NCBI GenBank assembly: GCA_021814695.1
Contig: JAKAHY010000002.1
Location: forward strand, 8,920 to 72,919
From: a bacterium
GTDB lineage: Bacteria; Patescibacteriota; Minisyncoccia; UBA6257; JAGOQP01
Direction of reading: 5' to 3'
Length of the DNA: 64,000 bases
Shown here one piece after another: positions 1-64,000 of the stretch. The notes beneath the pieces were generated by a model. That model worked only from the letters and a program-made list of their open reading frames with translations, had not been told where the DNA came from and made no database searches. The stretch's first letter is position 1. The number at the start of each line of letters is the position of its first letter. A program made the translations under genes and the position numbers.

Positions 1-705
1 AAAATAATAACTATTGAAGATCCAATTGAATACCATCTGGAAGGGATAGAACAAACTCAAGTTGACGAAGAGGCGGGATATACGTTTGCCGGAGGTTTGC
101 GTTCGCTGATGAGACAGGACCCGGACGTAATACTCGTTGGTGAAATCAGAGACAGAGAAACTGCCGAGATATCTGTCCAAGCGGCTCTTACGGGACACTT
201 GGTCCTTTCAACTATTCACGCCAATGAAGCTTCCGGAGCCATTCCTCGGCTTTTGGATTTGGGAGTGAAAAATGTCAGTCTTGCTCCTGCGTTAAATCTT
301 TTGATTGCCCAACGTTTGGTGAGGCGTTTGTGCAAATATTGTAAAACGGAATCCGAAATATCCGATGAATTAAGAAAAAATATCGAAACTTTTGTAAATG
401 CAATGCCCGATAGAGTCGATAAAAAACATTATCTGGAGAACATGAAGACGTACAAAGTGGTCGGGTGTGAAAAATGCAACATGACCGGATATAAAGGCAG
501 GGTTGGAATTTATGAATTATTGGAGATAAGCAAAAAAATGCAGGACATGATAGTCCAAGGTTCGGGTCAGCTGGCGATAGAAGAGGAGATAAAAAATACC
601 GATTTTGTAAACGTGCAGCAGGATGGGGTATTGAAATTTATTTCGGGAATAACCACTCTTGAAGAAGTTGAAGGGGTGGCGGGTAAAATAAACTGGAAGG
701 CATAA
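1..705 (+). CDS. Type II/IV secretion ATPase (GspE/PilB family), C-terminal part; gene starts upstream of window
   Basis: Frame-1 translation from nt 1 reads KIITIEDPIEYHLEG...RQDPDVILVGEIRDRETAE...LTGHLVLSTIHAN (GspE Asp/His boxes) plus a C-terminal tetracysteine CKYC...CEKC motif; no start codon in window. Confidence 0.85.
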   Translation, partial: KIITIEDPIEYHLEGIEQTQVDEEAGYTFAGGLRSLMRQDPDVILVGEIRDRETAEISVQAALTGHLVLSTIHANEASGAIPRLLDLGVKNVSLAPALNLLIAQRLVRRLCKYCKTESEISDELRKNIETFVNAMPDRVDKKHYLENMKTYKVVGCEKCNMTGYKGRVGIYELLEISKKMQDMIVQGSGQLAIEEEIKNTDFVNVQQDGVLKFISGITTLEEVEGVAGKINWKA

Positions 706-737
706 AAAAATCCCGACTTTCGTCGGGATTTTTTATT
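706..737. terminator. Bidirectional rho-independent terminator between the PilB-like gene (+) and rplT (-)
   Basis: aaaaaaaTCCCGACtttcGTCGGGAttttttat: 7-bp GC stem flanked by an A-run and a T-run. Confidence 0.6.
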
Positions 738-1077
738 TGACAGCCTTTACTATTTCGGAGAAAACTTTCGGATACTTATTGGCAATTTCGGCCAACACTT
801 TTCTGTCCAGAGCGATGTTGTTTTTCTTTAGGGCATCTATAAATTTACTGTAAGTTGTTCCTTCGGCTCTGACTGCGGCGTTAAGCTGGGTTTGCCATAA
901 TGCGCGGTAGTTCCTTTTGTTTTCTTTTCTTCCTTTGAACATCCGGCTTTGAGCGTGCAGCAAAGCCTCTTTTGCCGCGCGTTCTTTTGACTTGCGGCCC
1001 CATCGGTACCCCTTAACTTTTTTTAGCAGCTTCTCTCTCTTTTTATGGGCGAGAGCTCCTCTTTTGACTCTTGTCAT
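733..1077 (-). CDS. rplT: 50S ribosomal protein L20
   Basis: MTRVKRG..HKKR..LKK.KGYRG....LW...LNAA.R, a canonical bL20 sequence; last gene of the infC-rpmI-rplT operon. Confidence 0.95.
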   Translation of the reverse strand: MTRVKRGALAHKKREKLLKKVKGYRWGRKSKERAAKEALLHAQSRMFKGRKENKRNYRALWQTQLNAAVRAEGTTYSKFIDALKKNNIALDRKVLAEIANKYPKVFSEIVKAVK

Positions 1078-1103
1078 AGCGTTTAGTAATTAGTAAATAA
1101 AAA

Positions 1104-1286
1104 TTATAAACTTCCGGGCTTTTTGAAAATTCTTTCCGAAATGGCGCGAGCTGCCGGATTCATTCCTTGCAATCTGTGAATCTGAGTTGAACTCTTTTTT
1201 GAGCGAAAATGGCACTGTGCCATAGTGCGTCTCATTACCTTTCCGTTTTTTGTTACCCTGAATCTGGTTGTAATTGATTTTTTCAT
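1104..1286 (-). CDS. rpmI: 50S ribosomal protein L35
   Basis: 60-aa basic protein between infC and rplT; the RFRVTKNGKVMRR..HFRSKKS block fits bL35. Confidence 0.8.
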   Translation of the reverse strand: MKKSITTRFRVTKNGKVMRRTMAQCHFRSKKSSTQIHRLQGMNPAARAISERIFKKPGSL

Positions 1287-1289
1287 ATT

Positions 1290-1751
1290 CTATTTTCCTT
1301 TCATTATTTGCATTATGAGGCCTCTTCCTCCCGGTCTTATTGTTGTTGTAACCTGATAATCTGCACTGATCATTTTTATAAAATCGTTGAATCTTTTTCT
1401 GGCCCAATCCTGATTGTATTTCTCCCTGCCCCTTAAGGCCATCATTATTTCAACTTTATTTCCTTTCTCAAGAAATTCTTCCGCCTGGAGTGCTCTGATT
1501 TTAAGATCGTTATCGGCAGCTCTTGGAGTTATTCTTACCTGTTTTAACTCTCCGGTTGGTTTGTGCGCACGCTTCTTCTCCTCTTTTCTTTGTTGATATC
1601 GGAATTTATCGTAGCTGATTATTTTTACTACCGGCGGTTTGATATTAGGTGCGATTTCAACCACATCCAGCCCTTTTTCTTCGGCTAGTGCAAGTGCCTC
1701 AGAGAGTTTCATAACGCCCAAATTAGCTCCTGCTTCGTCAACCACGCGCAC
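1290..1751 (-). CDS. infC: Translation initiation factor IF-3; the true start is probably a non-AUG codon (AUU/AUC) some 10-15 codons upstream (to about 1796)
   Basis: VRVVDEAGANLGVM..LALAEEKGLDVVEIAPN..PPVVKI is conserved IF-3 sequence. The upstream in-frame extension ...YVRINQRITASEV continues the IF-3 N-domain, and the codon at 1749-1751 is GTG. Confidence 0.9.
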   Translation of the reverse strand: MRVVDEAGANLGVMKLSEALALAEEKGLDVVEIAPNIKPPVVKIISYDKFRYQQRKEEKKRAHKPTGELKQVRITPRAADNDLKIRALQAEEFLEKGNKVEIMMALRGREKYNQDWARKRFNDFIKMISADYQVTTTIRPGGRGLIMQIMKGK

Positions 1752-1873
1752 TTCTGATGCCGTAATTCTTTGGTTGATTCTGACGTAGTTATCGATGGTG
1801 AGTGGCGTTACTGTTTTTAACGTCCATTAGATTAACACACAAATAAGCCGTTTGCAATACTTTTGCGGCTGAT

Positions 1874-1902
1874 AAAAAAAGCCCACCGGTGTTCTGGTGG
1901 GG
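1874..1902 (-). terminator. Rho-independent terminator of the GC-rich small gene
   Basis: Minus strand CCCACCagaacaccGGTGGGcttttttt. Confidence 0.6.
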
Positions 1903-1930
1903 CGCCTCGTTGGAGGCGGTTGGGAAGCGC

Positions 1931-2152
1931 TTAGCCGCGCTTCGCTTTGGAGGATGCCGAGACCTTGTGAGTCCCGGCGACGGCCACGCCGCGGTTGGCG
2001 GTGGCCAGGTCGGCCTGAGTCCTCCGCTTGGCCGCCCGGTTCGCGTGCTTGACGCTGTGACGGTCCTTGGGCGCGGTCTTGCCGCAGCGCCCGTTGGGGT
2101 GGCGGTTGCCGCCACCCGAAACCCGACAGTGACACAGTTCGCACACGGCCAT
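1931..2152 (-). CDS. Small basic Cys-containing protein (73 aa) encoded by a 65% GC, GC3-rich ORF; resembles ribosomal protein bL28 (GK...SV.H..R..KRR ... V.V.GT.K....SSKAK)
   Basis: Strong SD GGGAGGTG lies 6 nt upstream of the ATG, with its own promoter and terminator. The sequence MAVCELCHC..CGKTAPKDRHSVKHANRAAKRR..GVAVAGTHKVSASSKAKRG fits bL28 loosely. Two other-frame ORFs over the same DNA are GC-rich artefacts. Confidence 0.5.
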   Translation of the reverse strand: MAVCELCHCRVSGGGNRHPNGRCGKTAPKDRHSVKHANRAAKRRTQADLATANRGVAVAGTHKVSASSKAKRG

Positions 2153-2190
2153 ATTACACCTCCCTTGTCGTTTGATTTACCGCTTTTTAT

Positions 2191-2219
2191 AACATAGCAT
2201 AACTAACTACATTTGTCAA
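2191..2219 (-). promoter_or_regulatory. Sigma70-like promoter (TTGACA-17-TATGTT) for the GC-rich small gene
   Basis: Minus strand reads TTGACAaatgtagttagttatgcTATGTT, about 40 nt upstream of the SD/ATG. Confidence 0.45.
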
Positions 2220-2246
2220 TATTTATGGGAAAACAAAATCACCCGC

Positions 2247-2275
2247 AAGGGGTGATCTTATTTTTGTGGAGATGG
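2247..2275. terminator. Terminator hairpin downstream of the GIY-YIG gene
   Basis: ATCACCCgcaaGGGGTGAT flanked by T-runs on both strands. Confidence 0.5.
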
Positions 2276-2290
2276 GAGAGTTGGCTCCGA

Positions 2291-2530
2291 CTAAACTAAA
2301 TGCTTGTTTCTAAAAGCTATTCCCGAACCACTTTTCAGATATTTTTCAAAGTTGATCGCCTGTTCCTTGTTATGAAAAGTGCAGTGCCAAGCAATAATAA
2401 ATGGCGCTCTACTTGAGCTATATTTGGAACCATAACTATTATGTTCCAATAGTCTTTTCTTAATATCAATTGTGATGCCCGTATAGAAACTCCCATCTTT
2501 TAAACTGCGAAGAATATAGACAAAATACAT
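2291..2530 (-). CDS. GIY-YIG nuclease family protein (small, stand-alone)
   Basis: MYFVYILRSLKDGSFYTGITIDIKKRLLEHN matches the GIY-YIG motif arrangement; 79 aa. Confidence 0.8.
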   Translation of the reverse strand: MYFVYILRSLKDGSFYTGITIDIKKRLLEHNSYGSKYSSSRAPFIIAWHCTFHNKEQAINFEKYLKSGSGIAFRNKHLV

Positions 2531-2596
2531 ATTATCTATAATTATATGGCCCTCCTTCGCATAAAGCTACGGAGGACTCACTACTCGCACCATAAA

Positions 2597-2622
2597 ACTC
2601 CCCAGATGGGGAGTTTTATTGC
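2597..2622 (-). terminator. Rho-independent terminator of the tmRNA
   Basis: Minus strand AAAACTCCCCAtctGGGGAGTTTTAT. Confidence 0.55.
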
Positions 2623-2672
2623 AATGCTTCTTGTGCAAGGAGTGCTTGCACTACGAAGCCTTGGCGAAGTAG

Positions 2673-2988
2673 TGGAGATGGCGAGAGTTGAACTCGCGTC
2701 CAGAAAGAGGGATTGAAAGCGTCTACGGGCGTATCTTCTTTTGGAAGCTGATTTGCTTTCTGATTGTCCCTACGGATACGAAAGCGCTTTCCGTGGGTAA
2801 GCCTCAAATATAACACCGGCGATTTCCCCATGAGACATCGGGAGCCGATGGCTTACGCACGAACTAAAAAGTTCTTAAGCGTATGCAAGTGCTACATTTC
2901 TGTTAGCAGATTTGTTTTGGCGGATTTACAAGTCGCCGCTTGACCCGCAACTTTCAAAGAACTCTATCTGTCAAAGCCCAGCATCCCC
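2673..2988 (-). ncRNA. ssrA: tmRNA (SsrA), about 316 nt, encoding the tag ANRNVALAYA*
   Basis: 5' GGGGAUG pairs with 3' CAUCUCC-A and includes the G3·U Ala identity pair. T-arm is GCGAG-TTCAACT-CTCGC. 5' domain reads CUGGGCUUUGACAG. Tag ORF is GCU AAC AGA AAU GUA GCA CUU GCA UAC GCU UAA, followed by the hairpin GAACUuuuuaGUUC. It lies immediately 3' of smpB. Confidence 0.85.
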
Positions 2989-3426
2989 TTAGGCAATATG
3001 TTTTCTTACTTGGCGCTCGGTTTCCCTTTTTTTAATCGTTTCTCTCTTATCCGTTTTCTTCTTGTGAACGCCCAGTCCTATTTCAAGCTTTATTTTACCG
3101 CGCTTGTTATACAGCTTAAGGGGCACCAGAGTCAAGTTTTTGGATGATGCTTGACCGACAAGAGCGATAATTTCCGACTTTTTTGCCAAAAGTCGGCGCG
3201 ATCGGCGAGGATCGAAATCTTTGGGTGTATTTTTCTCCTGGTAGGGGCCAATTGTTGCGCCAACCAGCCAAAGCTGTCCTCCATAAATTTTAACCAACGA
3301 CCCGACAACACTGGCTTTACCGGAGCGGATAGCTTTAGCCTCATGGCCCAAAAGTTCAATTCCGGCATTTAAAGTGTCGGAAATTTCGTAATCAAAATAG
3401 GCTTTTTTGTTTTGGATTGATTCCAT
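2989..3426 (-). CDS. smpB: SsrA-binding protein SmpB
   Basis: YFDYEI.....GIEL.G.E.K......ASV.GS ... C-terminal basic tail; adjacent to the tmRNA. Confidence 0.95.
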   Translation of the reverse strand: MESIQNKKAYFDYEISDTLNAGIELLGHEAKAIRSGKASVVGSLVKIYGGQLWLVGATIGPYQEKNTPKDFDPRRSRRLLAKKSEIIALVGQASSKNLTLVPLKLYNKRGKIKLEIGLGVHKKKTDKRETIKKRETERQVRKHIA

Positions 3427-3470
3427 CTGTTTATTTATGATAGTGCCTTGTGGGATTTTTTTGCAAGCGA

Positions 3471-3481
3471 TGTGATATAAT
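3471..3481 (+). promoter_or_regulatory. Extended -10 promoter TGTGATATAAT, copy 1 of 4 of a shared motif
   Basis: ttgcaagcgaTGTGATATAATgaaacaaataaaaaactATG, nearly identical to the motifs at 5688, 8367 and 52583. Confidence 0.45.
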
Positions 3482-3498
3482 GAAACAAATAAAAAACT

Positions 3499-5643
3499 AT
3501 GAAAAAATCTTCATTAATCGTGGTCATTTTGCTTGTTGTGGCAAGCGTAGGAATGACCGTCATCTTTTCAAATCAAGTGTCGATAAAGGGATTTCTATCG
3601 AGCGTTTATTCTACTGCATCAGGCAGAAATCATATACAGCTGGCAAACGCTCAGTCCTTGGGACAGGGGGTTGTAGTTTTTAAAGCGCAATTTGGCCATT
3701 TGGAAGCAACCGGCCAAGTTGTCTCCGGTATTTCCGGACTAGCGGGGCTGCCGGTGACAAAATTTGTTCCCGACAGAGACCTTTCGGATTCTGAAAAAAA
3801 GCAGGTTGAAGTAAACATCACCGAAGAGAACACCGTTTTCGGATTTATTGTGGCAAAAAACGTTTCATTAGGGCAGGGAATCGGTTTTAACATTCCCCAA
3901 GGAGAAGTTTATAACTACGGTTTTTATGTGAATTCCGACATCCTTCCTCAAGGATGGACATATAACTCTTCTTGCGTAGAGACGGGAGGAAATATTAAAT
4001 TATCTGCCGGCCAACAAAGCGAATGCACGATAGGTTTTTATCTGAAACCAACGCCTGCGCCGGTTACTCCTCCCGCTTCGACGTCCACTCCCGTCTCACC
4101 TCAGGAAGGAGCGTCAGGTACCGTTATTAGTGAAGATTCCGGTTCTGGATCGCTGCAGTTTGTAAAAAATATTTTGGACTTAAGTACGGGGTGGAAAAAC
4201 CCCGGATCGGATAAAATATTGGACGCAAAAATCGTTGAATTATACGGAAAGAAATTTCTTATTGTTTCGACTCAAAACAAACATTTGCTTGTTTACGATG
4301 CTTCAAACCAGTTTTCGCCGGTTCTTTTGAAAGATAATGATTTATCAGGCAGTAACGTGTCGGCGTTTTATCTTGTGGTTTTAGATAATTTCAATTACGT
4401 ATTTGCCTGGGGAGGAAACTCTGCCAACTACGGATCTTTTAAGATTGAACAAGACGGATCTGCGTCTCTGGTAAAAAGTTACAAACCTGACCAATATAGC
4501 GTTACTCAACCGAATTTGGTTTTCGGGTTGTTTAGAGGGTTAGACGGTAAAGCGTATGGATTTGGAGGGAACGGGGGCGATGGATGGCTAACTATTTATG
4601 ACGTGTCCGATCCGGCAAACATCAGCGAAATTGGATCATATCAAGATGGCTTAGTCGGGAATCACTGCGGCAATTATGGTCTGATTGGATTGGACAGGCC
4701 GCTTCAATGGAATACTTCTCAACAAGGGAACAAGCTTTATCTGGTAACTCATGCGGACCAGTGCGTCCAGCGGCTGCATACTTCCGGAGACGCCAGAATT
4801 TATATTTTTGACGTTTCTGATCCAAAAAATCCGCAGCTTTCCCATCAATATGAGCTTTCCGGTTCTTTTAACCACATACCTTCGGACGCGACTAAGGCCG
4901 AACAGACATTTCTTTTTGGCGGGATCGCCGACATTGCCGTTGATTCAAATTCGGGTAAGGTTTTTGATTTTTACAGGACGGTTTTTGATTGGCAGGGGCC
5001 ATCCTGGTCTCAGATAGCAAACATAGTGCATGGTACTTTGTTTAGATACAGAACCGGACTGGTCACTCTTTCACTGCAATCGGACGGTTCTCTAAAAGAA
5101 TTGTCGCGGGCTTTATTGTGCGAACAAAAGGGCCCAATGTATGATGGTGGCGGTCCGCAATATTATCGATGCGGCGACGTGGATGGAAACGACAAAAATA
5201 CCCAAGGCGGATATGATTATTCGGCAAGAAATTCTCAACAAAATTACAACGGAGTTTTTCTCCTCAGTGGGCCGGGAAATAGCGGTCAGGTGGGCTTACT
5301 AAGGAGTGATAATAGTTTTGTTGTCATTCCCGATACCGCCGGAGAGATGACTAAATTTAAGACGGCTATTAAAGATTCATCTTATTATTCGAATATCTAT
5401 AATCCCGCTATCAATGGTGTTGTGACCCAGGTTGACAGTAAAACATTTGCCATCTATCAATTTGATAGTTATTCGTTAAGCGTCGTTAAGGTTTTGTTGT
5501 CGCAATCTCTTGTGGGGGGATCGAAAAATCCCTCTCCTCCAGTGACCGGAGTTGCGCCTTCGGCAAACGTACCACTAACATCACCCGCATTTTCATTTAA
5601 TGCGCTCCTGAACATCTTCAGAAGGATACTTAACAACTACTAA
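3499..5643 (+). CDS. Cell-surface protein, paralog A: N-terminal signal-anchor, P/T-rich linker, LVIVD-like beta-propeller repeats, conserved C-terminal tail
   Basis: Repeats of the type LTIYDVSDPANISEIGSY and IYIFDVSDPKNPQLSHQY; N-terminal TM MKKSSLIVVILLVVASVGMTVIF; C-terminus ...SPAFSFNALLNIFRRILNNY. Confidence 0.8.
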   Translation: MKKSSLIVVILLVVASVGMTVIFSNQVSIKGFLSSVYSTASGRNHIQLANAQSLGQGVVVFKAQFGHLEATGQVVSGISGLAGLPVTKFVPDRDLSDSEKKQVEVNITEENTVFGFIVAKNVSLGQGIGFNIPQGEVYNYGFYVNSDILPQGWTYNSSCVETGGNIKLSAGQQSECTIGFYLKPTPAPVTPPASTSTPVSPQEGASGTVISEDSGSGSLQFVKNILDLSTGWKNPGSDKILDAKIVELYGKKFLIVSTQNKHLLVYDASNQFSPVLLKDNDLSGSNVSAFYLVVLDNFNYVFAWGGNSANYGSFKIEQDGSASLVKSYKPDQYSVTQPNLVFGLFRGLDGKAYGFGGNGGDGWLTIYDVSDPANISEIGSYQDGLVGNHCGNYGLIGLDRPLQWNTSQQGNKLYLVTHADQCVQRLHTSGDARIYIFDVSDPKNPQLSHQYELSGSFNHIPSDATKAEQTFLFGGIADIAVDSNSGKVFDFYRTVFDWQGPSWSQIANIVHGTLFRYRTGLVTLSLQSDGSLKELSRALLCEQKGPMYDGGGPQYYRCGDVDGNDKNTQGGYDYSARNSQQNYNGVFLLSGPGNSGQVGLLRSDNSFVVIPDTAGEMTKFKTAIKDSSYYSNIYNPAINGVVTQVDSKTFAIYQFDSYSLSVVKVLLSQSLVGGSKNPSPPVTGVAPSANVPLTSPAFSFNALLNIFRRILNNY

Positions 5644-5656
5644 AAATTTAAAATAA

Positions 5657-5685
5657 AGCCCCCTGTAAATACAGGGGGCTTTTTG
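5657..5685 (+). terminator. Rho-independent terminator
   Basis: GCCCCCTGtaaataCAGGGGGCttttt. Confidence 0.7.
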
Positions 5686-5687
5686 AA

Positions 5688-5698
5688 TGTGATATAAT
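5688..5698 (+). promoter_or_regulatory. Extended -10 promoter TGTGATATAAT (copy 2)
   Basis: gaaTGTGATATAATgaaacaaATGaaaaaaac. The first ATG (5697) lies inside the -10 box, so the start at 5709 is preferred. Confidence 0.45.
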
Positions 5699-5708
5699 GA
5701 AACAAATG

Positions 5709-8321
5709 AAAAAAACATTACTCATCGGGTTTATTGTGGTCGGCATTGTAAGCTTTTCGGCATTTACCGCGCATGCTCAGTCGGTCAATTATCTTAGTAA
5801 ATTTTTTGCAGATGTCTACGGAGCGTTTTTTGGGAATTCCCAAACGCAAAAAGTTGACGCCCAAACAGTGGGTAATGGAACACTTACTATTCATGCTCAG
5901 ATATGTCAGACGCTCGGGAATTTCGAAAATCCAAGCAGTGCGACCTGTTCTGGTACTCCTCGCGACCCCAATTCTACGGAGTCTCCGTTATTTGTTTATG
6001 ATGTCCAGCGCATAGTTGGGAATGGAGCGAGCGCTCAAGTTACCACAGTTCTTTCAGGTATCGGTCCCGGACAAAGTTATTCGTTACCGGCGAATACTCC
6101 AAACGCTAGTAATAATAACAGAGATGAGTACGTGATTGTGTTTAAGGGGGCACCGACAAATTATTTGTACGTGAGACAAGGAGGAAATTTTGATTTGCCC
6201 TATAAATTTTCAATTTCTTCCGGACAAAATACTCAAGTAAATATTCCTTATGTTATTTATACGGCGATTGAATCAACGGGTCCTGTTGGCACTACTGTTA
6301 CCGCCGATATTGTTGATGGCAATGGAAATTTTGTCAGAGCGCTGACGGCTTCAGAAATTCAATCGGTATCCTTTGACATCCAGCATTCGGTTCCGGCCAC
6401 CGGAGGATATGTCGGATCGCATGCGAACAATTTTGATACTCAAGTTTCTTCGGGAAAATTAAATACTTCATATCAGCTTGCGACCTATGTCCATTCCGGT
6501 TCAATTTTGACAAATATTAAGCCACCATCCGGTTACGTAGTCAGATCAATTAAGCCGGGAACATATTTTGATCCTACTGATGACGTTACTATTCATTTTA
6601 CCAAGTCTCCTGTTTCGTCTCAGGTTCAAAAAGTTGATCAAATGCTCTATGTTCCTAATGGAATTAGCTATGTAAAAAAAATAGCTCAAACATATTCGGA
6701 CAATGAATACAAATATTCGAATCTTGACGTTGATTTATTTGCTTATTATGGAAACAATAATCGTCCTTTTCCCTTGAACTGGACAGTTGCCAAATATTCG
6801 GGAGTTCCTTATTTGTTTATGAATGGAGCAGGAAAGATAGTTATTTATAATATTTCCGATCCTAAAAATCCCAAACAAGTTAGTGAATATGTTCTTTCCG
6901 GTTTGGAAAAATTTAATCAATACAAAGATCGTCAGGGAAATACTTATGGACAGTGTTCTCCTAACCAAGAAGGTACTCATGATTTTATAACTGGAGCCGG
7001 TAAAGTTTTTGCTCTTGATGATTCCCCTTATCTTTTGATTGACATTCAGAGACCGGGTGGGCCAGGCCCTGGAGGGACGGCAGTTTTGTCCTTAGATCCT
7101 TCAACTATGGCCATAACCGCCTATCCTCAATGGACCGAGTGTAACAGTGGTCAAGATACTCCCGGAACCGCTTTCGGAATGTATAAAGGAAGTGACGGAA
7201 ATACTTATTTTATTTCCCAATTCCCGAATAATGCATATGATACGGGTGGAGTAGATACCGGGAATATTGGTATTTACACAATCAATTCTGCTGGTATTGC
7301 CAATAAAGTTGTCGTTCTCAGCGGAATGTCCGGGATTGCTCCGAGTTTGGATTATTCTAATGGAACAATCTCTGTTGTTTCCGTTGGAAGTAAAAAATAT
7401 CTTATTGGTAATGGAAAATCATCTATCGCAAACATAAATTCGACCAGTGCACCAATTTATATTTACGATATTTCCAATCCAAAAAATATAATCAAAATCA
7501 ATCAACAGATCACGGTGTCTACGTCTGGGTCCGGCAGATTAAAAATTGACGAACAAGCCAATCGTATGTATGTTCAGTCATCCATTCCAAATCCTGCCGC
7601 AACATCAACTTCGTACACCATCCCCAAAACATTACCTATTTGGCAGGTATATGACTTGAGTGTTTTGCCCAGTACTCCAAAATTAATTGCTACTTATAAC
7701 AAACCAACCGACCTACTTAATTCAAGTCAAGTGAATGCTGATTTTTCTCAAATTACCAAGAGATTAAATATTGCATCGTCAGGTAATCTTGTGGATATAA
7801 ATAATTCTTCTTTCACTTACGGCGCCTACGGATATTCTTCTTCACTCCAGTTGATAAATGTTTCAAATAATTTAGCTTATATATCACTGTATACAAACGG
7901 AAAAAACCCTTGGGATACGATTGCCAATCAAGCCGGAGTAACGGACGGAAGCGAATACGGGACCAATGCTATTCAATTTATAGTTGACGTGTCCAATGCG
8001 TCCAGTCCCAAAATACTTGGAATGATATTCGGGCATACGGAATATTCTGCTTACGGACTTTCCGCCGGCGGATGGTTTGATGTTCCTCTTTACGGAAGTA
8101 TCTATAACTATAACGGATATATTTACCGAGCCAATTTCCGCATCGCTGATGTATGGAAATTGGGGAATCCTCCGGCCCAAAGTACGGGAGGTGCTGGAAG
8201 TGGGGCTGGTGCGAGCGGCACTGGAACTACCGAAGGAGGATCTGCGCCATCATCAGTTCAATCTCCATTTTCTTTCAGTTCTCTTTTGAAGATATTCCAG
8301 AGAGTGTTTAATAATCAATAA
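5709..8321 (+). CDS. Cell-surface protein, paralog B: cleavable signal peptide, LVIVD-like repeats, conserved C-terminal tail (the ORF track starts at 5697)
   Basis: Signal peptide MKKTLLIGFIVVGIVSFSAFTAHA|QS; repeats IVIYNISDPKNPKQVSEY and IYIYDISNPKNIIKI; G/S/T-rich linker; C-terminus ...SPFSFSSLLKIFQRVFNNQ. Confidence 0.8.
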   Translation, partial: KKTLLIGFIVVGIVSFSAFTAHAQSVNYLSKFFADVYGAFFGNSQTQKVDAQTVGNGTLTIHAQICQTLGNFENPSSATCSGTPRDPNSTESPLFVYDVQRIVGNGASAQVTTVLSGIGPGQSYSLPANTPNASNNNRDEYVIVFKGAPTNYLYVRQGGNFDLPYKFSISSGQNTQVNIPYVIYTAIESTGPVGTTVTADIVDGNGNFVRALTASEIQSVSFDIQHSVPATGGYVGSHANNFDTQVSSGKLNTSYQLATYVHSGSILTNIKPPSGYVVRSIKPGTYFDPTDDVTIHFTKSPVSSQVQKVDQMLYVPNGISYVKKIAQTYSDNEYKYSNLDVDLFAYYGNNNRPFPLNWTVAKYSGVPYLFMNGAGKIVIYNISDPKNPKQVSEYVLSGLEKFNQYKDRQGNTYGQCSPNQEGTHDFITGAGKVFALDDSPYLLIDIQRPGGPGPGGTAVLSLDPSTMAITAYPQWTECNSGQDTPGTAFGMYKGSDGNTYFISQFPNNAYDTGGVDTGNIGIYTINSAGIANKVVVLSGMSGIAPSLDYSNGTISVVSVGSKKYLIGNGKSSIANINSTSAPIYIYDISNPKNIIKINQQITVSTSGSGRLKIDEQANRMYVQSSIPNPAATSTSYTIPKTLPIWQVYDLSVLPSTPKLIATYNKPTDLLNSSQVNADFSQITKRLNIASSGNLVDINNSSFTYGAYGYSSSLQLINVSNNLAYISLYTNGKNPWDTIANQAGVTDGSEYGTNAIQFIVDVSNASSPKILGMIFGHTEYSAYGLSAGGWFDVPLYGSIYNYNGYIYRANFRIADVWKLGNPPAQSTGGAGSGAGASGTGTTEGGSAPSSVQSPFSFSSLLKIFQRVFNNQ

Positions 8322-8333
8322 TAATTTGAAACA

Positions 8334-8359
8334 ATCCCCCTAGCTGGGGGATTTTTTTG
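8334..8359 (+). terminator. Rho-independent terminator
   Basis: ATCCCCCtagctGGGGGATttttttt. Confidence 0.7.
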
Positions 8360-8366
8360 CAAGCAA

Positions 8367-8377
8367 TGTGATATAAT
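8367..8377 (+). promoter_or_regulatory. Extended -10 promoter TGTGATATAAT (copy 3)
   Basis: tttttttgcaagcaaTGTGATATAATaaaacaaataaaaataaccATG. Confidence 0.45.
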
Positions 8378-8396
8378 AAAACAAATAAAAATAACC

Positions 8397-10580
8397 ATGA
8401 AAAAATATTCATTAATTGTGATTATCTTACTTGTTGTTGCAAGTATAGGGATTACCGCTATCTTTTCAAGTCAAGTGTCGATAACCGGATTTCTTTTGAG
8501 CGTTTACTCAACTGTTTCGGGGAGCAATCAAATACAGAGAGTAAATGCACAAACGACAGGCCAAGGAACCATATTATTCCAAGGCCAATTCGGTCATCTT
8601 GAATCGACCGGAAAGGTCACTACCGGAATTTCGGGCTTATCCGGACTTCCGGTGATGAAATTTGTTAAAGACCGTGACCTATCTAGCGATGAAAAAAATC
8701 AGATTAGAGTGGATGTTATTGAACATAACACTCCTTTTGAATTTGTAGTTGCAAAAAATATTTCGCTTGGAGAGGGTGTTAATTTTAATATTCCCGTAGG
8801 TTCGACATATAGATATAGTTTTTATGTTCACCCCGACTCGATTCCCTCCGGATGGGTTTATTATTCCGGTTGTTTAGAGACCGATGGGAATGTTTCGGTA
8901 CTGGCCGGTCAGCAAAGTACTTGCAGCATAGGATTTTATTTAAAGCCCGAAACAATCTCACCCCCTCCGGTCACATCAACATCTACGATCACGTCTACTC
9001 CTTCGGTAGGTGTTTCGGGAACTGTTGTCGGTGAAGATGCCAGCGCAGGATCGTTGCAGTTTGTAAAAAACGTTTTGGATTTAAGCTCACAAAGAAAGGG
9101 CATTATTTATGGAGTTTTGGACGCAAGAACCGTTAATTTGTATGGAAAAAATCTTCTGATAGTTGCTAGAGGTGGAGCTTACTCTGCTACCACTCCAACC
9201 TGGCATATGCTTGTTTATGATATAACCGATCCGCTTGCCCCGGTTCTTTTGAAGGATAATGATATGTCCGGAAGTGGCATAATCTATAGTTCTCCAATGA
9301 CCGGTTTGGCAGTGCTTGATGGCTTTAATTATGTATTTGTCCGTGGAAATGTCGGTTACGGTTCGTTTAAAATTAATCAGGACGGAACTGCGTCTCTTGT
9401 GAAAAGCTATAAATATTCTGAAGTTCAGCAGATACAGACAGATTTAATCAGGGGATTGTTCAACGGTCTGGATGGAAATATATACGGCTACGGAGGGTTT
9501 GTGCAGGATGGAGGACTCGTGCTTTATAACGTTTCCGATCCCGCTAATATTATTCAAGTTGGAACGTATACTAATGGTCTTGAACCAGCGATTGCCATCT
9601 ATGGACAAATTGGATTGAATCGCCAGAGCACTTGGGGCGTTGTTAAAGAAGGAGGCAAACTTTATCTTATTGCTCATGCGGACCAGTTGGTTCTGCGCCT
9701 TCATACGGATTATGATGGAATGATTTATGTTTTTGATGTGTCCAATCCGGCAAGTCCGCAGCTTTCACATATCTATAAAATGTCCAGCTCCTTTAATCAC
9801 CTTCCTTCCGATATGACTTCGTATGAGAAGATGTTTCTTTACGGAGGAGAAGCTAATATATCGGTTGATCCAATATCAAATAGAGTATTTGATTTTTACA
9901 GAACGGTTTTTGATTGGCAGGGACCCAATCAGCTTAAGATAAAAGACATTCCTAAAGGAGCCTTGTTTCGTTATAGAAATGGAATAGCCGTTCTTTCAAT
10001 AGGAATCGATGGTTCTTTGAAATCAAGTTCCAGTAACATATTATTGTGCGAAAGAATAGCCATTCAAGATAATGGGACGTCAGGCGAAGATAAATGTGAT
10101 ACAAAGAGTCCCGAAACGGTTGGGGGATATTATAGTTCCAGTCTTTATGGAAACAGGAATCCTCAAGAAAATTATAACGGAGTATTTCTTCTTGGCGACG
10201 TGAATAATGTCGGACATGTAGGGCTGTTAAAAAGCGATGGTAGTTTTGTTATCATACCCGATCCAACCGGAGAAATGCTTAAATTCAAATCTGTCTTGGC
10301 TGACCCGTCGTATTATTCCGATCCTGGTTTTCGTTCGTCTCCAATCAATGGCATTGTCACTCAAGTTGATAGCAAAACCTTTGCAATATTTCAGATTGAT
10401 AATTATTCCATAAGTGTTACAAAGCTAAATCTATCACAATCCATAACGAGCGTAACACAAAAATCTTCGCCACCTACCACAAATGCCCCTAGTTCATTAA
10501 ATACATCATCTCCTACTCAGACTCCATTTTCCTTCAGCTCGCTCCTGAGAATATTTCAGAGGGTGTTCAATAGTCAGTAA
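8397..10580 (+). CDS. Cell-surface protein, paralog C (close paralog of A)
   Basis: N-terminal 230 aa nearly collinear with paralog A; repeats VLYNVSDPANIIQVGTY and IYVFDVSNPASPQLSHIY; C-terminus ...TPFSFSSLLRIFQRVFNSQ. Confidence 0.8.
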   Translation: MKKYSLIVIILLVVASIGITAIFSSQVSITGFLLSVYSTVSGSNQIQRVNAQTTGQGTILFQGQFGHLESTGKVTTGISGLSGLPVMKFVKDRDLSSDEKNQIRVDVIEHNTPFEFVVAKNISLGEGVNFNIPVGSTYRYSFYVHPDSIPSGWVYYSGCLETDGNVSVLAGQQSTCSIGFYLKPETISPPPVTSTSTITSTPSVGVSGTVVGEDASAGSLQFVKNVLDLSSQRKGIIYGVLDARTVNLYGKNLLIVARGGAYSATTPTWHMLVYDITDPLAPVLLKDNDMSGSGIIYSSPMTGLAVLDGFNYVFVRGNVGYGSFKINQDGTASLVKSYKYSEVQQIQTDLIRGLFNGLDGNIYGYGGFVQDGGLVLYNVSDPANIIQVGTYTNGLEPAIAIYGQIGLNRQSTWGVVKEGGKLYLIAHADQLVLRLHTDYDGMIYVFDVSNPASPQLSHIYKMSSSFNHLPSDMTSYEKMFLYGGEANISVDPISNRVFDFYRTVFDWQGPNQLKIKDIPKGALFRYRNGIAVLSIGIDGSLKSSSSNILLCERIAIQDNGTSGEDKCDTKSPETVGGYYSSSLYGNRNPQENYNGVFLLGDVNNVGHVGLLKSDGSFVIIPDPTGEMLKFKSVLADPSYYSDPGFRSSPINGIVTQVDSKTFAIFQIDNYSISVTKLNLSQSITSVTQKSSPPTTNAPSSLNTSSPTQTPFSFSSLLRIFQRVFNSQ

Positions 10581-10598
10581 AAATTAAAAATAAAATTG

Positions 10599-10630
10599 CT
10601 CCCATTTTAACGGATGGGGGCTGTTTTTTT
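10599..10630 (+). terminator. Rho-independent terminator
   Basis: CTCCCATtttaacggATGGGGGctgttttttt. Confidence 0.65.
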
Positions 10631-10668
10631 ATCTTTAAATCTCAAAAAAATTGTGATAAAGTAACTTA

Positions 10669-13600
10669 ATGTTGAGAAATCTTAAACACTTTAATCCGCC
10701 GGAAATTGAGGAAAAAGTTTTACAGCTTTGGAAAGAAAAAGGGATATTTCAAAAAACACTCAAAGTTCCAAAAGGAAAAAAGGCCCTGCCTACCGGCAGG
10801 CAGGCAAAAATATTTCGGTTTTGGGAAGGTCCACCGACAGCCAATGGCCGTCCCGGAATTCATCATATTTTAGCCCGTTCTTTTAAGGACGTTGTTTTGC
10901 GTTTTAAAACGATGCAAGGGTATACGGTTCCCCGTAAGGGTGGTTGGGATACTCATGGATTGCCCGTTGAAATCCAGGTTGAAAAGCAGCTCGGATTTAA
11001 AACAAAAAAAGATATAGAAGATTACGGAATAGCCGCATTCAACCAAAAATGTAAAGAATCAGTCTGGCTTTATCAAAGCGAATGGGAAAAATTGACCGAA
11101 CGCATGGGTTTTTGGCTGGATTTGAAAAATCCTTATGTCACATACCACAAAGATTACATAGAGTCGCTTTGGTGGATCATCAAACAAGTTTGGGATAAAG
11201 GGTTGATGTATCAAGGGCATAAAGTGGTTCCTTGGTGTACTCGCTGCGGGACAGCTCTTTCTTCCCATGAATTGGCTCAAGGATACAAAGAGCTTACCGA
11301 TACTTCTGTTTACATAAAATTTAAACTTCTTCCAAAACAAAAAATCGGTTCTTTTATAACCGATGATAAAACATACATCTTATCCTGGACGACGACTCCT
11401 TGGACTTTGCCCGGAAACGTCGCTTTGGCAGTCGGAAATAAAATCAAATATATTGCGGCAAAAATCGGAGGAGAGACTTTTATTATTGCGGAAGATCTTG
11501 CCGGATCGGTTTTGGGATCGGAAAATCATAAAGTTATCAATGAATTTAAAGGCGAGTCGATTTCAGGGAAAGAATACGCCCCACTTTTTGAAATTGCGGC
11601 ATTAAAAAAACCGGAATCGTACAAGGTATATCCGGCTAAATTTGTGACAACCACCGATGGAACGGGGGTGGTGCACACGGCCGTAATGTACGGAGAGGAC
11701 GATTATAACCTGGGAAAAGAAGTCGGACTTCCTCAGCATCATACGGTTACCGAACAAGGAACTTTCACAAAAGACGTTAAAGGATTTGAAGGGATGTACG
11801 TCAAAGCCAAGGAGACCGAGGATAAGATACTAGATTATCTAAAGAAAAATAATTTCCTTTTGCAAACACAGGCTTATACCCATGAATATCCTCATTGCTG
11901 GAGATGTGGAACTCCGCTTTTGTATTACGCGCGCAGTTCATGGTTTGTAGCGATGTCGAAACTGAAAGATAATCTGATCGAAAGCAACCAGGGAACCAAC
12001 TGGGTTCCGGCACATATCAAAGAGGGCAGATATGGAGAATGGCTCTCCGAAATTAAAGATTGGAATTTTTCACGGGAAAGATATTGGGGCACCCCACTGC
12101 CGATCTGGACGTGCGAGAATTGTGGAAACCATAAAGCTGTTGGAAGTTATAAAGAGCTTTCGGAACATCTTCCTTCTAGTACCAACAGATATATTCTTGT
12201 CCGTCATGGAGAAGCGGGGCAAAATGTTTCCAATATAATCAACTGCGACCCCAAAGATAAGGATAAATACCCGTTAACAACCAATGGAATAATCCAGGCG
12301 AAGAGAACTTCCCTGAGCCTCAAGAAAAAAATAAAAAAAATAGACGCGATTATCTCGTCGGATTTTATTCGGACAAAGGAAACCGCAAAAATTATCGGCG
12401 ATGAATTTGGAATAAAGAAAATAATCACCGATCCGCTTTTGAGGGAAGTTAACATGGGAGATTTTAACGGGGACAATGTTTCTCGTTACCACGAGTACTT
12501 TTCTTCGCTTGAAGAAAAATTTATGAAACGGACCCCTAACGGAGAAAACCTCAGAGATCTGGCCGCAAGAAGCTACGATTTTATACAAAAATGTGAAAAA
12601 AAATACAGCGGGAAAACTATTGTTGTGGTAGGGCATGAATATCCGCTGTGGATGGCGGAGACCGTTCTTTCTGGATGGAGTCAGGAAGAATCGGTGTCGG
12701 AAAAAGAAAAAAGAGGTCCCGATTTTATAGAAGTCGGAGGATTTGATTCCGTTACTTTTGTTCCGGCATCAAGAGATGAACAGGGAATCTGTGATTATCA
12801 TAAGCCATATGTGGATTCAATCAGCATCCCTTGCGAAAAATGCGGAAAAAAGATGAATCGAGTTAAAGAAGTTGCCGACGTATGGTTTGATTCGGGGTCA
12901 ATGCCATTTGCCCAAGATCATTATCCTTTTGAGAAGGGTGATAAAGTCGGGAAAGCGCCCCAATCGTTTCCGGCCGATTATATCTGTGAGGCAGTCGATC
13001 AGACCCGCGGGTGGTTTTACACTCTTATGGCCGTCTCTACATTATTGGATTATGAAACGCCGTATAAAAACGTCGTTTGCCTAGGGCATATAAACGACAA
13101 GCATGGACAGAAAATGTCCAAATCAAAAGGGAACATTGTTGATCCATGGATGATAATAGATAAATATGGCATTGATGCCGTTAGGTGGTATTTTTACACC
13201 GTTAATGCTCCGGGGGAGCCGAAGAATTTTGACGAGAATGAGGTTGCTAAAGTACTGAGAAAATTCAGCATGACTCTTTATAATTCGTTCGCGTTTTTGG
13301 CGCTTTATGGAAAACAGAAGGTAAGTATCCAAAAGAAACCTTCATCGCCGAATATTTTGGACAGGTGGATTTTGGCAAGGCTAAATCAAACAACTGTCGG
13401 AGTTTCGGACAAAATGGACGCATATGATTTCTTGGCTACCGGACAAATAATAGAATCGTTTATTGACGATCTTTCCAGATGGTACATTCGCCGATCGAGA
13501 AAGAGATTCCAAAAAATTTCGGATAAATCGGATTGGGGTACGGCGACCGGTGTTTTGGCGTATGTTTTGGCCGAATTTTCAAAAGTGATCGCTCCCTTTA

Positions 13601-14223
13601 CTCCATTTTTCGCCGAAGCTCTTTACAGATCCATAGCCGAATTTTGTTCGTTTAGCGCAAAAGAATCCGTTCATCTCGAATCATGGCCGGAGGGCAGGGT
13701 TTTTAATGACGATGCGGTTATGTCGGAAGCCATGAAACAGATAAGAGACTACGCCAGTGCTGTTTTGGCAAAAAGAGCCGAAGTTGGAATCAAAGTGCGG
13801 CAGCCTTTGAGCTTGTTGAAAATAAGAAGCATTAAGTCTAAAGAAAAAGACTCTAAACAATTATTAGAAGTGTTAAGGGATGAAGTTAACGTCAAAGAAG
13901 TTGTGATTGATCCAAAAATAGAAAATGAATTTGAGTTGGATATCAACATCACTCCGGAACTTAAAGCCGAAGGAATTTTGAGGGAAATAGCCCGGACAAT
14001 TCAGGAATTGAGACAAAGTTCGGCATGTGTTCCCAAGGATAAAATAGAAGTTCGCATTTCCGGACCTGCCGACATTGAAGCGGTGGTCAAAAACGGACAA
14101 GCCACGCTTTGCCAATACGTTAACGCCAAAAATATTCTTTTCGGTAAGAGCGGTAAATTTGATTCCGAAATTGAAACCAAAATTGATTCGTCAAAAATTT
14201 GGATAGGTTTAAGAAAAATATAA
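10669..14223 (+). CDS. ileS: Isoleucyl-tRNA synthetase (1184 aa) with an inserted histidine-phosphatase-like domain
   Basis: HIGH region PTANGRPGIHHILARS; KMSKS motif QKMSKSKGN; CP1/editing region; CxxC..CxxC zinc motifs (CENCG ... CEKCG); about 205 extra residues between the zinc knuckles. Confidence 0.95.
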   Translation: MLRNLKHFNPPEIEEKVLQLWKEKGIFQKTLKVPKGKKALPTGRQAKIFRFWEGPPTANGRPGIHHILARSFKDVVLRFKTMQGYTVPRKGGWDTHGLPVEIQVEKQLGFKTKKDIEDYGIAAFNQKCKESVWLYQSEWEKLTERMGFWLDLKNPYVTYHKDYIESLWWIIKQVWDKGLMYQGHKVVPWCTRCGTALSSHELAQGYKELTDTSVYIKFKLLPKQKIGSFITDDKTYILSWTTTPWTLPGNVALAVGNKIKYIAAKIGGETFIIAEDLAGSVLGSENHKVINEFKGESISGKEYAPLFEIAALKKPESYKVYPAKFVTTTDGTGVVHTAVMYGEDDYNLGKEVGLPQHHTVTEQGTFTKDVKGFEGMYVKAKETEDKILDYLKKNNFLLQTQAYTHEYPHCWRCGTPLLYYARSSWFVAMSKLKDNLIESNQGTNWVPAHIKEGRYGEWLSEIKDWNFSRERYWGTPLPIWTCENCGNHKAVGSYKELSEHLPSSTNRYILVRHGEAGQNVSNIINCDPKDKDKYPLTTNGIIQAKRTSLSLKKKIKKIDAIISSDFIRTKETAKIIGDEFGIKKIITDPLLREVNMGDFNGDNVSRYHEYFSSLEEKFMKRTPNGENLRDLAARSYDFIQKCEKKYSGKTIVVVGHEYPLWMAETVLSGWSQEESVSEKEKRGPDFIEVGGFDSVTFVPASRDEQGICDYHKPYVDSISIPCEKCGKKMNRVKEVADVWFDSGSMPFAQDHYPFEKGDKVGKAPQSFPADYICEAVDQTRGWFYTLMAVSTLLDYETPYKNVVCLGHINDKHGQKMSKSKGNIVDPWMIIDKYGIDAVRWYFYTVNAPGEPKNFDENEVAKVLRKFSMTLYNSFAFLALYGKQKVSIQKKPSSPNILDRWILARLNQTTVGVSDKMDAYDFLATGQIIESFIDDLSRWYIRRSRKRFQKISDKSDWGTATGVLAYVLAEFSKVIAPFTPFFAEALYRSIAEFCSFSAKESVHLESWPEGRVFNDDAVMSEAMKQIRDYASAVLAKRAEVGIKVRQPLSLLKIRSIKSKEKDSKQLLEVLRDEVNVKEVVIDPKIENEFELDINITPELKAEGILREIARTIQELRQSSACVPKDKIEVRISGPADIEAVVKNGQATLCQYVNAKNILFGKSGKFDSEIETKIDSSKIWIGLRKI
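10785..10804. repeat. 20-nt GC-rich near-perfect palindrome CCTGCCTACCGGCAGGCAGG inside ileS (encodes ..ALPTGRQAK..)
   Basis: Inverted-repeat arms CCTGCCTA/CAGGCAGG around CCGG; the same palindrome recurs at 36984..37003 in csaA. Confidence 0.6.
12175..12790 (+). other. Inserted histidine phosphatase (phosphoglycerate-mutase-like, branch 1) domain within IleRS
   Basis: YILVRHGEAGQN (RHG catalytic motif with N at +7) ... VVGHEYPLW (second His); inserted between WTCENCG and YHKPYVDSISIPCEKCG. Confidence 0.6.
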
Positions 14224-14224
14224 A

Positions 14225-15139
14225 ATGACTCCATTTTTTATATCGGTTCCCGTATTCCTGGTGATAATAGCCGGGTGGTTGTTTAAGAAGTACAAAATAG
14301 TAGACGAAGTCTGGATTCATGTTTTAAACCGATTTGTCTATCACGTTTCTCTTCCGGCGCTTATCATTGCCAGTTTTTGGAGTATCAATTTTAGCGACAA
14401 AATTTCATTAATGACCGTTGTATGGAGCGCGTCCTTTATGATTGCTTTTATGATATTAGTCGCAATCGTTTTGTCTTTTTTAAGTCTTCCTCATAAAACA
14501 AAAGCGGCCGCATTTCTAATTATTTGCACAGGAAATACTATTTACATGGGCTTTCCGATAATATCGGATGCATTCGGTGGTGGAGCGATGCCGATGGGGT
14601 CGTTAATAGCCGTTCTATATCTCATTTTACCGATATTGGCGTCGATTTTCATGATCAGAATTTGGGCCAACAGCCATCTTTCGTTATCATCCCAATTTAT
14701 TGAATTTATAAAAAATCCACTTATGATTTCGGCTGTTGCCGGGGTGATGGCAAGTTTTATTCCAAGACAGGCAGTTGGCGTGGAGTTGCTTTATAAAGCA
14801 TTGATTTTGGTTGGAGCGACGGCCTCACCGGTGGCGCTTTTTGCACTGGGGAGCTTTTTGTATAAAAGATTTCTAAAAAGTAATTTTAAACTGGTTTTTT
14901 GGTCGTCTTTTTCAAAAGTTGCCGTATTTCCGGTTGCGGTATTTATTGCAGGAAAACTAATGGGAATTGCCAAGCCGGACTTTGGGCTGATGGTCTTGCT
15001 TGCGGTCATGCCCTCTGCAGTGACTACCTTTATTATCGCCGAGAAATTTTCATTAGATGAAATAGCCGTAGGGAACGCTATATTGCTTTCAACAATCCTT
15101 TCGTTTTTTGTGATTCCTCTGGCGGCTTTAATTATTTAA
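14225..15139 (+). CDS. AEC-family (auxin efflux carrier / malate permease-like) membrane transporter
   Basis: 10-TM profile; N- and C-terminal halves are similar, typical of PF03547-like permeases. Confidence 0.7.
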   Translation: MTPFFISVPVFLVIIAGWLFKKYKIVDEVWIHVLNRFVYHVSLPALIIASFWSINFSDKISLMTVVWSASFMIAFMILVAIVLSFLSLPHKTKAAAFLIICTGNTIYMGFPIISDAFGGGAMPMGSLIAVLYLILPILASIFMIRIWANSHLSLSSQFIEFIKNPLMISAVAGVMASFIPRQAVGVELLYKALILVGATASPVALFALGSFLYKRFLKSNFKLVFWSSFSKVAVFPVAVFIAGKLMGIAKPDFGLMVLLAVMPSAVTTFIIAEKFSLDEIAVGNAILLSTILSFFVIPLAALII

Positions 15140-15142
15140 CAG

Positions 15143-16384
15143 ATGTTTTTGAGATTTCCAAAAGATTTTTTTTGGGGAACAGCCACTTCCGCTCATCAGG
15201 TGGAGGGAAATAACCGCAACGACTGGACCGAATGGGAAAAAGATAATGCTTCTTGCCTTGCCGATGAGTCTCATAGAAAGTGGCAATCTTGGCAGCAAAA
15301 AAAATTTCCGGAAATGTTTAATCCGGACAATTATATTTCGGGAAAAGCCTGTGACCATTACAATCTTTTTGAGAAAGATTTCGATATTGCAAAAAAATTG
15401 GGCCATAATGCCCATAGATTTTCCATTGAGTGGTCTCGGATAGAGCCGGAAGAGGGGAGGTTTAACGAAAAAGAGATTGAGCATTACCGCAAGGTTATTA
15501 CTGCTCTAAAAAAAAGAGAAATGGAGCCGTTAGTAACTTTGTGGCAATTTACCCTGCCGATGTGGATCGCAAATAATGGCGGAGTCAGCCACAGAAAATT
15601 TACGTCGTATTTTGCTCGATATGCGTCAAAAATTGCCAGCGCCTTTCCGGAGGTTAAGTTATGGATTACTTTAAATGAACCAGACGTCTTTGCCGGCCGC
15701 GCCTATCTTAAAGGGTTTTGGCCGCCCGAAAAACATAACGCCTTCTCATATCTGAGGGCGCTTAACAATCTTGTACAAGCTCACAAAGCGGCGCATAAGG
15801 AAATAAAAAAGGTGAATTTGTCGGCGAGGGTTGGGATTGCTAAACACAACGTCTATTTCGAGATGGCAAAAGATACGGCACTGAACCGAATTTTAAAATT
15901 TGGGGCGGATTTATGGTGGAACCGGTACTTCCTGTGGCGGATAAAAAATTATCAGGATTTTATCGGGCTTAACTATTACAATCGTAACCTGATTAATAAC
16001 GGATATTACAAAAATAAAAATATAAAATTAACCGACTTCGGTTGGGAATATTGGCCCTCATCTTTGTACGGCGCTCTAATGGATTTAAAGATGTATAATC
16101 TTCCCGTGTATATAACCGAGAATGGAATTGCCGATTCCGACGACAACCAACGGTCCGAGTTTTTATCAATCACTCTTGAGTCAGCGGCAAAAGCCATTCG
16201 GGACGGAATTGACGTCCGCGGATATTTTTATTGGTCTTTATTGGATAATTTTGAATGGGACAAAGGTTTTTGGCCGAGGTTCGGGTTGGTTGAGGTTGAT
16301 TATAAAACTCAAAAGAGAACTATTCGCAAAAGCGCCGCGTACTATAGAGACATAATTTTAAAAAATGGAGTAGAATTGGGATAA
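15143..16384 (+). CDS. Glycoside hydrolase family 1 beta-glucosidase
   Basis: FPKDFFWGTATSAHQVEG; catalytic acid/base TLNEP and nucleophile ITENG. Confidence 0.9.
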   Translation: MFLRFPKDFFWGTATSAHQVEGNNRNDWTEWEKDNASCLADESHRKWQSWQQKKFPEMFNPDNYISGKACDHYNLFEKDFDIAKKLGHNAHRFSIEWSRIEPEEGRFNEKEIEHYRKVITALKKREMEPLVTLWQFTLPMWIANNGGVSHRKFTSYFARYASKIASAFPEVKLWITLNEPDVFAGRAYLKGFWPPEKHNAFSYLRALNNLVQAHKAAHKEIKKVNLSARVGIAKHNVYFEMAKDTALNRILKFGADLWWNRYFLWRIKNYQDFIGLNYYNRNLINNGYYKNKNIKLTDFGWEYWPSSLYGALMDLKMYNLPVYITENGIADSDDNQRSEFLSITLESAAKAIRDGIDVRGYFYWSLLDNFEWDKGFWPRFGLVEVDYKTQKRTIRKSAAYYRDIILKNGVELG

Positions 16385-16385
16385 T

Positions 16386-17696
16386 ATGATAATTCGTAAT
16401 TACAAATCTCTGGCAACAACGAAACTTCGCAGAGACGGGCTAAAAATTATCGAGAGCGCTTATGAGGCGATTGATATCGAAAAACTTATTAAAAGACGTT
16501 TTTTGCTCAATGGACGAACTCTCGAGGTAAGGGACTTGGCCCAAAAAAACAAAATATTATTGGATAAATATAAGCGGGTTTTTGTAATTGGTTTTGGAAA
16601 GGGGTCATACGCGGCGGTTTCCAAAATGTCGGATATTTTGGGAAAGAAACTTTACGGAGCGATATCGCTTGATATTAATTCTTCGTACAAACCAAAAAGA
16701 CCAAATAAAAAAGTTACAGCTTTTTGGGGGACTCATCCTACGCCATCTAAGGAAAATGTAGAGGCGACAACGACAATAACTTCAATTGCCAGAGATGCGA
16801 ATAAAGACGATTTGATAATTTATTTTATAGGAGGGGGAGGCTCATCTCTTTTGTGCGGTTCTTTGGGAGAGTTGGATTATTCAGGATGGCTTTTTAAAAA
16901 ACTAACCAAGAAGGGAGCGACGATAGAGGAAATCAATACGGTCAGAAAACACATCTCGGAGGTTAAGGGCGGTAATCTGGCCAAGCTTACATATCCGGCA
17001 GACTCCTTTTCACTCATAGTTTCCGATGTTTGCGGCAATTCTTTGGGAACGATCGCTTCGGGCCCCACAATCTATGATAAATCAAAAGTTGAAGATGCTC
17101 TGATGGTGTTGAAAAAATATAAAATACCTGTCGGAAATATCATTTTCACAAAAACTCCCAAAGAAAAGAAATATTTTTCTAAATGTAAGTATTTTCTTCT
17201 GGCTTGTAATCAAGACGCTGTTTTAGCGATGGTAAATACGGCGAGAAAAATCGGATACGATGCTTCCATAGGCTCTCTTCTTGTTAATGGTGAGGCAAGG
17301 AAAGCTATTTTCCCTTTCATTAAAAAAACTAAAGTTGGTCAGGCAACAATTCTTGCCGGTGAAACAACGGTAGTGATAAGAGGAAGGGGAAAGGGCGGCA
17401 GAAATCAGGAGTTGGTACTTTCGGTTATCGCGGCGGCAAGTGATAAAAAAATAGATATGACAGGAACGTTTCTGGCCAGCTTTAATTCGGATGGATTTGA
17501 TAATACTCCGGTTGCCGGAGCGATTGCCGACGATGTTTCGTTTAAAAATTGTAAAAAAAGGAAACTTAATCCTGCCAAATATTTGAATAATAACGACTCG
17601 TTTACTTTCTTCCAAAAAACCGGAGATTTCATCCGGACAGAGAGGAGAGCATTTAATGTTGCCGATTTGATGCTGATTTTGATATCAGATAAATAA
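16386..17696 (+). CDS. Glycerate kinase (MOFRL family, glycerate 2-kinase)
   Basis: IGFGKGSYAAV...YFIGGGGSSLL...EINTVRKHISEVKGGNLAK (MOFRL/DUF4147 signature). Confidence 0.8.
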   Translation: MIIRNYKSLATTKLRRDGLKIIESAYEAIDIEKLIKRRFLLNGRTLEVRDLAQKNKILLDKYKRVFVIGFGKGSYAAVSKMSDILGKKLYGAISLDINSSYKPKRPNKKVTAFWGTHPTPSKENVEATTTITSIARDANKDDLIIYFIGGGGSSLLCGSLGELDYSGWLFKKLTKKGATIEEINTVRKHISEVKGGNLAKLTYPADSFSLIVSDVCGNSLGTIASGPTIYDKSKVEDALMVLKKYKIPVGNIIFTKTPKEKKYFSKCKYFLLACNQDAVLAMVNTARKIGYDASIGSLLVNGEARKAIFPFIKKTKVGQATILAGETTVVIRGRGKGGRNQELVLSVIAAASDKKIDMTGTFLASFNSDGFDNTPVAGAIADDVSFKNCKKRKLNPAKYLNNNDSFTFFQKTGDFIRTERRAFNVADLMLILISDK

Positions 17697-17711
17697 AAAA
17701 ATCGCTTAGTT

Positions 17712-17834
17712 CCGTGGACAACTGTGTGGATGTGAGACCTTTGCCAACAGCAAAGGAGTTCAGAATCTTTCAGAGGTGCACCTCAGCCGGAACCGAGATA
17801 TCCTATGCGTAGAAAAATTCCAAGATTGTCCACG
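17712..17834 (+). ncRNA. Putative structured RNA in the glycerate-kinase/ruvB intergenic region (identity unknown)
   Basis: Closing helix CCGUGGACAA...UUGUCCACG encloses two perfect hairpins, CCUUUGCcaacaGCAAAGG and GAGGUGCACCUC; no ORF with an RBS. Confidence 0.25.
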
Positions 17835-17980
17835 AAACCAAACGATCTTCTATAAGCTAAATATTATCATAAATAATGGAATTTGTCAAGCATGGGAACA
17901 TTCCATTATCTTTAAAATATTTACTTTTATAATGAGCTCTTTTTTGATACAGTTAGGAATAATAGTGGCATAAGTAAATC

Positions 17981-18979
17981 ATGTCAAGTGGAAAAACTGT
18001 GAACAATTCAACACTTCTGTCAAGAGATGAAACTGTAGATTCGGCATTGAGGCCGCTTAATTTTGGCGATTATATAGGACAGGATAGGGTGAAGGGAAAT
18101 CTTAGGATGATGATAGAAGCGGCCAAAAAAAGAACCGAGCCGATAGATCACCTGCTTTTTTACGGTCAGGCGGGGCTTGGCAAAACTACGCTGGCAATGA
18201 TTGTTGCCAAAGAAATGAATGCAAATATAAAAGTTACTTCTGGTCCCGTTCTGGAAAAAACCGGAGATTTGGCAGCGATTCTGTCGACTTTGGACGAAGG
18301 GGATATTCTTTTTATAGACGAAGCTCATAGAATAAACAGAACTATTGAAGAGATGCTTTATCCGGCGATGGAATCAAGAAAGCTTCACTTGGTTATTGGT
18401 AAGGGTCCGGCAGCTCGGATGATGACTCTGGATTTACCGCAATTTACTCTTATTGCGGCGACGACTCGGGTTAATCTTTTAACGTCTCCGCTTCGTTCCC
18501 GATTCGGGGGATTGTTTAAGCTTGATTACTATAATCCGGTAGATATCGAAAAAATTATCGAACGTTCGGCCAAGATATTGGGAGTTTCTATTAGCCCGGA
18601 GGCGATTACCATACTCGCGTCTGCGTCGCGATTTACGCCAAGAATAGCAAACCGTCTTTTAAAACGCGTTCGCGATCTGGTTGAGGTAAGCGATCGAAGA
18701 GTGGTCGACGAAAATGCGGCGCACAAAGTCCTTTCCATGTTTGAGATAGATGAGCTCGGACTCGAAGAGCATGACCGAAAGCTTCTTTACACTATTATAG
18801 AAAGATTTAATGGAGGCCCTGTCGGTCTGGGGTCAATCTCGGCGGCTTTAGGCGAAGACAGGGGGACTATAGAAGACGTCTACGAGCCCTATCTGCTTAA
18901 AATAGGACTTCTCTCCAGGACTTCTCAGGGAAGGATAGCTACAAAAGAGGCTTATAATCATTTAAAAAAAGACAGATAA
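17981..18979 (+). CDS. ruvB: Holliday junction branch migration helicase RuvB
   Basis: Walker A GQAGLGKTTLA; DEAH-like ILFIDEAH; AAA+ sensor motifs. Confidence 0.95.
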   Translation: MSSGKTVNNSTLLSRDETVDSALRPLNFGDYIGQDRVKGNLRMMIEAAKKRTEPIDHLLFYGQAGLGKTTLAMIVAKEMNANIKVTSGPVLEKTGDLAAILSTLDEGDILFIDEAHRINRTIEEMLYPAMESRKLHLVIGKGPAARMMTLDLPQFTLIAATTRVNLLTSPLRSRFGGLFKLDYYNPVDIEKIIERSAKILGVSISPEAITILASASRFTPRIANRLLKRVRDLVEVSDRRVVDENAAHKVLSMFEIDELGLEEHDRKLLYTIIERFNGGPVGLGSISAALGEDRGTIEDVYEPYLLKIGLLSRTSQGRIATKEAYNHLKKDR

Positions 18980-19041
18980 TTCCCCGTTCGAGGCCTCTTG
19001 TGATACAATATAAGCGTTATTAATAACGTTTTTTATTTATT

Positions 19042-21477
19042 ATGGCAAAACCTTTTATTCGTGAGATGGCTTCATTAACAATTAAAGATGTTCCTGAAGC
19101 AGGAGGGAAAAATGCATCACTTGGAGAAATGCTTAAGGTCTTGAGGCCCAAAGGAGTTAACATTCCCGATGGCTTTGTGGTTACAGCCACGGCTTATAGG
19201 CATTTTATAAACGAAGGGATGGTTGTAACCAACGGAGAAAAAGTTAACTTAAAGAAATTTATCAAGGATACCCTTAAAGGACTGGACACTAAAAATGTCA
19301 GGGATTTGTATGCTCGTGGAAAATCAATCAGACAAGCAATTGTTTCGGCGGAACTACCTAAAGATCTACAGCGCCAGATTGTAAATTTTTACAGAAAAAT
19401 GGAAAAACAGTATTTTCCCAACGTCGACGTTGCTGTTCGTTCTTCGGCCACGGCCGAAGATCTTCCAGGGGCATCCTTTGCCGGACAGCAGGAAACTTAT
19501 TTGAACGTAGTCGGAGATGAGAAGTTGCTTGAGGCTGTTAAAAAATGCATCGCTTCTCTTTTTACCGACAGAGCCATATCTTACAGGCAGGATAAGGGAT
19601 TTGATCATCTTAAAATTGCGCTCTCGGTCGGGGTTCAAAAAATGGTTCGTTCGGACAAGGCGGCGTCGGGAGTTATGTTTACTGTCGACACCGAATCGGG
19701 GTTTAAAGACATAGTTATTGTCACGGCTACCTTTGGTTTGGGCGAGTTGATTGTTCAGGGAGAAATAGTCCCGGACGAATATCTGGTACACAAATCTTTT
19801 TTGGGCAAAAAAGACATCGTCCCGATAATCAGCAAAAAACACGGCTCAAAGGACAGAAAAATGATTTATTCGTTTGGCGGAAATAAATCCACAAAAATTA
19901 TCGATACGACTCCTAAAGAGAGAGACTCGTACGTCTTGACCGACGAAGAAATCCTAACTCTTTCAAAGTGGGCAACTCTTGTGGAAGAACATTACACGCG
20001 CGTCAGGAAAACGTGGACGCCCATGGACCTTGAGTGGGCCAAAGACGGCAAAAGCGGGAAACTTTATATAGTTCAGGCAAGGCCCGAGACGGTTCAGGCC
20101 GGGAGAGACTTTTCTAAAATTAAGGAATTTGAACTGTTGGGAAAAGGAAGTTTGCTTTGTAAGGGAACTTCCGTGGGAAGCCAAATTGCATCAGGCAAGG
20201 CCCAGATTATTCTTGATGTAAAACATATTGAATCGTTCAAAGCGGGGGAGGTATTGGTAACGGACATGACCGATCCGGACTGGGAGCCAATAATGAAGAT
20301 TGCGTCGGCAATAATTACGGATAAAGGCGGGCGTACTTCGCATGCGGCAATAGTTTCCCGGGAACTAGGAATTCCCTGTATTGTCGGGACGGAAAATGCC
20401 ACTAAAAAAATAAAAACTGGGCAAGCCGTAACGGTGGATACTACCGGAGGCGAGGGGTATGTGTATGATGGATTGATTAAATTTAAAGTTATCGAGCATG
20501 ACGTAAAACACATCCCTAAACTTAAAACGAAGATAATGATGAACATAGCTACTCCTGATACTGCTTTTGAAAAATCATTTTTACCCAATAGCGGGGTAGG
20601 ATTGGCTCGTGAAGAATTTATTATAGCTTCCGATATCGGAATTCATCCGATGGCCCTGCTCGAATTTCCGGAATTGGAAAAAAGAGCCAAGCGGGATCCA
20701 AAAATAAAGAAAATAGTGACGGAAATAGAAAAGCGGACTCGGGGATGGAAAGATAAAAAGAAATATTATGTTGAGAATTTGGCTTATGGGATTGCAAAAA
20801 TCGCCACAGCTTTTTACCCCAAGGATATTATTGTCAGATTCTCGGATTTTAAGACCAATGAGTATAGGCAACTTGTGGGCGGAGAATTATATGAACCACA
20901 CGAAGAAAATCCGATGATAGGATGGCGCGGAGCTTCCCGATATTATAATCCTTCGTTTGCCCCGGCATTTGCTCTTGAAGTAAAAGCCATAAATAAAGTC
21001 AGGGAGGAAATGGGACTCTCTAATGTCCAGGTGATGATTCCTGTATGCCGAACTGTGGATGAGGGTAAAAAAGTTGTTGCGTTGATGGCAAAATACGGCC
21101 TCAAAAAACACGATGGATTTAAAATCTACGTAATGTGTGAAATTCCATCAAATGTTATCTTGGCGGATGATTTTCTGGATATTTTTGATGGTATGAGCAT
21201 TGGCTCCAACGATCTCACCCAAATGACTTTGGGTCTGGACAGAGACGGAAATGAGCGCATCAGAGGTATTGGGAATGAAAAGAACGAAGCGGTAAAGACT
21301 CTGATTTCTCAGGTAATAAAGCGCTGCAATGCCAGAAAAAAATATATAGGCATCTGCGGACAAGCCCCCAGCGATTATCCTGATTTCGCCAAGTTCCTGG
21401 TGGATGAAGGAATTCAAAGCATGTCACTTAATCCCGACTCAATCGTAAAAACAATTTTGTATTTGGCCAAAAAATAA
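19042..21477 (+). CDS. ppsA: Phosphoenolpyruvate synthase (pyruvate, water dikinase)
   Basis: N-terminal PEP/pyruvate-binding domain; phospho-His domain GGRTSHAAIVSRELGIPCIVG; C-terminal PEP-utilizing TIM barrel. Confidence 0.9.
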   Translation: MAKPFIREMASLTIKDVPEAGGKNASLGEMLKVLRPKGVNIPDGFVVTATAYRHFINEGMVVTNGEKVNLKKFIKDTLKGLDTKNVRDLYARGKSIRQAIVSAELPKDLQRQIVNFYRKMEKQYFPNVDVAVRSSATAEDLPGASFAGQQETYLNVVGDEKLLEAVKKCIASLFTDRAISYRQDKGFDHLKIALSVGVQKMVRSDKAASGVMFTVDTESGFKDIVIVTATFGLGELIVQGEIVPDEYLVHKSFLGKKDIVPIISKKHGSKDRKMIYSFGGNKSTKIIDTTPKERDSYVLTDEEILTLSKWATLVEEHYTRVRKTWTPMDLEWAKDGKSGKLYIVQARPETVQAGRDFSKIKEFELLGKGSLLCKGTSVGSQIASGKAQIILDVKHIESFKAGEVLVTDMTDPDWEPIMKIASAIITDKGGRTSHAAIVSRELGIPCIVGTENATKKIKTGQAVTVDTTGGEGYVYDGLIKFKVIEHDVKHIPKLKTKIMMNIATPDTAFEKSFLPNSGVGLAREEFIIASDIGIHPMALLEFPELEKRAKRDPKIKKIVTEIEKRTRGWKDKKKYYVENLAYGIAKIATAFYPKDIIVRFSDFKTNEYRQLVGGELYEPHEENPMIGWRGASRYYNPSFAPAFALEVKAINKVREEMGLSNVQVMIPVCRTVDEGKKVVALMAKYGLKKHDGFKIYVMCEIPSNVILADDFLDIFDGMSIGSNDLTQMTLGLDRDGNERIRGIGNEKNEAVKTLISQVIKRCNARKKYIGICGQAPSDYPDFAKFLVDEGIQSMSLNPDSIVKTILYLAKK

Positions 21478-22746
21478 ATGATTCTTTCGGAAACAAAAAT
21501 CGTAGCCATTAAAGATTCAAGAGGCAGTCAAACGCTTGAAGCGCACATCACAGCCCATGAAGGCGATAGTAAGGAAATTTCCGTTGTGGCAAGCGTTCCT
21601 GCCGGGAAAAGTACCGGAATTCACGAAGTAAAGTCGTTGAGTCCGGCTCTTGCATTTGAACAGTTTGAAAAAATAAAACGCAATATCATCGGAGTTAACT
21701 TTCATGACCAGCAGGAATTTGATGCTTTGTTGATCGCATTAGACGGAAGTTTGGATAAGCATGTTTTGGGAGGTAATTTAATCCTTGTTTTGTCGGAAGG
21801 ATTTGCGCGGGCTTTTGCTGCAACCCGAGATCTAGGGCTTAACCAATACCTTCATCAGCTGCTTGGGTCAAAACATAAAATTCCGGACCGGTTTCCCAGA
21901 CCTTTATTTAATATAATAAACGGAGGGGCTCATGTGACGATTCCCTCGGACTGGGATAAAAAATTCGGAGTTTCAAAATCTCTGGATATCCAGGAATTTC
22001 AGGTGGTTCCAGCGACAGATGATTTTGCTTTAGGATTAAGTGTGGGAAAAGAATTTTATTCAAAACTTGGATATGAGCTTGGAAAAATATATGGAGCAGA
22101 AAATGTAATCTTAGGGGATGAGGCGGGATATGTCTGTCCGTTTAAAACAAATGAAGAAGCGCTCGAAATTATCCAAGAGCTGATTAATCGGTATTTATAT
22201 CCACTCAAAATAGGGCTGGATGCGGCAGCATCCCAATTTCATAATGATGCCGACGATTCTTATATGATAGAAGGAGCCGAAAGGACCCCAGAAGAGTTGA
22301 CGATGCTTTATTACGACCTTGCTCATGCTTACGAATTGATATCGCTTGAGGATCCTTTTAACGAAGAGGCATTTGATGATTTTGCCGGTCTTCAAGAAAA
22401 AATTCCCAAGACTATTCTTATTACCGACGATCTTACGACAACCAATCCCGAAAGATTATCCAAGGCGATTTCTAAAAAATCGGCCAATGCCATACTTATT
22501 AAACCCAATCAAATCGGAACAATAACAGAAACGATTGATGTTATTTCTATGGCTTATGAAAACGGATGGAAGACAATAGTCAGTCACCGGAGCGGTGAAA
22601 CCAAAGATGATTTTATCGCCGACTTAGCTGTTGGTGTCGGAGCTTGGGGATTAAAATCCGGAGCGCCGGCGACAGAATACAGAATGGCAAAATATTCCAG
22701 GGCTCTCGATCTATGGCAAAAAATTAACCCTTCCGGCCCCTTTTAA
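21478..22746 (+). CDS. eno: Enolase
   Basis: SHRSGETKDDFIADLAVG and IKPNQIGTITE motifs; the ATG overlaps the ppsA stop (TAAATG). Confidence 0.95.
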   Translation: MILSETKIVAIKDSRGSQTLEAHITAHEGDSKEISVVASVPAGKSTGIHEVKSLSPALAFEQFEKIKRNIIGVNFHDQQEFDALLIALDGSLDKHVLGGNLILVLSEGFARAFAATRDLGLNQYLHQLLGSKHKIPDRFPRPLFNIINGGAHVTIPSDWDKKFGVSKSLDIQEFQVVPATDDFALGLSVGKEFYSKLGYELGKIYGAENVILGDEAGYVCPFKTNEEALEIIQELINRYLYPLKIGLDAAASQFHNDADDSYMIEGAERTPEELTMLYYDLAHAYELISLEDPFNEEAFDDFAGLQEKIPKTILITDDLTTTNPERLSKAISKKSANAILIKPNQIGTITETIDVISMAYENGWKTIVSHRSGETKDDFIADLAVGVGAWGLKSGAPATEYRMAKYSRALDLWQKINPSGPF

Positions 22747-22774
22747 ATATTTTCAGGTATGAGGCGACGGATTT

Positions 22775-22806
22775 CTGCCCTAGCTTTTTTATTGCAAAAG
22801 CTGTTT
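22775..22806. terminator. Bidirectional terminator between eno (+) and gpmI (-)
   Basis: AGCTTTTttattgcAAAAGCT with flanking T/A runs. Confidence 0.5.
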
Positions 22807-24330
22807 TATCAGGCTCTCTCCGGTCATGTCTTGAGGTTTAGGAAGTTCCATTAGTTCAAGAATTGTCGGTCCTATATCGGCCAACATTCCGGACATAAAA
22901 CGCTCCCTTTCTTTTACATCAAATGGATTTTGGGGTTTTTTGTATTTGCTTCCCACTAAGTAAATCGGCACCGGACTCGTGTCATGTTTAGTCTCCGGCT
23001 CTCCGGTAAGAGGATTAAAAAGCCGTTCTATGTTGCCATGGTCGGACGTTATAATAGCCGTTGAATTGTGCTGAAGTATCGTTTGGACGATTTTTCCTAT
23101 TTGCTCATCAATTACTTCGATAGCTTTCATAGAGGCGTCAAAATTTCCGGTATGTGCAACCATATCGGCATTGGCATAGTTAACCAATATAAAATCGAAA
23201 GTTTCTTCTTCAATTGCCTGTAGCAGGCGAGTTGTTATTTCGGGAGCCATCATTACCGGATCCTGGTCCTGCTGAGGGACGATTCTCGATGGAATCAAAA
23301 TTCTATATTCATTTTGAAACGCCTTATCGTTAAGACCATTGAAAAAGAAAGTAACATGAGCATATTTTTGAGTTTCGGCCATTCTGAGCTGGCTTTTCTG
23401 GTTGTCAGCGATAACTTTTCCTACGGGATTATTCACTCGTTGGGGTGGAAAAGCTACGGGGATGGTAAAATCTTCCCTGAGCTGAGTCATGGAAGCGACC
23501 AAAAGATTATCGAACTTTTTTATAGGAAATTGGGTAAATGACGGATTAATAAACCCTTCGGCCAGTTGTCTGGTTCGGTCTTCCCTAAAATTAAAAAAGA
23601 AAATCGAATCTCCGTCTTTGATGGCATTGTCGGCCGAACCAATAAGCGCCGGTAATATAAACTCATCATCCAATTTTTTATCGTAGGCTTGTTGAAGATG
23701 GTTTTTTATCTCCGTAATAGGCATTATTGTTCCGTTACCGACAAGCATTTCATAAGCCCGCTGGGTCAGGTCCCACCTGCTGTCTCTGTCCATTGCATAA
23801 AATCTTCCCGCAATACTTCCGATTTTATCTTGGGGAAGTTTTTCTATAAGTGAAAAGGCCGATTGGGGAGCGCTGTCACGACCGTCGGTTATGACATGAA
23901 TTCTGTAGTCAATTTTGCGCCTATTTGCCAGATCTATTAAAGCTTGGAGGTGTTCCATTGAAGAATGAACATTGGCTTCTCCAACGAGGCCTATTAAATT
24001 TATTTTGGAGTTGTTTTTTTGGGCATGGTCAAAAGCGCCGTTAATCGTCGGATTAGAAAAAAAAGAACCGTCCCGAATCGCCAAGCTTATGCGGGGATAG
24101 TGTTGGTAAATTATTTTCCCCGCCCCCATTGTCAAATGGCCCACTTCGCTGTTACCCTCCTCTCCCCAAGGGAGGCCTACGGCAATGCCGGATGCCTGCA
24201 AGGCTCCGGAAGGAAAGTTGTTTTTTACATATTCTATATTTTTAGGCTTGGCAACATGAATCGGGTTCGAGTCGCCCTCCACTCCAATTCCCCAGCCATC
24301 AAGAACTATAAGAACTACGGTATTTCGCAT
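22789..24330 (-). CDS. gpmI: 2,3-bisphosphoglycerate-independent phosphoglycerate mutase
   Basis: VVLIVLDGWG, metal ligands, and the C-terminal alkaline-phosphatase-like core ITSDHGN. Confidence 0.95.
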   Translation of the reverse strand: MRNTVVLIVLDGWGIGVEGDSNPIHVAKPKNIEYVKNNFPSGALQASGIAVGLPWGEEGNSEVGHLTMGAGKIIYQHYPRISLAIRDGSFFSNPTINGAFDHAQKNNSKINLIGLVGEANVHSSMEHLQALIDLANRRKIDYRIHVITDGRDSAPQSAFSLIEKLPQDKIGSIAGRFYAMDRDSRWDLTQRAYEMLVGNGTIMPITEIKNHLQQAYDKKLDDEFILPALIGSADNAIKDGDSIFFFNFREDRTRQLAEGFINPSFTQFPIKKFDNLLVASMTQLREDFTIPVAFPPQRVNNPVGKVIADNQKSQLRMAETQKYAHVTFFFNGLNDKAFQNEYRILIPSRIVPQQDQDPVMMAPEITTRLLQAIEEETFDFILVNYANADMVAHTGNFDASMKAIEVIDEQIGKIVQTILQHNSTAIITSDHGNIERLFNPLTGEPETKHDTSPVPIYLVGSKYKKPQNPFDVKERERFMSGMLADIGPTILELMELPKPQDMTGESLIKQLLQ

Positions 24331-24513
24331 TCATTAAGTATAACAAATAAAGACTATTTTTCATTATATTGACGTCGCTATTCCACAATAGTATTATAGA
24401 TTTGTGAAACTAAATTAACTTTTGACTTGAGATGAATTCTCGGATTTTATTTGGTCAGCCAATTTCAAAACTGAATAAAGCAGAAGGGAAGAGTCTGCAA
24501 GCCAGCAAAACGT

Positions 24514-26040
24514 ATGAACACGATAGATTTTATGTATCTTGGAATAGCCCTACTTGCGGGAGCGGTAGTCGGCTACATTGTTAGGCAAAACGTCGTTTCA
24601 AAACAAGCGGCGTCGGTCGAAGAAAAAATAAAGCATCAACTTGAGGAAAGTAGGGCCAAATCGAAAGAGGTCATCTTGGAGGCACAGCAAAAATCAGCTC
24701 AAATTCTTGAAGATATAAAACGCGACGAGCGTGACAGGAAGTTGCAGCTGGATAAAGTAGAAGAGAGACTTTTAAAAAAAGAAGAACTCTTGGAACGCGA
24801 AGGGCTTGAGTTGAAGGACAAGGAAAAATCCATACAGACGGATGTCCAAAAATTAATCGACGCCAAAGCTCATATTGAAGAGCTTAAGTCGAATGTTATC
24901 AAGGAGTTGGAAAAAGTATCCGGTCTCAGCGCTGAAGAGGCTAAAAAAATCATTTTAAAGGACGTTGAACAAAAATATCAGCAGGATTTGGCCGAATACG
25001 TCAAAAAAATGATGGGCGAAAGACGGGAAGAAATCGAAAAACAGGCAATCGGAATTTTATCCACGGCAATCCAGCGCTACAGCCGCTCATCGGCAGCTGA
25101 ATTGACAACTACCACCGTTCAGTTACCCGACGAAGAATTTAAGGGTAAAATTATCGGAAAAGAGGGCAGAAACATCCGGACGTTCGAAAAAGTTACGGGC
25201 GTTGAGCTCGTTATCGACGAAACTCCAGATAGTATAGTTATTTCTTCGTTTGATCCGGTCAGAAGAGAAGTGGCCAGGATGGCATTGGAGAAACTTATAA
25301 AAGACGGAAGAATCCAGCCGGCAAAAATCGAGGAAAAAGTGGAAGAGGCTACTCAGGAAATAAACAAAAAAATCGGAGAAGCCGGAGAAGCGGCAGCTTA
25401 TGAAGTCGGAGTTTATGACTTACCCAAAGAAATAATCCAACTTCTCGGTCGGCTTAATTTCAGAACCAGCTATGGTCAAAATGTTCTCAGGCATTCAACG
25501 GAAGTTGCTCATTTTGCCGGAATGATTGCCGAAGAGCTTGGTCTTAATGCCGATATCGCCAAAAAAGGAGCGCTTCTGCATGATATCGGAAAATCGATTG
25601 ACCACGAGGTTGCCGGAAGCCACGTAGACATAGGAAGAAAAATCTTAAAAAAATATGGAGTCAGTGATGTCGTTATCCAGTCAATGGAGGCTCATCATGA
25701 GGAATATCCTTTTGCAATACCCGAAGCGTATGTAGTAGCTGCAGCTGATGCATTATCTGCGGCCAGGCCGGGAGCCAGAAGGGATACTCTTGAAAACTAC
25801 ATCAAACGCCTGGGAGATTTGGAAAATATCGCTTCCGGATTTGAAGGAGTTAAGAATGCATATGCCATTTCTGCGGGAAGAGAGCTTAGGATATTCGTCA
25901 CTCCGGAAAAAATAGACGATTTCGGATCACTCCAATTGGCCCGTGAAATCGCAAAGAAAATAGAGTCGGAATTGAAATATCCCGGAGAAATCAAGGTTGT
26001 AGTTATGAGGGAGACCAGGGCGGTAGAATACGCCAAATAA
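24514..26040 (+). CDS. rny: Ribonuclease Y
   Basis: N-terminal TM, coiled coil, KH domain (GKIIGKEGRNIR), HD domain (LLHDIGK). Confidence 0.9.
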   Translation: MNTIDFMYLGIALLAGAVVGYIVRQNVVSKQAASVEEKIKHQLEESRAKSKEVILEAQQKSAQILEDIKRDERDRKLQLDKVEERLLKKEELLEREGLELKDKEKSIQTDVQKLIDAKAHIEELKSNVIKELEKVSGLSAEEAKKIILKDVEQKYQQDLAEYVKKMMGERREEIEKQAIGILSTAIQRYSRSSAAELTTTTVQLPDEEFKGKIIGKEGRNIRTFEKVTGVELVIDETPDSIVISSFDPVRREVARMALEKLIKDGRIQPAKIEEKVEEATQEINKKIGEAGEAAAYEVGVYDLPKEIIQLLGRLNFRTSYGQNVLRHSTEVAHFAGMIAEELGLNADIAKKGALLHDIGKSIDHEVAGSHVDIGRKILKKYGVSDVVIQSMEAHHEEYPFAIPEAYVVAAADALSAARPGARRDTLENYIKRLGDLENIASGFEGVKNAYAISAGRELRIFVTPEKIDDFGSLQLAREIAKKIESELKYPGEIKVVVMRETRAVEYAK

Positions 26041-26076
26041 AATAATAAGAAAATAAGCCAATTTTGTGTGAATAAC

Positions 26077-26109
26077 CAAAAAACCGGACATTAATTCCGG
26101 TTTTTTGTT
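26077..26109 (+). terminator. Rho-independent terminator after rny
   Basis: AACCGGAcattaatTCCGGTTttttg. Confidence 0.7.
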
Positions 26110-26258
26110 ATAAAAAAGTGAGTATTTAAGCGGTTTTTTGCTATTTCACAGGAAATGCACAAAACACCGCATATTTGCTTGTTTTTTTAAAACAGTATCT
26201 GCTACAATTATCTAAAGTAATAAAAGGTCGTTTATTTAGCGCGTAAAATGTGTTTAAT

Positions 26259-26534
26259 ATGAAAAAGCCAGAATTAGTAGAAGCAGTAATGAAAGCGGCT
26301 GGACTCGAAGTGAAAAAGCAAGCGACAGAAGCCGTTGAAGCTGTATTCGATACTATCTCAAAGGTTTTGAGCAAGGGAGAAGAGGTTGCTATTTCGGGAT
26401 TTGGAACTTTTAAAGTCGCCAAGAGAGCGGCTCGCGAAGGAATCAATCCTCGAACCGGAGAAAAAATCCAGATTGCAGCTTCAATCAAGCCCAAGTTCAG
26501 AGCAGCAAAAGCACTTAAGGAAGCTGTCAAATAA
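26259..26534 (+). CDS. hup: DNA-binding protein HU
   Basis: MKKPELVEAV...ISGFGTF.V..R.AR.GRNP.TGE.I.I; the ORF track's start at 26250 adds MFN. Confidence 0.9.
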   Translation: MKKPELVEAVMKAAGLEVKKQATEAVEAVFDTISKVLSKGEEVAISGFGTFKVAKRAAREGINPRTGEKIQIAASIKPKFRAAKALKEAVK

Positions 26535-26610
26535 TCGTTTCTATAGAAATATAAAAATAACCCTAAGGTGAGGTCTTTGGGGTTATTTTTTATATACAAA
26601 GACAAACAAA

Positions 26611-26640
26611 AAACCGCTTTCAGCGGCTTTTTAGAAAAGA
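26611..26640. terminator. Bidirectional terminator
   Basis: aaaaaaCCGCTttcAGCGGcttttt. Confidence 0.6.
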
Positions 26641-26643
26641 TGT

Positions 26644-27585
26644 TTATTGAAGATATTTTTTAACGTTGACGCTCATATTGATGAATGTATCGTAAGCGTT
26701 CTTTATGTTGTTGTATGCTTCCGAAACGGTGTTTGCGATGTAAGAATCTATATCATCCTGGGTAACTCTAATGGTTGAGGTGTCCGTAAGGGGATACTGA
26801 GCTTCAATTGAGGATATTTTTTGGGAAAGTATTTTTTCCTTAAGTGTAGCCACAAATTCGTCAGTTGAGGTGGTGGTTGTGCTCGTATAAAGATTCAGTA
26901 TTGCCTGGCTTGAATCGTCGTTGAGTGCGTGGGCATTCTTTAGATTTTCGGCCGCTTGATTATAAAGGTTTCTGAGCGCCTGATTTTGGGTCAATTTATT
27001 CGAATAAATTCTATTAACGTCGATTCCTACCTTGGACAATCTGTCATCGGCCACCGAAAGGACGCTATTTATATTAACTGCCGCCAAGACATTGTTGGCT
27101 CTCGCTACGTCTTTGTCTATGTTGTTGGATTTCATCGCCTCAAGAGCTCTGGCAAAGCTTTTCAGATCCGCAGCCGTCATATCCTGATTATCTTGGAGTG
27201 AGGATTGGGTATTGTCGTAGTAGGATGAGTCTTGATTTAAAATGTTCAAAAGGTAATTACGAACGTTATTCCATTCGTCGTTTTTCGGAAGAGTGCTGCT
27301 GGAAAGTTGATTCTGGACATCTGAAAGTTGGGATTGAGCGACATCAATTACATTGGATATGATTTCGCGCCTGAGATCAATTTCCATCTTTTGTTTAGGT
27401 CCCGTGGGGATAGTCATGTCGTCCTGAATCTTGAGAAGCTTGGCTACATCATCTTTAGTCTGGGAAAGCTTTGCGTTTATTGAGTCGTCGGCAAACGCCG
27501 ATTTTGTACCGGCTAAGGTCGTTAAAATTAATACTGTCACGAACAATACGACCAGGACATGTTTTGTTTTATAAAAAATTTTCAT
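26644..27585 (-). CDS. Secreted hypothetical protein (signal peptide, Q/N/D-rich helical); last gene of the ECF sigma operon
   Basis: Signal peptide MKIFYKTKHVLVVLFVTVLILTTLAGTKSAFA|DD. Confidence 0.65.
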   Translation of the reverse strand: MKIFYKTKHVLVVLFVTVLILTTLAGTKSAFADDSINAKLSQTKDDVAKLLKIQDDMTIPTGPKQKMEIDLRREIISNVIDVAQSQLSDVQNQLSSSTLPKNDEWNNVRNYLLNILNQDSSYYDNTQSSLQDNQDMTAADLKSFARALEAMKSNNIDKDVARANNVLAAVNINSVLSVADDRLSKVGIDVNRIYSNKLTQNQALRNLYNQAAENLKNAHALNDDSSQAILNLYTSTTTTSTDEFVATLKEKILSQKISSIEAQYPLTDTSTIRVTQDDIDSYIANTVSEAYNNIKNAYDTFINMSVNVKKYLQ

Positions 27586-27587
27586 AT

Positions 27588-28133
27588 TTATTTAGTAATT
27601 GAATTTAAAATATCATTCACGTCGCTTGTAGTAGATGACGTCGAATCGGATGGATTTGCCGAATTTATCTTTGTTTGCTCCCCTTTAATCACGGACTCGC
27701 TTAAATGAGCGGGGGTGTTGGCAGCTACCTCTTTAAGGGCTGACGCGCTTTCGCTCGCGTCTTGTTCAAAGCGTTGTATATGTGAAAGTTGAACGTCTAT
27801 TGATGCGTTTATCATATCGGCCTCCGCTACAACTCCGCGCTGGTTTAATCCGGGCAAAAATAGGGGAGAAAGCTGGGAGGTGGCCAAATAAATTATTATA
27901 AATAAGCCGACGGTTGCAGTTGCAACGGCTAATCCGCGCCACACATTTTGGAACAAAGAAGTGAATGAAATCGTTCTCAAATCTGCGGTAGCAGCGGCAA
28001 ATGACGGGCTTTCCTGGATAGTGGGTGTAAATGGAGTAGCCAGAATTATATTTTTGGAACGCTCCGAATACGCCTTATCGGGCGTTATGGTTCTGAATTG
28101 TTCCAATATTTTTATAATTTGATTATGCTTCAT
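27588..28133 (-). CDS. Putative anti-sigma factor (single-pass membrane protein)
   Basis: Translationally coupled to the ECF sigma (overlap 28123-28133); central TM GLAVATATVGLFIIIYLA. Confidence 0.55.
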   Translation of the reverse strand: MKHNQIIKILEQFRTITPDKAYSERSKNIILATPFTPTIQESPSFAAATADLRTISFTSLFQNVWRGLAVATATVGLFIIIYLATSQLSPLFLPGLNQRGVVAEADMINASIDVQLSHIQRFEQDASESASALKEVAANTPAHLSESVIKGEQTKINSANPSDSTSSTTSDVNDILNSITK

Positions 28134-28683
28134 ATTTTTCCAGTTCCTTTTTCAGTTGCCGGAGCGCCCTGAATTGCAGCACGCGTACGGCGCCATGGTT
28201 TTTTCCGGTGATTTTAGCTATTTCTTTGGGAGATAGTCCTTCTACGAACCTCATAAGTATAATTTCCTGATAATCCGATGGTAGTCGCTTGATTGTTTTG
28301 TAAACCGTTTCCACCTCTAATTTATTGGAGAGCATTTCCTCGCTGCTTTTTGTGGTCAGTGACAAAACTTCATCGGGGATATCATCAATGTTGGTTATTT
28401 GTTTTTTTGTCCTATAAAAATCAATGACCTTATTTCTGGCAATTTTATATAACCAACTTGCCATAGGAAGGCCCTGATCCTGAAACATCTCAATGTTCTG
28501 CCAAGCACTTAAAAATACCTGATGGGTGAGGTCCTCAGCTTCCTCACGCTGGCTTACTTTTAGGAATATAAACCGAAATAGTTTCGGTTGATATTTGTCG
28601 TAAAGCAAGCCAAAAGCCGAGGCCTCACCCCGGATAGCGCGCTCTAGTAAGTCTCTTTCGTTGTCTATGCGCTCATCTTTCAT
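28123..28683 (-). CDS. ECF (sigma-70 family, group 4) RNA polymerase sigma factor
   Basis: Region 2 LTHQVFLSAWQN..F.....WLYKIARNKVIDFYR and region 4 HTH EIAKITGKNHGAVRV. Confidence 0.9.
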   Translation of the reverse strand: MKDERIDNERDLLERAIRGEASAFGLLYDKYQPKLFRFIFLKVSQREEAEDLTHQVFLSAWQNIEMFQDQGLPMASWLYKIARNKVIDFYRTKKQITNIDDIPDEVLSLTTKSSEEMLSNKLEVETVYKTIKRLPSDYQEIILMRFVEGLSPKEIAKITGKNHGAVRVLQFRALRQLKKELEKYEA

Positions 28684-28846
28684 AATAAACGAATAAGAAT
28701 GCCTTGTGTTTCAGTTGTTTTAGCAGGCATTCTCGTAGTTTTAAGCCCCCTTTTCTGGGGGCATACCACATTATGGCATATATCCTTGAGAAAGGGAAGG
28801 AATATTCAAAGGATGGCTACTTTAGTAACCGAACGGAATAGTAGTA

Positions 28847-28875
28847 TTGACTAATATGTTATATTATGTTAATAT
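28847..28875 (+). promoter_or_regulatory. Sigma70-like promoter TTGACT-17-TAATAT for the GC-rich small membrane-protein gene
   Basis: TTGACTaatatgttatattatgtTAATAT; SD AAAGGAG lies 7 nt before the ATG at 28898. Confidence 0.45.
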
Positions 28876-28897
28876 TATGGCAGAAAGGAGATTGCCC

Positions 28898-29116
28898 ATG
28901 AACAGCACGAATAAGCGGAGGGGTTGGATCGGCGTGATCGGGGCGGCGGGGTTGGCGGTTCTGTTATACGCCAACACTCTCAATGTTGTGGCTCATATGG
29001 CCAGCGGCCGCGGCTCGTTGGGTTTGGGCATCCCGCTCGCCCTCATATTCGGTGGCGGGACCTACTTCTTCGGGGACATCGCGCTCAAGAAGGCGAGGTA
29101 TCTCGCCAGCCACTAG
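28898..29116 (+). CDS. Small 2-TM membrane peptide (72 aa) encoded by about 63% GC, GC3-rich DNA (the ORF track's longer ORF starts inside the promoter)
   Basis: MNSTNKRRGWIGVIGAAGLAVLLYANTL...GLGIPLALIFGGGTYFFGDIALKKARYLASH; own promoter, SD and terminator. Confidence 0.5.
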   Translation: MNSTNKRRGWIGVIGAAGLAVLLYANTLNVVAHMASGRGSLGLGIPLALIFGGGTYFFGDIALKKARYLASH

Positions 29117-29140
29117 CAGTTCTTTGTTTCGTTCGACGTG

Positions 29141-29170
29141 AACGGTTCTACGGAGCCGTTCCTTTTTTTA
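29141..29170 (+). terminator. Rho-independent terminator
   Basis: AACGGttctacggagCCGTTccttttttta. Confidence 0.65.
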
Positions 29171-29233
29171 TCCCACACCTTTTATTTGCAAATAAAAGAT
29201 GCGGGATTTTATAAACCCTGGTAATATGAGGCA

Positions 29234-30157
29234 ATGCTTTTTTCGCGAATAACAAAAAAAGATATTTTGATATTTATCGTCGTTTTCCTGGTTTTGGGCG
29301 CTATTTTTGTTTTACATAAGCCCACATCGTTTATCGGAGATAATTATGCCGTTGTGGAAAATTCGAGCATCCCCAAACTTCAGGTGGCTACCTCATTTCC
29401 ATTGGCGGCTGATTGGATAAATTCCGTCGGCAAAGACCGGGTTCAGGTACAGGTTTTTGCATCACCCACGGATGATGGGCTGATTCAGTGGCTAAAAAAG
29501 CCCTCTTCGGATGCTCCACAGGAGACCAAAGTTTTTGTTTCTATGGGAAATAATTTTGACCAATGGGCCCAAGAACTGTCCGGGGGAGATCCCAAAATAA
29601 AAATTGATGTTATGATTTTGAGTAATTTTGCGTCTCCGGTTAAAACATATCCTACTTTATCGGGTTCTTCTAAGAACGCTGAAAATTCCTCACCTTACTA
29701 TTGGCTTTCACTTGAGAATGTCCGGGAGTCAGTTCAGGGCATTGCCCGGGAATTTGGAAAAGTTGATGCTGCCGATAGGGAATATTTTATAAACAATGCA
29801 TATGAATATTCTGTCAGACTCGATTCGCTGCTGCACGAAACTGTGGATGTTTTGGGAAGTATCAGAAATACCGCAGTGGCACTTGATGGCGCCAGATGGG
29901 CTCCTTTTGTAGACAGTTTGCAGTTGCGGGTTGTCGGGTTGTTTGATTCAAACTCCACAGAAGACATCAAGGCTATTCTTAAAAAAAATAAAATCACCAC
30001 AGTTGTGACCGATAGCGATTCGAACGGCCGATTTTTGGAACCGGCATTATCCGGGACGACCGTATCGGTTGCTGTCATAGATCCCTGGGGACTTAATAGC
30101 AATAACTACGTGGATTTTATGCGCTCTAATATTTCGGAACTGATGAAAGCGCTTTAG
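29234..30157 (+). CDS. ZnuA/TroA-family substrate-binding protein homolog with degenerate metal site
   Basis: Collinear with the ZnuA at 43054 (ATSFPLAADWINSVG ~ ATTIFPVFDIARNIVG; SPYYWLSLEN ~ DPHYWLALNN), but His/Asp ligands are replaced (DPH to SPY). Confidence 0.65.
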   Translation: MLFSRITKKDILIFIVVFLVLGAIFVLHKPTSFIGDNYAVVENSSIPKLQVATSFPLAADWINSVGKDRVQVQVFASPTDDGLIQWLKKPSSDAPQETKVFVSMGNNFDQWAQELSGGDPKIKIDVMILSNFASPVKTYPTLSGSSKNAENSSPYYWLSLENVRESVQGIAREFGKVDAADREYFINNAYEYSVRLDSLLHETVDVLGSIRNTAVALDGARWAPFVDSLQLRVVGLFDSNSTEDIKAILKKNKITTVVTDSDSNGRFLEPALSGTTVSVAVIDPWGLNSNNYVDFMRSNISELMKAL

Positions 30158-30227
30158 TTTTTATAAAAAAGTTTATTAACATGATGGACTTTTTTTAAAA
30201 ATCACGATAACATAAACTCACAAATTT

Positions 30228-30299
30228 GCGGGTATCGTATAGCGGCTATTATACTTCCTTGCCAAGGAAGAGATACGGGTCCGACTCCCGTTACCCGCT
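30228..30299 (+). tRNA. tRNA-Gly (GCC)
   Basis: Acceptor GCGGGTA/TACCCGC; anticodon arm CTTCC-TTGCCAA-GGAAG; T-arm ACGGG-TCCGACT-CCCGT. Confidence 0.9.
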
Positions 30300-30302
30300 C
30301 AA

Positions 30303-30337
30303 AAACAAAAATTACCCAAACGGGTAATTTTTGTTTT
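30303..30337. terminator. Perfect 11-bp hairpin terminator after tRNA-Gly
   Basis: AAAAATTACCCaaaCGGGTAATTTTTgtttt. Confidence 0.6.
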
Positions 30338-30466
30338 GGGTGTTGACGGGGTAGGATGCGGGGTGGTCGAGGGGCTGCAAGCCCCTCGTGTTGGAAATTA
30401 TTCAAAACCGAGGGTTTTGAAGGAGCGAATATAATGAGCGACGTCCGATTTCCCGTTACCCGCTCA
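30336..30466 (+). repeat. tRNA-trailer structured element, copy E1, ending in a duplicate of the tRNA-Gly(GCC) 3' end
   Basis: GGGGTGGTCGAGGGGctgcaaGCCCCTCGTGTTGGAAATTA-TTCAAAACCgagGGTTTTGAAGGAG-CGAATATAATGAGCGACGTCCGATTTCCC followed by GTTACCCGCTCA (= tRNA 3' end). Confidence 0.6.
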
Positions 30467-30502
30467 AAAACAAAAAGCACCACAAGGGTGTTTTTTGTTT
30501 TC

Positions 30503-30650
30503 TGTCCGCCCGGAAGGGAGTCTCACGTCGCTCCGACATTGCGTCGGAGCTCCCAAGACACCCTCGGTTTCTTGACGCTCCTCCGGAGCTTTTTCCTACA
30601 CGGGAGATTAAGCATCTCCCGACCCCTCTCTATTCAATTCCTTGTTGACG
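30503..30650 (-). repeat. tRNA-trailer structured element, copy E2 (minus strand), fused to a duplicate of the tRNA-Lys 3' end
   Basis: Minus strand GGAATTGAATAGAGAG-GGGTCGGGAGATgcttaATCTCCCGTGTAGGAAAAAG-CTCCggaGGAG-CGTCAAGAAACCGAGGGTGTCTTGGGAG-CTCCGACgcaatGTCGGAG-CGACGTGAGACTCCC-TTCCGGGCGGACA. Confidence 0.6.
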
Positions 30651-30689
30651 AACAAAACAAAAAATATTCACAAAGGATATTTCTTATTT

Positions 30690-30826
30690 TGTCCGCCCGG
30701 AAGGGAATCTCACGTCGCTCCGACCTTGCGTCGGAGCTCCTTAAAACCATTCGGTTTTAATATTTCCTCCACGGAAAACCTTCGGTTTCCCGACCCCATC
30801 CGATTTGATTCCTTTACTGACGAATA
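30690..30826 (-). repeat. tRNA-trailer structured element, copy E3 (minus strand), fused to a second duplicate of the tRNA-Lys 3' end
   Basis: Minus strand GGAATCAAATCGGAT-GGGGTCGGGAAACCgaagGTTTTCCGTGGAGGAAATA-TTAAAACCgaatGGTTTTAA-GGAG-CTCCGACgcaagGTCGGAG-CGACGTGAGATTCCC-TTCCGGGCGGACA. Confidence 0.6.
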
Positions 30827-30865
30827 TAAAACAAAAAGCACCACAAGGGTGTTTTTTGTTTTCTG

Positions 30866-30938
30866 TCCGCCCGGAAGGGATCGAACCTTCGACCGTCTCC
30901 TTAAGAGGGAGCTGCTCTACCAGCTGAGCTACGGGCGG
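30866..30938 (-). tRNA. tRNA-Lys (CTT)
   Basis: Minus strand CCGCCCG-TA-GCTCAGCTGGTAGAGC-A-GCTCC-CTCTTAA-GGAGA-CGGTC-GAAGG-TTCGATC-CCTTC-CGGGCGG-A. Confidence 0.9.
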
Positions 30939-30978
30939 TACGAAACCATTCTGCCATCAAAAAAATAATTTTGCAATC

Positions 30979-31920
30979 TTATGGCTGAAAAATCGGTTGG
31001 GTTTGTCCATCAATTGAAAGCGTTATGGATTTTATTGTTGGAAATTGAAGGAGTGTTTGTTTTATTTGTGCCACACGCATTGCCATGGAACATGAACCGC
31101 CCCCAGATTCTGTTAGCGAATTAAAATCGGCATGCGCATTGTCGTTGCTGTCTATGGAAAGAGAATTTAAATCAGAACCTGGTGGCAAGGAGCTTGTATA
31201 TCCGGAATCACTTTCGTCTTGAGTTGGCCCGGCAAAAAGCAATTCCAGTGCTGCCGTCGCTATTTTGGGAGTGGTTATTATCTGTCTTTCTACGGGAACA
31301 ACTTCTTTGCAGGTTTTTTCCGGCTTTATTTTATTGTTGGCAAAATAAACCTTGATTGAAACGAATTCCGGCATGGACGATTTGGAAGAGCTTACTTGTA
31401 AAGATTGGATAATTTTTAATGATTCATCAACCGGTTTCTTCAGATGAGCAATGACAAAACCGGGTGTTTGGGCAAAAATTATCCATTCGTCGGTAATATT
31501 TGAATAAGTAGCAACATCATTCGTCTTATAAGAAAAATTATTTAAAGAAGGTAAACAATCCGGACATTGTGACTTATATTGATTTTCCCAAAAATCTTTT
31601 GCCGAAGGGAAACCGGCAGCACCGTTATAGAAAAAAGAAACCGTATTTATCTGATTATTTGAAAGATTTTCTATGGTAACAAGCGATGGCAATGTAACTT
31701 TTGACTTAAGAGAAAATTTATCTTTGGGGTATGAAAATTGGTAAGCGATATTTTGAAAATCGCCTTCATATCCGACAACGTAAGAGTTTGAGAAGGTTGC
31801 CAGTTCCGGAGAAGGAGATGGGGCATTAACGGTTGAAATGGGATTATTTTTTATGAATCCAAAATAAGCGGCTATTGTCGCCAATAAAAATAATAAAATA
31901 AAAATAATTGTTTTCTTCAT
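30979..31920 (-). CDS. Secreted or lipoprotein-like protein with C-terminal GerMN-like (sporulation/germination, Gmad2-type) domain
   Basis: Signal peptide MKKTIIFILLFLLATIAA; C-terminal LLFAGPTQDE..GYTSSLPPG...AHADFNSLTESGGGSCSMAMRVAQIKQTLLQFPTIKSITLSIDGQ. Confidence 0.65.
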   Translation of the reverse strand: MKKTIIFILLFLLATIAAYFGFIKNNPISTVNAPSPSPELATFSNSYVVGYEGDFQNIAYQFSYPKDKFSLKSKVTLPSLVTIENLSNNQINTVSFFYNGAAGFPSAKDFWENQYKSQCPDCLPSLNNFSYKTNDVATYSNITDEWIIFAQTPGFVIAHLKKPVDESLKIIQSLQVSSSKSSMPEFVSIKVYFANNKIKPEKTCKEVVPVERQIITTPKIATAALELLFAGPTQDESDSGYTSSLPPGSDLNSLSIDSNDNAHADFNSLTESGGGSCSMAMRVAQIKQTLLQFPTIKSITLSIDGQTQPIFQP

Positions 31921-31925
31921 TGTTG

Positions 31926-31997
31926 TGCCCCCGCCAGGATTTGAACCCGGAATTCATGGTTCGAAGCCATGCGTGATATCCATTTCACTACAGGGGC
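31926..31997 (-). tRNA. tRNA-Arg (TCG)
   Basis: Minus strand GCCCCTG...CATGG-CTTCGAA-CCATG...CCGGG-TTCAAAT-CCTGG-CGGGGGC-A. Confidence 0.85.
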
Positions 31998-32149
31998 AAA
32001 TTTCGGCGGGCAGGGAAGCCAGATATTCTACCTGCCCCGTTAAAATTGCTATGCAATTTTTTCGGGGTCCGTTGAAATAAGGGGGCTTATTTTTTTCAGT
32101 AATTTTACTATGCCAGTATGGTATGATTTAATCAATACCTCTTATTAAT

Positions 32150-33643
32150 ATGGATACTAACCTGAAAATTCCCAAAGAAATTTTAGAAATAGTAGGAACG
32201 CTCGGAAAAGCGGGTTTTGAGGCATATCCGGTAGGAGGATGTGTTAGGGATTTACTTATTAAAAAAGAACCTAAAGATTGGGATGTTGCCACCAATGCCA
32301 GACCAGAGGAAATCCAAAAAATATTTCCGGATAGTGTTTATGAGAATAATTTTGGCACTGTTGGAATCAAAACCAGATCCGATGAATCATCCTTAAAAAT
32401 CGTTGAGGTTACTACATTCAGAATTGAAGGGGGGTATAGCGATAGCCGTCACCCGGATTTGGTTAAATTTGCGGACAATTTACAAGACGACCTTTCCAGG
32501 CGTGACTTTACAATAAATGCGCTTGCATTGGAAATTCAAAATGAAAATATCAGAAATAAAAATAGTAATCAAAAATTCAAAATTATTGATCCGTATGAAG
32601 GGGGGACGGATATAAAGAATAAAATCATTAAAGCCGTAGGAGACCCGAATAAAAGGTTTGGAGAGGATGCTTTAAGAATGCTTAGAGCTGTCAGACTTGC
32701 TTGTCAGCTTGAGTTTGATATAGAGAAAAAAACGGAAGAAGAGATAAGGGAAAATGCTCACCTACTCAAAAAAATATCTAAAGAAAGAATAAGGGATGAA
32801 TTTTCTAAAATCATAATGACCGATTATGCCGAGCGGGGAGTTCGAATGCTCCAAAATCTTGGATTGATGAAATTTATTATCCCCGAGTTAATTGAGGGCG
32901 TCGGCGTTGCACAAAATAAACACCATATTTATACGGTTTGGGAACATAACGTTTTGGCATTGGGATACTCTGTTGCCAAGAGATATTCGTTTGAAGTCAG
33001 ATTGGCATCTCTTTTGCACGATGTCGGCAAACCGAGAACAAAACAAGGAGAGGGGCCCGATTCCACTTTTTATCAGCATGAATATGTCGGGGCCAAGATG
33101 ACAAGAAAAATTTTGGAAGATCTTAAATTTCCAAAACACATTGTTGATTATGTAACTCATCTGGTTAAATCACATCTTTTTTATTACAATGTCGGCGAAG
33201 TAACCGAGGCCGGAGTCAGAAGATTTTTGGCCAGAGTTGGACCGGAAAATGTTGACGACCTTATAAAGGTCAGAGAGGCGGACAGAATCGGTTCGGGCGT
33301 CCCCAAAGCATTCCCTTATAAATTGAGACATCTCCTTTTTATGATAGACAAGGTTAGACGGGACCCGATTTCTCCAAAAATGCTTAAAATAAACGGCAAT
33401 GATTTGATGAAAATCCTATCAATCGATCCCGGACCAAAAATCGGCCACATTCTCAATGCTCTTTTGGAAGAAGTTATTGAAGACCCGGAAAAAAACTCAA
33501 AAAAATATCTGGAAAAAAGAGCCGGAGAGTTAAATCGGCTTTCTGTTAAAGAACTTGAAAATTTGAGAAAAAGAGCAGAGAATGCCAAAGAAGAATTTGA
33601 GACGGGTATTGAAAAGGAAATGAAGCGCAGACATCACGTTTAA
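32150..33643 (+). CDS. cca: CCA-adding tRNA nucleotidyltransferase with HD domain
   Basis: Pol-beta nucleotidyltransferase head GGCVRDLLIKKEPKDWDVAT; HD motif LLHDVGK. Confidence 0.9.
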   Translation: MDTNLKIPKEILEIVGTLGKAGFEAYPVGGCVRDLLIKKEPKDWDVATNARPEEIQKIFPDSVYENNFGTVGIKTRSDESSLKIVEVTTFRIEGGYSDSRHPDLVKFADNLQDDLSRRDFTINALALEIQNENIRNKNSNQKFKIIDPYEGGTDIKNKIIKAVGDPNKRFGEDALRMLRAVRLACQLEFDIEKKTEEEIRENAHLLKKISKERIRDEFSKIIMTDYAERGVRMLQNLGLMKFIIPELIEGVGVAQNKHHIYTVWEHNVLALGYSVAKRYSFEVRLASLLHDVGKPRTKQGEGPDSTFYQHEYVGAKMTRKILEDLKFPKHIVDYVTHLVKSHLFYYNVGEVTEAGVRRFLARVGPENVDDLIKVREADRIGSGVPKAFPYKLRHLLFMIDKVRRDPISPKMLKINGNDLMKILSIDPGPKIGHILNALLEEVIEDPEKNSKKYLEKRAGELNRLSVKELENLRKRAENAKEEFETGIEKEMKRRHHV

Positions 33644-33677
33644 ATCTTTTTATTAAATTAAATACAAAATATAGATT

Positions 33678-33956
33678 ATGAAATATGCCAGGCATTTTAT
33701 AGTTACATTGTTGATTTTTTTGGCTCTTTTGGTTGCCGGAATTTTTCTGACCAACCAACCGTCAGTTAGTTATTCCATGTCGCCTGTTTATTCAAAACCG
33801 GTAACAATTGATGTTTGTAATCAAAATATTACAAGGAGCTGGACTGGGGCTTATGAATCGCAAGGATGCGCTACCACGGTTGGTCACGATTGGAACTATT
33901 ATTATCAAAGCACCGTAAACAACGGTTCCGGAACTTATGTTCCGTATATGAATTAA
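33678..33956 (+). CDS. Small secreted hypothetical protein (92 aa, Cys/Tyr-rich)
   Basis: Signal-anchor MKYARHFIVTLLIFLALLVAGIFL; no homology recognised. Confidence 0.45.
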   Translation: MKYARHFIVTLLIFLALLVAGIFLTNQPSVSYSMSPVYSKPVTIDVCNQNITRSWTGAYESQGCATTVGHDWNYYYQSTVNNGSGTYVPYMN

Positions 33957-34022
33957 TGACCGCTCCGGCGGTCTTCTTTTTTTGATCTTTAAATTTTAAA
34001 CTTTCCGCCCTATACTTTATCT

Positions 34023-34340
34023 ATGTTTGATTTTCTTAACTTTCACATTGCTCAACAATGGAGTGAATTTAACTTCATAACTGCAATGCTGGTGTTTGTC
34101 GTCTATATTTTTATTGACGCGCTTTATTCGGGCTATACTTTGAGTGTTGCCGGACACAAACCTTACGCCGCTGCTACTATGGGCTCTTTAATTTATTTTT
34201 TTACCGCGCTCGGAGTAATAAGTTACACACAAAATTATTTGTATATTATTCCCATAGCTGCTGGTTCATGGGTCGGTACGTTTGCGGTAGTATACAACGC
34301 CAGAAAGCATTCAATCAAAAAGAATATAACTGAAAAATAA
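34023..34340 (+). CDS. Small membrane protein (3 TM), hypothetical
   Basis: Hydrophobicity profile; ends one codon before murI. Confidence 0.5.
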   Translation: MFDFLNFHIAQQWSEFNFITAMLVFVVYIFIDALYSGYTLSVAGHKPYAAATMGSLIYFFTALGVISYTQNYLYIIPIAAGSWVGTFAVVYNARKHSIKKNITEK

Positions 34341-34341
34341 C

Positions 34342-35154
34342 ATGCTGGGATTTTTTGATTCGGGACTTGGGGGACTGGCGGTTTTAAAAGAGGTTGAAAA
34401 AGCAATGCCGCAGTATTCGTATATTTATCTTGGAGATAATGCCAGGACTCCTTATGGTTCACATAGCCACGACACGATTTATAAATTTACCAGGCAAGGG
34501 GTGGCTTATTTATTTAAAAAAGGGGCCGAAGTCGTGATATTGGCGTGTAACACGGCATCCTCATCGGCGCTGAGAAGAATCCAGCAGGAATTTTTGCCGA
34601 AATATTATCCCAAAAATAAAGTATTGGGAATTATTATACCGACAGCAGAAGAGGTAATATCCAAAACCAAAACCGGAGAAATCGGAATTTTGGCGACCGA
34701 AGCAACAGTCCACTCCTTTGCTTATCCGAAAGAAATAACCAAGATGGACGAATCTTTAAGAGTTCATCAGCAAGCCGGAACTTTGTTGGTCCCTATAATT
34801 GAGGCGGGAGAATTGGATTGGGACGGACTTGATTCGATTATAAAAAAATACCTAAACGAATTATTTGAAAGAAGTAAAAAAATAGATACTTTAGTTTTGG
34901 CTTGCACTCACTACGCTTTAATTGAAGATAAAATAAGAAAGCATACGCCATCCAAAGTCCAAATTATATCCCAAGGCCAAATTGTTGCACAAAAATTGAA
35001 AGAATATCTTGAAAGGCATCCGGAAATTGAATCCCGATTAAAAAAAAGTAACAGGAGAGATTTTTATTCTACCGAAGATTCCTGGAGAGTAAGAAATCTT
35101 TTTAAGCTTTTTTACGGCAGGCCGGTTGAGATAAAAAAGATTTCTCTTGAGTGA
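34342..35154 (+). CDS. murI: Glutamate racemase
   Basis: FDSGLGGL...LACNTAS...LACTHY (both catalytic Cys motifs). Confidence 0.95.
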   Translation: MLGFFDSGLGGLAVLKEVEKAMPQYSYIYLGDNARTPYGSHSHDTIYKFTRQGVAYLFKKGAEVVILACNTASSSALRRIQQEFLPKYYPKNKVLGIIIPTAEEVISKTKTGEIGILATEATVHSFAYPKEITKMDESLRVHQQAGTLLVPIIEAGELDWDGLDSIIKKYLNELFERSKKIDTLVLACTHYALIEDKIRKHTPSKVQIISQGQIVAQKLKEYLERHPEIESRLKKSNRRDFYSTEDSWRVRNLFKLFYGRPVEIKKISLE

Positions 35155-35394
35155 TTTGATATTTGACGAAGTCAATATATTCTGTTTTTATATTCTTTCG
35201 GACTGGTAATGTGGACAGTTTTCTGAAACAATAAATATGACACTGTGTGGGTGTCGAGCGTTCACGTTCTTTGTTTTAATTATCTATCGGTCTTGAGCCG
35301 AAGAGTTTTTTACACGCATTTATTTGTTTATTTGAATTAAAATTGGAAATTGGTATTTTTTCTTGTATTTCACCCGTGGTGAGGCATAGTATGT

Positions 35395-35425
35395 CGGTAG
35401 TACGTGCATTCGTTACGTTAGATAA
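35395..35425 (+). other. Degenerate partial copy of the tRNA-Pro 5' half (D-arm plus altered anticodon arm) immediately upstream of the tRNA
   Basis: TAGTATGTCGGTAGTACGTGCATTCGTTACGT versus tRNA TAGTATACCGGTAGTACGTGCGCTTCGGGTGCGT. Confidence 0.3.
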
Positions 35426-35429
35426 ATAT

Positions 35430-35500
35430 CGGGCTGTAGTATACCGGTAGTACGTGCGCTTCGGGTGCGTAAAGACCGGGTTCGATTCCCGGCAGCCCGA
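35430..35500 (+). tRNA. tRNA-Pro (CGG)
   Basis: CGGGCTG-TA-GTAT-ACCGGTA-GTAC-G-TGCGC-TTCGGGT-GCGTA-AAGA-CCGGG-TTCGATT-CCCGG-CAGCCCG-A. Confidence 0.9.
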
Positions 35501-35544
35501 CTAAAATAGAAATCCCATTCGGGATTTTTATTTTTGCTTGGACT

Positions 35545-35680
35545 CCGGAAATTGAATCAGAAGGGGTCGGGGAACCTGTGGTTCCCCGTGTAGGAAAAAG
35601 TCCGCCCTGGGCGGACGTCAAGAAACCGAGGGTGTTTTGGGAGGAGTGAAACGACGACGTGAGATTCCCGGCAGCCCGAC
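35545..35680 (+). repeat. tRNA-trailer structured element, copy E4, fused to a duplicate of the tRNA-Pro 3' end (GATTCCCGGCAGCCCGAC)
   Basis: GGAAATTGAATCAGAAG-GGGTCGGGGAACCtgtGGTTCCCCGTGTAGGAAAAAG-TCCGCCCtggGGCGGA-CGTCAAGAAACCGAGGGTGTTTTGGGAGGAGTGAAACGACGACGTGAGATTCCC-GGCAGCCCGAC. It is followed by a second copy of the tRNA flank and the first 16 nt of a further element (GGAATTGAATCGGAAG). Confidence 0.6.
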
Positions 35681-35772
35681 GAAAATAAAATTCCCCTTTA
35701 GGGGAGTTTTATTTATGTTTGGGTTTCAGGGGAATTGAATCGGAAGAAAAATGTTCTTAAATTTGATATACT

Positions 35773-36822
35773 TTGTTTATGTCTTCGAATAAATCTCAAT
35801 CTATTCTGATAGTTCTTTTGCTGGTTTTTTTGCTGGCTATTTCTTTTTTTGTTATTGAACCATATTTAACCTCTATAATATTGGCAACGGTTTTTGCCAT
35901 TGTTTTTTGGCCGGTTTACAGACGGCTTTCTGGAATTATCAAGCTCGGGGGATTTGATGCGTTGATAATGGTCTTTCTTGTACTTGTCGTTTTTTTAATA
36001 CCTCTTACTTTTGTCGGTTCGAGGGTTTTAAGTGAAGCTTACAGCGCCTATAATTCAATTTTTAATGCAAACGGAAATGCTCAAATAACCTCCACTATCA
36101 GCTGGCTAAATCAAAAGATAAATGAATCAGCCCCGACTTTTATCGGTCCAATTGATTTGACTGGATATGCCAAGTCAATATTGGAATGGTTTTTGGGAAA
36201 TCTTGGCACAATCTTTACTGGAGTTGCCAGGGGATTATTTACTTTTGTTCTAAGCTTGTTTATGCTCTTTTATTTTTTCAGGGATGGAAACAAAATAAAA
36301 AAATTTCTTATTGAACATAGTCCGCTGAACGAACCTTACAATACCCGGCTTATAGAAAAAATACGGGAAGCAATTAATTCGGTAGTGAGAGGATCGCTTA
36401 TTGTGGCTTTGCTTCAAAGTATCGTGAGCGGAATCGGATTTTATATATTTGGAGTTCCCAATCCGTCTTTATGGGGAGGTCTGACTTTTGTTGCCGCTTT
36501 CGTTCCAACACTCGGGACTTCTTTAGTAATCGTTCCGGTGATTGTTTATATGTTTTTTGCATCAAACACTCTGATGGCCTTAGGTCTTGCCGTCTGGGGA
36601 ATACTTGCCGTTGGTTTGATAGATAATACTTTAGGGCCGATACTTGTCGGAAGGGGAATGAAAATCCATCCCTTGGTTGTCTTTATTGGAGTTTTGGGAG
36701 GAGTCAGTTTGTTTGGGCCGATAGGTTTTATTGTGGGACCGATAGTTTTTGCTCTTCTATACGCAGTATCGGATATTTATTTTGAATTTATAAAAAAAGA
36801 CAATCAATCCTCCGAAACTTGA
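35773..36822 (+). CDS. AI-2E family transporter (PerM/YhhT-like, UPF0118)
   Basis: 8-TM topology with the characteristic long first periplasmic loop. Confidence 0.8.
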   Translation: MFMSSNKSQSILIVLLLVFLLAISFFVIEPYLTSIILATVFAIVFWPVYRRLSGIIKLGGFDALIMVFLVLVVFLIPLTFVGSRVLSEAYSAYNSIFNANGNAQITSTISWLNQKINESAPTFIGPIDLTGYAKSILEWFLGNLGTIFTGVARGLFTFVLSLFMLFYFFRDGNKIKKFLIEHSPLNEPYNTRLIEKIREAINSVVRGSLIVALLQSIVSGIGFYIFGVPNPSLWGGLTFVAAFVPTLGTSLVIVPVIVYMFFASNTLMALGLAVWGILAVGLIDNTLGPILVGRGMKIHPLVVFIGVLGGVSLFGPIGFIVGPIVFALLYAVSDIYFEFIKKDNQSSET

Positions 36823-36855
36823 TTTTGCCCTTAAATTCAATAGAATTGAAACGTT

Positions 36856-37200
36856 ATGATAAATTATGAAACTTTTAAACAAGTTGAGTTAAAAGTCGCT
36901 AAAGTTTTAGAGGCCGAAAGAGTTGAGGGTTCCGAGAAGCTTTTAAAACTCAGGGTGTCTTTGGGAGCGGAGGAAGAAGCGGACCTGCCTGCCGGCAGGC
37001 AGGTTATTGCCGGTGTCGGAATCAAGTATCAGCCGGAAAATTTGGTCGGCAAAAACATTATTATTGTCGCCAACTTGGAACCGAGAAAGCTTATGGGATT
37101 GGAAAGCCAGGGGATGCTTTTGGCGGCAAGCAACGAAAATGAAGGGCCGATATTGTTGACGACAATGGAAGATATTTTGCCCGGTTCAAATATAAATTGA
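36856..37200 (+). CDS. csaA: tRNA-binding protein (CsaA/Trbp111-type OB-fold domain)
   Basis: FKQVELKVAKVLEAERVEGSEKLLKLRVSLG....IAGVGIKYQPENLVGKNIIIVANLEPRKLMG.ESQGMLLAA. Confidence 0.85.
   Translation: MINYETFKQVELKVAKVLEAERVEGSEKLLKLRVSLGAEEEADLPAGRQVIAGVGIKYQPENLVGKNIIIVANLEPRKLMGLESQGMLLAASNENEGPILLTTMEDILPGSNIN
36984..37003. repeat. 20-nt perfect GC-rich palindrome CCTGCCTGCCGGCAGGCAGG inside csaA (encodes ..DLPAGRQVI.., an apparent 5-7-aa insertion relative to the family consensus)
   Basis: Exact inverted repeat, 22 nt with the A/T flank; the same element occurs at 10785..10804 in ileS. Confidence 0.6.
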
Positions 37201-37281
37201 TCCAGAAATTACTAAATTCCGATTATAAAAATTTTGGTATTTGAATATTGAAGTTTGGAATTTGCCACATTTGTGGCTTTT

Positions 37282-37355
37282 GGGCCTGTAGTAAAACGGT
37301 ATTACGCAGCATTCGCATTGCTGAAGTAGGGGTTCAATTCCCCTCAGGTCCACCA
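37282..37355 (+). tRNA. tRNA-Ala (CGC), CCA encoded
   Basis: GGGCCTG (G3·U70) ... CAGCA-TTCGCAT-TGCTG ... AGGGG-TTCAATT-CCCCT-CAGGTCC-A-CCA. Confidence 0.9.
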
Positions 37356-37359
37356 AAAT

Positions 37360-37406
37360 TATAGTGACATTGCATGAGTGTGGGTTCGGTTCTCGCTGGA
37401 TCTACC
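37360..37406 (+). other. tRNA-like 3' fragment (T-arm-like plus ..CTACCA) immediately downstream of tRNA-Ala(CGC)
   Basis: ATAGTGACATTGCATGAGTGTGGGTTCGGTTCTCGCTGGATCTACCA, which is not the 3' end of the adjacent tRNA. Confidence 0.3.
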
Positions 37407-37491
37407 AAAAACAAATCCCCCCTTAGTTATCTAGTTGACTTTCGGATAACTTTTGATTACTATATCAATATAAATTGATATAGTTTATCAT

Positions 37492-37833
37492 TTGCATATG
37501 AATAAAATAAAAAAATTAACTTCTGCGACAGTCATGTCGGAATGCTGCCTTCCTGGAAAAACTTTAAAAAAAGTCAAAAAAACATCCGATCTTTTGAAAA
37601 TAATTTCCGAAGCCAATCGTCTGAAGATTCTGTGTATTCTAAAAAGGGGTGAGCGATGTGCCTGCGATATTGCTCGTGATATTGGTGTTTCTCAAAATCT
37701 GGCATCGCACCACTTAAAGACATTAAAAGAAGGGGGGGTGGTTGAATCGCGTCGAAAGGGTCTCGAAATTATTTATCGCTTAAGAAAAGAATCACTAAAC
37801 AAATTTAATTCAATATTAAACAATCTTTTTTAA
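37492..37833 (+). CDS. ArsR/SmtB family metalloregulator
   Basis: wHTH block ILKRGERCACDIARDIGVSQNLASHHLKTLKEGGVV with a Cys pair in helix a3. Confidence 0.85.
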   Translation: MHMNKIKKLTSATVMSECCLPGKTLKKVKKTSDLLKIISEANRLKILCILKRGERCACDIARDIGVSQNLASHHLKTLKEGGVVESRRKGLEIIYRLRKESLNKFNSILNNLF

Positions 37834-37837
37834 TTTT

Positions 37838-38086
37838 ATGGAAAATAACATTATTCAGGTTCTGGGTTCCGGTTGTCCCACTTGCCAAAAACTTTATGAA
37901 ATAACTAAAAAAACAGTAGGCGAGCTTGGGCTGAATATAGAAGTTGATTATATTACCGACGTTCAAAAAATATTGGATATGGGGCTTATGCAAAGTCCGG
38001 TTTTGGCGATAAATGGCAAGCCGGCTATGGTTGGCTTTACACCCGATATGGCGAAAATAAAAAAAATAATTAAGGACAACCTATAG
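37838..38086 (+). CDS. Thioredoxin-fold protein (redox-active disulfide protein 2 family)
   Basis: QVLGSGCPTCQKLYE (CPxC) in an 82-aa protein; typical partner of ArsR/permease operons. Confidence 0.75.
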   Translation: MENNIIQVLGSGCPTCQKLYEITKKTVGELGLNIEVDYITDVQKILDMGLMQSPVLAINGKPAMVGFTPDMAKIKKIIKDNL

Positions 38087-38090
38087 TTTT

Positions 38091-38990
38091 ATGGAAAATC
38101 ATAAACACACATCTTCTCCAAAAAATCTCGTTGTCGCAATCGTCATAAATGCTGTAATTGTTGTGACAGAAATCATCTTCGGTGTAATTGCCAGAAGCAT
38201 GGCTTTAATTTCCGAAGCACTGCACAATTTTACCGATATCGGTTCTATGACCTTAAGTTGGTATGGTGAAAAGGTGACTAACAGGCCAAAAACAAGCACA
38301 AAAACTTACGGCTATAAACGTGCGGAAGTTATTATTGCTTTTGTTAATGGTGGCGTACTTTTGGGGGTGAGTGGCTGGGTTTTGATTGAATCGGTCATGA
38401 GAATATTTAACCCGGAACCGGTTGGCGGATTTATTATGCTCGTCGTGGCCATTATATCGCTTTTAGGCAACGGTCTGGCCGCATATATTCTTGAGAGAGA
38501 TTCTAAAAAGAACCTGAATCTAAAAAGTACCTGGCTTCATTCATTGCAAGACGCTCTGTTTTCACTTGGCGTTGTCATGGCGGCCGTTATTATCTACTAC
38601 ACCGGATGGAATATTGTTGACCCCATTGTTTCCATCGTGGTGTCGCTATTTCTGCTCAAGGAGGTTTACAAAATTTTGTCAGAGTCGGTTAGTATGCTTT
38701 TGGACTCGGTACCGGACGATTTGGATTTTGAGGAGATTAAAGAAGCCCTGAAAAAATTTGATGGAGTGACAAATATCAATGATTTACATATATGGCAGAC
38801 GGGATCGCATGATCGTTTTTTGAGCGTGCACATGGTCATTAGCGAAATGCCGGAAGCGGAAAGAGTAAAAATTCTGGCTAAGGTCATGGTTTTACTAAAA
38901 GATAAATACAACATCCAACATCCAACGCTTCAGATGGTATCGGCACGGGAAATAAAAGAGATCGGACTGGAACGTGAGCATTGCAATTAG
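38091..38990 (+). CDS. Cation diffusion facilitator family transporter (CzcD-like)
   Basis: 6 TM; HxxxD-type motifs in TM2/TM5 (EALHNFTD; LHSLQDALFS); C-terminal cytoplasmic domain. Confidence 0.9.
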   Translation: MENHKHTSSPKNLVVAIVINAVIVVTEIIFGVIARSMALISEALHNFTDIGSMTLSWYGEKVTNRPKTSTKTYGYKRAEVIIAFVNGGVLLGVSGWVLIESVMRIFNPEPVGGFIMLVVAIISLLGNGLAAYILERDSKKNLNLKSTWLHSLQDALFSLGVVMAAVIIYYTGWNIVDPIVSIVVSLFLLKEVYKILSESVSMLLDSVPDDLDFEEIKEALKKFDGVTNINDLHIWQTGSHDRFLSVHMVISEMPEAERVKILAKVMVLLKDKYNIQHPTLQMVSAREIKEIGLEREHCN

Positions 38991-39019
38991 AATTAACATT
39001 AATTTGACTGATAAGGATT

Positions 39020-39799
39020 ATGTCTCTTATTACAATTATTATTTTAAGCTCAATCGTTGGTATTATCACCGCCGGTCTTTCTATTAGATTTGACCGATTT
39101 TTTGTCATGCTTCTGCTATTGTTTTTGGCTGGTGTGGAAATAAAAAATGCAGTTAATATTTTTTTGATAATTATTTTTTTGGGTGCGGCGATGATCTTAG
39201 TTGAAAACAAGGAAAATTTAAGAAAAATACCGGCTGAAAATATAACTAAATTTTTGACAATTATACCAATGCTTACATGGCTCTTCTCTTTTTTAGGGAC
39301 GTGGGCATTTATGAGCGTTTCCTCGGTAACATTAATCGCAACGTTTGGTGTGCTGACTTTTTTTTATGGCCTGCGCATGACTCTCATACATTTCAAGGAG
39401 GAAGAAAAAAATCACATACACGGAATGCCGGTAATGCAAAAATTTTGCGGATTGGCTGGACCTATGATCAGCGGATTTTTTGTGGGTTTTATTGGCACCT
39501 CGCTTAAATCGCTTAAGATCCCATTTGCGGTAAAGTTTGGGAAAATGAATTTGTCGCAAGTATATATCGGAAACGCTATTACGGCTGCATATGCGTCTTT
39601 GTTTGCTATTATGTGGCGTTTTGTTTTTGGTATTGGCAATGTTTTATTTCTGTTATATGGCGTGGCGATTTGGGGTACGATCCATGGAGTTTCGGATTTA
39701 GTCTCGCCGGTATTCCCAGGGCGTTGGAAAAAGGGTTTTCAAATTATCGTCGGTCTAGCTTTGTTAATCGCGGCAGTTAAGGTTTTCAAACTGATATAA
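39020..39799 (+). CDS. Polytopic membrane protein, hypothetical
   Basis: 8 predicted TM segments. Confidence 0.55.
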   Translation: MSLITIIILSSIVGIITAGLSIRFDRFFVMLLLLFLAGVEIKNAVNIFLIIIFLGAAMILVENKENLRKIPAENITKFLTIIPMLTWLFSFLGTWAFMSVSSVTLIATFGVLTFFYGLRMTLIHFKEEEKNHIHGMPVMQKFCGLAGPMISGFFVGFIGTSLKSLKIPFAVKFGKMNLSQVYIGNAITAAYASLFAIMWRFVFGIGNVLFLLYGVAIWGTIHGVSDLVSPVFPGRWKKGFQIIVGLALLIAAVKVFKLI

Positions 39800-39813
39800 A
39801 ATTAAAAATAACT

Positions 39814-40239
39814 ATGGAAAAGATATTTAATGTAAGAGTAAGGCAAATAAATGGAGGTCGAGTCGAATCCGAAGCGCATGGACAGAAAATAATTCTTTCT
39901 ACAAATGGCAATGATCCAAATTTGGGGATTACAGCTCCGGAAACTGTTTTGGCGGCTTTGGGAACTTGTATTGTCTCTAATATAAATAAAATTGCCAGTG
40001 AGTTGGGATTAAAAATTGACGACGTAGTCATTACGTTTGAGGCAAAAAAACGTTTGGATCCTTTGGGAATTAAAGATTTATACTACACGGTTAAAATTCA
40101 AAGTCCGGAACCGGTAGAAAAATTGCAGACATTGTATGAAATGGCGACTACTAATGGGACCGCTACCAATGCTCTCTTGGAGGGGATTGAGCCTATTGGA
40201 AAATTATTAATAAATGTAGCAAGTAATGCCGTGCAATAA
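39814..40239 (+). CDS. OsmC/Ohr family peroxiredoxin-like protein
   Basis: Length, ...LAALGTC... and the second Cys region fit the OsmC family. Confidence 0.7.
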   Translation: MEKIFNVRVRQINGGRVESEAHGQKIILSTNGNDPNLGITAPETVLAALGTCIVSNINKIASELGLKIDDVVITFEAKKRLDPLGIKDLYYTVKIQSPEPVEKLQTLYEMATTNGTATNALLEGIEPIGKLLINVASNAVQ

Positions 40240-40254
40240 TAGCACAACGTAGTT

Positions 40255-41457
40255 ATGAAAAAACCAACCCTATCGGAACTTTTTAAAACAGCTCTTTATA
40301 TAGGTGCTATCGGCTACGGCGGAGCAGCAAATTTGGCACTGATGAAAAAGACCTTTGTACATGAAAAGGAATGGATCTCAGAAAAGGATTTTATGGAAGC
40401 GCTTAGTTTATCGCAGATTATTCCAGGTTCTACGGGGGTTAGTTTGATGGGAAATATTGGATTTAGATTTCACCGCATATTGGGTGGCATTTTAATCCCA
40501 CTTGCATTTATGTTCCCGGCAACTATCGCGATTCTTATTCTTTCGTGGGCATATTTTTATTTTGGCAACACTTCATTTGTTCAGTCGTTATTTCTCGGTT
40601 TGGGCGCGCTGGTAGTAGCGCTTCTGGTTAATGCGACGTGGATGTTGGGTAAATCGGTTTTTAAAAAGGTATCTATTAATGATTGGAAAGGTTTCTTTAT
40701 TACTATAATTACCTTTGTTGGTGTTTTTTTTATTAAGGTTAATGTGATTTATCTTATTCTAACCGCTGGATTGTTGGGTTTTGTATTTTATTATTTTACT
40801 AAAGAATTTGAAGGTGAAAAGACAAAAGAGGGAAAATCAATTTTATCCGAACCGACGATATCGGCATGGAAATTAATGAGTGTTGAAGATTGGGGTGCGT
40901 TGTCCATATTACTCATTCTTGTTGTTATTGGATTTATCTTTCCATTAGTTAGTAAATTGTTTGCGACATTCGTTAAAATCGGGCTCTTTGCTTTTGGTGG
41001 AGGATTTGCGGTTATCCCTCTTATTCAGAATCAGGTTGTTGCCGTTCATGGCTGGATGACCACTAAAGAATTTATCGACGGAATCGCGCTGGGACAAGTA
41101 ACGCCGGGACCGGTATTGGTAACCGCAACGTTTGTGGGGTATCGCGTGGCCGGAATTTTGGGTGCGCTGTTTTCTACATTGGCTATATTTTTGATTCCGA
41201 TTCTTTCAGTGATCGCTCTCGCCGATATTCATGCAAAAGTCCGTAATTTAAAAGCGGTAAAAGTTGTCGTAAAGGGATTTTTGTCTGGTTTTATTGGATT
41301 ATTGATTGCCATAACTTTACAATTTGCCTCCAAATCTTTATTGGGTTGGCAAACGTGGCTAATTTTTATCGCGTCATTGGTGTGGATCATGTATTTAAAA
41401 AAAGATTCCATTTGGGCGATATTGGGAACGATCGCGCTATCGTTATTAATATTTTAA
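40255..41457 (+). CDS. chrA: Chromate transporter (ChrA, CHR family, two-domain form)
   Basis: Duplicated CHR halves: GYGGAANLALMKKTFVHEKEWISEKDF... and FGGGFAVIPLIQNQVVAVHGWMTTKEF... Confidence 0.85.
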   Translation: MKKPTLSELFKTALYIGAIGYGGAANLALMKKTFVHEKEWISEKDFMEALSLSQIIPGSTGVSLMGNIGFRFHRILGGILIPLAFMFPATIAILILSWAYFYFGNTSFVQSLFLGLGALVVALLVNATWMLGKSVFKKVSINDWKGFFITIITFVGVFFIKVNVIYLILTAGLLGFVFYYFTKEFEGEKTKEGKSILSEPTISAWKLMSVEDWGALSILLILVVIGFIFPLVSKLFATFVKIGLFAFGGGFAVIPLIQNQVVAVHGWMTTKEFIDGIALGQVTPGPVLVTATFVGYRVAGILGALFSTLAIFLIPILSVIALADIHAKVRNLKAVKVVVKGFLSGFIGLLIAITLQFASKSLLGWQTWLIFIASLVWIMYLKKDSIWAILGTIALSLLIF

Positions 41458-41467
41458 AAATAATTTT

Positions 41468-42436
41468 ATGGACATTTTTTATCCTTTACAGGCGCTTGCC
41501 GATTGGCTGACTTATTCGGTTTTCGGTATTATTCCCAAAACGCTTCTGGCCAGCGCGGTAAATTTTTTTATTTTTGACACGACAAAGATATTAGTTCTTT
41601 TGTCGGTGATTATATTTTTTGTTTCAATTATCCGCTCATATCTGCCACCGGAAAAAATCAGGGCTGTTTTGGCACACAAAAATGAATTTGTTGGGAATAT
41701 TTTAGCGTCTCTCTTGGGGATAATTACTCCGTTTTGTTCCTGCTCGGCCATCCCGCTTTTTTTGGGATTTGTTCAGGCTGGAGTTCCATTGGGGACAACT
41801 TTTTCTTTTTTGGTTTCTTCGCCTATGGTCAACGAGGTGGCCTTGGTAATGCTTCTTGGACTTTTTGGCTGGAAAATTGCCCTAATTTATATTATCAGCG
41901 GACTGATTATTGCCATTTTTTCCGGAATTGTTATTGGAAAAATGAAAATGGAAAATTTAGTTGAGCCATTTGTTTATCAGAACGCTCTTAGTGGTGACAG
42001 CATTGATTTTCCGAGAATGTCTTGTAAGGAAAGAATAATTTACGCCAAAGATTACACGTTGGATATTTTAAAAAAAGTTTGGTTGTATGTTTTAATCGGT
42101 ATTGGTATGGGAGCTTGGATACATGGTTATGTGCCAGCAGATTTTTTGGCACAATACGCCGGATCGGGAAAGTGGTATGCAGTTCCATTGGCGGTACTGA
42201 TTGGCATTCCGCTTTATTCCAATGCCGCCGGAGTAATTCCACTGGTTAGTGCTTTAACCGAAAAAGGAGTGGCAATGGGAACAACGTTGGCTTTCATGAT
42301 GTCGGTAACGGCACTTTCGTTGCCGGAGTTTATGATTTTAAAAAAAGTTATGAAAGTCAGGTTAATTTTGATTTTTGCTGGAATTGTTGGTATTGGAATT
42401 ATGCTCATCGGATTTTTGTTTAACTGGATTTTGTAA
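41468..42436 (+). CDS. Predicted permease (DUF318/COG0701 family, often linked to ArsR and thioredoxin-like genes)
   Basis: ITPFCSCSAIPLFLGF motif; 8-TM inverted-repeat topology. Confidence 0.7.
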   Translation: MDIFYPLQALADWLTYSVFGIIPKTLLASAVNFFIFDTTKILVLLSVIIFFVSIIRSYLPPEKIRAVLAHKNEFVGNILASLLGIITPFCSCSAIPLFLGFVQAGVPLGTTFSFLVSSPMVNEVALVMLLGLFGWKIALIYIISGLIIAIFSGIVIGKMKMENLVEPFVYQNALSGDSIDFPRMSCKERIIYAKDYTLDILKKVWLYVLIGIGMGAWIHGYVPADFLAQYAGSGKWYAVPLAVLIGIPLYSNAAGVIPLVSALTEKGVAMGTTLAFMMSVTALSLPEFMILKKVMKVRLILIFAGIVGIGIMLIGFLFNWIL

Positions 42437-42519
42437 TTTAATTAAATTTTAAACCCTTGCCAGTCGTTCATTTTTGACGTATTGTTTGGTTAGTATTTTT
42501 CAAACGAAAGGAGACAATA

Positions 42520-43005
42520 ATGGACGCCGACGATGTTGTTATCAATGATAGTATGGAAGTCGTTTATGAAGATGATTATCACATCAAGAAATGCCCGACT
42601 GATGGATTTATCCAATTCAGCGAAGTGGTTGAATTAGAAGACCAGAAAATTTACAGATCGGTTCTTTTGGATGAATCTAAAAAAGAGATAGCGGTCGGAT
42701 TTTTCCACCGTTCGGAAATTAAACCATTTGATGCGGTTTATGTAAAAATCATGGACGAAAAAAAGGGTGGATATTTGGTTTATTACAATGCCACATCCCA
42801 AAGCTATGGGTTTATGCAGGGGGGCGCTGTCTGGATTCCCAAGGATTTGTTATCGGTAATGACAAATCGCACAATCAGAGGTATTGTCGATGGCAGAATG
42901 GTAACTCTCAAGTGCAAATGCGGGGAAGAACTGGTGATGGCTGCTGGCCTGCCGAGAACTTTGGCCGCGTGTCCCAAGTGCAAACGTGCTGATCATGTTG
43001 TTTAA
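42520..43005 (+). CDS. Hypothetical protein with C-terminal zinc ribbon
   Basis: SD GAAAGGAG; C-terminal CKCG...CPKCK. Confidence 0.55.
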   Translation: MDADDVVINDSMEVVYEDDYHIKKCPTDGFIQFSEVVELEDQKIYRSVLLDESKKEIAVGFFHRSEIKPFDAVYVKIMDEKKGGYLVYYNATSQSYGFMQGGAVWIPKDLLSVMTNRTIRGIVDGRMVTLKCKCGEELVMAAGLPRTLAACPKCKRADHVV

Positions 43006-43053
43006 TTAATATATTTTTGGGCGCGAAGCGCCCTTTTTTGTTACAATAAAATA

Positions 43054-43938
43054 ATGAGAAAAACATTTTATATTATCTTAATCATACTGCCGGTTGTATT
43101 CGCAGTAGCCATTTATTTATTTTCAAGAAGTTCCACTTCAAAAGAAAGCGGATTAAAAATAGCGACGACTATTTTCCCTGTTTTTGACATCGCAAGAAAT
43201 ATTGTTGGCGATAAAATTCAGGTTATTCAGGTAGTTCCTCCGGGAGCCAGTCCGCATACTTTTGAGGTAACTCCCCAAACGGCATTGGAACTGCAAGGCG
43301 TCAAGGCGATATTTAAAATAGGAAATGGGCTTGATGACTGGATTGACGGCGTTGCCCAAAGCGGCGCCCCAAACGCTCGGATTTTTACGCTCTCGCAAGG
43401 AATAGATTTGAGGAAATTTTCAGACGGCAGTGTTGATCCTCACTACTGGCTGGCGTTAAATAATGCGCAAATAATCGCTCAAAATATTTTTCAGGATGTT
43501 TTGGAAATTGATCCTGCCAATAAAGATTATTATCAATCTAATCTGGATGCTTACTTGAAAAAACTTGATACTGCCGACAAAAAGATATCGGCAACTTTGG
43601 CCGACGTTTCTCAAAAAAACATCGCCACTTTCCATGATGCTTGGTATTATTTTGCCCAAAGATATGGACTTAACGTTATCACCGCTTTTGAGCCGTTTCC
43701 CGGAAAAGAACCCACCCCCCAATATCTTTCGCAATTTATAAACGATATAAAAAAATATAATTTGAAAGTTGTTTTTATAGAACCTCAATTTTCGTCTCAA
43801 AGTTTGGAACAAATCGCTAAAGACCAGGGAGTTAATTTGGTCTTAATCAATCCGGCTGATGGCGGAGCTTCGGGAAATGACGATTTGATAACGCTGCTTG
43901 AAAATGATGCTCAAATAATGGCTTCCGTGCTAAAATAG
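43054..43938 (+). CDS. znuA: Zinc/manganese ABC transporter substrate-binding protein
   Basis: TroA-like: TTIFPVFDIARNIVGDKI..V..PGASPHTFE, DPHYWL, FHDAWYYF. Confidence 0.85.
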   Translation: MRKTFYIILIILPVVFAVAIYLFSRSSTSKESGLKIATTIFPVFDIARNIVGDKIQVIQVVPPGASPHTFEVTPQTALELQGVKAIFKIGNGLDDWIDGVAQSGAPNARIFTLSQGIDLRKFSDGSVDPHYWLALNNAQIIAQNIFQDVLEIDPANKDYYQSNLDAYLKKLDTADKKISATLADVSQKNIATFHDAWYYFAQRYGLNVITAFEPFPGKEPTPQYLSQFINDIKKYNLKVVFIEPQFSSQSLEQIAKDQGVNLVLINPADGGASGNDDLITLLENDAQIMASVLK

Positions 43939-43942
43939 AAAA

Positions 43943-44653
43943 ATGGATCCGCTACTGGATGTTAAAAATTTATCGGTAAAATTTGGTGATGTTTCCGTCT
44001 TGGAAAACGTCAATTTTTCTTTGAACAAGGGAGATATCTTGACGATTATCGGTCCTAACGGAGCCGGCAAAACGGTATTGGTAAAATCCATACTCGGATT
44101 AATTAGTCACGAGGGAATAGTTGAATTTAACGGCCGACCGGTTTTGTCCCAACTTTCAAAAATAGGTTATGTTCCTCAGCGGCTTGATTTTGACCGGACA
44201 TTTCCGATTACCGCCAAAGAATTACTGGATTTGGTTTCAAAAAAAACAACTTCCGAAGAAACAAAAACCGTTTGTCAGCATCTTGAAATAGAAAATATTC
44301 TTTCAAAAAAGATTGGAACGCTTTCAGGTGGTCAAATGCAAAGAGTTTTAATCGCTCGGGCGGTTATGGGTGGTCCCGAACTTTTGATTATGGATGAGCC
44401 GACGGCGGGAGTGGATATCGGCGGCGTTAAAAATTTTTACGACATAGTCGGTCATTTAAACAAAGAACACGGGATGACGATTATATTAATATCCCATGAA
44501 ATAAATATGGTCTATTCGCTGGCAAGCAAGGTTTTGTGTTTGAATAAACAAATGCTTTGCGTTGGAACTCCCAAGCAGGCGATTACCAGAAAAATTTTGG
44601 ATAAGCTTTATGGAGGAAGTGTCGGCCCCAGGGAACATAATCACTTAAATTAG
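43943..44653 (+). CDS. znuC: Metal ABC transporter ATP-binding protein
   Basis: Walker A GPNGAGKT; signature LSGGQMQRV; Walker B LLIMDEP. Confidence 0.9.
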   Translation: MDPLLDVKNLSVKFGDVSVLENVNFSLNKGDILTIIGPNGAGKTVLVKSILGLISHEGIVEFNGRPVLSQLSKIGYVPQRLDFDRTFPITAKELLDLVSKKTTSEETKTVCQHLEIENILSKKIGTLSGGQMQRVLIARAVMGGPELLIMDEPTAGVDIGGVKNFYDIVGHLNKEHGMTIILISHEINMVYSLASKVLCLNKQMLCVGTPKQAITRKILDKLYGGSVGPREHNHLN

Positions 44654-44677
44654 CAAGCAATAATCGATATTCGATAA

Positions 44678-45487
44678 ATGGAAAACATAATCAATCTAAT
44701 TTCATATCCGTTTGTTTTGAGGGCAATATTTGCCGGAATTGTTACTGCGGCACTGCTGGCTTTCTTAGGGGTTTTTGTGGTGTTAAGAAAAATGTCTTTT
44801 TACAGCGACGGTATCGCGCATGCGTCTTTGGCCGGAGTGGCGGCGGGAATTTTGCTTTCCAGCCAGCCGCTTTTGTGGGCAATGATTGTTGGAATTATTT
44901 TTGCGATTTTGGTTTTTTGGCTGGAAAAAAGAACTTCGGTTTCGGTTGATGCGATTATCGGAGTTTTGTTTACCGCTAGTTTGGCCTTGGGTGTGGTTTT
45001 GATGAATTTCAAATCGGGATATCAGCCAGATTTAATCAGTTTTCTTTTTGGAAATATTCTGACGATTCAATATTCGGATATCTGGCTTATTTTAATTATC
45101 GCTTTAATTACCGGAATTTTTATGACAATTAATTACAAAAAATATTTGCTTTTATCGTTAAATAAGGACTTGGCTTATCTTTCGGGAATAAATCTTTCTT
45201 TATATCAATTGTTGTTTTATATCGCCTTATCGGTTTCGGTTATTTTGGGAATAAAAATTGTAGGAGTGGTTTTGGTTAGTGCTTTAGTGATTATTCCCGT
45301 TTCTATCGCGAAACTTTTTTCGGTCTCAGCAAAGTCCTTGGTAGTTTGGAGCATTGTCTTATCGGAAATAATTATGCTTTTAGGCGTAATGCTGTCTTTA
45401 ATATTTAATTTGCCTACCGGAGCGACAATCGTTCTTGTTGGAGCAGTTATATTTTTTGGAGGAGTTTTAATTTTAAAAAAATTATAA
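44678..45487 (+). CDS. znuB: Metal ABC transporter permease
   Basis: ABC-3 family, 8 TM. Confidence 0.9.
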   Translation: MENIINLISYPFVLRAIFAGIVTAALLAFLGVFVVLRKMSFYSDGIAHASLAGVAAGILLSSQPLLWAMIVGIIFAILVFWLEKRTSVSVDAIIGVLFTASLALGVVLMNFKSGYQPDLISFLFGNILTIQYSDIWLILIIALITGIFMTINYKKYLLLSLNKDLAYLSGINLSLYQLLFYIALSVSVILGIKIVGVVLVSALVIIPVSIAKLFSVSAKSLVVWSIVLSEIIMLLGVMLSLIFNLPTGATIVLVGAVIFFGGVLILKKL

Positions 45488-45539
45488 TTTTAACCGGCTG
45501 GAAATGCCGGAGCACAAGTGTATAATCAAGTTAATTTTT

Positions 45540-46055
45540 ATGAATAAGAAAAAATTTTTACCGGCAGCTATAGTGGCTTTTTTTGTGGGAATTTTCTGGG
45601 CATTTCCCGCTCAAGCCGTATGTCCCGTTTGCACCGTTGCCGTTGGGGCGGGCGTGGGATTGGCGAGGTATCTTGGAGTTGACGATACAATTACCGGAAC
45701 TTGGATAGGAGGATTAATGATTTCGTTAATATTTTGGACTCTCAGTTGGTTTGATAAAAAAAAGATATTCTTTAAAGGCAAAGTCGCACTAACGGTAGTC
45801 TTGTATTACGGATTGGTTGTCGTTCCTCTCGTCTGGATAGATGTCATTGGCCACCCTCTCAATAAATTATGGGGTTTTGACAAATTATTGCTTGGGATAA
45901 CATTCGGCAGCGCGGTATTTCTCGCGGCGAATTATTTGTACGAAATATTAAAAAGAAAAAACGGAGGGAGGGCTTGGTTTCCATTCCAAAAAATAATTAT
46001 GCCTGTTTTAGCTCTTATAATAACAAGCGGAATATTTTATTTTATAACCAAATAA
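45540..46055 (+). CDS. Membrane protein, hypothetical (signal peptide plus 4 TM); the ORF track starts at 45504
   Basis: MNKKKFLPAAIVAFFVGIFWAFPAQA signal-like N-terminus. Confidence 0.55.
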   Translation: MNKKKFLPAAIVAFFVGIFWAFPAQAVCPVCTVAVGAGVGLARYLGVDDTITGTWIGGLMISLIFWTLSWFDKKKIFFKGKVALTVVLYYGLVVVPLVWIDVIGHPLNKLWGFDKLLLGITFGSAVFLAANYLYEILKRKNGGRAWFPFQKIIMPVLALIITSGIFYFITK

Positions 46056-46059
46056 ATCT

Positions 46060-46590
46060 ATGAATAATCCGATAAAAAACGTTGACGAGTTCATAAAAAA
46101 AGTCGGTGAAATGAAAAAACAAGACAAGTTCGATTTGTCTTCGGACGAAGACCTGTCTATTGCGGTCATGAATCTGGTTAGTATAGAGGAGCATTTTTTC
46201 TTTACGGCCGAGAAAACCGGCAGGAGTGAATATTTTGACCTGCTCAAGGAGGTGAGAGAAATGCGCAAAGAACTCCTTAAGAAATTAATAAAAGAATATG
46301 AAGGCGAAGTCTGGTGTATTTCAAAACATTTATTGGCTGCTTCTATGCGATTAATGGAGGTTGGCACAAAACAGCTTGGGGCCGGAAATAAAAAGGAGGC
46401 AAGAGAACTTTTTGAAAAGGCCTACAATCTTTATTCGTTGTTCTGGGGAGTAAATATGAAATTAATCGGTTCCAAGGATTTGAAAAAAATAGACGATAAC
46501 GCCTTAAATCGTCATGATTCCAAAAAAAGCGGATTCATGGGCAAACTAGGAGAATTGGTCAAAAAAGCGATTGATTGTTGCATTGAATAA
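46060..46590 (+). CDS. Hypothetical cytoplasmic protein
   Basis: ORF with reasonable codon usage; no recognised motif. Confidence 0.5.
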   Translation: MNNPIKNVDEFIKKVGEMKKQDKFDLSSDEDLSIAVMNLVSIEEHFFFTAEKTGRSEYFDLLKEVREMRKELLKKLIKEYEGEVWCISKHLLAASMRLMEVGTKQLGAGNKKEARELFEKAYNLYSLFWGVNMKLIGSKDLKKIDDNALNRHDSKKSGFMGKLGELVKKAIDCCIE

Positions 46591-46672
46591 AACCTCCAGT
46601 GAGTAGCCACAGATAAATACGGATTAAACAGATTTATGCGGATAATAAAAAAGAGTCGCTAACAGCGATTCT

Positions 46673-46993
46673 TTATTTTTTGGATTTATTTGCGGCTCGG
46701 CGCAGCTGCCAATTGATGTGACGGTAAAAACGGGGAAGGTGCTTACGATCAGTTGCGCGAAGCAAGGATTCCAACCCCCGTTTATCAAGAGACAATCCCA
46801 AGCATCTGAATTTATTCAGCAAAGCGGCATCTTCCTTATAGCCGCACGGATAAAAATTTAATACGCGCTTGAATTGTTTAAATGTTTCAACAAGTTCAAT
46901 GAGCCGTATGATTCTTGGGTCGTTTTTGTCCAATAACGGGATTTGGCTTGTGTGGATATTGCGCAGTTGTTTTCCGAAGGCAGTAGGAACCAC
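46673..46993 (-). CDS. Hypothetical basic protein (106 aa)
   Basis: ORF in the higher-GC islet; no recognised motif. Confidence 0.45.
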   Translation of the reverse strand: MVPTAFGKQLRNIHTSQIPLLDKNDPRIIRLIELVETFKQFKRVLNFYPCGYKEDAALLNKFRCLGLSLDKRGLESLLRATDRKHLPRFYRHINWQLRRAANKSKK

Positions 46994-47125
46994 AAGACCT
47001 CCTTGTGATAAGTTCTAACGGGTAGTATCTGATATTTTTGGATATGAATCAAGTATTTGGTCCAATTGTTTATCGGGATAATTATTGACATTATTCTTTT
47101 ATAGTGGTATAAAATAATCAGCAGC

Positions 47126-47791
47126 TTGATTCAAATACGGCTGCGGAAAAGGACGGACATACACATGTCCGAAGAAGCTATCCGCATCAGCAACACCGCA
47201 GGGATTTTTCTGGTTATTCTTCCATCTTCAGGCGAGACGGAAGTGAAGACGGTATTGGTATTGGGAAAGTCTGAATTGGTAGAGCAGAGCAACGGCACTG
47301 TTTTTTCCAAGCCGCGCATGTGGGGATTGCCCAAGGGAAGGATGAAGTCCGATACGGATGAAGACGTTGTCACAACCGCCCTCCGAGAGTTTCAGGAGGA
47401 AACCGGAATCACCGAGATTTCCAAGGGTATGATCAATTGGGAGTTGTCCGTAACGGAGAAGGAATGTTCACTCCGTCCGGGCTCAGACGAACATCACAAG
47501 ACGTTTTTCCTGGTGGTTATGAAGAAAACGCCCAAGATCGGAATTCCTGTCGATCCCAAGATTGAGAAAGCCCAGATTTTTTCCATCAGCGAACTTCCCA
47601 TCACGGGCGGAACAAAGTTGGCCAAAAGTCATGCTCGGGCCATGAGCGCACTTCTGGAAAAGTGCCGGCCACAGCTTTTGGCAGAAGGCGTCCATCCCAT
47701 GGTTTTGGCTATGTGCGAGGTAGGCCTGTCCCACAAGCCGGGAGAAAATAAACCCGATGACGAAAAGAACAATTTCCGCAATCAGCGGTAA
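47126..47791 (+). CDS. NUDIX hydrolase
   Basis: Nudix box GLPKGRMKSDTDEDVVTTALREFQEETGI; about 52% GC; the start may be the internal Met at 47165. Confidence 0.8.
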   Translation: MIQIRLRKRTDIHMSEEAIRISNTAGIFLVILPSSGETEVKTVLVLGKSELVEQSNGTVFSKPRMWGLPKGRMKSDTDEDVVTTALREFQEETGITEISKGMINWELSVTEKECSLRPGSDEHHKTFFLVVMKKTPKIGIPVDPKIEKAQIFSISELPITGGTKLAKSHARAMSALLEKCRPQLLAEGVHPMVLAMCEVGLSHKPGENKPDDEKNNFRNQR

Positions 47792-47792
47792 C

Positions 47793-47819
47793 TCCGAGCA
47801 TGTCTCGGAGATTTTTTTA
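47793..47819 (+). terminator. Rho-independent terminator
   Basis: CTCCGAGcatgtCTCGGAGattttttt. Confidence 0.7.
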
Positions 47820-47832
47820 ATCAAAAAATAAT

Positions 47833-47960
47833 ATTTGAAAATATCCCGACAAGTGAGGGGATTTTGTATAGTCCTTCTTCGCATAAAGCTTCGAAGGACA
47901 CTTTTCGTCTGGCTTGCACTTCGTAGCTCGCCAGGGCGAAGAAGTGAGCGGGTAAGGGGA
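47833..47960. repeat. Direct repeat copy a (about 128 bp): tRNA-Gly(TCC) downstream flank plus the 16-nt tRNA 3' end
   Basis: Near-identical to 48061..48188 (offset 228 bp); ends in ..GTGAGCGGGTAAGGGGA, the reverse complement of the tRNA 3' end. Confidence 0.8.
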
Positions 47961-48061
47961 AGTCTTACGCTCACCCCCGACCCCCGCTTAAGAAACCTTC
48001 GGGTTTCTTACGTCCCTATTTTCCAACACGGGGGTTCGCATTCGACTCCCAAACTCACCCA
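47961..48061 (-). repeat. Divergent copy (E5) of the tRNA-trailer element between the two direct repeats
   Basis: Minus strand GGGAGTCGAATGCGAACCCCCGTGTTGGAAAATAGG-GACGTAAGAAACCcgaagGGTTTCTTAAG-CGGGGGTCGGGGGTGAGCGTAAGACTTCCCC followed by TTACCCGCTCA. Confidence 0.45.
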
Positions 48062-48188
48062 CAAAAAAATATCCCGACAAGTGAGGGGATTTTGTATAGT
48101 CCTTCTTCGCATAAAGCTTCGAAGGACACTTTTCGTCTGGCTTGCACTTCGTAGCTCGCCAGGGCGAAGAAGTGAGCGGGTAAGGGGA
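48061..48188. repeat. Direct repeat copy b (overlaps the 3' end of the intact tRNA-Gly(TCC))
   Basis: See copy a. Confidence 0.8.
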
Positions 48189-48245
48189 GTCGGACCCCTC
48201 TCATCAGCTTGGAAAGCTGAGGTAATACCGATATACGATACCCGC
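48175..48245 (-). tRNA. tRNA-Gly (TCC)
   Basis: Minus strand GCGGGTA-TC-GTAT..-TCAGC-TTTCCAA-GCTGA-TGAG-AGGGG-TCCGACT-CCCCT-TACCCGC-T. Confidence 0.85.
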
Positions 48246-48307
48246 TTAATGTGAATAAAGGTAACAAATTTTCTTGATTTTTTCAATAACTCAGGTAATC
48301 TGAGCGT

Positions 48308-48922
48308 ATGTTTTTGGACAGGTTCGATAGATTGCCTAAAAAAATTAGAAGGACCGCATGGGTTGTTATCGGATTGGTGGTTTTGATGTTGATTGCATAT
48401 TTGGCGTGGAGTTACTTCGGTTCCCATGTGCCGGGAGATTTCAACGAGGCCAGGATAGCGGCGTCCGTGGAAGCTAAAACGATTGCCGATACCCTGAAAG
48501 ATTCTCCTGAGAATCTTCAAAAAATACAACAACTTCAGGAAAAGTGGAAAGACGATCAGGCGCTGACACTTTTGGTTGCGGAGTTCCAAAAAAACCAGGC
48601 AGCCAGAGATGCATCGGTTAAACTTGCGGGAGAACTGGAAAGAATGGCTCAGGCCATTCCCGACATTCGTCCCAAAAAATCCGCCGAAAATGCTTTAGTT
48701 GCAATAACTACCGAAACTCAGTTGATTTATAAACTGGTCTCGTTTAATGATGATATGAGTCAGTTGCTTAAGTTGATGCAGGATAAAATTACGAATAAAA
48801 TCTACGGGGTGGATAAAGTAAATCAATTAGTGGATGCCATTAATTCCGAAGTCGATTCGATAAATCAGCTCAATAATCAGTTTGAAGATTATCTGAAAAC
48901 GTTTGACGGGTCGTTTAATTAA
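48308..48922 (+). CDS. Membrane-anchored coiled-coil hypothetical protein
   Basis: N-terminal TM RRTAWVVIGLVVLMLIAYLAW; helical remainder. Confidence 0.6.
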   Translation: MFLDRFDRLPKKIRRTAWVVIGLVVLMLIAYLAWSYFGSHVPGDFNEARIAASVEAKTIADTLKDSPENLQKIQQLQEKWKDDQALTLLVAEFQKNQAARDASVKLAGELERMAQAIPDIRPKKSAENALVAITTETQLIYKLVSFNDDMSQLLKLMQDKITNKIYGVDKVNQLVDAINSEVDSINQLNNQFEDYLKTFDGSFN

Positions 48923-48941
48923 TTTAGGTTTTTATAAAATT

Positions 48942-49014
48942 GGGCCGTTAGCTTAGTTGGTAGAGCGCCTCGTTTGCAACGAGGAGGTCACCGGTTCGAA
49001 TCCGGTACGGTCCA
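48942..49014 (+). tRNA. tRNA-Ala (TGC)
   Basis: GGGCCGT (G3·U70)-TA-GCTT-AGTTGGTA-GAGC-G-CCTCG-TTTGCAA-CGAGG-AGGTC-ACCGG-TTCGAAT-CCGGT-ACGGTCC-A. Confidence 0.9.
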
Positions 49015-49020
49015 CATAAC

Positions 49021-49047
49021 AAAAAAATTGCCTAGCGCAATTTTTTT
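49021..49047. terminator. Hairpin terminator after tRNA-Ala
   Basis: AAAAAAATTGCctagcGCAATTTTTTT. Confidence 0.55.
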
Positions 49048-49054
49048 GTTATGA

Positions 49055-49184
49055 TGAATCAGGGTCGGTTTGAATATTTAGGGGTCGGGGTATTTGTAAA
49101 TACCCCGAGTAAGAAAATTTGAGAAACCGTGGGTTTCTCACGAACGAATGAAATGAGTGAGGTGAGATTCCGGTACGGTCCACA
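49055..49184 (+). repeat. tRNA-trailer structured element, copy E6, fused to a duplicate of the tRNA-Ala(TGC) 3' end
   Basis: GGTTTGAATATTTAG-GGGTCGGGGTATTTgtaAATACCCCGAGTAAGAAAAT-TTGAGAAACCgtgGGTTTCTCA-CGAACGAATGAAATGAGTGAG-GTGAGATTCC-GGTACGGTCCACA. Confidence 0.6.
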
Positions 49185-49188
49185 AAAT

Positions 49189-49500
49189 ATGAAAAAATCA
49201 GAATATCTTTTGAGAAGTTTTATAAATGCGGCTGGAGTATTTGTTTATGTAGCATTGATTGCCTGGCTGGGTTTTAACAGCAAAACAATTTTTGGAGAAG
49301 CTCCAAGTTTTATTGCGCCATTGTTTATGCTTCTTTTGTTTGTCGTGTCGGCTTGTATAACGGGCCTATTGGTCTTGGGTAAGCCAATTCTTATGTATTT
49401 GAACAATCAGAGAAGAGAGGCCATTGTTTTATTTTCGGTTACTCTTAGCTGGCTCGTATTGTTTTTGGCGATTATCGCGACTGCTCTTGCCTTAAGATAA
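49189..49500 (+). CDS. Small membrane protein (3 TM); the ORF track's longer ORF (49129) runs through the repeat element
   Basis: MKKSEYLLRSFINAAGVFVYVALIAWLGF... Confidence 0.55.
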   Translation: MKKSEYLLRSFINAAGVFVYVALIAWLGFNSKTIFGEAPSFIAPLFMLLLFVVSACITGLLVLGKPILMYLNNQRREAIVLFSVTLSWLVLFLAIIATALALR

Positions 49501-49569
49501 ATTAATATAGAAGGCGGTTAATTTGCATTTGGAAAAAAGTGCGCTATTTTATAACCAGAACGCAAAGAG

Positions 49570-50097
49570 GTGAGCGTGCGCGCTCTTTCCCATCCGATAT
49601 CCGTTTTTGTTTGCGGTTTTGAGGAACTGGACGAACAGGAGCAGGCGTTACTGCTTGTAGCGGCGGATGCTATGACTAAGGCTCAAGCGCCGTATTCGCA
49701 TTATCTGGTTGGTGCTGCCGTGTTGGATGGTGACGGCCACATAACTGCCGGATGTAACGTTGAGCGGTGTACGTATACGCAGACGACGCATGCGGAACAG
49801 GCGGCCGTGGATGCGATGGTTGTTCATGGCAAATCCAGAAAAATTCAAGCGGTTGCGGTTGTCGGGGGACCGGATGGCACGATCAATGGACCCATTGAGA
49901 GATTTCCCAAAGGAGAAGTTGTTGCTTCTTTTGATGAAATTCCGGCGCCATCTTGCGGGCATTGCCTTCAGATTATCTGGGAGAATTGCCGGGGCGATAA
50001 CAAGGTTAAGTTGTATTCCTGGGCCGATGGCTGGGTTTACATCACGACCATTGGTGATGCGCTTCCGATGAAGTTCGGGCCCAATGATTTGTTGTAA
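49570..50097 (+). CDS. Cytidine/deoxycytidylate deaminase-fold zinc enzyme (cytidine deaminase-like)
   Basis: HAEQAAV ... PCGHCLQ zinc-binding motifs; about 55% GC. Confidence 0.75.
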   Translation: MSVRALSHPISVFVCGFEELDEQEQALLLVAADAMTKAQAPYSHYLVGAAVLDGDGHITAGCNVERCTYTQTTHAEQAAVDAMVVHGKSRKIQAVAVVGGPDGTINGPIERFPKGEVVASFDEIPAPSCGHCLQIIWENCRGDNKVKLYSWADGWVYITTIGDALPMKFGPNDLL

Positions 50098-50104
50098 TTT
50101 GCGA

Positions 50105-50140
50105 GTGCTCTTGTTTGGAGCACTTTTTCTTTGACTGAAT
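50105..50140 (+). terminator. Rho-independent terminator
   Basis: GAGTGCTCttgtttgGAGCACTttttctttg. Confidence 0.6.
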
Positions 50141-50171
50141 TTCGGGTATCGTGTATAAAAGTAACATTACT

Positions 50172-50258
50172 GGAGGGGTGTGTGAGTGGTTGAAACAAAC
50201 GGTCTTGAAAACCGTTATGCCCGCAAGGGCATCGCGAGTTCGAATCTCGCCCCCTCCG
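50172..50258 (+). tRNA. tRNA-Ser (TGA), class II long variable arm
   Basis: GGAGGGG...ACGGT-CTTGAAA-ACCGT-TATGCCCGCAAGGGCAT-CGCGAG-TTCGAAT-CTCGC-CCCCTCC-G. Confidence 0.9.
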
Positions 50259-50342
50259 CTTTGTGCGGAAAATAAAATATCACCATTTTTTTGACAGTTG
50301 TATTTTATATGATATCTTTTTGTCAGTACTAAAAAACATGGA

Positions 50343-50960
50343 GTGACCGTGCCTGACAACTGCGTGTTTTGCGATCGGGTGAAGGTTGAAGAAAGAATCG
50401 TCGGAGAGACTGCCGATTTCTTTATTGTTGCAACTATTGGCCAGATCAGTGACGGGGGATATCTTCTTTTGATCCCCAAGCGTCATGTGGCATGCATTGC
50501 CGCAATGAGTGAACCGGAAATTCGTCTTGCTTATTACGCGATTCAAGAAGTGCGCACGGCAGTTTCATGGGAATATTCATTCGCGCCAGTGACGATTTTT
50601 GAACATGGGATTGTCGGACAAACGGTAGAGCATGCGCACATTCATTTTGTTCCTGCTGCGTGCGACATTACCGCCAGAGTTAGAAAGGATTTTCCGGATT
50701 GCAGAATCATCTCTCCGATAACGCTGGAGGAAATCCGACATTCTTATTTGATTGATCCTCGTCCGTATTTGATGTGGCGGGACCAGAATTTTAACATCAG
50801 TGTTTGCTGGAATCCTCCTGCTCCGCCAATGTACTTTAGGATTGTTGTCGCCGAAGCGCTTGGGCGTCCCGAAAGAGCCAACTGGCGCACGATGGACAGG
50901 GAAGTCGATAATCGTCTGGTCTCTGAAACTATTGCCCATTTGAAGCCGTATTTTTCATAA
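50343..50960 (+). CDS. HIT (histidine triad) family hydrolase; GTG start
   Basis: N-terminal CVFC zinc motif; HIT motif EHAHIHFVP. Confidence 0.8.
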   Translation: MTVPDNCVFCDRVKVEERIVGETADFFIVATIGQISDGGYLLLIPKRHVACIAAMSEPEIRLAYYAIQEVRTAVSWEYSFAPVTIFEHGIVGQTVEHAHIHFVPAACDITARVRKDFPDCRIISPITLEEIRHSYLIDPRPYLMWRDQNFNISVCWNPPAPPMYFRIVVAEALGRPERANWRTMDREVDNRLVSETIAHLKPYFS

Positions 50961-50990
50961 GCCCGCATATTTGGGGCTTTTATTTTAGAG
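50961..50990 (+). terminator. Rho-independent terminator
   Basis: AAGCCCgcatatttgGGGCTTttatttt. Confidence 0.6.
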
Positions 50991-51099
50991 CCATAATATT
51001 TGACAAAAATATAAATATGTATTATCTTATAAATATCTTTAGTGAGAATCCTGCACATAGTAGCAATAAAAGGTTCTTACCCGAGGATTTTTTATTTCT

Positions 51100-52479
51100 A
51101 TGAACAACAGATTCGGCAACAAAAGGCCCGTTCACGGGCACAGTAATCACGCAGGCTCGTCTCATTCTTCCAGCTCATATCCGCAGCATAATGCCGGCGG
51201 CAGTTCGAGGCGGAGAAATTTCGGTCGTGGCCGCGGCGCATCGTCAAAAAGCCAAAGGATCAATGAAACGCGATTTATAAACAAATCAAGCGTTGTAAAC
51301 TCGACTCTTGCTTATGAACCCAAAAATTCTTTTGCCGATTTTGAAATCGACGGCCGCTTAAAAGAAAATATTGCCAAAAAAGGATTTACAAAACCGACTT
51401 CAATCCAGGACAAAACCATCCCGGAGATTTTATCCGGCAAGGATGTTGCGGGACTGGCAGATACCGGCACCGGAAAAACCGCAGCTTTTCTTATTCCATT
51501 AATAAATAAAATACTTAAAGATAAAAACCAGAGAATATTGATTTTGGCTCCGACAAGAGAGTTGGCGTTACAGATAAATGCCGAGTCAATGGATTTTTGC
51601 AGAGGGTTGGGAATTTATTCAGTTGAGGCTGTGGGAGGCGAAAGCATCCGCGAACAAATATACCAGATAAGGAGGGGATTCAACCTGCTTATAGGCACTC
51701 CCGGAAGACTTCGGGATTTGGCCGACCGCAAAGCGGTGAACTTGGGAATTTTTCAAAACGTTGTATTGGATGAAGCCGATAGAATGTTGGATATGGGATT
51801 TTTGCCGGATGTTAAATTTTTACTCGGCTTATTGAGAAAGGAGCGGCAAACCGTATTTTTCTCGGCGACATTTTCTCAGGAGATTAGCGACCTGACCAAA
51901 CAATTTTCTCAAAATCCGATAAAGATAGAAACCAAGATCAGAGATACCTCATCCGATGTTGACCAGGATATAGTACGTGTCGGGCTTTCTGATAATAAAA
52001 TAGAGATATTGGAAGAATTATTGAACAAGAAAGAATTTCAAAAAGTTCTGATCTTCGGAAAAACAAAAGTCGGCGTTCAGCACGTGGCCGATGAATTGAA
52101 AAAACATGGATTTGCTGCAGAGGCTATTCATGGAGATAAGTATCAGGCCAGTAGAGAAAAAACCCTCCGCGCCTTCAAGCAGGGGAGATTTAACATTCTT
52201 GTAGCAACCGATGTGGCCGCCAGAGGACTGGATATTCCCGATGTCACTCATGTAATAAACTATGACATTCCATCGACATATGAAGATTATATTCATCGTA
52301 TCGGTAGAACTGGGCGTGCGGGTAAGAAAGGAATGGCGCTCACTTTTATCGGCGGGAAAGAGCATCGTCACGATCTAAGGGCTCAAGGGGGAAATAAAAA
52401 GTTTTTCGGATCAAGTCACGGGCATCCGGGAAGGCGGCCGTTTTCCAAAAGAGGCCGCAGAGATAGAAGGGGAAGATAG
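51100..52479 (+). CDS. DEAD-box ATP-dependent RNA helicase with R/G/S-rich N- and C-terminal tails
   Basis: Q-motif; Walker A AQTGTGKT variant (ADTGTGKTAAF); DEAD; SAT; HRIGRTGRAG. Confidence 0.9.
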   Translation: MNNRFGNKRPVHGHSNHAGSSHSSSSYPQHNAGGSSRRRNFGRGRGASSKSQRINETRFINKSSVVNSTLAYEPKNSFADFEIDGRLKENIAKKGFTKPTSIQDKTIPEILSGKDVAGLADTGTGKTAAFLIPLINKILKDKNQRILILAPTRELALQINAESMDFCRGLGIYSVEAVGGESIREQIYQIRRGFNLLIGTPGRLRDLADRKAVNLGIFQNVVLDEADRMLDMGFLPDVKFLLGLLRKERQTVFFSATFSQEISDLTKQFSQNPIKIETKIRDTSSDVDQDIVRVGLSDNKIEILEELLNKKEFQKVLIFGKTKVGVQHVADELKKHGFAAEAIHGDKYQASREKTLRAFKQGRFNILVATDVAARGLDIPDVTHVINYDIPSTYEDYIHRIGRTGRAGKKGMALTFIGGKEHRHDLRAQGGNKKFFGSSHGHPGRRPFSKRGRRDRRGR

Positions 52480-52515
52480 GCGCAAAGCCTTGCTGCGGGA
52501 GTCAGTATACCAAGG

Positions 52516-52550
52516 GTGGCGGGAATTTTTCCGCCACTTGTTTTTATCGG
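52516..52550 (+). terminator. Rho-independent terminator
   Basis: GTGGCGGgaatttttCCGCCACttgtttttat. Confidence 0.65.
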
Positions 52551-52582
52551 ATGAATTTTGACCTAAGCTATTAAGGCAATAA

Positions 52583-52593
52583 TGTGATATAAT
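52583..52593 (+). promoter_or_regulatory. Extended -10 promoter TGTGATATAAT (copy 4)
   Basis: aaggcaataaTGTGATATAATaataactt... 33 nt upstream of the ATG at 52626. Confidence 0.4.
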
Positions 52594-52625
52594 AATAACT
52601 TAGGATAATAATTAAAAAAACAAAC

Positions 52626-53384
52626 ATGAGAAACAAATTATTTGTATTATTCGTAGCAGTGGCTCTTGTTTTCGGTGGAATATACTATGCTTTCGCTCAA
52701 GAAAGCGGAGGAGCAAAAGTCCAACTACAAGGACAAGTCGAGACCCAAAACAGTGGGGGAGAAGTCCAGGTTCAGGTCCAATCCCGGAACGAGGTACAAA
52801 GTGGGAATGACAGCGAAAAGAATTCTACCGGCACCGAGTCCGAGATGAACCAGAAAAACGAAATTCAAGGCCAGAATGAGATTAAGGGAGAAAATGAAAT
52901 TGAAGCAACGAGCTCACAGGAAGGAACGAGCAGCGATCAGGAAGTCGAAAAAACCGAGCCGGTAAAAATGGCCGAGCAAACCAGAAGCGAAGTCGCTAAC
53001 GCAGTTCAGGAAATGCTTAGCGTTGCCGACAGAGCCGGAGGAATCGGAAGCGAAATCAAAGTTATTGCACAAGCCCAAAATGAAAATCAGCTGAAAATAG
53101 AAAACAGCATAAAAAATATTGAAGGGCGAAACGGCTTCGTTAAATTTTTGATAGGTCCGGACTACAATGAAGTTGATAATGCCCAAAAGGCCTTGAGCCA
53201 AAACAAGGAACAAATTACCCAACTCAACCAAATTAAGGCTAAAATTACCAATCAGGCCGATCAGCAGGTGTTGGCTAACCAAATCTCCATTCTTGAAAAA
53301 GCCAACGTGAATATTGAAACGTCTCTGAATCAATCGCAAGGAGGTTTTAGTCTTTTTGGCTGGCTGTTTAGGATAGTTAAATAA
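52626..53384 (+). CDS. Secreted low-complexity (Q/N/E/S-rich) hypothetical protein
   Basis: Signal peptide MRNKLFVLFVAVALVFGGIYYAFA|QE; repeated NEIQGQNEIKGENEIE; C-terminus GGFSLFGWLFRIVK. Confidence 0.65.
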   Translation: MRNKLFVLFVAVALVFGGIYYAFAQESGGAKVQLQGQVETQNSGGEVQVQVQSRNEVQSGNDSEKNSTGTESEMNQKNEIQGQNEIKGENEIEATSSQEGTSSDQEVEKTEPVKMAEQTRSEVANAVQEMLSVADRAGGIGSEIKVIAQAQNENQLKIENSIKNIEGRNGFVKFLIGPDYNEVDNAQKALSQNKEQITQLNQIKAKITNQADQQVLANQISILEKANVNIETSLNQSQGGFSLFGWLFRIVK

Positions 53385-53394
53385 TAGCGAACAA

Positions 53395-53440
53395 AAAAGC
53401 CGCGAAAGATAAATGTCCGAGCGGCTTTTTGTTTTATCGG
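53395..53440 (+). terminator. Rho-independent terminator
   Basis: AGCCGCgaaagataaatgtccgaGCGGCTttttgtttt. Confidence 0.6.
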
Positions 53441-53765
53441 CGGGTATTGTAATGAATATATGAAAAATATAATTATAAGCGTTGTTATAACGCCGTTGGT
53501 TGTGGCAGCGGGTTTTTCGCTTGGCAGTATTTTACAAATAAAAACCAAGCGCCGTTTATGATATAAACTCAAAAACTTATCAGACGCCAGAAACGTCATT
53601 TCCGATGGAACTTAAGACGGGGGCAATATCGGATGTGGTACTTTGTCCCAGCAGGTGGGAGTATATGAATACAAATTATATCTGGACAATATTCTCGTGG
53701 AGATTATTCCGTTTCGGGTTAAATAGATTATAATAAGCAAAAGGTCATAAAATTAGAAAAATAAT

Positions 53766-54158
53766 ATGAGTATTACAGATGCGATTTTTCTTATCGGCCG
53801 GATAATTTACGGCGGGTATCTTATAAAAAGTTCCTGGAACCATTTTGCCCATCATAAAGATTTGGTCGGATACGCTTCGTCAAAAAATGTCCCGATGCCA
53901 AATATTTCTGTCTTGTTAGCGGGGATATTTTTACTACTTGGTGGATTGGGAATAGTATTTGGGGTTTATGTGCAATGGGCGGTTATCTCTATCGCATTAT
54001 TCTTTATTCCGGTGACATTTATGATGCACCAATATTGGAAAGAGCAGGATGGCCAAAGAATGTCGGATAATGTCAATTTTTACAAAAACTTGGCATTGCT
54101 TGGAGCAGCGCTGATATTTTTGGCGATTCCGCTCCCTTGGCCGTTGGCGTTATTTTAA
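53766..54158 (+). CDS. DoxX family membrane protein
   Basis: 4-TM 130-aa protein; IIYGGYLIKSSWNHF...LLLGGLGIV fits the DoxX profile. Confidence 0.8.
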   Translation: MSITDAIFLIGRIIYGGYLIKSSWNHFAHHKDLVGYASSKNVPMPNISVLLAGIFLLLGGLGIVFGVYVQWAVISIALFFIPVTFMMHQYWKEQDGQRMSDNVNFYKNLALLGAALIFLAIPLPWPLALF

Positions 54159-54189
54159 AGCTGTCAGTTATCAGGATATTATGCGGATA

Positions 54190-54235
54190 AAAACACCCCA
54201 AATAATTTGGGGTGTTTTCCACTTTTTATTTTGTA
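54190..54235 (+). terminator. Rho-independent terminator
   Basis: ACACCCCAAAtaatTTGGGGTGTtttccactttttatttt. Confidence 0.65.
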
Positions 54236-54261
54236 TAAAAAGGTACAATTAAAGGAAAACT

Positions 54262-54495
54262 ATGTCTACTAAAAAAACAACAATTGTGATTATTCTCCTG
54301 GTTATACTGGTGGCAGCAGCCATTCTTGCATATTCCTGGTATACAAAGAAAGCTTCGGTTTCTACTACAGAAACATCTACCGCGCCCACATCCGGATTGG
54401 GTAGTCAATTATATCAGCAGACAGGAGCTCCGGCAGCCAGCCCGCTTCAAAATACCAACCCCTTCGACAAGGTAAAAACTAATCCTTTTGAGTAA
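54262..54495 (+). CDS. Small membrane-anchored protein (77 aa)
   Basis: TM TTIVIILLVILVAAAILAYSWY followed by an S/T-rich tail. Confidence 0.5.
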   Translation: MSTKKTTIVIILLVILVAAAILAYSWYTKKASVSTTETSTAPTSGLGSQLYQQTGAPAASPLQNTNPFDKVKTNPFE

Positions 54496-54496
54496 T

Positions 54497-56239
54497 ATGA
54501 AAAAAAATATCTTACGGCACCTTCCTCATTTGATTATTTTTTCCGCAATCATTATTTCGGGGATAATTATCGGAGGGGCTGCTTATGCTCAACAAGTAAG
54601 TTCGACATCGACATCAAATATAACTTTTCCGATAGCGGAATTGGGAAATTGTACTGATCAGGTAGCTTGTAAGGCGTATTGTGATATTGATGCCAATAAG
54701 ATTGCCTGCGTCAATTACGCTCAATCTCATGGACTAATGTCTTCTGATGATACCAATCGTGCCAAAAAATTTCTGCAGGCCGGTCCGGGACCGGGAGGCT
54801 GTACCGATGCCCAAACTTGTCGTTCGTATTGTTCCGATATTAATCATATCGATGAATGTTTAGCTTATGCCAAGAAAACGGGAATCCTTTCGAGTAGTGA
54901 ATTGGACGAAGCCCAAAAAATCGCCAGCGCACTTTCTCAAGGCGCACAACTTCCGGGCGGGTGCACCACTAAGGATCAATGCGAGGCTTATTGTAAAGAC
55001 TCGTCTCATTTAACCGAATGCGTTGCCTTTGCCGAAAAGGCGGGAATGATTTCCCAGCAAGAGGCCGACATAGTCCGTAAAACCGGAGGCAAGGGTCCCG
55101 GCGGATGTGATTCACAACAATCGTGTGATGCCTATTGTAACAATAAAGATAATGCCAATACGTGTTTCGCATTTGCCCAGGAACACGGATTGATATCACA
55201 AGATCAGATTGACCAAATGAAAGAAGGAATGACTCGTCTACGAGCGGGATTAACTCAGGCTCCTGAGGAAGTTGTCCAGTGTCTAAAAGATGCTTTGGGC
55301 TCGGATATTATAGGGAAAATAGAGTCGGGAAATTTTACTCCGACACAATCGGACGGACAGACAATCCAAAATTGCTTCAATCAGTTTAAGAGTCAATCAA
55401 CACAAAAAATGTTGGAAGGATTTAATCAGGTTCCTGGCGCTGAGGCGTGTATTCAAAATAAATTAGGCACCAGCACTCTTGACCAAATAAAACAGGGGAA
55501 TATGCCAAATGACCCCAATATTGGAGATCAAATCCGATCCTGTTTTGAAGAAAATGCAAAAGAGGCCCAACAAAAAGGATTGGAGCAGATAAAAAATGCC
55601 CTTGAAAACGCTCCCGAATCGGTCAAGGCGTGTCTTCAAGATGCGATAGGAGCTGACGGTCTTGCCAAAATTCAACAGGGAGATTCATCGGTTTTAACTC
55701 AAGATTCGGAAAATAAAATCAAACTGTGTTTTTCCCAGATGCAGCAACAGGGAGTTAACCAACTACAAAGCGCCCCCGCCGAGATTCAAAGTTGCCTCAA
55801 AGAACAAATGGGTAGTGAGAGATACGGCAGAATTATAAGCGGCCAGGGAACAGCCGAAGACCAAAAAGAAATGCCTCAGGCAATCCAGGAATGCACAAAA
55901 AAATATCAGGAACAAATGCAGAATCAGATTCAGGAAAGAATGCAGCAAATCCCCGGATCCGGAGAGGGATTGCCGGGAATGCCGATTAACGGACTTAATG
56001 TTATTCAGAATCAGGGAGGGTCCGGCACTCAGGGAATGATGCCTCCGCAAGGACAGCAAGGAATAACCGGCCAGCAAGTTCCTTCGTTTCCCAGTGGTGT
56101 AAAAGATTGTTTGGAACAAGTATATGGAAGCGATATAGTGGATAAAATTCAAAGCGGACAGTCTCAACTTCCGGCTGATTATATGCAAAAGATAGGCTCT
56201 TGCATGGCTCAAAAAATGGGAGCTCCGAGCGGTAATTAG
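54497..56239 (+). CDS. Secreted repetitive Cys-rich protein (four roughly 45-aa 4-Cys repeats plus five roughly 40-aa 2-Cys repeats); the ORF track's 54488 start is a TTG
   Basis: Signal peptide; repeats GGCTDAQTCRSYCSDINHIDECLAYAKKTGILS / GGCTTKDQCEAYCKDSSHLTECVAFAEKAGMIS / GGCDSQQSCDAYCNNKDNANTCFAFAQEHGLIS, then xCLKDALGSDIIGKIESG...QNCF-type repeats. Confidence 0.7.
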   Translation: MKKNILRHLPHLIIFSAIIISGIIIGGAAYAQQVSSTSTSNITFPIAELGNCTDQVACKAYCDIDANKIACVNYAQSHGLMSSDDTNRAKKFLQAGPGPGGCTDAQTCRSYCSDINHIDECLAYAKKTGILSSSELDEAQKIASALSQGAQLPGGCTTKDQCEAYCKDSSHLTECVAFAEKAGMISQQEADIVRKTGGKGPGGCDSQQSCDAYCNNKDNANTCFAFAQEHGLISQDQIDQMKEGMTRLRAGLTQAPEEVVQCLKDALGSDIIGKIESGNFTPTQSDGQTIQNCFNQFKSQSTQKMLEGFNQVPGAEACIQNKLGTSTLDQIKQGNMPNDPNIGDQIRSCFEENAKEAQQKGLEQIKNALENAPESVKACLQDAIGADGLAKIQQGDSSVLTQDSENKIKLCFSQMQQQGVNQLQSAPAEIQSCLKEQMGSERYGRIISGQGTAEDQKEMPQAIQECTKKYQEQMQNQIQERMQQIPGSGEGLPGMPINGLNVIQNQGGSGTQGMMPPQGQQGITGQQVPSFPSGVKDCLEQVYGSDIVDKIQSGQSQLPADYMQKIGSCMAQKMGAPSGN

Positions 56240-56279
56240 TGATGAGTAAAAAATATCCCGAATCGATTCGGGATATTTT

Positions 56280-56978
56280 TTATGCCTTTGCCACCACTAA
56301 GCCGATTATTTTTTGGGCGCCATATTTTTTAAGAAGAAGAGAAATTTCGTTAAGCGTTGCCCCTGATGTTGAAACGTCATCTATCAGGATAATGTTTTTG
56401 CCCGAAACCGACTCCGGGCCGGTAATTTGAAAACATTCGGAAATATTTTTTATTCTTTCGGAAAAATCTTTGGTTTTGGCCTGGGGTGGATTATTTTTTA
56501 CTCTTTTCAGGACATCAAGACAGGGGAGAGAAAAATAATCCGAAACAACAGAGGCAATAATTTGCGCCTGATTGAATCCTCGGGCGCGAAATTTGGATTT
56601 ATGAAGGGGAACGAATGTTATAACATATCGGCTCAAATCGATTCCGGTTTCTTTAAGATATGAAATTAACATGGCACATAATATTGTTCCTATGCCCTCT
56701 ATTTTTTTATATTTAAATGTATGGATCAGGGACGGTATGGGTGCTTCAAATCTGCTTGCGGGCGCCAAGACATAGCTTGTGTCGTGGCATTTATCTGTCC
56801 CCGGCAGGCGGGACATACACTTCGGGCAATAAAGAGCCGAGTTGAGACGTATTTCATCAAAGCATGATTGGCAAAGAAATTGTTTCTGATCGGGAATGGA
56901 GGATTTGCAGTTTACGCATACAGGAGGAAAAACGGTGTCCGAGGCTAATTTATTCAATTGAGCGATGATTTTTATCAT
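56280..56978 (-). CDS. comFC: ComF family protein (ComFC-like phosphoribosyltransferase with N-terminal 4-Cys zinc finger)
   Basis: CVNCKS...CQSC zinc finger; PRTase motif IILIDDVSTSGATL. Confidence 0.85.
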   Translation of the reverse strand: MIKIIAQLNKLASDTVFPPVCVNCKSSIPDQKQFLCQSCFDEIRLNSALYCPKCMSRLPGTDKCHDTSYVLAPASRFEAPIPSLIHTFKYKKIEGIGTILCAMLISYLKETGIDLSRYVITFVPLHKSKFRARGFNQAQIIASVVSDYFSLPCLDVLKRVKNNPPQAKTKDFSERIKNISECFQITGPESVSGKNIILIDDVSTSGATLNEISLLLKKYGAQKIIGLVVAKA

Positions 56979-57047
56979 AAATTCGGATATAATAATTATA
57001 AAAGATAGAGGTTACCGGTTTCCAGATCTTCGTGATCGGCAATCTTT

Positions 57048-58142
57048 TTGTCTTATACGACCATGTTTGATCTCTTAAAAAAAATTATTCCCGGACGATC
57101 TTCTTATCTTGGCGTTGATATCGGGACTACCTCAATTAAAGCTGTCGAACTTACCAAAGGAGCGCAAAATCCGACTCTGACGAATTACGGACTTTTGGAA
57201 AGTTATGGCCACTTTGAGCGTGCTAATAATGTCATACAGGCCAACGCCCTTAAGCTTTCAGAAAAAGAGACAACGTTTATGCTTAAGACTCTTGTAAAAC
57301 AATCGGGATTTAAAACCAGCGCGGCGATTGCATCCATTCCTTCGTTTGCTTCTTTCATAACAATGATTGAAATGCCCTCCATGTCAGAAGAAGAGACTAA
57401 TAAAGCTATGGGATTTCAGATAAGACAGAGCGTTCCTCTGCCCCTATCGGAAATTGCCGTAGATTGGATTAGGGTCGGCGAACGCAATGATGAAAACGGG
57501 TTTGCTAAACAGCAGATGGTTCTCATCGCAATTCCAAACGAAACGGTTTCCAGATATAAATCTATTTTCAAGGGAGCGGGACTTTCTTTAAAAGCGCTCG
57601 AAGTGGAAAGCCTGTCCTATATACGATCGGTTATTGGAGGAGATAAAACTCCTTCGATGATTATTGATATCGGTGCGCGCTCCACAAACATCACTGTCGT
57701 TGACCAGGGATTTTTGAAACATAATTCTCAGATAGATTATGCCGGAGATTCTTTAACGCAAGCGATTACCAAGGGACTGGGTATAAGCTACAAGAGAGCC
57801 GAGGAGCTCAAGAAACAACGGGGCATAAGCGGAGGGTCCGGAGAATATGAGTTATCCACATTGGAACTACCTTTCATAGATGTTATAATTAGTGAGGTAA
57901 ATAAGGTTAAGGACAATTTTGAGTCCAATTTTGGCTTAAAAATTCAGCGGGCCATACTCATAGGGGGAGGCTCAAGCTTGATAGGAATAGATAAATATTT
58001 TGAAAGCCAAATGCAAATAACCTCAGTGTTGGGCAATGGATTACTTTTTGTGAATACTCCAAGTCAGTTGAACGTTGTTGAAAAAGAGTTGCAGGTAAGA
58101 TTTGCGACAGCGATAGGGCTTGCGATAAAGAATTTCGTTTAG
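57048..58142 (+). CDS. pilM: Type IV pilus assembly protein PilM (actin-like ATPase)
   Basis: LGVDIGTTSIKAVEL...IIDIGARSTNI...LIGGGS. Confidence 0.85.
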   Translation: MSYTTMFDLLKKIIPGRSSYLGVDIGTTSIKAVELTKGAQNPTLTNYGLLESYGHFERANNVIQANALKLSEKETTFMLKTLVKQSGFKTSAAIASIPSFASFITMIEMPSMSEEETNKAMGFQIRQSVPLPLSEIAVDWIRVGERNDENGFAKQQMVLIAIPNETVSRYKSIFKGAGLSLKALEVESLSYIRSVIGGDKTPSMIIDIGARSTNITVVDQGFLKHNSQIDYAGDSLTQAITKGLGISYKRAEELKKQRGISGGSGEYELSTLELPFIDVIISEVNKVKDNFESNFGLKIQRAILIGGGSSLIGIDKYFESQMQITSVLGNGLLFVNTPSQLNVVEKELQVRFATAIGLAIKNFV

Positions 58143-58155
58143 TTTTAAATTTTTC

Positions 58156-58719
58156 ATGGCAGATTTAAATACAACAGTAAATCGAGCGCGAGCGGCAGGA
58201 GCGGCATCCGCCGGTTTTCCTTGGCGGCTTTTAATTATATCTTTCGTTGTGTTCGGGCTGACGATTCTTGTCTGGGCCGGAATTCAATTTGGATACATTC
58301 CGTTTTTGAATTCCCAGTTATCGAACGCTATGGCTAATTTTAATTCCCTTTCCGGAAAAATCAGCGAGCAACAGCAGAAAGACCTGACCGGTTTTTATTC
58401 TCAGCTCTATAATATTCAGTCTTTGCAAGCGTCACATATTTATTCCGCGAAACTGTTTGATTTTTTGGAGAAAAATATTTATCCCAACGTTGTTTTAACC
58501 AGTTTTCAGGCGAGCCTTACCGGAGGAAGTATCCGTTTTGATGGAATTGCTTCCGACTACTCTACCCTAACTAACGAGCTGGCAATACTTAAATCCGATC
58601 CGAACGTAACTTTGGTAACGCTGGATTCGTCGCGCCAAAAAGATGTTAAAGAAGGAGGGGGAGTGGCATTTACAATAAGCGTATCCATTTCGCCAAAATT
58701 ATTTGATTCCGCCCAATAA
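58156..58719 (+). CDS. pilN: PilN-like type IV pilus assembly protein
   Basis: Single N-terminal TM; position after pilM. Confidence 0.55.
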   Translation: MADLNTTVNRARAAGAASAGFPWRLLIISFVVFGLTILVWAGIQFGYIPFLNSQLSNAMANFNSLSGKISEQQQKDLTGFYSQLYNIQSLQASHIYSAKLFDFLEKNIYPNVVLTSFQASLTGGSIRFDGIASDYSTLTNELAILKSDPNVTLVTLDSSRQKDVKEGGGVAFTISVSISPKLFDSAQ

Positions 58720-59305
58720 TATGAAAACAAGCTCCAGAAGAATTCTATTTGTCATATTATCTCTAACCTTGGTTATTGCGGCTGCTTTTGTATATTCCTC
58801 TTTTATTTCTCCGGCCTATGACAATGTCATGACTTTAAGAAGCCAAATTGCGTCCCAGAACTCCGTTATTCAGAGATTCCAGATTACATTCGGAAAGGTG
58901 CAAAAACTTTTATCGGATCTTCAGACCGCTCCGGATGTCCAAAAACAGGTATCTCTGATTCTCCCGACGTCCCGTGACGTGAGTTATTTGGTCGGCCAGA
59001 TTTCAGGACTTGCCGAAGCAAACGGAATGACGCTTTCGCTTCTTTCAACAAATGTTCTTCCGGTTCAGCCGGCACAATCCAAAGTTATTCAGTCTGTGGG
59101 AAAATTGCGAGCGGATATCAAGTTGAACGGAAGTTATGCCGGATTCAAATCTTTTCTGAGGCAATTGCAATCAAATATTCTTCTGCTTGATGTGACGGAT
59201 ATTAAAATAGACAGCAGCGTGGTCAGTGGCACTACCGGTAGGGCCGGCTCAACATCTTTATCGTATTCCATATCTGTAAATAGTTATTATCAAACGAGTC
59301 AATAA
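58703..59305 (+). CDS. pilO: PilO-like type IV pilus assembly protein
   Basis: N-terminal TM, coiled coil; overlaps pilN by 17 nt. Confidence 0.5.
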   Translation: MIPPNNMKTSSRRILFVILSLTLVIAAAFVYSSFISPAYDNVMTLRSQIASQNSVIQRFQITFGKVQKLLSDLQTAPDVQKQVSLILPTSRDVSYLVGQISGLAEANGMTLSLLSTNVLPVQPAQSKVIQSVGKLRADIKLNGSYAGFKSFLRQLQSNILLLDVTDIKIDSSVVSGTTGRAGSTSLSYSISVNSYYQTSQ

Positions 59306-59308
59306 TTT

Positions 59309-59605
59309 ATGGCAATTTTTATTGAAGAAGAAAAAAAGGGAGGTGGCAGGTGGTTTGGTTTCGGGATAATATTTATTTCCCTCATAATTGTTGGGGCAGC
59401 GGTTTATTATCTGTTTTTTGTACAGACTCAATTATTCAACGTAGTCCTTCCGATAAAACTTCAATCCATTGACGAACTGACAAAGATCGCGAATTTTGAC
59501 CCTCAGACGGTTATCAACAGCGATTTTTATAAAAGTCTAAGACAGGTGATTCCGCCGCCGAGTCCTCCTCCGGCCGGCAACGCATCCCCATTTAATGTTT
59601 TTTAG
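59309..59605 (+). CDS. Small single-TM protein with proline-rich C-terminus within the pilus operon
   Basis: TM WFGFGIIFISLIIVGAAVYYLFF; C-terminus PPPSPPPAG. Confidence 0.45.
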   Translation: MAIFIEEEKKGGGRWFGFGIIFISLIIVGAAVYYLFFVQTQLFNVVLPIKLQSIDELTKIANFDPQTVINSDFYKSLRQVIPPPSPPPAGNASPFNVF

Positions 59606-59607
59606 AT

Positions 59608-61344
59608 ATGGAGAACAAAGTTCTCATTGACAAGTTAATTGCATCGGGCGCACTGAGTCAGGATAACGGGCAGAAGCTTCTTCAAGAAGCTTCTTTTGCC
59701 AAACGACCAGTGGAAGAACTCATGTACGAAAGGAGAATTATTCCCGAACAAGCGCTGATGGATGCAAAGAGCCAGCTTCTTAAAGCGCCGTATAAAAAAA
59801 TTGACCCGCAGTCTATTACCGACCAAGTTTTGAAAACAATTCCGGAAACTACCGTAAGAAATTTTAAAGTTGTTCCGATTGAGTTAAAAGAAGATCTGTT
59901 AGTTGTCGGTATGGTTAATCCCGACGATGAGAAGGCCCAGGATGCGCTAAAATTCATAGCCAGGCAACTGAGGGTGAATCTTGGAATATATCTTATTCCC
60001 ATGTCTTTGTGGGACACGATCCTGAGAAGATATTCTCCATACCGGAGTGAAGTTGAAGCGGCAGTGAAATCTATTTCGGCTTTTGGTAAAAAAATGACGC
60101 CGGCATCCCAGATTGTTCAATTGGAAGCTGGCCAGACCGGAGCGGAAGATGCTCCAATCATCCGCATAGTGGCATCAACTTTAAAAGAAGCGGTTTTTGA
60201 GCAGGCGTCAGATATACATATAGAGCCTCAGCGTAATCGACTGCGTATTCGTTTCAGGCTTGATGGGGAATTGAGGGAAGTGGCCTCAATGCCTCTTGAG
60301 CTTTATCAGCCAATCGTTTCGCGCATAAAAGTCCTTTCGGATTTGAAAATAGACGAGACTCGTGTTCCTCAAGATGGGCGCTTTAGGACAATGTTAATGG
60401 GAAGGGATATAGACTTTCGTGTTGCGACATTTCCGACTCCGGTAGGGGAAAAAGTAGCAATACGTGTTTTGGACCCGACTGTCGGGCTGAAGGGGCTTAA
60501 GGAGCTGGGGCTTATGGGAAGAAATTTGGATATTATTCAGCAGGGAATAGAAAAGCCTTACGGCATGGTACTTATCACCGGACCAACCGGTTCGGGTAAA
60601 ACAACGACGCTGTATGCTTTGATGCAGGGACTTAACAACGATTCGGTTAATATCGTCAGCTTGGAAGATCCTGTGGAATATTATATGGACGGATTAAACC
60701 AGTCCCAAGTACACCCCGAAATAGGATACGACTTTGCTTCCGGACTCAGACAGATTCTAAGACAAGATCCCGATATTATTATGGTCGGTGAAATTCGCGA
60801 TAATGAAACTGCGGCACTGGCCGTTCATGCGGCTCTGACCGGACACATTGTTCTATCGACGCTGCACACCAATAACGCAGTCGGAGTTATTCCTCGTCTT
60901 TTGGATATGAAAGTCGATTCATTCCTTATCCCGGCATCGCTAAACTTGATGGTTGGCCAGCGCCTGATTCCAAAACTTTGCCAGCAATGCAAAGAAGAGA
61001 AGCAACTCACTCCGGATTTAACCAGAGAAATGGAAGCTACTCTTAAGGAAATATCCGAAGAGGACAAAAAATCTTTTGGTATAGAAGCTCCTTATAAAGT
61101 TTACGAATCCAAGGGTTGCTCCGCGTGTAAGGGCAAAGGAATTTCCGGACGTATAGCAATGTTTGAAATATTAAGAATGACTCGGGAATTGGCGGAAGTC
61201 ATCAGTCGTAAGGGAACCGAGGGCGATATTGTTAAGGAGGCGGAGCGACAACATATGATTACTTTGCGCCAGGATGGGGTGATGAAGGCGGTTAAAGGTT
61301 TGGTATCTTTGGAAACCGTTCTTCGTGAAACGGAATTGATGTAA
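59608..61344 (+). CDS. pilB: Type IV pilus assembly ATPase PilB
   Basis: N-terminal GSPII_E_N domain; Walker A GPTGSGKTTT; Asp/His boxes; CQQC...CSAC zinc motif. Confidence 0.9.
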   Translation: MENKVLIDKLIASGALSQDNGQKLLQEASFAKRPVEELMYERRIIPEQALMDAKSQLLKAPYKKIDPQSITDQVLKTIPETTVRNFKVVPIELKEDLLVVGMVNPDDEKAQDALKFIARQLRVNLGIYLIPMSLWDTILRRYSPYRSEVEAAVKSISAFGKKMTPASQIVQLEAGQTGAEDAPIIRIVASTLKEAVFEQASDIHIEPQRNRLRIRFRLDGELREVASMPLELYQPIVSRIKVLSDLKIDETRVPQDGRFRTMLMGRDIDFRVATFPTPVGEKVAIRVLDPTVGLKGLKELGLMGRNLDIIQQGIEKPYGMVLITGPTGSGKTTTLYALMQGLNNDSVNIVSLEDPVEYYMDGLNQSQVHPEIGYDFASGLRQILRQDPDIIMVGEIRDNETAALAVHAALTGHIVLSTLHTNNAVGVIPRLLDMKVDSFLIPASLNLMVGQRLIPKLCQQCKEEKQLTPDLTREMEATLKEISEEDKKSFGIEAPYKVYESKGCSACKGKGISGRIAMFEILRMTRELAEVISRKGTEGDIVKEAERQHMITLRQDGVMKAVKGLVSLETVLRETELM

Positions 61345-61382
61345 ATTAGCCAATAAATATTCGATAAGTTATACTTAAATAT

Positions 61383-62453
61383 ATGACTGACTACAAACAG
61401 AAACTGAACGATCTTTTGTTGATGTGCGCCAAACAAGATGCTTCCGACCTGCATATTGCCGTTGGGCGCCACCCGACTTTGCGTATAGACGGAGCATTGG
61501 TTCCGCTGACAAAAGAATTAATATTGACACCCCAGGATGCCGAAGGCCTTGTTTTGGCTTTATTGACCGAATCTCAGAAGGGCGAACTTGCCTTGAAAAA
61601 ACAAGTCGACTTTTCTTATTCCTATGAAGACAAAGCGCGGTTCAGGGTAAATACTTATTATCAGCGCGGATATATGGCTGCGGCTTTGCGTTTAATTCCG
61701 GCCCAAATCAGAACAATTGAGGAACTTAAATTACCTCCGATACTGCATGATTTTGCCAATCTGTCACAGGGATTCGTGCTTGTTGTGGGTCCGGCGGGAC
61801 ACGGCAAGTCAACGACGCTGGCCGCCGTTTTGGATGAGGTAAACCATAATCGCACGGAACACATTGTCACCATTGAAGATCCGATAGAATATATTTTCGT
61901 TCAGGATAAAAGTATCGTTTCCCAAAGAGAGGTGCGGACCGATGCTATGGATTTTTCGCAGGCATTGAGATCGCTTCTCAGACAGGACCCGGACGTAGTT
62001 ATGATAGGAGAAATGCGCGATACGGAATCTATTGCAACTGCCTTAACCGCAGCCGAAACCGGACACTTGGTTCTTTCAACTCTTCACACCAACTCCGCTT
62101 CTCAAACAATCGACAGAATCATAGACAGCTTTCCGGCCGAACAGCAAAGTCAGATAGCTTCTCAACTTGCGGCAACGCTTGTGGGAATCGTTTCCGAGCG
62201 TCTTATTCCACGAATCGAAGGAGGCCGTGTTCCGACTTGTGAAATTATGATAGCCAATCCGGCCATAAGAAATTTAATTCGGGAAAGAAAAACCTATCAG
62301 ATAGATTTGGTTATAGAAACTAATGCTCAAGAAGGAATGATCACGCTCAATCGTTCGTTGGCGGATTTGGTGCGCCGCAGGGAAATAAGCTTGGAAAATG
62401 CCGAGTTGTACTCTCTCAATCCTTCCGAGTTAAGAATCCTTTTGGAAAAATAA
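61383..62453 (+). CDS. pilT: Twitching-motility/retraction ATPase PilT
   Basis: Walker A GPAGHGKSTT; PilT signature AIRNLIRE. Confidence 0.9.
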   Translation: MTDYKQKLNDLLLMCAKQDASDLHIAVGRHPTLRIDGALVPLTKELILTPQDAEGLVLALLTESQKGELALKKQVDFSYSYEDKARFRVNTYYQRGYMAAALRLIPAQIRTIEELKLPPILHDFANLSQGFVLVVGPAGHGKSTTLAAVLDEVNHNRTEHIVTIEDPIEYIFVQDKSIVSQREVRTDAMDFSQALRSLLRQDPDVVMIGEMRDTESIATALTAAETGHLVLSTLHTNSASQTIDRIIDSFPAEQQSQIASQLAATLVGIVSERLIPRIEGGRVPTCEIMIANPAIRNLIRERKTYQIDLVIETNAQEGMITLNRSLADLVRRREISLENAELYSLNPSELRILLEK

Positions 62454-62459
62454 ATAGAA

Positions 62460-63674
62460 ATGAAGTTCAAATATCAAGCCAGAAATAAAACAGGGGAATT
62501 ACAGGTGGGATTTGTTGAGGCTACCACGAGAGATGCGGCTTCCAACACCCTTACTTCCCATGACCTCTACGTTCTTAGCATTGAATCGGCGGAGAAAAAG
62601 AGCGTCTTTGACGCACTAACCAAAGTTTTCAAGAGAGTAAAAACAAAAGACCTGATGATATTTACCAGACAGCTGGCGACTCTTTTGGAATCCCAAATGC
62701 CTCTTAATAATGCACTGCAATCTTTGTATCAGCAGACTAATAACGAAACACTCAAAGAGTCGGTTTTTTTGATACTTCAGGACGTAGAAGCGGGACTTTC
62801 TTTGTCACAAGCTCTTGAGAGGCAGCGGCCGATATTTTCCGAATTTTATGTGAGCATGGTACGTTCGGCCGAAGTCACCGGACGTCTTGAGGAGGCGATG
62901 ACTTTTTTGGCTTATTACATAGAACGCGAAGCTAAATGGAAAGGAAAAATCGGCAATGCTCTTATTTATCCGGCAGTTCTTTTGGGTATGTTTGTCATAG
63001 TTGCCGGAATTATGGTTGCGGTGGTATTTCCTAAAATTCAGCCTGTTTTTACCGAAAGCAATGTCCAGCTTCCGTTTGTCACCCAGGCTTTAATGTCCGG
63101 GGGACAGTTAATTAGCAATTGGTGGTGGTTGGTGATTTTGGTTATGGCGGGCATAGTTTTTATTATCGTCGACTATCTTAGGAGCAATGAAGGAAAGGCG
63201 GTGGGCAACCAGCTGATATTGGTCATCCCCGTATTTGGAGAGCTTTTTAAAAAAATATATATCGCCCGTTTTTGCCAATCCCTTAGCGTTTTAATCAAAG
63301 GAGGCATTCCCATAACTCAGGCAATCGAAATAGCATCTTCTACTATTAACAACGTTATATACGAAGAAGTATTAAAACAAATAGCCGAAGGCGTCAGAGG
63401 TGGCGCGCTGTTTTCCCAGCTTCTGGGGGACAACATTAAATATTTTCCGATAATGGTCAGTCAAATGGCGGCAGTAGGAGAAACTACCGGCAGAGTGGAC
63501 GAAATGATGAATAAAATCGCGGATTTTTATGACAGCGAAGTAAACGATATGATGGCCAATCTTTCGGAATTAATTCAACCTATTTTAATTCTTATTATCG
63601 GCGTATTAATTGCCCTGCTATTTGCCGCCATTCTTCTTCCTATTTACAATATGGCCCAAACATTTAAAATATAA
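62460..63674 (+). CDS. pilC: Type IV pilus platform protein PilC (GspF family)
   Basis: Two T2SF domains; 3 TM. Confidence 0.9.
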   Translation: MKFKYQARNKTGELQVGFVEATTRDAASNTLTSHDLYVLSIESAEKKSVFDALTKVFKRVKTKDLMIFTRQLATLLESQMPLNNALQSLYQQTNNETLKESVFLILQDVEAGLSLSQALERQRPIFSEFYVSMVRSAEVTGRLEEAMTFLAYYIEREAKWKGKIGNALIYPAVLLGMFVIVAGIMVAVVFPKIQPVFTESNVQLPFVTQALMSGGQLISNWWWLVILVMAGIVFIIVDYLRSNEGKAVGNQLILVIPVFGELFKKIYIARFCQSLSVLIKGGIPITQAIEIASSTINNVIYEEVLKQIAEGVRGGALFSQLLGDNIKYFPIMVSQMAAVGETTGRVDEMMNKIADFYDSEVNDMMANLSELIQPILILIIGVLIALLFAAILLPIYNMAQTFKI

Positions 63675-63699
63675 TTATAAATTTATAAATAAAATAAGT

Positions 63700-64000
63700 A
63701 TGAAAAAAATATTTTTATCGGCATCGGGATTCACTTTGATCGAAATGATGGTCGTTATCGCAATTATCGCAATTTTGGCGTCCATCTTCCTGGTGGGACT
63801 GGGAGGATTTAGAAGCAGCGCTTACGACACCAGAAGGATTTCCGACTTACAACACGTCCAAAGCTATCTTGAGCTTTATTATAATAGCGCTCATCATTAT
63901 CCGTCATCTGTGGACTATACGGCTCTTGGCACGGATTTGATTGGGGCCGGAATTGGAGTTACGGCATTGCCTCAAGATCCTCAATACAGTAATGGAACCG
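63700..64000 (+). CDS. Type IV pilin (prepilin, class III signal); continues beyond the window
   Basis: MKKIFLSASG|FTLIEMMVVIAIIAILASI, a prepilin peptidase site with Glu+5. Confidence 0.8.
   Translation, partial: MKKIFLSASGFTLIEMMVVIAIIAILASIFLVGLGGFRSSAYDTRRISDLQHVQSYLELYYNSAHHYPSSVDYTALGTDLIGAGIGVTALPQDPQYSNGT

Follow-up and report, generated by a model that had tools for sequence, protein, structure and literature searches.

Gene organisation and expression signals

The window, that is, the whole 64,000-nt stretch of DNA that was analysed, carries a short, GC-rich gene (hereafter the mini-gene) in the neighbourhood of RNase Y, HU, an ECF sigma operon, a ZnuA-like gene and tRNAs, with no mobility genes adjacent. 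Judging from gene content only, the lineage carrying it is probably CPR-like. An earlier note on this DNA had described a promoter, an AAAGGAG motif, an ORF and a terminator for the mini-gene, and all four were found where it had placed them (Table 1).

Table 1. Features of the mini-gene and of its neighbours, in window positions
Feature	Position	Strand	Description
Anti-sigma-like protein, single-pass, 181 aa	27588-28133		ECF sigma module
Promoter, sigma-70-type	28847-28875	+	-35 TTGACT 28847-28852, 17-nt spacer ending TGn, -10 TAATAT 28870-28875
Shine-Dalgarno AAAGGAG	28884-28890	+	ATG 28898 begins 7 nt downstream
CDS, 72-aa protein MNSTNKRRGWIGVIGAAGLAVLLYANTLNVVAHMASGRGSLGLGIPLALIFGGGTYFFGDIALKKARYLASH	28898-29116	+	Predicted TM1 ~10-35, loop 36-40, TM2 ~41-63; stop TAG 29114-29116
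Conserved 3' UTR CAGTTCTTTGTTTCGTTCGACGT	29117-29139	+	Sequence conservation
Intrinsic terminator GAACGGTTC-TACG-GAGCCGTTC then CTTTTTTTAT	29140-29170	+	Stem-loop prediction; stem-loop 29140-29161 of 9 pairs, 5 of them G-C, with CTTTTTTTAT directly 3'
ZnuA-like binding protein, orphan	29234-30157		Neighbour downstream of the mini-gene

The window promoter scores 9/12 against the consensus, plus the TG extension. The same TTGACT-17-TAATAT arrangement was found in the relatives L001 and L008, and two further relatives have promoters nearer to the consensus than that of the window, namely L012 (TTGACT-16-TATAAT, 11/12) and L011 (TTGACA-16-TATAAT, a perfect 12/12). The Shine-Dalgarno sequence GAAAGGAGA is retained at four of the six allele loci, with AGAAGGAGA in L011 and GAAAGGGGA in L013. 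Among relatives the terminator stem is preserved via wobble and compensatory changes, equivalent terminators were called in L011 and L012, and by complementarity the CGTTC of the 3' UTR could pair with GAACG in the 5' arm of the terminator. Between the window, L001 and L008, the promoter and UTR are 87-94% identical versus 65-78% for the ORF; the 3' UTR and terminator are 79-88% identical between these three and L009. Neither promoter-like sites (4 found vs 3.7±1.9 in shuffles) nor terminator-like sites (5 found vs 2.5±1.5) are exceptional by themselves.

Because the promoter, ribosome-binding site and terminator are conserved, the ORF is regarded as a genuine, independently expressed mini-gene, in agreement with the earlier proposal, and on the sequence evidence it is a bona fide, self-contained monocistronic protein-coding unit. 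The near-consensus sigma-70-type promoter with its extended -10 would yield a transcript of ~290 nt, probably starting near 28882, with a leader of ~15 nt, a strong Shine-Dalgarno sequence and an intrinsic terminator. Judged from these consensus signals only, expression is predicted to be high. A longer, 89-aa reading from TTG 28847 is not credible, as its start would fall within the -35 box.

Coding potential and RNA structure

Substitutions in the ORF are frame-periodic (16/8/24 by codon position), and dN/dS is 0.25 in the ORF frame versus 0.66-3.0 in the other five frames, on which basis two overlapping ORFs (96 aa, 28924-29214, + strand; 49 aa, 28964-29113, - strand) were rejected. Across all 15 pairs of the six alleles dN/dS ranges from 0.13 to 0.62, indicating purifying selection, and the identical 72-aa protein was recovered from 10 contigs of several samples and from one NCBI MAG (GCA_027423275.1). 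The pattern of substitutions shows the ORF to be protein-coding.

No Rfam family reached its gathering threshold over the whole 64-kb window, and at E <= 10 the interval 28650-29300 returned chance-level matches only, the best of which was the L31-Firmicutes leader (32 nt, 22.7 bits, cut-off 33.3) over the -10/ribosome-binding-site region. The RNAalifold consensus of the six transcripts is weak (-29 kcal/mol, covariation term +0.45, many predicted pairs broken). Its only well-kept helix is the terminator (columns 270-278 against 283-291), and the sole partner of the ribosome-binding site is the terminator U-tract, a trivial A/G-U pairing that lacks covariation. Folded singly, the sequence reaches z = -1.85 relative to dinucleotide shuffles; under permutation of synonymous codons z lay between +0.24 and -1.5, which leaves no structure beyond composition.

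Family, distribution and genomic context

A phmmer search of 1.8 billion representative proteins recovered six sequence clusters as the entire family; two large NHL-type repeat proteins in the output (P0007 and P0008) were discarded as spurious Gly/Ala-rich repeat matches. Peptide pattern scans found no further relatives in GTDB species genomes, JGI metagenomes or IMG/VR, and tblastn found none in GenBank phages and plasmids. A scan of GTDB for the sigma factor yielded only a 31%-identical Paludibacter sigma. The distribution of the mini-gene is restricted, as these searches show for the collections covered.

Every family member adjoins the ECF sigma operon and/or the ZnuA-like gene, each of which is adjacent in five of the six allele contexts. 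The order sigma, mini-gene, ZnuA-like gene is found in the window, in L008/L009 and in L011; in L013 a pilin-like gene lies upstream of the mini-gene instead of the sigma link, and in L001 a different gene lies downstream. The mini-gene is single-copy and was present wherever that part of the locus was readable in the close clade. In the outgroup L018, whose sigma factor is 61% identical, the ZnuA-like gene is directly divergent from sigma across a gap of ~140 nt without the mini-gene. In L016 (sigma 69% identical) the equivalent divergent position is taken by a different small membrane ORF, preceded by a consensus promoter; homology of this 116-aa ORF to the mini-gene product was rejected (hhalign probability 0.2%). 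The mini-gene would thus be an add-on that arose between the ECF sigma/anti-sigma operon and the ZnuA-like gene in one narrow lineage.

The mini-gene product is 39% identical where the sigma factor is 90% identical, and its rate of evolution, with purifying selection weak, is more than 10x that of the sigma factor. Since the anti-sigma (dN 0.07-0.20) and ZnuA-like (dN 0.10-0.21) genes lack a matching acceleration, there is no sign of co-evolution with either.

Allele replacement by recombination

L001 sides with L009 in the flanks (140:28 sites) but with the window allele in the ORF (47:18), a conflict with a Fisher p of 1.6e-15. The site patterns show that in this one lineage the ORF alone was replaced by recombination, which is the only firm recombination event surviving. 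Homologous recombination acting through the conserved expression signals would let alleles pass from one lineage to another. A general hypervariability of the ORF compared with its surroundings was considered and abandoned, as the ZnuA-like gene, the anti-sigma gene and a 313-aa gene show dS values (0.8-2.5) close to those of the mini-gene; among the genes compared at the locus, it is sigma that stands out as slow. Replacement confined to an ORF is often seen at loci driven by conflict or balancing selection, and would suit a role in toxicity, immunity or exclusion better than a structural one.

Nucleotide composition and codon usage

The GC content of the ORF is 0.607, slightly below the ~63% of the earlier note, and is distributed over the codon positions as 0.52/0.48/0.81, so that the claim of GC3-rich codons stands. 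Both values are atypical for the host genome (background GC 0.41, GC3 0.41±0.06); across the 59 long ORFs of the window, GC3 averages 0.413 (sd 0.060) and peaks at 0.60. In 120-nt windows over the 64 kb, a GC of at least 0.56 is sustained for more than 250 nt in two runs only, one at the mini-gene (28883-29159) and the other at 1840-2194.

High GC3 is a property of all six alleles (0.71-0.86; background GC 0.41-0.47). Counted over four-fold sites, the alleles show 73 G<->C and 74 S<->W differences, practically equal numbers, and the composition is stationary; the flanking sigma gene has 3 versus 73, and the flanking genes combine a dS of 0.8-2.5 with normal GC3. The comparison shows a high GC3 held at equilibrium across near-saturated synonymous divergence. 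Because it is high in every allele although synonymous sites are nearly saturated, GC3 is maintained and not a relic of transfer.

The GC-rich synonymous codons of the mini-gene are the rarest in the genome, and the highly expressed genes of the window have ordinary GC3 (L20 0.48, IF3 0.38, HU 0.36, enolase 0.36). When the ORF is recoded according to the codon usage of the genome, the mRNA fold loses stability, going from -89.8 to -60.5±5.4 kcal/mol. The GC-rich codons are under active maintenance, the most likely cause of which is mRNA-level selection on global compaction and stability or on translation rate. Use of the rarest codons is unexpected for an abundant protein and counts against a reading of high abundance.

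In a survey of prokaryotic orphan genes, orphan GC closely matched that of the host and was lower for phage-like and de novo candidates (Genome Res 2024, PMC11293555). The mini-gene resembles those orphans in being short, lineage-restricted, free of homologues and under weak purifying selection, but differs from them in that its GC and GC3 lie 0.20 and 0.40 above the genome, at equilibrium.

Predicted protein

Two hydropathy peaks of 1.6-2.7 were found in all six alleles, together with a net charge of +2 to +4 (N-terminus), +1 to +4 (C-terminus) and ~0 (loop), which bears out the earlier description of a two-TM, Gly/Ala-rich peptide with a basic N-terminus. The AlphaFold model is a helical hairpin (helices 3-35 and 41-71, pLDDT 83.5) in which each helix bears a face of small residues. 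W10, G12, V13, G15, G18, G39, F51, F58, G59 and K65 are invariant across all alleles, and the window allele additionally carries G44 and G52-54. By the positive-inside rule, the charges suggest that both termini are cytoplasmic. The features of a membrane hairpin are plain in every allele, and the 72-aa protein would insert in the cytoplasmic membrane as a tight two-helix hairpin with the basic termini facing the cytoplasm and a 5-residue Gly-rich turn outside.

By the earlier note, an absence of conservation and transcription, or a clear match to a known housekeeping small membrane protein family, would have spoken against its reading. The gene is conserved in relatives, and the homology search matched no such family: neither Pfam-A nor NCBIfam gave a family at E <= 1 for the window protein, and nothing in Pfam/NCBIfam reached its cut-off for any of the six alleles, with SecG and ATP synthase c unmatched. 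Searches of all alleles against PADLOC gave no significant match, nor did PHROG (best E 0.021, one allele). The sequence-profile search of the PDB returned nothing at E <= 10, and Foldseek against the PDB generic helical hairpins only (best E = 2.0).

Subunit c of ATP synthase and the 'glycine-zipper' channel proteins belong to the ring formers built from helical hairpins with Gly-rich packing helices. The mini-gene product shares with subunit c and the 'glycine-zipper' channels a two-helix hairpin of ~70-80 aa and a repeated Gly/Ala pattern on the TM1 face (G12, G15, G18). Unlike subunit c, it has no Pfam ATP-synt_C match, its Foldseek matches to c-subunits are non-significant (E > 6), the acidic D60 of TM2 gives way to K, R, N, Y or V in the other alleles, and its predicted topology is opposite, the loop of subunit c being cytoplasmic.

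Interpretation

No characterised protein is homologous to the product, whose role is therefore proposed from its architecture only. In our preferred reading, to which we assign a probability of about one half, the mini-gene encodes an abundantly expressed, oligomerising small membrane protein; the gene would be a lineage-restricted, recombining add-on whose GC-rich codons are selected at the mRNA level. The protein would work through close helix packing, either as a homo-oligomer or by docking onto a transmembrane segment of a partner, and its physiological part would be that of an abundant structural or modulatory small membrane protein and not that of a toxin restrained by an antitoxin.

Four other explanations were weighed. 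The composition could be the un-ameliorated signature of a GC-rich donor, in a gene recently acquired and passively carried; GC and codon usage are indeed atypical, the insertion is lineage-restricted and sits between two conserved neighbours, and CPR-type bacteria can live on GC-rich hosts. Such an origin is nevertheless very unlikely, given that all six alleles keep their GC3 despite near saturation, G<->C differences equalling S<->W differences in frequency, while the flanking genes are equally diverged and yet normal in GC3; moreover, neither the 1.8 billion representative proteins nor phages or plasmids yielded a donor family, both promoter and terminator are of native style, and adjacent mobility genes are absent. 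Still less probable, and in our view barely credible, is a GC-rich structured sRNA or dual-function RNA as the functional product, with the ORF incidental or secondary. GC-rich islands within AT-rich genomes are often RNA genes, the promoter-to-terminator unit is compact and the single-sequence fold stands below its dinucleotide shuffles, but against this reading are set the Rfam score below cut-off, a consensus fold that keeps the terminator only, the codon permutation result, and the frame-periodic substitutions with dN/dS <1 in one frame only. An accessory membrane subunit, modulating the anti-sigma-like protein or anchoring or regulating the orphan ZnuA-like protein, is quite unlikely. Small-residue helix faces would suit TM-TM docking, by which AcrZ, KdpF, MgrB, CydX and PspG act, and like these the mini-gene product has <100 aa, is nearly all transmembrane, lineage-restricted and fast-evolving, and would carry its function on helix-packing faces with no catalytic motif; the frequent adjacency to both neighbours and the other small membrane ORF of L016 point the same way, although the latter is not homologous. 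Most of these docking proteins, however, are single-pass and co-transcribed or co-regulated with their partner, whereas the mini-gene forms an independent unit with its own sigma-70-type (not ECF-type) promoter and terminator and is co-transcribed with neither neighbour; Pfam and NCBIfam revealed no sequence similarity to proteins of this type. Each linkage is broken once, and neither neighbour shares the fast divergence. Regulation of the ZnuA-like protein, as proposed in the earlier note, comes down to adjacency, and L018 keeps sigma and the ZnuA-like gene adjacent without the mini-gene.

The remaining explanation, also raised at the outset, is a pore-forming toxin, either of type I with a convergent, 3'-overlapping antisense RNA antitoxin, as in Bacillus txpA/RatA and bsrG/SR4, or a stand-alone holin-like membrane permeabiliser. 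We regard it as unlikely, and the toxin reading is not supported by the data. The product is small and hydrophobic, a hairpin whose helices have faces of small residues and whose ends are charged, and like TxpA/RatA and BsrG/SR4 it is a small membrane peptide whose monocistronic unit has a strong promoter and a strong terminator. Codon rarity might hold down the yield of a toxic product, and the ORF-confined allele replacement fits a conflict locus. Type I toxins, however, usually have <60 aa and a single TM helix, which the 72 aa and two TM segments exceed, no conserved structure sequesters the ribosome-binding site behind the ~15-nt leader, and the consensus promoter shows no sign of repression. 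The search for antisense promoters did find weak - strand sites just past the terminator in three of the four loci scanned (window 29234-29206, L008 1278-1250, L011 3124-3096; none in L012), but they match at 9/12 only, ~1.5 are expected per scanned region by chance, and those of the window and L008 coincide with the ribosome-binding site and start of the znuA-like gene, which may explain them. No - strand terminator lies within or upstream of the ORF, none is conserved, and nothing observed points specifically to a type I toxin; the gene is also single-copy and was met wherever the locus was readable in the close clade. As to holins, the class II layout and that of PF07332 (Phage_holin_3_6, putative actinobacterial Holin-X) are similar: ~70 aa, two TM helices rich in small residues, predicted N-in/C-in, a short turn on the outside and a charged C-terminus. 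One of the six alleles, P0004, aligns with the part of PF07332 that forms the two-TM core (positions 33-95 of the 116 in the profile, E 0.0031), but at 18.0 bits it stays below the 28.4-bit cut-off, and the other five have no match. Unlike holins, the mini-gene lacks an endolysin or other lysis cassette, a phage gene or phage context, a PHROG or PADLOC match, a dual-start motif and relatives in phages or plasmids, and it stands in a chromosomal housekeeping neighbourhood behind a constitutive-looking promoter.

Taken by itself, the mini-gene is one more orphan small membrane protein of an uncultured lineage and of modest importance. Its evolutionary signature may matter more, as the GC bias is explained neither by horizontal transfer nor by expression-linked codon bias or a specific RNA fold; the GC3 equilibrium across saturated divergence and the ORF-confined allele replacement, its two oddest properties, had escaped the earlier note. 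If selection on mRNA stability or translation rate were the cause, this gene and its counterpart at 1931-2152, being short, monocistronic and easily recoded, would provide a clean natural test case in bacteria; if it were recombination-driven GC bias, they would mark very local recombination hot spots. The ORF-confined swap also marks the locus as a candidate polymorphic determinant of the membrane, in organisms about whose cell surface very little is known.

The second GC-rich mini-gene

The island at 1931-2152 is of the same kind as that of the 72-aa gene, as the earlier note had stated, with composition and layout in agreement. A more speculative reading, to which we give little weight, takes both mini-genes as cases of an undescribed, gene-specific compositional equilibrium of short monocistronic genes in an AT-rich, probably CPR, genome, with GC3 ~0.8 reached via mRNA selection or GC-biased conversion at hot spots. 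The 72-aa gene would then be a polymorphic cassette whose diverged alleles are swapped between co-occurring lineages via the promoter and terminator arms under balancing selection, possibly with a self/non-self, phage-exclusion or host-interface role at the membrane. The label 'bL28-like' given to the gene at 1931-2152 finds no support in Pfam, with no match to Ribosomal_L28 at E <= 1; its family has three members, none with a Pfam domain. The two mini-genes are unrelated, each has ~72 codons, and both use the genome's rarest GC-ending codons.

The mini-gene and its expression signals

The mini-gene is a real, conserved and lineage-restricted gene, which encodes a small, predicted two-helix membrane protein and carries its own predicted strong expression signals. 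The promoter, Shine-Dalgarno sequence, ORF and terminator described in the earlier note were all located where it had placed them. Taken alone, the promoter and terminator matches occurred no more often than in shuffles, and their significance comes from conservation in the loci of relatives (L-numbers). The promoter was TTGACT-17-TAATAT with TG in L001 and L008, TTGACT-16-TATAAT (11/12) in L012 and a perfect TTGACA-16-TATAAT with TG in L011. The ribosome-binding site and terminator (GAACGG...CCGTTC followed by a T-run) were present in all six alleles, with stem changes being wobble or compensatory. Among the window, L001, L008 and L009, identity was 87-94% in the promoter and leader and 79-88% in the 3' UTR and terminator, against only 65-78% in the mini ORF. 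Conserved or improved in this way, the signals argue for a putative independent, strongly expressed monocistronic unit.

Coordinates of the mini-gene, its neighbours and other features of the window
Feature	Position	Strand	Basis, occurrence or remarks
313-aa secreted protein, 181-aa single-pass anti-sigma-like protein, 186-aa ECF sigma	one side of mini-gene	-	window, L008/L009, L011
Mini-gene, then ZnuA-like binding protein	other side of ECF sigma operon	+	window, L008/L009, L011
Mini-gene -35, TTGACT	28847-28852	+	sequence
Mini-gene promoter spacer	17 nt, TGn at its end	+	sequence
Mini-gene -10, TAATAT	28870-28875	+	sequence
Mini-gene ribosome-binding site, AAAGGAG	28884-28890	+	7 bases 5' of ATG 28898
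Mini ORF	ATG 28898 to stop TAG 29114-29116	+	translation
Mini-gene terminator stem-loop, 9 pairs	29140-29161	+	CTTTTTTTAT directly 3' of stem-loop
ECF sigma operon leader, two hairpins	28700-28761	probably -	
Leader hairpin 1	28744-28761		GCCCCC-TTTTCT-GGGGGC
Leader hairpin 2	about 28696-28735		AGAATGCCT...AGGCATTCT
Palindrome, near-perfect, 19+19 nt	29170-29207		ATCCCACACCTTTTATTTG and CAAATAAAAGATGCGGGAT; between mini-gene terminator and ZnuA-like start
ZnuA-like gene	29234-30157	+	
Sister mini-gene ORF, 73 codons	1931-2152, within island 1840-2194	-	TTGACA-17-TATGTT promoter, GGGAGG, terminator
tmRNA	2672-2988	-	
tRNA-Gly	30228-30300		
Three tandem units	30286-30880		about 165-188 nt each
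tRNA-Lys	30865-30938	-	
Three-gene cluster	43054-45487		294, 236 and 269 aa
Region of raised GC, about 1.1 kb	47126-48254		
tRNA-Gly	48174-48245		adjoins region of raised GC

Coding capacity

RNA genes often underlie the GC-rich islands of AT-rich genomes, and GC-rich DNA gives chance ORFs in several frames; other ORFs over the island measured 96 and 52 aa (other plus-strand frames) and 49 aa (minus strand). Rfam returned no family over the mini-gene at gathering threshold and only chance-level matches at E <= 10. Between the window and its closest relative, L001 (78% nucleotide identity), 16, 8 and 24 differences fell at codon positions 1, 2 and 3, and dN/dS was 0.25 in the proposed frame compared to 0.66-3.0 in the other five; across the 15 pairs among the six alleles it ranged from 0.13 to 0.62. 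The consensus RNA fold of the six sequences was weak (-29.4 kcal/mol, covariation term +0.45), with many pairs broken and the terminator as the sole helix kept, and the native CDS folded no better than its synonymous-codon permutations (z +0.24 to -1.5, six alleles). The unit therefore codes for a protein. Readings of 89 or 90 aa from upstream starts were rejected, as the start would fall within the -35 box.

Structure, distribution and possible function of the mini protein

Two hydropathy peaks were found in all six alleles (15-residue Kyte-Doolittle means 1.6-2.7). Net charge was +2 to +4 at the N-terminus and +1 to +4 at the C-terminus with a neutral loop, so that an N-in/C-in hairpin is predicted by the positive-inside rule. 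AlphaFold2, run on the six-sequence alignment, placed helices at 3-35 and 41-71 with a turn of 5 residues between them (mean pLDDT 83.5, pTM 0.61), and a Foldseek search of this model against the PDB returned generic hairpins only (best E 2.0). Invariant in the six alleles were M1, W10, G12, V13, G15, G18, G39, F51, F58, G59 and K65, a set comprising a Trp at the membrane interface, a Gly face on TM1, the Gly of the turn, aromatic residues and Gly on TM2, and a Lys close to the membrane; D60, the acidic TM2 residue of the window allele, was not conserved. Given the hairpin and its invariant residues, the protein would most plausibly work by tight helix packing, either by associating with itself or by docking to a different TM segment.

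In a word-indexed search of 5.8 billion clusters, only the mini protein itself and one 76%-identical relative were recovered. Exhaustive phmmer against 1.84 billion representatives added four proteins of 70-72 aa (64%, 51%, 52% and 39% identity); two 1,200-aa repeat proteins in the same scan were discarded as spurious. A profile built from the six retrieved those six and no others. The identical window protein was encoded by 10 contigs, which came from several samples, and by the NCBI MAG GCA_027423275.1; this rules out an assembly artefact. Searches of GTDB species genomes, JGI metagenome contigs, IMG/VR, GenBank phages and PLSDB plasmids yielded no relatives, and no allele had a significant match in Pfam, NCBIfam, PHROG, PADLOC or PDB sequence searches. 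The homology search proposed in the earlier note thus found conservation in relatives and no known family at significance, and taken as a protein the product is an ordinary orphan.

The earlier note had likened the product to type I toxins or holins. It may be a toxin-like membrane peptide, although no specific support for this was found; its size and helix number do not fit type I toxins, and with so short a leader the ribosome-binding site stays accessible. Antisense promoter-like sites 3' of the mini-gene in the window, L008 and L011 were 9/12 matches at chance density, those in the window and L008 being formed by the ribosome-binding site and start of the ZnuA-like gene itself; L012 had no such site, and no antisense terminator was seen. 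The layout does resemble that of class II holins and Holin-X, and one allele (P0004) gave the best profile match of any, to PF07332 (Holin-X), but at 18.0 bits this lay below the cut-off of 28.4, and the mini-gene lacks a phage or lysis context and a dual start. Unlike the housekeeping hairpins SecG and subunit c, to which there was no profile match, the family is very narrowly distributed, and it differs from subunit c-type hairpins in its non-conserved carboxylate and opposite predicted topology. A role as accessory subunit of a neighbour draws only on adjacency to the sigma operon and ZnuA-like gene; against it stand the independent promoter, the broken linkages, an outgroup without the mini-gene and neighbours that show no co-acceleration.

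Locus context and origin

The proposed synteny check was run, and the order of sigma, mini-gene and ZnuA-like gene was found in the window, L008/L009 and L011. L012 has the upstream leader and the downstream start as in the window. In L013, a pilin-like ORF ends 4 nt 5' of the mini-gene and the downstream region is as in the window, while L001, a short contig that is perhaps rearranged or chimeric, keeps the sigma side with a different downstream gene. Sigma was 90-91% identical across loci whose mini proteins share only 39-76%. In the more distant L018 (sigma 61% identical), the ZnuA-like gene lies directly divergent from sigma across a gap of about 140 nt without a mini-gene. In L016/L017, where sigma is 69% identical, the divergent position is taken by a 116-aa membrane ORF that has a consensus promoter but is not homologous to the mini-gene. 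The mini-gene is therefore a lineage-specific addition to the sigma/ZnuA-like intergenic region, and did not belong ancestrally to the operon of either neighbour.

The 116-aa multi-TM ORF (L016 3330-3680, minus in locus coordinates; also L017) has a TTGACA-16-TATAAT promoter, a terminator and a GC3 of 0.49, moderately raised compared to 0.27-0.37 in its neighbours, and may be an analogous occupant of the slot. In the 2.4 kb contig of L001, with the 76%-identical allele, a 275-aa ORF (1534-2361, minus) replaces the ZnuA-like gene; its 3' end extends over the stop codon of the mini-gene and on through the terminator, an arrangement that may reflect rearrangement or assembly chimerism.

The ZnuA-like gene is an orphan without adjacent ABC partners, scoring 84 bits with Pfam ZnuA and far below every NCBIfam equivalog cut-off; the three-gene cluster elsewhere in the window resembles a binding protein, ATPase and permease (ORF translations only). 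The palindrome, flanked on both sides by TTTTAT, has no second copy in the window. It recurs in L008, L011 (with a loop insert of about 130 nt) and L013 and is absent from L009 and L012, so that L008 and L009 differ in it despite an identical mini ORF. It may be an indel-polymorphic hairpin or MITE-like insertion, or an operator overlapping a possible znuA-like promoter (TTGCAA-17-TTATAA). The sigma-operon hairpins, the first near-invariant in all relatives and the second with both arms changing between them, look like a structured 5' leader.

Base composition

The ORF was reported as about 63% GC; its richness in GC and GC3 was confirmed, with a measured GC of 60.7% (0.52/0.48/0.81 at codon positions 1/2/3). 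By comparison, GC3 was 0.413±0.060 (maximum 0.60) in the 59 long ORFs of the window, and 120-nt GC windows across the 64 kb had a mean of 0.414 (sd 0.065). GC >= 0.56 was reached in just two runs longer than 250 nt, at 28883-29159 and at the sister island. All six alleles had an ORF GC of 0.59-0.61 and GC3 of 0.71-0.86 in contigs of 0.41-0.47 GC. A large survey found prokaryotic orphan genes usually at or below the GC of their own genome (PMC11293555), which makes the direction of this anomaly unusual.

Synonymous divergence among the alleles was near saturation (pS 0.44-0.71), and the flanking ZnuA-like, anti-sigma-like and 313-aa genes had diverged alike (dS 0.8-2.5) with ordinary GC3. At four-fold sites, pairwise comparison gave 119 identical, 73 G<->C, 74 strong<->weak and 5 A<->T (composition G 91, C 97, T 38, A 15), fractions near the expectation for a saturated, stationary GC-rich process; sigma in the same contigs had 3 G<->C and 73 strong<->weak differences. 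A transfer relic decaying under an AT-biased genome regime would not yield this pattern, so some force holds the third positions at G or C, and the composition is maintained, not inherited. Expression-linked codon bias was rejected as its cause (GC3 of L20, IF3, HU and enolase 0.36-0.48), as was a specific RNA structure, in view of the weak consensus fold and the lack of gain over synonymous permutations. The codons used are the rarest of the genome, which prefers TTT (83%), AAA (78%) and GGA (49%), the window allele using TTC and AAG exclusively and no GGA. The message is about 30 kcal/mol more stable than its genome-codon recoding (-89.8 vs -60.5±5.4). The force may be selection, acting on global mRNA compaction or stability or favouring slow translation, or it may be GC-biased gene conversion.

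The sister mini-gene (GC 0.69, GC3 0.85) had been called the same kind of island, which was correct for composition and holds for anatomy too; the 'bL28-like' label failed, with no Pfam Ribosomal_L28 match. Its product is a basic, Cys-rich, soluble 73-aa protein (MAVCELCHC...) that has no relation to the membrane hairpin. The three family members (window; L026 1237-1458; L027 5281-5502) share 82% identity and have a GC3 of 0.76-0.86 in 42%-GC contigs; they lie upstream of infC in the window and L026 and adjoin an IS481-type transposase in L027. The proposed frame gave a dN/dS of 0.26-0.59, compared to 0.84-1.72 for the two shifted plus-strand frames that were tested, and Rfam gave no match. 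Two islands of one compositional kind strengthen the view that GC bias characterises a class of short monocistronic genes in the lineage.

Recombination at the mini ORF

In anti-sigma and sigma, and over most of the leader and promoter, L001 and L009 were 90-100% identical (dS 0.26-0.35). Inside the mini ORF their identity fell to 55-68%, in a stretch where L001 was 85-87% identical to the window allele. Informative sites grouped L001 with L009 in the flanks (140:28) and with the window in the mini ORF (47:18; Fisher p = 1.6e-15). Between the two allele types dN/dS was 0.17 with dS saturated, pointing to old divergence imported by recombination and not to rapid local evolution; general hypervariability of the ORF was rejected because the neighbours, except sigma, are equally diverged at synonymous sites. 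Judged from these alignments, an allele has been replaced at least once within the mini ORF only, mainly in its first two-thirds. This ORF-confined replacement and the sustained GC3 anomaly common to a second mini-gene are the features that merit follow-up.

Other features of the window

Each tandem unit between tRNA-Gly and tRNA-Lys combines a terminator-like hairpin (AAAACAAAAAGCACC...GGTGTTTTTTGTTTT) with about 80 nt of GC-rich sequence. Only the flanking tRNAs were found there by Rfam and ARAGORN, and the units may be small RNA genes in repeated copies or remnants of tRNAs. The region of raised GC (0.54-0.56 in places) had no Rfam match at gathering threshold and holds only unconvincing ORFs with TTG starts (GC3 0.60 and 0.45). 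The tmRNA has an unusual tag peptide by ARAGORN prediction, EAYPRKALSYP; tags commonly end ...ALAA, and this one may be lineage-specific or reflect a mis-called resume codon.

Follow-up and report, generated by a model that had tools for sequence, protein, structure and literature searches.

A family of small hairpin-rich elements associated with duplicated tRNA 3′ ends in Patescibacteria

Elements at tRNA loci in the window

The window, that is, the whole 64-kb stretch of DNA analysed here, contains nine tRNA and tmRNA genes, five of which were occupied by a family of elements of about 120 nt. With a covariance model based on 37 members of the family, six matches were obtained in the window (37.7-73.3 bits, E = 7e-18 to 2.5e-8), and the next best match had E = 0.24. 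All six were downstream of five tRNA genes and none was elsewhere in the 64 kb. An initial annotation of this DNA had described six copies at five tRNA loci and suggested a search of this kind; the model found exactly these six copies, each at its claimed position. A two-block pattern matched four of the six, with no match expected by chance (100 shuffles).

On the 3′ side of each copy we found an exact duplicate of the 3′ end of the adjacent tRNA, as the same annotation had stated; it covered the final 15-18 nt. The order of a unit could be read at many loci: the gene end (T1), a segment R, an antisense copy of the target (T′), the multi-hairpin core (E), a sense copy of the target (T2) and the native flank. 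As R we found a terminator or a short loop, and in occasional units cargo genes. The features in the window are as follows.

30228..30300, + strand, tRNA-Gly(GCC); its final ~16 nt (30286-30301, TCCCGTTACCCGCTCA) are the target copy T1
30302..30337, + strand, R, a terminator-like hairpin between tRNA-Gly(GCC) and the element
30338..30450, + strand, element behind tRNA-Gly(GCC), with decayed antisense arm, core and pseudo-T-loop GTCCGATT
30354-30428, + strand, model match in the core of this element, 73.3 bits
30451..30466, + strand, T2, second exact 3′ end of tRNA-Gly(GCC)
30467..30502, no strand, bidirectional terminator common to the convergent Gly(GCC) and Lys units, 100% identical to 30828-30863
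30503..30519, - strand, T2 of the distal tRNA-Lys unit, a copy of the tRNA-Lys 3′ end
30520..30653, - strand, distal tRNA-Lys element (E2), with hairpin 2; model match 30547-30635, 70.9 bits
30654..30689, - strand, R of the middle unit, a terminator ~70% like the flanking terminators, with compensatory stem changes
30690..30706, - strand, T2 of the proximal tRNA-Lys unit
30707..30827, - strand, proximal tRNA-Lys element (E1), without hairpin 2; model match 30734-30806, 53.6 bits
30865..30938, - strand, tRNA-Lys(CTT); T1 at 30864-30880
35430..35501, + strand, tRNA-Pro(CGG); T1 at 35484-35501 (GATTCCCGGCAGCCCGAC)
35536..35662, + strand, element behind tRNA-Pro, antisense arm and core; model match 35554-35646, 70.6 bits
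35663..35680, + strand, T2 of the tRNA-Pro unit, followed by a second terminator at 35681-35729
35730..35748, + strand, truncated 5′ end of a further element (GGGGAATTGAATCGGAAG) at the tRNA-Pro locus
47838..47960, - strand, distal 123-nt direct repeat of tRNA-Gly(TCC): 15 nt of the tRNA 3′ end and 108 nt of flank
47961..48065, - strand, element behind tRNA-Gly(TCC), with permuted core; model match 47982-48065, 37.7 bits
48066..48188, - strand, proximal 123-nt direct repeat, overlapping the 3′ end of tRNA-Gly(TCC)
48174..48245, - strand, tRNA-Gly(TCC)
48942..49015, + strand, tRNA-Ala(TGC); T1 at 49001-49016
49017-49052, terminator 5′ of the tRNA-Ala(TGC) element
49053..49168, + strand, element behind tRNA-Ala(TGC); model match 49072-49147, 69.3 bits
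49169..49184, + strand, T2 of the tRNA-Ala unit (TCCGGTACGGTCCACA)

The tRNA-Lys array of two units faces the Gly(GCC) unit, as previously described, and the convergent units have the terminator at 30467..30502 in common. The two 123-nt repeats at tRNA-Gly(TCC) are 100% identical. The circular permutation of the core at this locus was not part of the earlier description.

Architecture of the units

The conserved 5′ block GGAATTGAATC and the bases preceding it proved to be a decayed antisense copy of the tRNA T-loop/3′ end, which had been missed earlier. Across the family, T′ was an antisense copy of ~8-21 nt of the intact target, and several copies matched it without error over 15-21 nt. The window copies had a decayed antisense arm and an exact T2. 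The element also carried a pseudo-target half-site, with GTGA where the T-loop has GTTC, while T′ retained GAAC. T2 was identical to the target from the crossover point onward, and the identity started sharply. In some copies a GCGAAGC mini-hairpin was exactly at the junction. The junction of a subfamily at an rpsI-like gene followed the same logic as that of the tRNA copies. In tRNA and tmRNA genes, insertion is at one set position within the T-arm, and the interrupted gene end is rebuilt. The initial annotation had regarded this as the classic core site of integrases. The T-arm repeat agrees with that view, but every copy also carries its target in inverted form, by which the element is closed into a helix.

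Of the 91 type-A copies, 53 had exact direct repeats of 11 nt or more. The repeats measured 11-96 nt in the scored loci and 123 nt in the window, with one end fixed and the other variable, and they often ended just past a terminator. The tRNA part of the repeat had a mode of 15 nt (16/36) and was 13-18 nt long in 32 of 36 cases. A terminator usually stood between the tRNA and E. In several copies a 12-bp minihelix resulted, as T′ started at or near the position complementary to the final acceptor base; the closing helices at protein genes had no likeness to tRNA. The element measured 110-130 nt and whole units 150-230 nt, and the body (R) can be as short as 4-40 nt.

Two other readings of the arms were rejected. 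Snap-back synthesis at the terminator was considered as the source of T′, but in L116 and L005 T′ does not run on unbroken from the terminator palindrome. A tmRNA-like structure or a tRNA on the opposite strand was dismissed, as the element has neither a D arm nor an anticodon arm.

Distribution and targets

More than 120 loci, almost all from Patescibacteria, came out of a single pattern scan. Applied to 121 loci, the covariance model made 128 matches at E <= 0.01. The family is phylum-wide and not peculiar to the source genome, and E is best read as a small, protein-less element endemic to Patescibacteria (candidate phyla radiation, CPR). Pattern matches in the non-CPR hosts Ensifer and Fluviicola, an Acidobacteriaceae bin, a Paracoccaceae bin and two proteobacterial bins (L068, L072) were discarded, having no model match; a Sphingobacterium locus reached only 24.6 bits. 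A bin labelled 'Gammaproteobacteria' (L077) had a good copy and may be mis-binned. A phage origin was also rejected, as the single pattern match in 2.9 million viral contigs was unconfirmed by the model and was a chance match.

About half of the copies were downstream of tRNA or tmRNA genes, 40 on the same strand as the gene and one on the opposite strand; this bias would also fit co-transcription. The targets comprised 15 tRNA isotypes, tmRNA and several conserved protein genes; among the latter, rpsG and an rpsI-like gene were occupied at their 3′ ends, dnaX and the gene of a translational GTPase at their 5′ ends. The proposed target, the T-loop/3′ end of tRNA genes, was upheld for tRNA and tmRNA genes but not as the only target. 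Some copies lay inside coding regions, and permuted copies adjoined tRNA 5′ ends at a distance of 3-5 nt. At the tRNA-Pro site of a distant relative (L113), a related copy occupied the same position. Between the window and this relative the tRNA-Pro element was ~80-85% conserved, compared with ~67% for coding DNA, which hints at selection on the inserted copy.

Rfam 15, used with gathering and with permissive thresholds, gave only tRNA and tmRNA matches in the window, nothing for E at E <= 10 and nothing for type A and type B copies at eight loci at E <= 0.1; no Rfam ribozyme family matched the element in the window or at the eight loci. Full-text literature searches found no description of the element and yielded only group I introns, which lie in the anticodon loops of CPR tRNAs (PMC13011429). 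As far as could be found, the element is undescribed so far.

Evidence of mobility

Strains L123 and L125 lacked 228 bp at tRNA-Gly(TCC), corresponding to the element and one 123-nt repeat. The strains compared at this locus were 100% identical to the window over 3.6-6.6 kb, so gain or loss of the element goes on in living populations. Pure loss, by recombination between the repeats, could account for the 228-bp difference. No length variation was seen at the Lys/Gly(GCC) or Pro loci, each covered by three spanning contigs, the remaining contigs ending there.

A near-identical core was present at tRNA-Cys, tRNA-Thr, tmRNA and tRNA-Gln, with target-specific arms at each, and two copies within one genome had an identical core and different arms. 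Such combinations need either re-programming of the arms or gene conversion of the core. Tandem arrays occurred, as did cargo open reading frames between T1 and T′-E-T2. Most units had no cargo; in the arrays L096 and L104 there was sometimes one small reading frame per unit, and those of L096 had no Pfam domain. Repeats of 64-123 nt that reach into genome-specific flank are better explained by excision and re-integration within a population, or by target-site duplication, than by entry from elsewhere. The initial annotation had offered a structured RNA or a mobile element. The 15-nt peak, the polymorphism, the same core at four targets and the arrays speak for the latter. A free-standing structured RNA gained no positive support, given the lack of a G·U excess, the DNA-type mini-hairpins and the copies inside coding regions.

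Folding of the element strand

The hairpins had been said to vary in sequence yet stay paired, and this was borne out. Hairpin 1 and the AAACC/GGTTT hairpin covary: 97.8% of cells were paired and 72 cells were changed on both sides, and none of 500 shuffles was as high. Two details had to be corrected. The block CGTCAAGAAACCGAGGGTGTyTTGGGAG, taken as single-stranded, is itself a conserved hairpin, and TTAAAACCgaatGGTTTTAA, given as 'hairpin 2' of one of the tRNA-Lys copies, is this conserved hairpin and not hairpin 2. A long-range GGGGTC/GAYTCC pair predicted by RNAalifold was not general: the protein-gene subfamily has no GAYTCC, and the T′:T2 helix closes the element.

We found no excess of G·U pairs. 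G·T and A·C mismatches numbered 13 vs 12 and 4 vs 4 in one comparison and 12 vs 7 in another, and neither hairpin 1, the AAACC/GGTTT hairpin nor the T′:T helix had a bias. GCGAAGC occurred 41 times on the element strand and once as its complement, and CCGAAGG 39 times compared with twice, which makes these motifs ~40 times commoner on the element strand. Mini-hairpins with C-GAA-G triloops also outnumbered GNRA tetraloops (GCGAAGC 41, GCGAAAGC 1). In DNA, GCGAAGC-type mini-hairpins are extraordinarily stable and are present at the single-strand initiation sites of phage G4 and ssiA, whereas their RNA versions are far less stable (PMC13037366).

Search for an associated enzyme

The element has no gene for a recombinase, transposase or reverse transcriptase linked to it in cis. 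Reading frames lying no more than 1.5 kb from an element, 150 in all, matched 152 Pfam families, none of them in more than three members, and the 25 commonest included no recombinase, transposase, reverse transcriptase or intI-like integrase. We also found no RAYT and no related full-length insertion sequence there. The statement that the window has no integrase held for the ten ORFs scanned beside the five tRNA loci and the tmRNA, where no tyrosine recombinase was detected. The one serine recombinase seen, a large one at L071, was rejected as the enzyme of the element. It is part of another island, which has a tRNA remnant of its own and uses the tRNA-Glu end that the element also uses.

Possible mechanisms

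We put it at somewhat better than an even chance that E is a non-autonomous, site-specific mobile DNA element whose T′:T2 helix is a folded single-stranded copy of the target. In the proposed route, the element strand would fold as single-stranded DNA, and T′ would pair with the pseudo-site and T2 into a target-duplex mimic of ~20 bp, whose crossover would hold either a mismatch of 2 nt or a bulged mini-hairpin. A recombinase acting in trans, either from the host or encoded elsewhere, would swap one strand with the chromosomal target, and replication would finish the insertion. This route alone would give the order T1-R-T′-E-T2. The target would be regenerated on insertion, so that arrays can grow. 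The mini-hairpin-rich core may keep off single-strand binding protein or prime synthesis of the complementary strand. A precedent is CTXphi, in which two inverted dif-like sites fold in the single strand, host XerC swaps one strand pair and replication completes the process (PMC4246890). Against the mobile-element reading stands the fact that a recombinase candidate is missing so far. The route also gives no account of the origin of a single-stranded copy of ~200 nt or of the rewriting of the arms.

As the target sequences are diverse, a target-reading protein cannot explain them all, and the specificity would lie in the arms of the element. A bolder version, to which we give perhaps one chance in four, is a protein-less programmable module, in which the arms (~20 nt, antisense and sense, of whatever site is chosen) would form the recognition duplex and the core would recruit a ubiquitous CPR enzyme that swaps strands with the matching site in the chromosome.

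Other explanations fared less well. It seems unlikely that this is a classic integrative element of double-stranded DNA that has no integrase of its own and is comparable to a cis-mobilisable element, with E as a minimal attP arm region and a tyrosine integrase encoded elsewhere that recombines a core site in the tRNA T-arm. T-loop-class integrases have their att core in the T-loop and a repeat extending to the tRNA 3′ end, which is the extent of the repeat seen here. The left half-site borne by the element, the sharp start of identity, the arrays and cargo, and the L071 island at the same tRNA-Glu end would also suit this explanation. However, double-stranded arm sites need neither compensatory hairpin changes nor strand-specific mini-hairpins, and we know of no double-stranded attP or att site with a full inverted copy of its target. 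In addition, unrelated protein-gene sequences are among the targets, and no integrase was enriched in the 150 neighbouring reading frames. We are equally doubtful about a structured non-coding RNA with a host function that is co-transcribed with tRNA or mRNA and was secondarily spread, its T′:T2 helix mimicking the acceptor/T-stem minihelix for RNase P, RNase Z or the CCA-adding enzyme. Such an RNA would account for the 40:1 co-orientation with tRNA genes, the 12-bp minihelix, the permuted copies close to tRNA 5′ ends and a core conserved across the superphylum and, between the window and L113, above coding DNA. Circular permutation, moreover, is common in small ribozymes. Yet Rfam had no match even at E = 10, a G·U excess was absent, and C-GAA-G triloops dominated over GNRA tetraloops. 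A terminator usually separates the tRNA from E, some copies lie within coding regions, and the closing helices at protein genes are unlike tRNA. The decay of the antisense arm in the window beside an exact T2, and the dispensability of the element among identical strains, also tell against a host function.

A SINE-like retro-element is very improbable. Its read-through transcript, ending in T2 and flank, would prime on a nicked target with a reverse transcriptase in trans and leave duplications of variable length. Repeats of 11-123 nt that often end just past a terminator, and the strand bias with transcription, are what it would produce, but no reverse transcriptase was linked, the mini-hairpins are of the DNA type and the inverted arm is left unaccounted for. 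Group II introns are, furthermore, reported to be absent from Patescibacteria (PMC13011429). Ordinary conserved intergenic DNA or chance similarity, two of the outcomes that the initial annotation had named as refuting it, can be practically dismissed. The model reached E = 7e-18 compared with 0.24 for the next best match, no pattern match was expected by chance, the element was present or absent among identical strains, and copies occurred in coding regions; no point in favour was found.

Patescibacteria have tiny genomes and were thought to be poor in mobile elements beyond group I introns. The preferred reading, a folded single-stranded DNA element, would add to these one that enters essential genes at their most conserved positions and leaves the genes intact, because the element brings the terminal segment of the gene. 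If the specificity resides in the arms, this would be a natural case of integration specified by nucleic acid and carried out by trans-acting, probably host, enzymes, with a bearing on DNA exchange in reduced genomes and on genome engineering. Should the programmable module be real, target choice would lie in nucleic acid, as with bridge RNAs, but on folded single-stranded DNA. It would represent a new class of site-specific mobile element, possibly re-targetable, without its own recombinase. In practice, the elements break short-read assemblies at tRNA genes, and their partial tRNA copies can mislead annotation.

Comparison with known systems

Like MITEs and REP/REPIN sequences, E is small, non-coding, multi-copy, hairpin-forming, mostly intergenic and without an enzyme in cis; unlike both, it inserts site-specifically at conserved gene positions. 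It differs further from MITEs in having no terminal inverted repeats of its own, as its inverted arms are the local target and differ at each site. Its target-site duplication is neither short nor fixed (11 to 123 nt), and the 25 Pfam families that were commonest in the 150 neighbouring reading frames included no transposase that would point to a related autonomous element.

With tRNA-targeting islands and tycheposon-like arrays, E has in common integration at the T-loop/3′ end, a restored gene, a partial tRNA repeat and arrays. The direct repeats that mark integrase-mediated tRNA islands were found here too (15-nt mode; 32/36 within 13-18 nt). However, E is only 110-130 nt long, has no integrase, carries an inverted target copy and covarying hairpins, and also uses the ends of protein genes.

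Integron attC sites are likewise folded, single-stranded imperfect palindromes with extrahelical features and a variable but structure-conserving centre, and integron cassettes form tandem arrays at one site through a recombinase in trans, as is proposed for E. Strand-specific folding of a single strand, with conserved structure and variable sequence, is characteristic of attC and was seen here in the covariation and the mini-hairpins. E differs in that it has no RYYYAAC/GTTRRRY core sites and no attI platform, its arrays begin at tRNA genes, its arms are target-gene copies that differ at each site and most of its units are cargo-free.

In CTXphi and related Xer-dependent elements, as in E, inverted target-like sites ~100 nt apart pair in one strand with a mismatched crossover, and the element encodes no recombinase (PMC4246890). 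By our own derivation, the integrated order of CTXphi (target, element body, inverted site, spacer, hybrid site) would match that of E. In contrast, E targets the T-arms of tRNA and tmRNA genes or protein-gene ends instead of dif, its spacer is a conserved multi-hairpin core, its body can be as short as 4-40 nt and it has no phage genes. For E, host XerC/XerD would be hypothetical catalysts.

Finally, E resembles elements with IS110 bridge RNAs, IS200/IS605 guides or the guide pairings of group I and II introns in carrying a sequence complementary to its own insertion site. Unlike these, it has no DEDD or HUH transposase, intron core or Rfam match, and its guide-like arm, of up to 21 nt, is paired in cis with a second copy of the target.

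Element copies in the window

The window contains eight tRNA genes and one tmRNA gene. Related segments of 105-134 nt lie behind tRNA-Gly(GCC), tRNA-Lys(CTT) (two in tandem), tRNA-Pro(CGG), tRNA-Gly(TCC) and tRNA-Ala(TGC). All six are on the same strand as their tRNA, and the final 15-18 nt of the respective tRNA are repeated exactly after each of them (direct repeats D2, D6, D7 and D9). The six copies could be aligned with one another, and a two-block pattern matched four of them (none expected by chance). A covariance model based on 37 members of the family matched exactly these six in the window, with E values from 7e-18 to 2.5e-8 and a runner-up at 0.24. The initial annotation had claimed six copies at five tRNA loci, each followed by an exact duplication of the tRNA 3′ end, and both claims were thus confirmed. 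The block around GAAACCGAGGGT, described there as a conserved single strand, proved to be a hairpin. The 5′ block GGAATTGAATC is indeed conserved, with the amendment that, together with the preceding bases, it represents the tRNA T-loop and 3′ end in antisense, in decayed form. At tRNA-Gly(TCC), the copy has a circularly permuted core. An Rfam search with the window element gave no family match, even at E = 10.

At the tRNA-Pro locus, a further element is represented by a truncated 5′ end (GGGGAATTGAATCGGAAG; 35730-35748, plus strand), which follows the second terminator just ahead of an AI-2E transporter gene and is probably what is left of a longer array.

Distribution and core structure

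Scanning one genome per prokaryotic species with an exact pattern yielded at least 120 loci. Among the matches listed, nearly all were from Patescibacteria, the carriers including Parcubacteria/Paceibacterota, Saccharibacteria, Berkelbacteria, Magasanikbacteria and many other groups. When 121 loci were searched with the covariance model, 128 matches were confirmed (E <= 0.01). The model rejected the lone viral pattern match and the small number from Proteobacteria, Bacteroidota and Acidobacteria.

The conserved core (E) has two topologies. Type A comprises, in order, GGGGTC, hairpin 1, CGTGKWGGAAA, an optional hairpin 2, an AAACC/GGTTT hairpin, GGAG and a variable hairpin 3. In type B, this core is opened within hairpin 1 and joined where the type A ends lie. 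Covariation was strong in hairpin 1 and the AAACC/GGTTT hairpin (97.8% paired, 72 cells altered on both sides); none of 500 shuffles scored as high, and slid controls were all far lower. On the opposite strand, hairpin 2 followed by TTTTTCC scores as an intrinsic terminator at two window positions:

35600-35616, minus strand: hairpin 2 terminator
30577-30589, plus strand: hairpin 2 terminator

Copies with hairpin 2 could block antisense transcription into the tRNA.

Targets and junctions

The many loci read share one scheme: the gene end bearing a first sense target copy (T1); a loop, terminator or occasional cargo (R); an antisense target copy (T′); E; a second sense copy (T2); and the native flank. 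T′, perfect across 15-21 nt in several copies, pairs with T2, and E is therefore the 'loop' of a long helix. Exact direct repeats of at least 11 nt were present in 53 of 91 type-A copies. The upstream repeat starts inside a tRNA or tmRNA gene in 36 copies, and its tRNA part measures 15 nt in 16 of these and 13-18 nt in 32. At the junction, the element-borne half-site after E (pseudo-site) reads GTGA where the tRNA T-loop has GTTC, whereas T′ retains the true complement GAAC. Thus, the helix has a two-base mismatch beside the start of tRNA identity. Some copies have a bulged GCGAAGC mini-hairpin precisely at this junction.

Of 87 type-A copies at the scanned loci, 40 have a co-oriented tRNA or tmRNA gene no more than 250 nt upstream, and one lies on the opposite strand to such a gene. 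The tRNA-associated type-A copies span 15 isotypes plus tmRNA, and the remainder include fixed positions in protein genes.

Protein-gene targets of type-A copies
rpsG: last codons, just before fusA (two genomes)
rpsI-like gene: 3′ end (two genomes)
L28-like gene: 3′ end
dnaX: first codons, gene on the opposite strand (two genomes)
Translational GTPase gene: G1 region

The copy continuous with the gene body is always on the 5′ side of E. As the duplication reaches the gene end, the target gene stays intact. Type B copies are mostly a few bases from tRNA genes.

In a Yonathbacteria locus (L002, minus strand), a different cargo of ~110 nt (AGCCGGAAGCGGGCACCCGC...) occupies the stretch from tRNA-Gly(TCC) (1078-1149) to an E copy (743-833). 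It is flanked by antisense and sense copies of the tRNA end, ahead of the nested E copy. With a different cargo in the same slot, more than one element family has this architecture.

Mobility and strain variation

The decisive mobility result came from tRNA-Gly(TCC). Here, other samples supplied contigs 100% identical to the window across 3.6-6.6 kb, and exactly 228 bp, comprising the 105-nt element and one copy of a 123-nt repeat, were missing from contigs of NCBI GCA_027423305.1 and ENA ERZ27237587. The 228 bp were present in two other identical contigs. This difference arose either by a gain in the very recent past or by exact loss through repeat recombination. Spanning contigs (at least three at each locus) revealed no length difference at the Lys/Gly(GCC), Pro and Ala loci.

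One of the strains lacking the 228 bp (L125), otherwise identical, has a second small indel here, an extra ~70 nt inserted ~110 nt upstream of the tRNA-Gly(TCC) gene. Short-read contigs of the window's own strain (L129-L131, L135-L138) end in or just beside tRNA-Lys and tRNA-Pro; the assemblies are broken by the repeated tRNA ends and elements.

Across three genomes, a nearly identical core of ~125 nt stands behind tRNA-Cys, tRNA-Thr, a tmRNA gene and tRNA-Gln, with its own arms at each of the four sites. In a distant relative (L113, ~67% gene DNA identity), the same tRNA-Pro is followed by a related element in which hairpin 1 has changed in a compensatory way and T2 tracks a change in the tRNA acceptor. 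Tandem arrays occur at the window tRNA-Lys and at L002, L042 and L104. At L096 and L104, the space between the tRNA and T′-E-T2 holds small, cassette-like reading frames that have no Pfam domain.

Neighboring genes and other repeats

We found no element-encoded enzyme in cis. The window neighbors are housekeeping genes (ZnuA, CCA-adding enzyme, glutamate racemase, SmpB and others). Within 1.5 kb of copies, 150 reading frames matched 152 Pfam families, each in at most three members, and the 25 commonest included no recombinase, transposase or reverse transcriptase. A serine-recombinase island at L071 was rejected as the enzyme source; its own tRNA remnant marks an independent event. The CCA-adding enzyme gene (32150-33643, plus strand) is located between tRNA loci, and none of the element-bearing tRNA genes in the window encodes CCA.

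A second repeat family of ~110 nt lies directly 3′ of the tmRNA gene and of tRNA-Gly(TCC):

2542-2669, minus strand: second-family copy
48066-48173, minus strand: second-family copy
2291-2530, minus strand: ORF

These copies share ACTnCTTCGCC and a GTCCTyCGwAGCTTTATGCGAAGrAGGrC hairpin, and the tmRNA-side block precedes the ORF of a 79-aa GIY-YIG nuclease (Pfam E = 5e-14). Possibly, this family is a small GIY-YIG element for which tRNA/tmRNA 3′ flanks are likewise targets. tRNA-Ala(CGC) carries no element; the foreign fragment after it, similar to a tRNA 3′ end (GGGTTCGGTTCTCGCTGGATCTACCA; ~37385-37410, plus strand), looks like a scar left by some other integration.

Folding and proposed mechanism

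Among helix mismatches, A·C was about as frequent as G·T (13 versus 12, 4 versus 4 and 12 versus 7); therefore, the inserted copies show no RNA-type tolerance. In the variable arms, GCGAAGC occurred 41 times on the element strand versus once on the complement, and CCGAAGG 39 times versus twice. GCGGAGC and GCGCAGC were also abundant, and the tetraloop form GCGAAAGC occurred once. Such motifs are 'mini-hairpin DNA', whose extraordinary stability in DNA is much reduced in RNA. Natural examples at single-strand initiation sites are the phage G4 complementary-strand origin, ssiA of a broad-host-range plasmid and the single-stranded promoters of phage N4 (PMC13037366). The mismatch balance and the mini-hairpin bias point to one specific strand folding as DNA.

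We propose that a single strand carrying T (right half)-R-T′-E-pseudo-left-half would fold, T′ pairing with the pseudo-site and T, and so present the target in duplex form, distorted around the crossover. A single strand exchange there with the chromosomal site, followed by replication, would give T1-R-T′-E-pseudo-site-T2, regenerating the target and leaving the gene whole. Integron attC sites follow the same folded-single-strand principle. CTXphi integrates likewise, with two inverted dif-like sites folded in the (+) strand, one strand pair exchanged by host XerC and the process completed by replication (PMC4246890). The model accounts for the part order, the element-borne half-site, the sharp junction, the fixed orientation to the target, the arrays, the occasional cargo and the absence of a cis enzyme. 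It does not explain the origin of the short strand, the acting enzyme, the re-writing of the arms or, unless the arms themselves specify the site, how one enzyme serves unrelated targets. Long repeats with genome-specific flank fall outside it and fit excision and re-integration within the population, or staggered-cut duplication.

With moderate confidence, we consider the element to be a non-autonomous site-specific mobile element acting via a folded single strand; that it is a mobile element is much firmer. A double-stranded mini-element dependent on an integrase seems improbable, as it gives no account of the covariation, the strand-specific mini-hairpins or the inverted arm. A host structured RNA, processed like a tRNA minihelix, would suit the co-orientation with tRNA genes, the minihelix-like arms and the strong conservation. 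However, a terminator stands in front of the element, arms occur at protein genes, the hairpins are of DNA type with no G·U excess, and the element is dispensable, so we regard this explanation as unlikely. It is very unlikely that the element is a retro-element, which would not produce the inverted arm; nor was a reverse transcriptase seen. The probability of chance similarity or ordinary intergenic DNA is negligible given the pattern shuffles, the model E values and the presence/absence polymorphism.

Comparison with known systems

Within the limits of the literature searched, we found no Rfam family and no paper describing the element. That the E family represents a genuinely new, nucleic-acid-programmed class is possible but doubtful. 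In mechanism it comes closest to CTXphi-type elements and integron attC cassettes, and in target choice to tRNA-targeting islands. It lacks the dif target that defines the first, the core sites and IntI that define the second, and the internal integrase that defines the third. The E family is placed within the site-specific integrative elements, as a new form of this known type.

Follow-up and report, generated by a model that had tools for sequence, protein, structure and literature searches.

A Structured, Protein-Less Element Family Downstream of tRNA Genes in Patescibacteria

Elements that integrate at tRNA genes, among them tyrosine-integrase phages, ICEs, P4-like elements, and the tycheposons of Prochlorococcus, have their junction in the T-loop, leave the gene intact, are bordered by a direct repeat of the tRNA 3′ end, and can form tandem arrays, sometimes with cargo. 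These traits recur at the locus described here, which lies beside a tRNA-Pro(CGG) gene in the 64-kb stretch of DNA that was analyzed (the window). The element found there, E4, and its relatives nevertheless differ from tRNA-targeting integrative elements: they have no integrase, their unit measures about 105–130 nt, the trailer that they duplicate is native and varies in length, they carry an inverted copy of the target, the core is multi-helical and covarying, and ends of protein genes are used as well. Eukaryotic SINEs, which spread by target-primed reverse transcription, offer another likeness, as they are short, noncoding, and nonautonomous, have a structured RNA linked to tRNAs, and give variable-length target duplications and identical copies at new sites. 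A target duplication of variable length around a noncoding unit was also found here, but the element is bacterial, lacks a poly(A) or LINE-like tail, has no reverse transcriptase that could be found as its partner, makes duplications of up to 133 nt, and carries an inverted target copy as a closing helix; its mediation by RNA is something that we infer.

Other described systems resemble the element in fewer respects. Integron attC sites and cassette arrays share a folded strand with an inverted-repeat stem and arrays of units, some with ORFs (as at locus L090). The boxes of the attC stem are, however, conserved IntI-binding sites, whereas in our element the stem is target-specific and the center is conserved; no IntI or attI was found, the attC signature (RYYYAAC ... 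GTTRRRY) was lacking, with no R-box consensus at the junctions read, and the flank duplicate is native sequence. IS200/IS605 ends, PATEs, and TnpB omega-RNAs are alike in their small structured ends, in guide pairing at the element boundary, and in an RNA scaffold placed directly before flank-derived sequence. IS200/IS605 elements make no target duplication and use a 4-nt guide pairing, whereas the duplications here are long; TnpA and TnpB were absent from the loci examined, and there was no sequence or Rfam similarity to this group. A TnpB-like guide RNA directed against its own flank was rejected because, with the intact target adjoining the element, such a guide would cut its own chromosome. 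The bridge and seek RNAs of IS110/IS1111 are likewise structured noncoding RNAs with target-complementary segments, but they are encoded beside a DEDD recombinase (no such gene is present here), recognize target and donor through internal loops, and are not associated with a long duplication. REP/BIME sequences, Rickettsia palindromic elements, Correia elements, and other MITEs are also multi-copy, located in intergenic regions or at gene ends, protein-less, and foldable. They are simple palindromes or have terminal inverted repeats and short, fixed target duplications, in contrast with the 4–5 helix junction, conserved unpaired motifs, circular permutation, and long target-derived flanks of the element studied here.

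Compared with Rfam 15, the whole window showed no element family above the gathering threshold. With the cutoff relaxed to E ≤ 10 or E ≤ 1, the matches in three element regions and in four loci of the permuted type were only at chance level. No description of the element turned up in full-text searches of the literature; a paper on a group I tRNA intron (PMC13011429) concerns anticodon-loop introns, which are unrelated to it. The element is thus apparently undescribed and of a new kind, with no membership among the families tested. Judged by its likenesses, it would work most like a nonautonomous, target-duplicating retroposon or integrative cassette.

The tRNA-Pro(CGG) Locus and the Other Copies in the Window

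The intact tRNA-Pro(CGG) gene, assigned to the Rfam tRNA family with its anticodon called by ARAGORN, is followed by a trailer of about 41–45 nt counted from 35502 (end at 35542 to 35546), by E4, and by GATTCCCGGCAGCCCGAC, which reproduces the tRNA 3′ end (18 of 18 positions identical) 179 nt further on and is by itself no tRNA. A preliminary description had proposed this order and had placed the junction in the T-loop; both proposals held, with the duplicate beginning at the T-loop GAUU and E4 reaching 47 bits (E about 1e-10) with a covariance model built from other family copies. The aX segment that precedes the E4 core, CTCCGGAAATTGAA, is an imperfect reverse complement of the T-loop, the T-stem 3′ strand, and 2 nt. 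A repeated flank with compensatory hairpin changes, also anticipated, is borne out by the alignment of 35681–35746 with 35502–35563 (~79%), in which the stem AUCCC/GGGAU becomes UCCCC/GGGGA. The first of these hairpins (35510–35527) was assigned to the − strand by the terminator scan, and a T-run follows it on the + strand. The duplicated tRNA 3′ end and terminator at this locus are a target duplication accompanying insertion.

Two further features were recognized correctly in part. The short sequence that closes the repeat, CAGGGGAATTGAATCGGAAG, differs from 35547–35563 at 2 positions, but it is not the start of a truncated further element, as had been suggested: it consists of aX and linker, repeats the GGAATTGAATC..GGAAG segment, and belongs to the flanking repeat, after which the AI-2E transporter gene starts. 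In our reading, the stub arose when the repeat was secondarily extended or when a second event aborted. The degenerate copy of the tRNA 5′ half is real (23 of 27 positions; its score of 36 exceeds the best of 500 shuffles, 25), although it lies at 35387–35412 and not at 35395–35425. The 625-nt intergenic region that holds all these features is base-for-base identical in four independent assemblies or contigs, and the locus does not vary among close relatives of the window genome. Two short Logan contigs stop inside the same region.

E4 is one of six family copies in the window, which are distributed over five of its eight tRNA genes and all lie at tRNA genes (table 1). Searching the 64 kb with a covariance model of the core returned exactly these six copies and no other match. 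After each comes a copy of the 3′ end of the tRNA at which it sits, and a comparison of the copies shows helices that differ almost completely and junction motifs that are identical. E4 is accordingly not a self-contained amplifying module of the tRNA-Pro gene, as first proposed, but a member of a phylum-wide family that occurs at many tRNAs and protein-gene ends; the initial interpretation is therefore partly supported, having missed this insertion element. Its tandem aspect holds, with two units at tRNA-Lys and a tRNA-Pro repeat that ends in a stub, and the copy-number variation that it predicted is seen at tRNA-Gly(TCC), though not at tRNA-Pro.

Table 1. Coordinates of the Element Copies, Their Parts, and Associated tRNA Features in the Window.
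Feature	Position	Strand	Evidence or remarks
Degenerate partial tRNA-Pro 5′ half (D-arm, anticodon stem)	35387-35412	+	Local alignment to 35437-35463
tRNA-Pro(CGG), intact	35430-35501	+	ARAGORN; Rfam RF00005, 55.8 bits (threshold 29)
Target segment X1, final 18 nt of tRNA-Pro	35484-35501	+	
Y1, native trailer, terminator-like hairpin (35510-35527) and T-run	35502-35542	+	Sequence
aX and purine linker	35543-35562	+	Read from sequence
E4 conserved core, 100 nt, G+C-rich	35563-35662	+	Covariance-model match 35555-35624, 47.4 bits
E4 parts in order: GGGGUC; P2; GUGUAGGAAAAA; P3; P4; GGAG..CGAC..GUGA	P2 35569-35587; P3 35600-35616; P4 35619-35639		
X2, exact duplicate of tRNA 3′ end, T-loop GAUU to discriminator	35663-35680	+	Repeat family D7
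Y2, diverged trailer/terminator duplicate, hairpin 35691-35705	35681-35726	+	Compensatory stem changes
Terminal stub, second aX and linker, ending where a core would start	35727-35746	+	
Copy at tRNA-Gly(GCC) (tRNA 30228-30300)	30338-30465	+	Covariance-model match 30355-30427, 74.6 bits; repeat family D9
tRNA-Gly(GCC) duplicate 3′ end, TCCCGTTACCCGCTC	30451-30465	+	
Copy Lys-1 beside tRNA-Lys(CTT) (30865-30938, −)	30691-30819	−	Covariance-model match 30735-30805, 61 bits
Lys-1 parts: aX; core; duplicate 3′ end	aX 30800-30819; duplicate 30691-30705	−	
Copy Lys-2, second tandem unit	30504-30647	−	Covariance-model match 30567-30634, 46.5 bits; repeat families D6, D13
Lys-2 parts: aX and linker; core; duplicate 3′ end	aX and linker 30627-30647; duplicate 30504-30519	−	
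tRNA-Gly(TCC) locus	47838-48188	−	Repeat family D2, 100% identity; covariance-model match 47983-48064, 19.8 bits
tRNA-Gly(TCC), exact 123-nt X..Y copies	48066-48188 (overlaps tRNA 3′ end); 47838-47960	−	
tRNA-Gly(TCC), permuted-type element, 105 nt, between the X..Y copies	47961-48065	−	
Copy at tRNA-Ala(UGC) (48942-49015)	49062-49183	+	Covariance-model match 49073-49146, 75.1 bits
tRNA-Ala parts: aX and linker; core; duplicate 3′ end TCCGGTACGGTCCAC	49062-49080; 49081-49168; 49169-49183		

Architecture, Targets, and Permuted Form of the Family

The E4 family is made of small (about 100–130 nt), noncoding, protein-less, and highly structured elements found across Patescibacteria (CPR bacteria). 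By an exact-pattern scan of one genome per species, we identified at least 120 genome loci, nearly all of them in Patescibacteria, and the Patescibacteria among those listed belong to Parcubacteria/Paceibacteria lineages, Saccharibacteria-labelled MAGs, and Berkelbacteria. Among the matches listed, the architecture is constant in 54 cleanly resolved loci: a target segment X..Y is followed by aX, the reverse complement of the first 8–20 nt of X; by a linker NNGRAR; by GGGGUC, the helix P2, GUGKAGGAAA, an optional helix P3, and the helix P4 (consensus UUAGAAACCGWGGGUUUCUAA, with its AAACCGWGGGUUU hairpin); by P5, a variable hairpin set between GGAG and CGAC; and by X..Y again. In tRNA targets, X starts at the T-loop, or just after it in a subfamily with a conserved GUGARAU, and X..Y extends from the T-loop to beyond the terminator.

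The fold is supported by covariation. Over 113 distinct sequences among the matches listed, P2 and P4 are 95.9% paired, with compensatory double changes in 14 of 16 pairs, a level that none of 500 shuffles reached and that collapsed in slid controls. Because G:U-type pairs outnumber A:C-type pairs on the tRNA-sense strand (36 to 12), the structured strand is co-oriented with the tRNA; this asymmetry could fit RNA or single-stranded DNA alike, and the frequent GCGAAGC mini-hairpins could fit either. In the closing helix the asymmetry is weak (26 vs. 17), and the folding of E4 as a single sequence is unremarkable (z = −1.3). On average, the aX segments share 7.6 of 10 positions with the reverse-complemented initial 10 nt of their own duplicated segment; exchanging flanks among the loci lowers this to 5.4 of 10 (at most 5.85 in 200 permutations). 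The match extends to protein-gene targets (L011, L025, L034, L111, and L120). In the syntenic locus L110 (tRNA-Arg, tRNA-Pro(CGG), AI-2E transporter, tRNA-Ala), we found an orthologous copy at tRNA-Pro(CGG) whose helices and junction motifs are preserved although its sequence has changed. The turnover of helices, the constancy of junctions, and the retention of the copy in L110 look like long-term purifying selection on a functional RNA, a pattern equally compatible with an RNA that is useful to the host and with a selfish one. Since the fold is conserved in the long term, the structure is needed, either for the insertion process or for a host function.

The targets are mostly, but not only, tRNA genes. 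Just downstream of a same-strand tRNA lie 53 of the 125 listed genome matches, involving 27 isoacceptors, and only 4 of these 125 show another arrangement relative to a tRNA. The 3′ ends of protein genes serve as targets at L011, L005, L020, and L034, and two copies (L018 and L025) are antisense at the 5′ ends of translational GTPase genes. At L011, L018, L020, L025, and L034, the gene end is duplicated, an intact copy is left, and aX matches; at L005, the duplicate is too diverged for automated repeat search and BLAST. Duplications measure 15–133 nt (median 31), and the one at L034 terminates exactly at a stop codon. A capture of RNA 3′ ends is disfavored by this last end point, as well as by the antisense position of L018 and L025 at gene 5′ ends. 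In young copies, the flanking repeats are perfect (up to 133 nt) and made of native flanking sequence, and the insertion runs from aX (with 0–5 extra nt) to the 3′ end of the core. At the window tRNA-Pro, L064, and L035, aX (alone or together with the linker) is part of the flanking repeat as well; this repeat ends at the core boundary at tRNA-Pro, 2 nt into the core in L035, and about 6 nt before the core in L064.

A second arrangement of the same motifs is found at tRNA-Gly(UCC) in the window, where GGGGGUCGGGGG is located after P4 and not before P2. This permuted order recurs in 119 metagenome loci, almost all from Patescibacteria, against about one expected by chance. Here P2, once opened, forms the terminal helix (most often AGAAUCCCCC/GGGGGAUUUCU), and a short link stands in for the P1/P5 arm. 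With its junction motifs retained, this subfamily is a genuine circular permutant of the canonical junction, and E4 and its relatives would represent a new family of structured RNAs with natural circular permutation. Most permuted copies (101 of 117) have no flanking duplication and look like ordinary small-RNA genes, the stand-alone ones with an A/T-rich, −10-like box just upstream. They too are multi-copy, with two in a single 11-kb contig. Fifteen of them abut the 5′ end of a same-strand tRNA at 4–7 nt and five the 3′ end of an opposite-strand tRNA, whereas the window tRNA-Gly(UCC), L152, L164, and L175 have permuted copies in a duplicating configuration; at L171, the copy occupies exactly the gap between two tRNAs. 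A riboswitch or cis-regulatory leader was rejected because the genes downstream of 60 permuted copies are unrelated and do not form the related gene set that a 5′ UTR element would precede; canonical copies, for their part, lie downstream of tRNAs.

Mobility and Competing Readings

Direct evidence for mobility comes from the tRNA-Gly(TCC) locus. In the window, two perfect 123-nt copies of the tRNA 3′ end and its 108-nt trailer surround the 105-nt element, and a sister-strain contig with identical flanks (DAIBZT010000035.1, assembly GCA_027423305.1) is without exactly one 228-nt unit. This 228-nt difference proves a recent gain or loss, and the "empty" allele may not be ancestral, as the 123-nt repeats could have recombined and deleted the unit. 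The comparison of closely similar cores is equally informative. L113 and L114, from different MAGs, have cores that are 100% identical over about 110 nt, and L104, which shares its MAG with L113, has a core that is 94% identical; yet the three copies sit at three different tRNAs, and in each case aX is a near-perfect reverse complement of 17–22 nt of the copy's own tRNA 3′ end. Each aX directly follows the tRNA terminator hairpin, so that X1, terminator, and aX form one long palindrome. Point mutation cannot have rematched 5–10 positions while leaving the core unchanged, and aX must therefore have been synthesized from the target when the core arrived. A constant core at new targets, a direct duplication, an inverted aX copy, and the ability of the two copies to pair around the core are shown.

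Neither the window nor the surroundings of other copies offered a protein that might move them. By Pfam annotation, the window ORFs are housekeeping genes only, with no reverse transcriptase, integrase, or TnpB. No recurrent recombinase was present among the ORFs within 2.5 kb of the 125 listed matches, and no conserved neighbor protein (reverse transcriptase, integrase, TnpA/TnpB, or other recurrent gene) was found near the loci examined. Small GIY-YIG proteins are encoded near 6 of 120 listed loci, at inconsistent distances and orientations. The best reading is that the element encodes no protein and is nonautonomous. We favor, with moderate confidence, the view that the family consists of nonautonomous copy-and-paste insertion elements. 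If so, it would represent a type of mobile element undescribed in the literature searched, with a complex conserved RNA fold and no gene, and it would account for the partial tRNA 3′ fragments found beside tRNA genes in MAGs and for contigs that end inside such repeats (two here).

Of the other readings, the one that survives best, although we think it rather unlikely, is that the copies are host small-RNA genes with a cellular function, such as tRNA-related processing, quality control or decoy activity, or transcription insulation, expressed from their own promoters or excised from tRNA operons, the gene-end duplicates being by-products of the birth of each copy. The strong conservation of structure and junction sequences across the phylum and the orthologous copy in the syntenic L110 agree with it, as do the permuted copies, with their −10-like box, their position against tRNA 5′ ends in 15 cases, and the filled gap at L171; moreover, the flank duplication supplies each tRNA-linked copy with its own terminator. 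However, the copies are numerous, dispersed, and set among unrelated neighbors, the sequence upstream of the window copies showed no sigma-70 consensus promoter, and no single logic of pairing in trans would suit elements that are sense at protein-gene 3′ ends and antisense at 5′ ends (L018 and L025). Presence/absence polymorphism and identical cores at different targets would still require mobility. Even if the RNA benefits the host, a phylum-wide, multi-copy, and tRNA-linked RNA merits characterization.

That the core is a new self-cleaving or ligating ribozyme, with tandem units resembling retrozymes or satellites and with RNA cleavage at linker|GGGGUC or CGAC|X bounding a mobile RNA, seems improbable, and this idea overlaps the insertion-element explanation without excluding it. 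Circular permutation is common among small ribozymes, and the natural permutation seen here does retain the junction motifs. The closing helix, like the substrate helices of ribozymes, tolerates any sequence; repeats at tRNA-Pro and L035 end at the linker|core boundary (about 6 nt earlier in L064); and GNRA-like loops and a possible tandem G.A motif formed by GGAG/CGAC can be read from the sequences. Yet no Rfam ribozyme matched even at E ≤ 10. HDV-like and hammerhead folds were compared with the element by eye and did not fit it.

The copies might also derive from larger elements moved by an integrase (phage, ICE, or tycheposon-like), either as their attL/attR scars or as minimal remnants. 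Such elements integrate in the T-loop region of tRNAs and bring a replacement tRNA 3′ end, and the conserved 100 nt would then be an attP arm. A T-loop junction, a direct repeat of the tRNA 3′ end, and tandem arrays are together the classical signature of tRNA-targeting integrases. All three are present, direct repeats of the tRNA 3′ portion being found at tRNA-Pro (18/18) and elsewhere (15–133 nt), and L090 has ORF-bearing units between repeats. We nonetheless regard this origin as very improbable: no tyrosine or serine recombinase lies within or beside the element, an integrase being absent from the window and from the vicinity of all of about 240 loci, and a scan of the viral collection with the core pattern gave 0 matches. 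Filled and empty alleles differ by 228 nt only, and the 123 nt that are duplicated are native trailer, not imported sequence. A protein-specified att site would not predict matching inverted copies at dozens of tRNAs and at protein-gene ends, and the helices covary like those of a folded single strand. Lastly, an assembly artifact or a one-off slippage duplication at tRNA-Pro has a negligible chance of being the explanation, for although short repeats can break assemblies and two Logan contigs end inside the repeat, the locus is identical in four independent assemblies, which makes the duplication real, and the same architecture is found at five window tRNA genes and at more than 200 loci elsewhere.

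A Possible Route of Insertion

Under the insertion-element reading that we favor, the transposed part would be the purine linker with the conserved multi-helix core. Insertion would make a direct duplicate of the target that stretches from a fixed position, where in tRNAs the T-loop or the T-stem 3′ strand begins, up to the site of insertion, and at tRNAs this duplicate would cover the 3′ end with the trailer and terminator (15–133 nt). Because the target is duplicated, the gene would stay intact. A second product of the target would be aX, the short inverted copy of the start of the segment, placed 5′ of the core; since aX pairs with the downstream duplicate, the core would be closed by a helix of target sequence.

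Such products might arise from one continuous synthesis with changes of template. On reaching the terminator or passing it, the strand that copies the target would snap back, and reverse copying of the tRNA 3′ end would give aX; the strand would then switch into a donor core and return at the T-loop, so that X..Y is copied again. Equivalently, synthesis of the core copy could be primed by a nick in the T-loop, with the strand then snapping back on the target. Either would call for a polymerase or reverse transcriptase encoded elsewhere. We have less confidence in target-primed synthesis with template switching and snap-back than in mobility itself; what suggests it is the anatomy of the junctions. 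The T-loop sequence GTTCGAAT is nearly universal and palindromic. Being located at both ends of the tRNA-type unit, it may serve as microhomology for switching in and out, which would explain the preference for tRNAs and the hopping between isoacceptors. Reverse transcriptases are prone to template jumps of this sort, which makes an RNA intermediate, as in SINEs, attractive; the alternative enzyme would be a replicative polymerase with a DNA donor.

Taken to its end, this reasoning leads to a tentative proposal, namely a bacterial counterpart of SINEs, in which a structured RNA or its single-stranded DNA copy is written at tRNA T-loops and gene ends, with target-primed synthesis that snaps back and switches template, a closing helix that the element builds from an inverted target copy, and a gene-end duplication that spares the host gene as parts of the same doubtful scheme. 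Patescibacteria genomes are extremely reduced. If the proposal is correct, they would harbor a protein-less, target-templated module that is active and spreads horizontally, and an insertion that copies its target in both orientations would be relevant to the origins of retroelements and to programmable insertion.

Repeated insertion, or unequal recombination between flanking repeats, might then produce tandem units, as at tRNA-Lys, stubs, as at tRNA-Pro, and the loss of units, as at tRNA-Gly(TCC) in the sister strain. Besides the tandem units at the window tRNA-Lys, cargo-bearing arrays with small ORFs in the units are present at L090. In a sister strain, the P5 hairpin of Lys-1 is swapped for a different hairpin. 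Within the window, the tRNA-Gly(GCC) and tRNA-Lys copies point at each other, and a bidirectional terminator is common to both.

Recombination, arrays and permuted copies of the element

The sister-strain locus L128 is identical to the window as far as the middle of Lys-1, the element copy at tRNA-Lys(CTT), and divergent beyond, with an unrelated hairpin in place of the Lys-1 core hairpin P5; a recombination breakpoint therefore lies inside the element. At the L090 locus, we found a tRNA-linked array of two units with one small ORF each (161 and 126 aa, neither with a Pfam match). In each unit, the small ORF precedes a terminator, aX (the inverted copy of the target start), an identical core and the tRNA 3' end, in that order, an organization similar to that of a cassette array.

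A circularly permuted version of the core, mostly stand-alone, is widespread in the metagenome loci. Some of its copies fill the exact space between two tRNAs and others end 4–7 nt 5' of a tRNA 5' end, a placement that looks as if they were freed through tRNA processing.

Mini-hairpins and a candidate nuclease

The heptamer GCGAAGC (also GCGCAGC) recurs in many family members, for example, L019, L041, L053, L061, and L079; it is the minimal form of hairpins P3 and P5, and is also found inserted in the T-loop-derived segment. Because d(GCGAAGC) is a DNA mini-hairpin of unusual stability, its presence hints that the folded form of the element could be single-stranded DNA.

Small stand-alone GIY-YIG nuclease genes (81–94 aa) lie less than 2 kb from elements at 6 of 120 loci, and their product is a candidate nicking enzyme. 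This proximity is probably a coincidence in GIY-YIG-rich genomes, as both distance and orientation relative to the elements are inconsistent among the six loci.

Other features of the window

The tmRNA and tRNA-Gly(UCC) trailers share, upstream of their terminators, a second motif that is conserved and consists of two hairpins (ACUUCGCC..GGCG..CGAAGUGCAAGC ... UCCUUCG.AGCUUUAUGCGAAG.AGGAC). It is native sequence, because the "empty" allele (the sister-strain tRNA-Gly(TCC) locus without one 228-nt unit) has the same motif, and it may be another uncharacterised 3'-trailer RNA. The tRNA-Ala(CGC) gene, which encodes CCA while neighbouring tRNA genes do not, is followed by a fragment resembling another tRNA (T-arm and acceptor 3' end; GTGGGTTCGGTTCTCGCTGGATCTACCA); the element core is absent from this fragment, which may be a scar.

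Three large paralogous ORFs (714, 874, and 727 aa) stand in tandem, and the one scanned contains an LVIVD repeat. This arrangement, together with the likewise repeated upstream and downstream regions (repeat families D1, D3, D8, and D17), points to a putative surface-protein family of recent expansion. A 1184-aa class I aminoacyl-tRNA synthetase of the tRNA-synt_1 family harbours an entire histidine-phosphatase domain (His_Phos_1), which is present as an insertion at residues 509–673.

Locations of the features described
Feature	Location	Strand
Two-hairpin motif, tmRNA trailer	window 2542-2671	-
Two-hairpin motif, tRNA-Gly(UCC) trailers	window 48066-48173 / 47838-47945	-
Tandem ORFs	window 3499-10580	+
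Aminoacyl-tRNA synthetase	window 10669-14223	+
Region compared with L128	window 30700-30940	
tRNA-like fragment	window 37356-37410	
Two-unit array	L090 1-1900	
Permuted core (example among metagenome loci L133-L251)	L171 2150-2248	
Nearby small GIY-YIG gene	L019, L030, L031, L059, L076, L107
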